5,810 nucleotides of DNA from Amoeboradix gromovi X-113 (GCA_018985225.1 JADGIF010000626.1:1-5810), one strand, 5' to 3'. Counted from the stretch's first letter, positions 1-5,810 are shown. Notes: generated from the sequence alone by a model not told the origin. Made by a program: numbers and translations.

Positions 1-1
1 T

Positions 2-70
2 GAAAAGTACCTCAACAGTAATTTTTTAGATGAAAAAGGAGTGTGGATGCCTATTCCAAAGAAATAGTAA
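2..70 (+). CDS. Possible 3' end of a gene starting upstream of the window (…EKYLNSNFLDEKGVWMPIPKK, then TAG TAA)
   Basis: The frame is open from base 2 to AAA TAG TAA at 62-70 and is followed by very AT-rich sequence. It is only 21 codons and I recognise no domain. Confidence 0.35.
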
Positions 71-163
71 TTCGTAATATAGAAACTTTAAACCATTTTG
101 AATAAATTAGAAATCATGTACATTTTGTAACACTGTTTCATTTCGAAATGGAAAGAAATCCTC

Positions 164-313
164 AGGAACATATACATCAAATATATGCATCCTTATTCAA
201 TCCCGCCTCAGGGTAGTGAAAGCGTGAGCTTTTACTGTAGCGGAGCATCTGGCATTGCTGGTTTCTCTTTGGAAATTCTTGATTTTCTCGGAAATCAGGA
301 CTTCAAAGAGGAG
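164..313 (-). repeat. Dispersed intergenic repeat, copy 1 (inverted relative to copies 2-5)
   Basis: The reverse complement reads CTCCTCTTTGAAGTCCTGATTTCCGAGAAAATCAAGAATTTCCAAAGAGAAACCAGCAATGCCAGATGCTCCG…GCTCACGCTTTCACTACCCTGAGGCGGGATTGAATAAGGATGCATATATTTGATGTATATGTTCCT. This matches the copies at 1960, 3518, 4511 and 5582. Confidence 0.95.
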
Positions 314-545
314 TTGTGTTAATTTTGAGTCCCAAGTCTTCTGAAAAGCCCATTTTATTGGTCCCAACTAATGAAGTATTAAAGACAGCTTCCCTAGAGG
401 GCTTTGAATCGCTTAATCTTATCAAATAGTAAACGTACAACACAATTCAAACCAGGATCAGGTAATTAGAGCTAAGATATTGATCTATCATACAACAGAT
501 AGTTTTAAAGGATAAACAAACTTTTTCACACATTTTTTTATCTAT

Positions 546-1815
546 TTATTTAGTCTCTGCGTTTATCTTGAATTCCACCATCTCCAACACCCCAGCATAG
601 GTCTCTTCACCGGTTGGCAATATCTCTCTAGGGTGTAGTACAAACCCACCGCTACCCAACGAGTTTGCAGGTCTTAACTCGATTGTTAATGCAAACACCC
701 ATTCATCGTTTGGTCTAGAAATATAAAAGTAGTCACTTGCAGTACCGGTTGTGACATATAACGAAATGCTCTTCTGAGGAGTGTAATATTTGCTGTACTT
801 AGATTTCATGGTACTGCTCATCAACTGAGTAACTTCTTTAAAGTCTAATTCATTAGGAGAGTCAGCTTTTGAGTATCCATATGGGCGAAGAATTAGCTGG
901 GAATATGAATGGAAGTCAATAGCTCCAGACACACAGCACAGAGATCTCTAGTATTGATCAATCGATCTAGATTCAGGTTCGCTGAATGGTGCAGTTCCCA
1001 TGATGTCTCACTTCCGGGATTGCTTGAACTACCACCTTGTCCCCAATGTACGTCTTGAAAATTTCTATTCAAGTCCTACATAAGTAGCTATTACCACTCC
1101 TGCTATTTTATTAGATACTACACGAGTATTCTTTCTCCACATTCTGTTATTGGAATGACTGTACTCATAGCCATCCGGATTTACAATGGGAACTATAACA
1201 AACTCAGACTTGTTGAGTATGTTAACAATTCTGGGGTCATTTTGAAGAAATCCTTTGACTAATTGCCAGGTGATGTAGGCTGTCGTTGTACCAGAAATCC
1301 ATTCACGAGCATGGATCAAACTTTGAAAATAAAACTGCTTTTTCACTGACTGAGTAGGTGCAGTGAGATGAATGGCAAACAAATCTCTACCTTCGTTGGA
1401 TTTACCGATAGAAGGTACAAATTCAACCAAGTCAGGATAGATTTGGGACAATTTGAAATACCATTCCTTGATCTCACTATAAGAAGATTAATCACCAAAA
1501 AATTCGTAAAACTAGACATCAGAAGGCTCTTTAGGAGCTGGTTTTTTAAATCTCTTATTTCTTTTTAATCTCATAGTTTCCTCACGAATAAGACTTGGAA
1601 TTTCAGTATTGATAACCTGATATTTCTGGATATCTAAACAACGCAATTCAGCATATGGCATAAAAACCTCCAAACTATCATTCTTGGTGTTCCATACATC
1701 GTAGTTTTGATCAAGTTCCTCTGCCAATTCAACAGATGGATTTAAAATCTTGCACAAGATATATCCCTCAAAACTCTTTTGCAAATAAGCAAGCAGAGAA
1801 TAAAATTAGGATCAT
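546..1815 (-). pseudogene. M14A zinc carboxypeptidase (carboxypeptidase A/B-like pre-pro-enzyme); reading frame disrupted as sequenced
   Basis: The track ORFs 1512-1784, 1065-1451 and 546-932 are one gene. ATG 1815 gives a signal peptide MILILFSACLFA and a prodomain. Motifs follow in order: FFGD*SSYSEI, IHAREW (Zn ligands), NPDGYEYS, MWRKN, GV|DLNRNF, W-GQGGSS-NPGSET, PFSEPE, IDFHSYSQ (third Zn ligand), LYVTTG, TIELRP (catalytic Glu). Interruptions: extra A at 1777-1780, TAG 1512-1514, TAA 1488-1490, intron 1076-1094, 1-nt deletion near 1002-1003, TAG 948-950. It ends on TAA 546-548. The family call is secure; pseudogene versus sequencing error is unresolved. Confidence 0.85.
1076..1094 (-). 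other. 19-nt GT-AG spliceosomal intron in the carboxypeptidase gene
   Basis: The minus strand reads GGA GTG | GTAATAGCTACTTATGTAG | GAC TTG AAT AGA AAT TTT. Removing the 19 nt restores the conserved M14 motif GVDLNRNF exactly. Confidence 0.9.
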
Positions 1816-1959
1816 TCAGGAATATTTATGGCCGTCTACTTATTCAAAGTAACAAATCGCCTTTTCTTGCTTGTGGAACTACAATAATCGCCATAGCGAA
1901 TTGCCGCGTCATGTTGGATTTACTGGCAATATCGATCCAGAATTGAGCTAATGGAGAAG

Positions 1960-2240
1960 CTCCTCGTTAAAAGTCCTGATTTCCGAGTAAATCGAGACAA
2001 TCCACAGAGAAAATAGAAGTGCCAGATGCTCCGTTAAAGTGATTGCTCACGCTTTAACTACCCTGAGGCGGAATTGAACAAGGATGCAAATAATCTATGT
2101 GTATGCTCTATCTATATCCAAATGACAGCTGGTCACCTTGTACATCTTTGGCTAGTAAACGCTCCTATTTATAGATTGGAAATCAGTAGGGTTCACATGA
2201 AATGTAAAAATGTATACAAATTCGTGATGAATGGCTTGTT
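1960..2240 (+). repeat. Dispersed intergenic repeat, copy 2 (long; right boundary approximate)
   Basis: Starts CTCCTCGTTAAAAGTCCTGATTTCCGAG. It aligns with copy 4 through TCCAAATGACARCTGGTCACCTTGTA…CTAGTAAAYGCTCCTATTT…ATTGGAAAT, and similarity fades near 2225-2240. Confidence 0.93.
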
Positions 2241-2494
2241 GAAGAGCAATTTGACTGTTGTATAGCTCTGCATAGATACATGCAAGACAGTACAGTTATA
2301 TTATTGACTGGTACATCCCGATCTGACCTAGTTTGCTTGGTTTTAAACTGGTGCGCTGAATGGCGTTTGCTATTCAATGCAATAGCAGGTACTCTGCAGG
2401 ATTCTCATCTTTCGTGCAGTAACTAAAGCGTATATTTAACAGGTTTCCACAAACACAAAATTCTATTTTTAACACATTTATTAGTCTGCAGGTC

Positions 2495-3151
2495 TTAATC
2501 ACTTGCCATTTGTTTGAACTAGTTTTTGTCTAACCAAAATGGATACTTTGGTAATATGCTTTTAATTGTAGACACTTGCTCTGGAGTGAGCTTGATATCC
2601 ATTTTTGTGACAGGACTTCCTGTGTAAAATGCTGTCGCAATAGCTGTAACATCTTCCATATATTCATCTGAACCATCTGAATCTTTAAATATTTTTAAAA
2701 GTTCCGGTTGTTCTAAAGCCCATTTTGCAATTTTTTCATATCTTTCATAAGATGCTTGATCAGAAACGGCCTTCCAATATTCATCGTACTTAGCCCTATC
2801 TTCAGGAGGAACTTCCAGATTGCCGTTCTTGTTAAAACGGAGTTTGGCTAGAGTAGGGTGAAGCTCTCTCAACTGCATCAGAAGTGACTCATCTGATTTA
2901 GTTGAAGGTAGTTCCCCAAGAGTTGTTCCTTGAGGGTCGGTACTTTCAGGCCCTGGATAAAAAACCGGTTGTTCATCTTCAAATAAGTTAGCAGGCATAC
3001 GTGCAACAGACGTGGGTCTACCAGCCACACGCGCAACTGGATTAACGAAACCACTTGCGGGATTCGCGGATACAGCTAACAGTGCTGCTGCAGCTGCTGC
3101 TCTGTGGGCATTGACGGGTAAACTCACAACAATGGAGCACAAGTACAACAT
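2495..3151 (-). CDS. Hypothetical, probably secreted protein (210 aa to TAG at 2519; 218 aa to TAA at 2495 if TAG is read through)
   Basis: Uninterrupted ATG-initiated ORF with a hydrophobic N-terminus (MLYLCSIVVSLPV), an Ala run, a Pro-rich linker and a charged, helical-looking C-terminal half. After the TAG the frame continues FKQMASD to TAA, followed closely by AATAAA. I recognise no family. Confidence 0.8.
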
Positions 3152-3517
3152 TTATGACTTAGAAATTGGTAGGGTATTTAAATAAAATATTGAATCATCT
3201 GACATGAAAGTGCCAATTAGAAGTGTGAAATATCACATAATTCGAGTCACGAAATACTCTTAAAAGTCAAAACAGAGCATAAGAACCCAAAATATTTGCA
3301 AAGCGCACTCATTATCAGTAGAATACTTTATTTGATTAAAACTTATTAGAGGGATCAAGAAATTTACCCACAGGTACATAATCATCAGGTGTATGGGCCA
3401 CATATTTAGACTTGCCATTATTTCCTCTTATCTCTTTTAGTGCAAATGGGTACTCCTGTAAAAACTGAGCCTTCTGCTCTTTTGACATGCTGTTCGAAAG
3501 ATTTAAATTATGCATGA

Positions 3518-3629
3518 CGTTAAAAGTCCTGATTTCGGAGAAAAAACAGCAGTGCTAGATGATCAGTTACAGTGATTGCTCACGCTTTCACCACCCTGAA
3601 GCAAGATTGAATATGGATGCATACTTGAT
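3518..3629 (+). repeat. Dispersed intergenic repeat, copy 3 (truncated, internal deletion)
   Basis: Reads CGTTAAAAGTCCTGATTTCGGAGAAAAAACAGCAGTG…GGATGCATACTTGAT. It lacks the first 5 nt and the segment between the two GAGAAA motifs. Bases 3547-3623 are identical to 4566-4642. Confidence 0.95.
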
Positions 3630-3681
3630 AAAAAAAAGTAAATAGAGTTATATGCATTTCGCTGTTAACATTCTGATTTAT

Positions 3682-4347
3682 TTAAAACTTGTAATCACTC
3701 TTTAATCCAAGACACTCGTGCATTTTAACAAAATTGTATCCTTTGGCCTTGTAGCTAGTGACAATTTCATCCATGTAATTTAGCCATAATTTGTCAGTCT
3801 CATCAGCAAGTATGATGTGGCCGGCGTTAGGCTTATTAAGTGGAGCTAGGATGCTTTTTACAGACTCTTCGTCACTTACAACTGTAGGTTCATCAAAAGG
3901 GTTGCTATCAACATCCCATTGAACGACAGTCATGCCCAACTTGGATCCTTTAACAACATTTAAAGAGAAGTCATCGTAAGCATCATACGGGAATTGAAAA
4001 TAATTTGTCCATCTTTGGGTTTCCTTGTAGATCAAATTGTTGGTTTTCTTAACTTCGTCATAGATCGACTTTTGACCGATTAACTGAGGAAAATACTTGT
4101 GGGAGTAACTATGGCTACCAATAGAATGTCCCTGATCATAAATAGATTTTACCAATCCTGGGTACTTTTCCATTTCTTTACCGACCACGAAGAACGTTGC
4201 GTTGATGCCATTTGATTTTAAAGCAGCCAAGTGACTATGCGTATTTAAAGAAGGACCATCAACTATAGTCAAAGCGACCATATTCTTGTTTACGCATTTC
4301 CGGTGAATCTTTTGAGACATTGCCAAATTCAACTACAAACTAAGCAT
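3682..4347 (-). CDS. Polysaccharide/chitin deacetylase-like protein (CE4, NodB homology domain) with degenerate catalytic motifs
   Basis: Motifs: C…MVALTIVDGP, ATFFVVG, GHSIGSHSYSH, FQFPY, VQWDVDS, GHIIL, GYNFVKMHECLG. The likely start is ATG 4347 (MLSL*LNLAMSQKI, signal-peptide-like, in-frame TAG at 4333-4335). An alternative start is ATG 4372 with a 28-nt GT-AG intron at 4333-4360. It ends on TAA. Confidence 0.88.
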
Positions 4348-4510
4348 TTCTCAGAACTACCTGCATTTCCATCTTATAATGGTGAATCCCTTGTATTTGA
4401 AATATGATTGGATATTCATCACTAAATTTATGCAAACAGCTTGCAAATTCATTTGATATTATTGCCTCGCTAGTTAGCTTGTTGGTGTATTCTTCAAATT
4501 CATTTACAAA

Positions 4511-4812
4511 CTCCTCGTTAAAAATACCCAATTTCCGAGAAAATCGAGAATTTACACAGAGAAACCAGCAGTGCTAGATGATCAGTTACAGTGATTGCTC
4601 ACGCTTTCACCACCCTGAAGCAAGATTGAATATGGATGCATATACTTGATGTATATACTTGCTGCCATATGCTCTCCATCTAAATCCAAATGACAACTGG
4701 TCACCTTGTATATGTCTGACTAGTAAATGCTCCTATTTGAGCTATTGGAAATATCGTTAGAATTCAGATTAAGATATAAAAATGCATGCTGATTCTCAAT
4801 AAATAATTTATT
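4511..4812 (+). repeat. Dispersed intergenic repeat, copy 4 (longest; right boundary approximate)
   Basis: Starts CTCCTCGTTAAAAATACCCAATTTCCGAGAAAATCGAGAATTT and contains all blocks seen in the other copies. It aligns with copy 2 to about 4800-4812. Confidence 0.95.
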
Positions 4813-4848
4813 CAGGAAATGAAGAATCTGTGATAAATAATAACAGAT

Positions 4849-5292
4849 TTACTATTTCGCATATTTTTTGGTAAAATCTTTGGCGTTCTTTAGAAACTCG
4901 CCTTTGTCAGTTCTATATAGTTCTTCTGGCTCAATTGCTATAGGATCCTCTAGATTAGGCTCCAGCAACAGCTGTAAAATAGCAGTAATTAATAAACTTA
5001 TTCTAGAGGTTGGTTTCCAATTATTTAGTAAACTAAGACAAACATTACCATCATTATCAAAATTTGGATGATAAATCTTGGTTTTAAACAATATTTTAGG
5101 TGGTTTAAACGGAAAATCCGAAGTAAAAATTATATTGATTGAAAATATTCCTTTTTCATAAGGAGTGCCCACAGGTCCAGTTATCTTTACAAGCCATGAT
5201 AGAACATCGTCTTCATTAGGTATGATATGCACTCCTTTAATTGGATTCTACATTAAATTCTTTAATTCCACTTGAATCCTTTTGACAAACAT
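4849..5292 (-). CDS. Ubiquitin-conjugating enzyme E2 (Ubc4/5-like size and motifs, divergent)
   Basis: ATG 5292 gives MFVKRIQVELKNLM*NPIKGVHIIPNEDDVLSW (in-frame TAG at 5248-5250), continuous with track ORF 4852-5232. It contains GPVGTPYEKGIF, FPFKPPKILFKTKIYHPN, catalytic GNVCLSLL, WKP, PNLEDP and AKDFTKKYA. Length is 146-147 aa and it ends TAG TAA. Confidence 0.93.
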
Positions 5293-5581
5293 GTTTGGGG
5301 GAGGATGTTCAGAATTATAAACCTAAAGAGTTCGTTGACAAATGCTTGTGTATTAGCAGATATTACCAATACTTGTGCGGCAAATATAACTTTTCACAGG
5401 TTAATCGAAACTGTTTATTTTGTGACTTTATGAATGGCAGTCTTATTGATGCTGACTAGTGCACCACTTTTGCCGATTCTTCTCTGTGTGTATTTAAAAA
5501 CAAATAGGAACTGATCAGAACATTGTTTAATTTTGTAGAAGGTGCTCGAATTCCTGATTATTTCAAGACGTCCTTAAGTTT

Positions 5582-5776
5582 CTCCTCGTTAAAATTCCTG
5601 ATTTCCGAGAAAATCGACAATTTCCACAGAGAAATTAATTTTGTTAATCTCTCCGTTACAATGATCGCTCACGCTTTCACTACCCTGAGGCGGGATTAAA
5701 TAAGGATGCATATACTTGATGTATATGTTCCTTGCTGCCATATGGTCTCTATCTATCTCCAAATGACAATTATCAC
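5582..5776 (+). repeat. Dispersed intergenic repeat, copy 5
   Basis: Reads CTCCTCGTTAAAATTCCTGATTTCCGAGAAAATCGACAATTTCCACAGAGAAA…GCTCACGCTTTCACTACCCTGAGGCGGGATT…CCAAATGACAA and then diverges. Confidence 0.95.
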
Positions 5777-5810
5777 AAGTGTAGGTTTCTAAATTAGTTT
5801 TCTTTAGAGT

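Follow-up and report, generated by a model that had tools for sequence, protein, structure and literature searches.

Eukaryotic Fanzor2/IS607 elements are known mostly from giant viruses and amoebae, at low copy number, and IS607 (serine-recombinase) transposons inherently have neither terminal inverted repeats (TIR) nor target-site duplications (TSD). Evidence that a serine-recombinase transposon can proliferate in a eukaryotic nucleus has been slight. The described IS607 elements with Fanzor2, among them ISvMimi, ISvNY2A_1 and ACa-1, encode a TnpB-like nuclease with a C4 zinc ribbon and RuvC-III, and carry a conserved non-coding stretch from where the ORF stops to the right end (Bao and Jurka 2013, PMC3627910). 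In the chytrid Spizellomyces punctatus, 134 nuclease-less 'ghost' loci of the Fanzor1 element Spu-1 have been counted (Saito et al. 2023, PMC10432273). The published maximum is 122 Fanzor copies per genome (PMC10530073).

Here 'the window' refers to the whole 5,810-nt contig of Amoeboradix gromovi that we analysed. The first-pass annotation had noticed five copies of an unclassified repeat in it, and all five are real when aligned to a 600-bp copy elsewhere in the genome (L013:1093-1692), which served as the reference for placing them (el, position in this reference). Their E-values, 1e-26 to 1e-88, are far beyond chance. LE and RE denote the left and right ends of what we call the Fanzor2 mini-element. 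The features of the window are as follows.

164-313, plus strand: copy 1, RE part (el 451-600, 89% identity over 151 nt)
546-1815, minus strand: M14 zinc carboxypeptidase pseudogene, compared with its intact paralogue on contig C844
1960-2262, minus strand: copy 2, LE and RE both kept, aligned to the reference
2519-3151, minus strand: 210-aa ORF with no match in Pfam and, so far as tests went, no second copy in the genome
3336-3515, minus strand: 59-aa ORF of uncertain reality, in unique DNA
3518-3629, minus strand: copy 3, RE fragment only (el 463-595, 77%)
3682-4320, minus strand: intact gene for a NodB-type polysaccharide deacetylase, within a duplicated segment
4511-4833, minus strand: copy 4, LE and RE both kept, aligned to the reference
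4852-5292, minus strand: ubiquitin-conjugating enzyme (UBC, E2) gene copy, a pseudogene with an in-frame TAG at 5248-5250
5582-5810, minus strand: copy 5, RE with the coding part for the zinc ribbon (el 373-600, 90% over 229 nt)

Copy 1 carries the 44-nt RE core without mismatch at 186-229 and terminates in AGAGGAG at 313; a degenerate, weak extension runs leftward to about 100, and its LE side is weak. Copy 2 consists of an RE at 1960-2108 (el 453-600, 88%), inner scraps at 2106-2159 and an LE at 2206 to about 2262, with large internal deletions. Its LE alignment scores 62, compared with a mean of 29 and a maximum of 52 in a null made by shuffling another segment of the window. Copy 3 has a 20-nt internal deletion and has lost the final 5 nt of RE; its inner edge (3625-3629) is a TTGAT microhomology junction, and no significant LE remnant is found there, the LE-side score of 36 falling within the shuffle null. 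Copy 4 joins an RE at 4511-4701 (el 409-600, 86%) through a 28-nt inner piece (4702-4729) to an LE at 4734 to about 4833, which scores 85 and begins about 19 nt past the stop of the UBC pseudogene. Copy 5 is bounded by the contig end, at 5810 rather than at 5776 where it had been placed, and contains a 57-aa ORF with the RuvC-III motif DRDHMAARNI. The remaining spacer stretches of the window are unique DNA with no other repeat families, and neither an Rfam search of the window at a relaxed threshold nor a tRNA scan gave any match.

The full mini-element is a unit of about 600 bp, made of LE, the 3′-terminal ~135 codons of a Fanzor2/TnpB nuclease gene, and RE. LE opens with CAGCTYGA and includes TGAATAAA, which provides stops in two frames and a poly(A) signal (AATAAA). 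The coding part that is retained comprises the zinc ribbon and RuvC-III. RE is a non-coding stretch of about 125 nt finishing in TTTTAACGAGGAG, so that the element runs from CAGCTYGA to AACGAGGAG. The sharp CTCCTC terminus noticed at first sight, which is indeed common to four window copies (CTCCTCG or CTCCTCT) with unrelated flanks beyond it, is RE read on the antisense strand. The opposite end, described as variable, is not open: in copies 2 and 4 a defined LE is preserved, and what differs is their internal deletions. Conservation falls abruptly at LE and RE alike, LE is fixed in at least 30 copies, and most copies retain it.

The absence of TIR, TSD, poly-A tail, TG..CA ends and a CTRR end, reported earlier for the window, was borne out. 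In 18 full genomic copies there was no TSD beyond chance and no TIR; no inverted k-mers of 7 or longer occur between LE and RE, and the ends have neither an A-tail nor a microsatellite tail. A direct repeat common to LE and RE (CTCGATT...TTTTCT...AAATCA) is only marginal (p ~0.04). AG stands at both junctions (CAG|CTYGA ... GGAG|), and the uninterrupted C844 paralogue reads CAG precisely at the copy-2 junction. This candidate AG/CAG target leans on that one paralogue, which is 80% identical; no true empty site was found, and none of the sampled loci held a nested insertion usable as an empty-site proxy.

The nuclease relationship is seen in the ORF of the reference copy (L013:1294-1698), which matches the Pfam TNB domain PF07282 with an E-value of 2e-20 and aligns to residues 430-515 of the mimivirus Fanzor2 L79 (PDB 9b0l) with an E-value of 2.5e-11. 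The TS-x-x-C4 finger of the TNB zinc ribbon is present, and RuvC-III (DRD..AA.NI) follows right after it, as DRDHMAARNIYIK in copy 5 and the reference copy, pairing with DRDENAAKNI of L79. The parts with the RuvC-I Asp and RuvC-II Glu are deleted in every window copy. The longest family copy, on C385, has about 180 Fanzor-homologous codons and, in an open frame next to them, the RuvC-I motif ALDPGVRKF, but is broken by stops. With the complete nuclease lost, the family is a dead derivative and not a working Fanzor. Judged by top solved relative, which is L79 both for the family fragment and for a protein on C542 described below, the family appears nearer to Fanzor2/IS607 TnpB than to Fanzor1 or Cas12.

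Across the 10.5-Mb genome, 663 candidates for the family were found at the DNA level, and the RE core with up to 3 mismatches gave 354 matches (182 forward, 172 reverse) versus 0 in a reversed control. Family size is therefore given as a lower bound, at least 354-663 copies. PF07282 candidates number 560, many coinciding with the DNA matches. The hundreds of copies have unrelated flanks, and nearly all are stubs of 150-600 bp that have lost TnpA together with some 80% of the nuclease gene. The element is a small, non-autonomous, high-copy deletion derivative of a DNA transposon, lying close to genes, in which a coding fragment can still be recognised. This upholds the earlier proposal of a very high-copy unclassified mobile element surviving only between genes. 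We found no close relatives in viral or metagenome contigs, and no paper reporting this mini-element family of A. gromovi.

An intact parent was sought at 8 resolvase loci and at the ~10 loci that alone keep the middle part of Fanzor, and none was found. In none of the family's copies did we find TnpA, and none of the resolvase loci is adjoined by a family LE in the right orientation; the C385 relic is adjoined by an inverted resolvase fragment. A sister element on C542 has a resolvase-type TnpA followed by a 671-aa Fanzor2 with an apparently intact ORF, and its ends have no motifs in common with the family. We conclude, with a probability of roughly 0.8, that the repeats descend by deletion from an IS607-type transposon with a Fanzor2 nuclease gene, and are dead and non-autonomous. 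Among the mechanisms proposed earlier, site-specific recombination fits best, the element being of the IS607/serine-recombinase type without TIR or TSD. The copies would have moved with the help of a serine-recombinase TnpA supplied in trans and acting at a short matching motif, RE would formerly have encoded a guide (omega) RNA, and insertions into genes were presumably purged by selection in this gene-dense genome, leaving copies only in spacers.

After insertion, the family copies decay neutrally. Variants found in more than one copy fall preferentially at third codon positions (16/27/39, p 0.008); private variants are flat over codon positions (32/21/33), and the tail past NIYIKY has no coding signal. 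The order of events is seen at copy 4. A 1079-bp segment of the window (3625-4701), containing the deacetylase gene and the RE part of copy 4, is duplicated on C493 at 94% identity. Copy 4 and its C493 counterpart thus come from one ancestral insertion with a common flank, but they carry different deletions and differ in reach on the LE side, so that truncation came after insertion. The ragged inner edges are internal deletions made after insertion, and the one-ended mechanism suggested by the first-pass annotation is contradicted also by the existence of the second defined end, LE.

The window itself is a region of duplicated genes, some of which have become pseudogenes. The carboxypeptidase pseudogene has in-frame stops at 1512-1514 (TAG), 1488-1490 (TAA) and 948-950 (TAG), a 1-nt deletion near 1000, a 1-nt insertion near 1778, and a 19-nt intron (1076-1094). 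A ciliate-type code with TAA and TAG as sense codons was considered and rejected, because the intact paralogues read TGG, TAC and TAC at the three carboxypeptidase positions (C844) and a Glu codon at the UBC position (C678). The in-frame stops therefore stem from pseudogenes and not from a variant genetic code. Weak selection on such a region explains why copies are especially abundant on this 5.8-kb contig.

We considered whether the copies serve the genes beside them. LE and/or RE could have been exapted as terminators or promoters of neighbouring genes, which would account for one copy per spacer and for co-orientation in the window, where all five copies are co-oriented with the gene on the LE side. 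LE holds AATAAA, and it begins within ~25 nt past the upstream stop in 5 of the 20 cases with co-orientation, the window UBC copy among them. However, about 40 loci fetched across the genome show no orientation bias, either relative to the gene on the LE side (20 same, 12 opposite) or on the RE side (23:19). RE to the next ATG ranges from 3 nt, at the 59-aa ORF beside the truncated RE of copy 3, to 290 nt, and the copies are decaying. At the deacetylase stop the LE remnant is not above chance; the idea that such a remnant supplies the stop codon was dropped, its alignment lying within the shuffled null. Exaptation as gene-end modules is therefore an unlikely explanation. The one-copy-per-spacer rule holds only in part: the copies are intergenic, but spacers with two copies occur elsewhere (L036, L037), and two of the window 'genes' are pseudogenes. 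Strict alternation with genes likewise depends on the 59-aa ORF, because if it is a gene, the spacer at 3152-3335 has no copy.

The copies might instead act as live 'ghost' guide loci, whose RE RNAs extend 3′ into the flank and guide a surviving Fanzor2 in trans. Every copy keeps RE, the most truncated included, the genome has at least one Fanzor2 ORF that looks intact (C542), and functional ghost omega-RNAs have a published precedent (PMC10432273). On the other hand, neither covariation nor strand-specific folding supports an RNA: the consensus fold of RE as omega-RNA has -14.7 kcal/mol with a covariation term of 0.06 and a mean z of about -1.4 on either strand, and shuffled sequences and the antisense strand fold at least as well. 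Private mutations accumulate evenly, window copies are only 77-90% identical to the reference, copy 3 is deleted within RE, and the only intact Fanzor2 belongs to the other family, with an RE unrelated at the DNA level. By this analysis live ghost loci would be quite improbable, and a slimmer chance still attaches to the stubs forming a genome-wide library of ghost omega-RNA genes with flank-specific guides that program a surviving Fanzor2. If true, this would be a natural eukaryotic multi-guide system for RNA-directed DNA cutting or homing, spread by a serine-recombinase transposon.

It is very unlikely that the repeats are a recombination system in which gene-sized units are excised, duplicated or shuffled, as in integrons or composite transposons. 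The carboxypeptidase, deacetylase and UBC genes each have an off-contig paralogue adjoining an element, and the 1079-bp duplication has both ends inside elements. However, neither of those ends is at an element terminus: they fall at non-homologous positions inside the elements, one at the TTGAT microhomology and the other at a deletion junction. The elements by the carboxypeptidase and UBC paralogues stand in opposite orientation and/or 30 nt away, and are therefore independent insertions; in these two older pairs, homology stops where gene constraint stops. The window has no recombinase gene, and element orientation is random across the sampled loci. Neutral decay, insertion in either orientation and two-copy spacers also argue against the repeats as functional boundaries or cassette-organising units, a role considered in the first-pass annotation. 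The likeness to integron cassettes with attC is the superficial gene-repeat-gene alternation of the window: the repeats are transposon remnants, show no co-orientation with genes across the sampled loci, and have no attC-like palindrome.

A 5′-truncated retroposon (SINE- or LINE-like) or a Helitron, suggested earlier because one end is fixed and reach on the other side varies, and in line with the lack of TIR and TSD, can be dismissed, since most copies have a defined second end, the internal ORF is a TnpB/Fanzor2 fragment rather than RT or Rep-helicase, the ends are CAG...GAG without a tail and not the TC...CTRR of Helitrons, and there is neither a tRNA-like part nor an Rfam match. End structure and ORF content rule out an LTR element as well, and the lack of TIR and fixed-length TSD rules out a MITE.

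The IS607-type mini-elements thus resemble the known IS607-Fanzor2 transposons (PMC3627910) in their zinc ribbon and RuvC-III, in lacking TIR and TSD, and in the conserved non-coding stretch between ORF and RE, and the sister element in the same genome likewise has a serine-recombinase TnpA followed by Fanzor2. They differ in being nearly all 150-600-bp stubs without TnpA, with no autonomous member of the family found, and in number, which far exceeds the few copies known of viral and amoebal IS607 elements (PMC3627910).

Hundreds of copies with uniform ends and unrelated flanks argue strongly, at the sequence level, that a burst of nuclear transposition took place in the past. They supply a large natural set of LE/RE junctions for reading the target motif. 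Many copies lie at contig ends, so that the family accounts for much of the fragmentation of the assembly, and it yields spurious ORFs of ~140 aa in ORF-based protein sets.

The nearest published analogue is the ghost Spu-1 loci of S. punctatus (Saito et al. 2023, PMC10432273). There, too, in a fungus that also has zoospores, short elements (~550 nt) without a nuclease gene retain the two ends of the transposon and are more numerous than the copies with the gene; the ghosts also preserve the omega-RNA region of the Fanzor element. However, Spu-1 belongs to Fanzor1 and has inverted repeats of 30 nt, whereas the mini-element is of Fanzor2 type without inverted repeats, and the ghost omega-RNAs of Spu-1 have been shown to function (PMC10432273), whereas the mini-element copies look decayed. 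Copy number in A. gromovi is several-fold higher than the ghost loci of Spizellomyces, and many times the published Fanzor maximum, though nearly all copies are nuclease-less stubs.

The sharp terminus shared by four of the five repeat copies in the window is a Fanzor2 element's right end viewed from the antisense strand, and the repeat body consists of the non-coding right end plus the 3′-terminal part of the nuclease gene. This identification is made because the element has a two-ended anatomy and its ORF matches both PF07282 and the mimivirus protein L79. Alignment extension in the fetched loci gives the element two defined ends and a complete length of ~600 bp. On the strand opposite the window's forward strand, it starts with the left end CAGCTYGATTGTTTTCTTGAATAAATC, which is followed by an ORF of ~135 codons, and it finishes with ...TTTTAACGAGGAG (the right-end terminal sequence is also given as ...AACGAGGAG), past which conservation drops abruptly. 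The ORF matches the Cas12f1-like TNB zinc ribbon (Pfam PF07282, E 2e-20) and aligns to residues 430-515 of the 520-residue L79, a Fanzor2 (PDB 9b0l, E 2.5e-11). The L79 alignment takes in the TSQTC...C..C finger and the RuvC-III motif DRDHMAARNI, which is also legible in window copy 5.

The window is the entire contig C907, with a G+C content of 36.5%, in an assembly of 10.55 Mb and 1319 contigs. Its features are as follows.

164-313 (+), element copy 1
546-1815 (-), M14 zinc carboxypeptidase
1960-2262 (-), element copy 2
2519-3151 (-), 210-aa ORF with an Ala-rich N-terminus (AHRAAAAAALLAVSANPASGF), without a Pfam match or, as far as tested, a second copy in the genome
3518-3629 (-), element copy 3
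3682-4320 (-), NodB-type deacetylase
4511-4833 (-), element copy 4
4852-5292 (-), UBC (E2)
5582-5810 (-), element copy 5

The five copies of one repeat that the first-pass annotation had noticed are present by repeat search and BLAST, four in one orientation and one (164-313) inverted. The common sharp terminus stands as well, as four copies start at the same base with CTCCTCG or CTCCTCT and have unrelated flanks past it; the fifth, 3518-3629, is missing the final five bases there. A comparison with Rfam, suggested at the same time, gives no match in the window even at a relaxed threshold, and a tRNA scan finds no tRNA in it.

Genome-wide, a 302-bp copy has 663 candidate places, and the 40 that were scored are mostly 85-89% identical. 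The 44-nt repeat core has 354 matches at ≤3 mismatches (182 forward and 172 reverse; 0 for the reversed control), and PF07282 has 560 candidates, many of which coincide with repeat DNA matches. The copy counts are lower bounds because the assembly breaks at these repeats; of the 100 right-end core matches listed first, some 20% lie within 400 nt of a contig start. The repeat family is probably one of the main causes of the fragmented assembly. Within the family, the window copies are on the more decayed side. Only one of the five passes the 3-mismatch core filter, and copy 4 matches the majority sequence at 81.5% identity, whereas 38 sampled copies, from loci biased to the best-preserved ones, average 92%.

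Neither a terminal inverted repeat nor a target-site duplication is found in the 18 copies with both ends, confirming what had been seen in the window. AG is present at both junctions, with nCAG before and CTYGA after the left one and CGAGGAG before the right one. The final three bases of the right end vary by 15-24%, above the preceding positions, and the base directly past it is A or T in 17 of the 18 copies. IS607 elements have no terminal inverted repeats, make no target-site duplication and insert via recombination at matching dinucleotides (PMC3627910; bioRxiv 10.1101/2023.08.09.552727); as far as sequence can tell, the end features here agree with this described behaviour. The nearest proxy for an empty site is offered by contig C844, whose intact carboxypeptidase paralogue, 80% identical, continues without interruption where copy 2 ends and has CAG immediately before that point; it is the only such case.

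The zinc-ribbon/RuvC-III codons of 38 aligned copies carry 220 third-position changes versus 82 and 103, and the synonymous fraction is 0.54 versus 0.20 expected under neutrality. Variants found in at least two copies carry the third-position bias (16/27/39, p 0.008), and private variants are without codon-position bias (32/21/33). Several master lineages with a functional nuclease gene, together with neutral decay of the dispersed copies, would produce this pattern. The stretch after NIYIKY is non-coding right end; its 40 open codons, ending at a TAA 7 nt before the right-end terminus, have no coding signal. An omega-RNA structure at the expected region finds no support, as the consensus folds at −14.7 kcal/mol, the covariation term is 0.06, even one compensated change occurs in only 4 of 24 predicted pairs, and single-sequence fold z-scores average −1.4 on both strands, in a test where the copies vary too little to exclude structure.

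The ragged inner end had been read as a sign of a one-ended mechanism, which is not borne out. Copies 2 and 4 retain the left end, with alignment scores of 62 and 85 (shuffles of one window segment give a mean of 29 and a maximum of 52), and the internal blocks they have lost differ; in copies 1 and 3 the left end is gone or beyond recognition. Contig C493 (L056:1502-2578) has a second version, 1079 bp long and 94% identical, of the segment 3625-4701, which spans the deacetylase gene with its 5′ flank and the right-end portion of copy 4. Because both sit in this duplicated segment, copy 4 and the C493 copy go back to one ancestral insertion. Copy 4 has kept the left end with two internal deletions, and its C493 counterpart stops at position 342 of the ~600-bp reference copy, L013:1093-1692; since copies from one insertion differ in this way, truncation came later than insertion. 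In copy 3, the element interior joins the deacetylase 3′ flank at a TTGAT microhomology, which forms the inner edge of that copy. Both edges of the 1079-bp deacetylase duplication are inside element copies, one of them at a TTGAT microhomology.

Three adjacent units of the window (carboxypeptidase, deacetylase and UBC) duplicate genes elsewhere, every paralogue adjoins an element, and the contig seems to be pieced together from duplicated segments. Of the three, the deacetylase gene is undamaged both in the window and on C493. The window carboxypeptidase is a pseudogene when compared with the C844 paralogue (G000:C844:220-1647, L068; 80% identity), having TAG for TGG, TAA for TAC and TAG for TAC as well as a 1-nt deletion and a 1-nt insertion that shift the frame. 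A variant genetic code is rejected as the source of the in-frame TAG and TAA, which are mutations because the intact paralogue has the sense codons TGG, TAC and TAC. Likewise, the UBC copy has TAG at 5248-5250 where the intact paralogue on contig C678 (L055:1905-2413) has a Glu codon (LMENPIKG), suggesting that this duplicate gene has acquired a nonsense mutation. The carboxypeptidase also has a 19-nt GT..AG intron at 1076-1094, between ...IAGV and DLNRNF; real splicing is supported since the paralogue has, at this site, an intron of the same length whose interior differs in sequence.

The elements beside the paralogues are opposite in orientation and 30 nt apart in the carboxypeptidase pair, and opposite and ~4 nt apart in the UBC pair. 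Because of these orientations and offsets, they are independent insertions made after duplication, and they give direct evidence that the elements were mobile and repeatedly landed near gene ends.

A gene-cassette organization with one copy per spacer, proposed in the first-pass annotation, does not hold in the sampled loci, which are biased to well-preserved copies. Past the right end, the nearest long ORF runs in the element's direction 23 times and against it 19 times; past the left end, the figures are 20 and 12; and two copies share one spacer at two loci (L036, tail to tail and 54 bp apart; L037, head to head). Because of this mixed orientation and the two-copy spacers, the 5/5 co-orientation in the window is most simply chance or local history. 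The remaining spacer DNA of the window is unique, and weak selection on a patch rich in duplicates and pseudogenes is enough to account for five copies in 5.8 kb.

Parent elements were sought through the resolvase domain (PF00239), which occurs at 12 places in the genome. On contig C542 (L051, G000:C542:1-6000), a 171-aa resolvase ORF, 2770-3282 (-), lies in a different frame within the 5′ third of a 671-aa Fanzor2 ORF, 1476-3488 (-), which has HTH_OrfB and TNB domains and has L79 as its best solved relative. This apparently intact, IS607-like unit is a sister family, not the family of the window repeat; the two are 66% identical over 127 nt in the zinc-finger region only and share no end motifs. 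No further copies of the unit are found among the fetched loci, and the closest public relatives of its protein, from metagenomes and brown-alga records, are ≤38% identical. The protein's public name gives a k-mer coverage of 0.86 for the contig. The DNA may come from a minor component (virus or contaminant), if other contigs have higher coverage.

Only ~10 loci retain the middle part of a Fanzor gene. The longest relic of the window repeat's own family, on contig C385, has ~180 Fanzor-homologous codons, and an open frame next to them contains the RuvC-I motif ALDPGVRKF. This relic is interrupted by stops and adjoins an inverted resolvase fragment (L066:1012-1170 (+) beside L066:343-1016 (-)), an arrangement that is either a rearranged parent element or a collision of two elements. 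An autonomous copy of the family was not found in the genome, nor a close relative in viral or metagenome collections.

IS607-type elements carrying Fanzor2 have been known from eukaryotes and giant viruses since 2013 (PMC3627910), and the highest Fanzor count that surveys report for one genome is 122 copies (PMC10530073). The Amoeboradix gromovi genome paper makes no mention of repeats or transposable elements (PMC8371127), and a literature search found no paper naming both 'Fanzor' and a sanchytrid. The closest analogue of the window repeat family is found in the chytrid Spizellomyces, whose 134 'ghost' Spu-1 loci lack a nuclease gene (PMC10432273), although these derive from a Fanzor1 element with inverted repeats, whereas the present family is Fanzor2 and has no inverted repeats.
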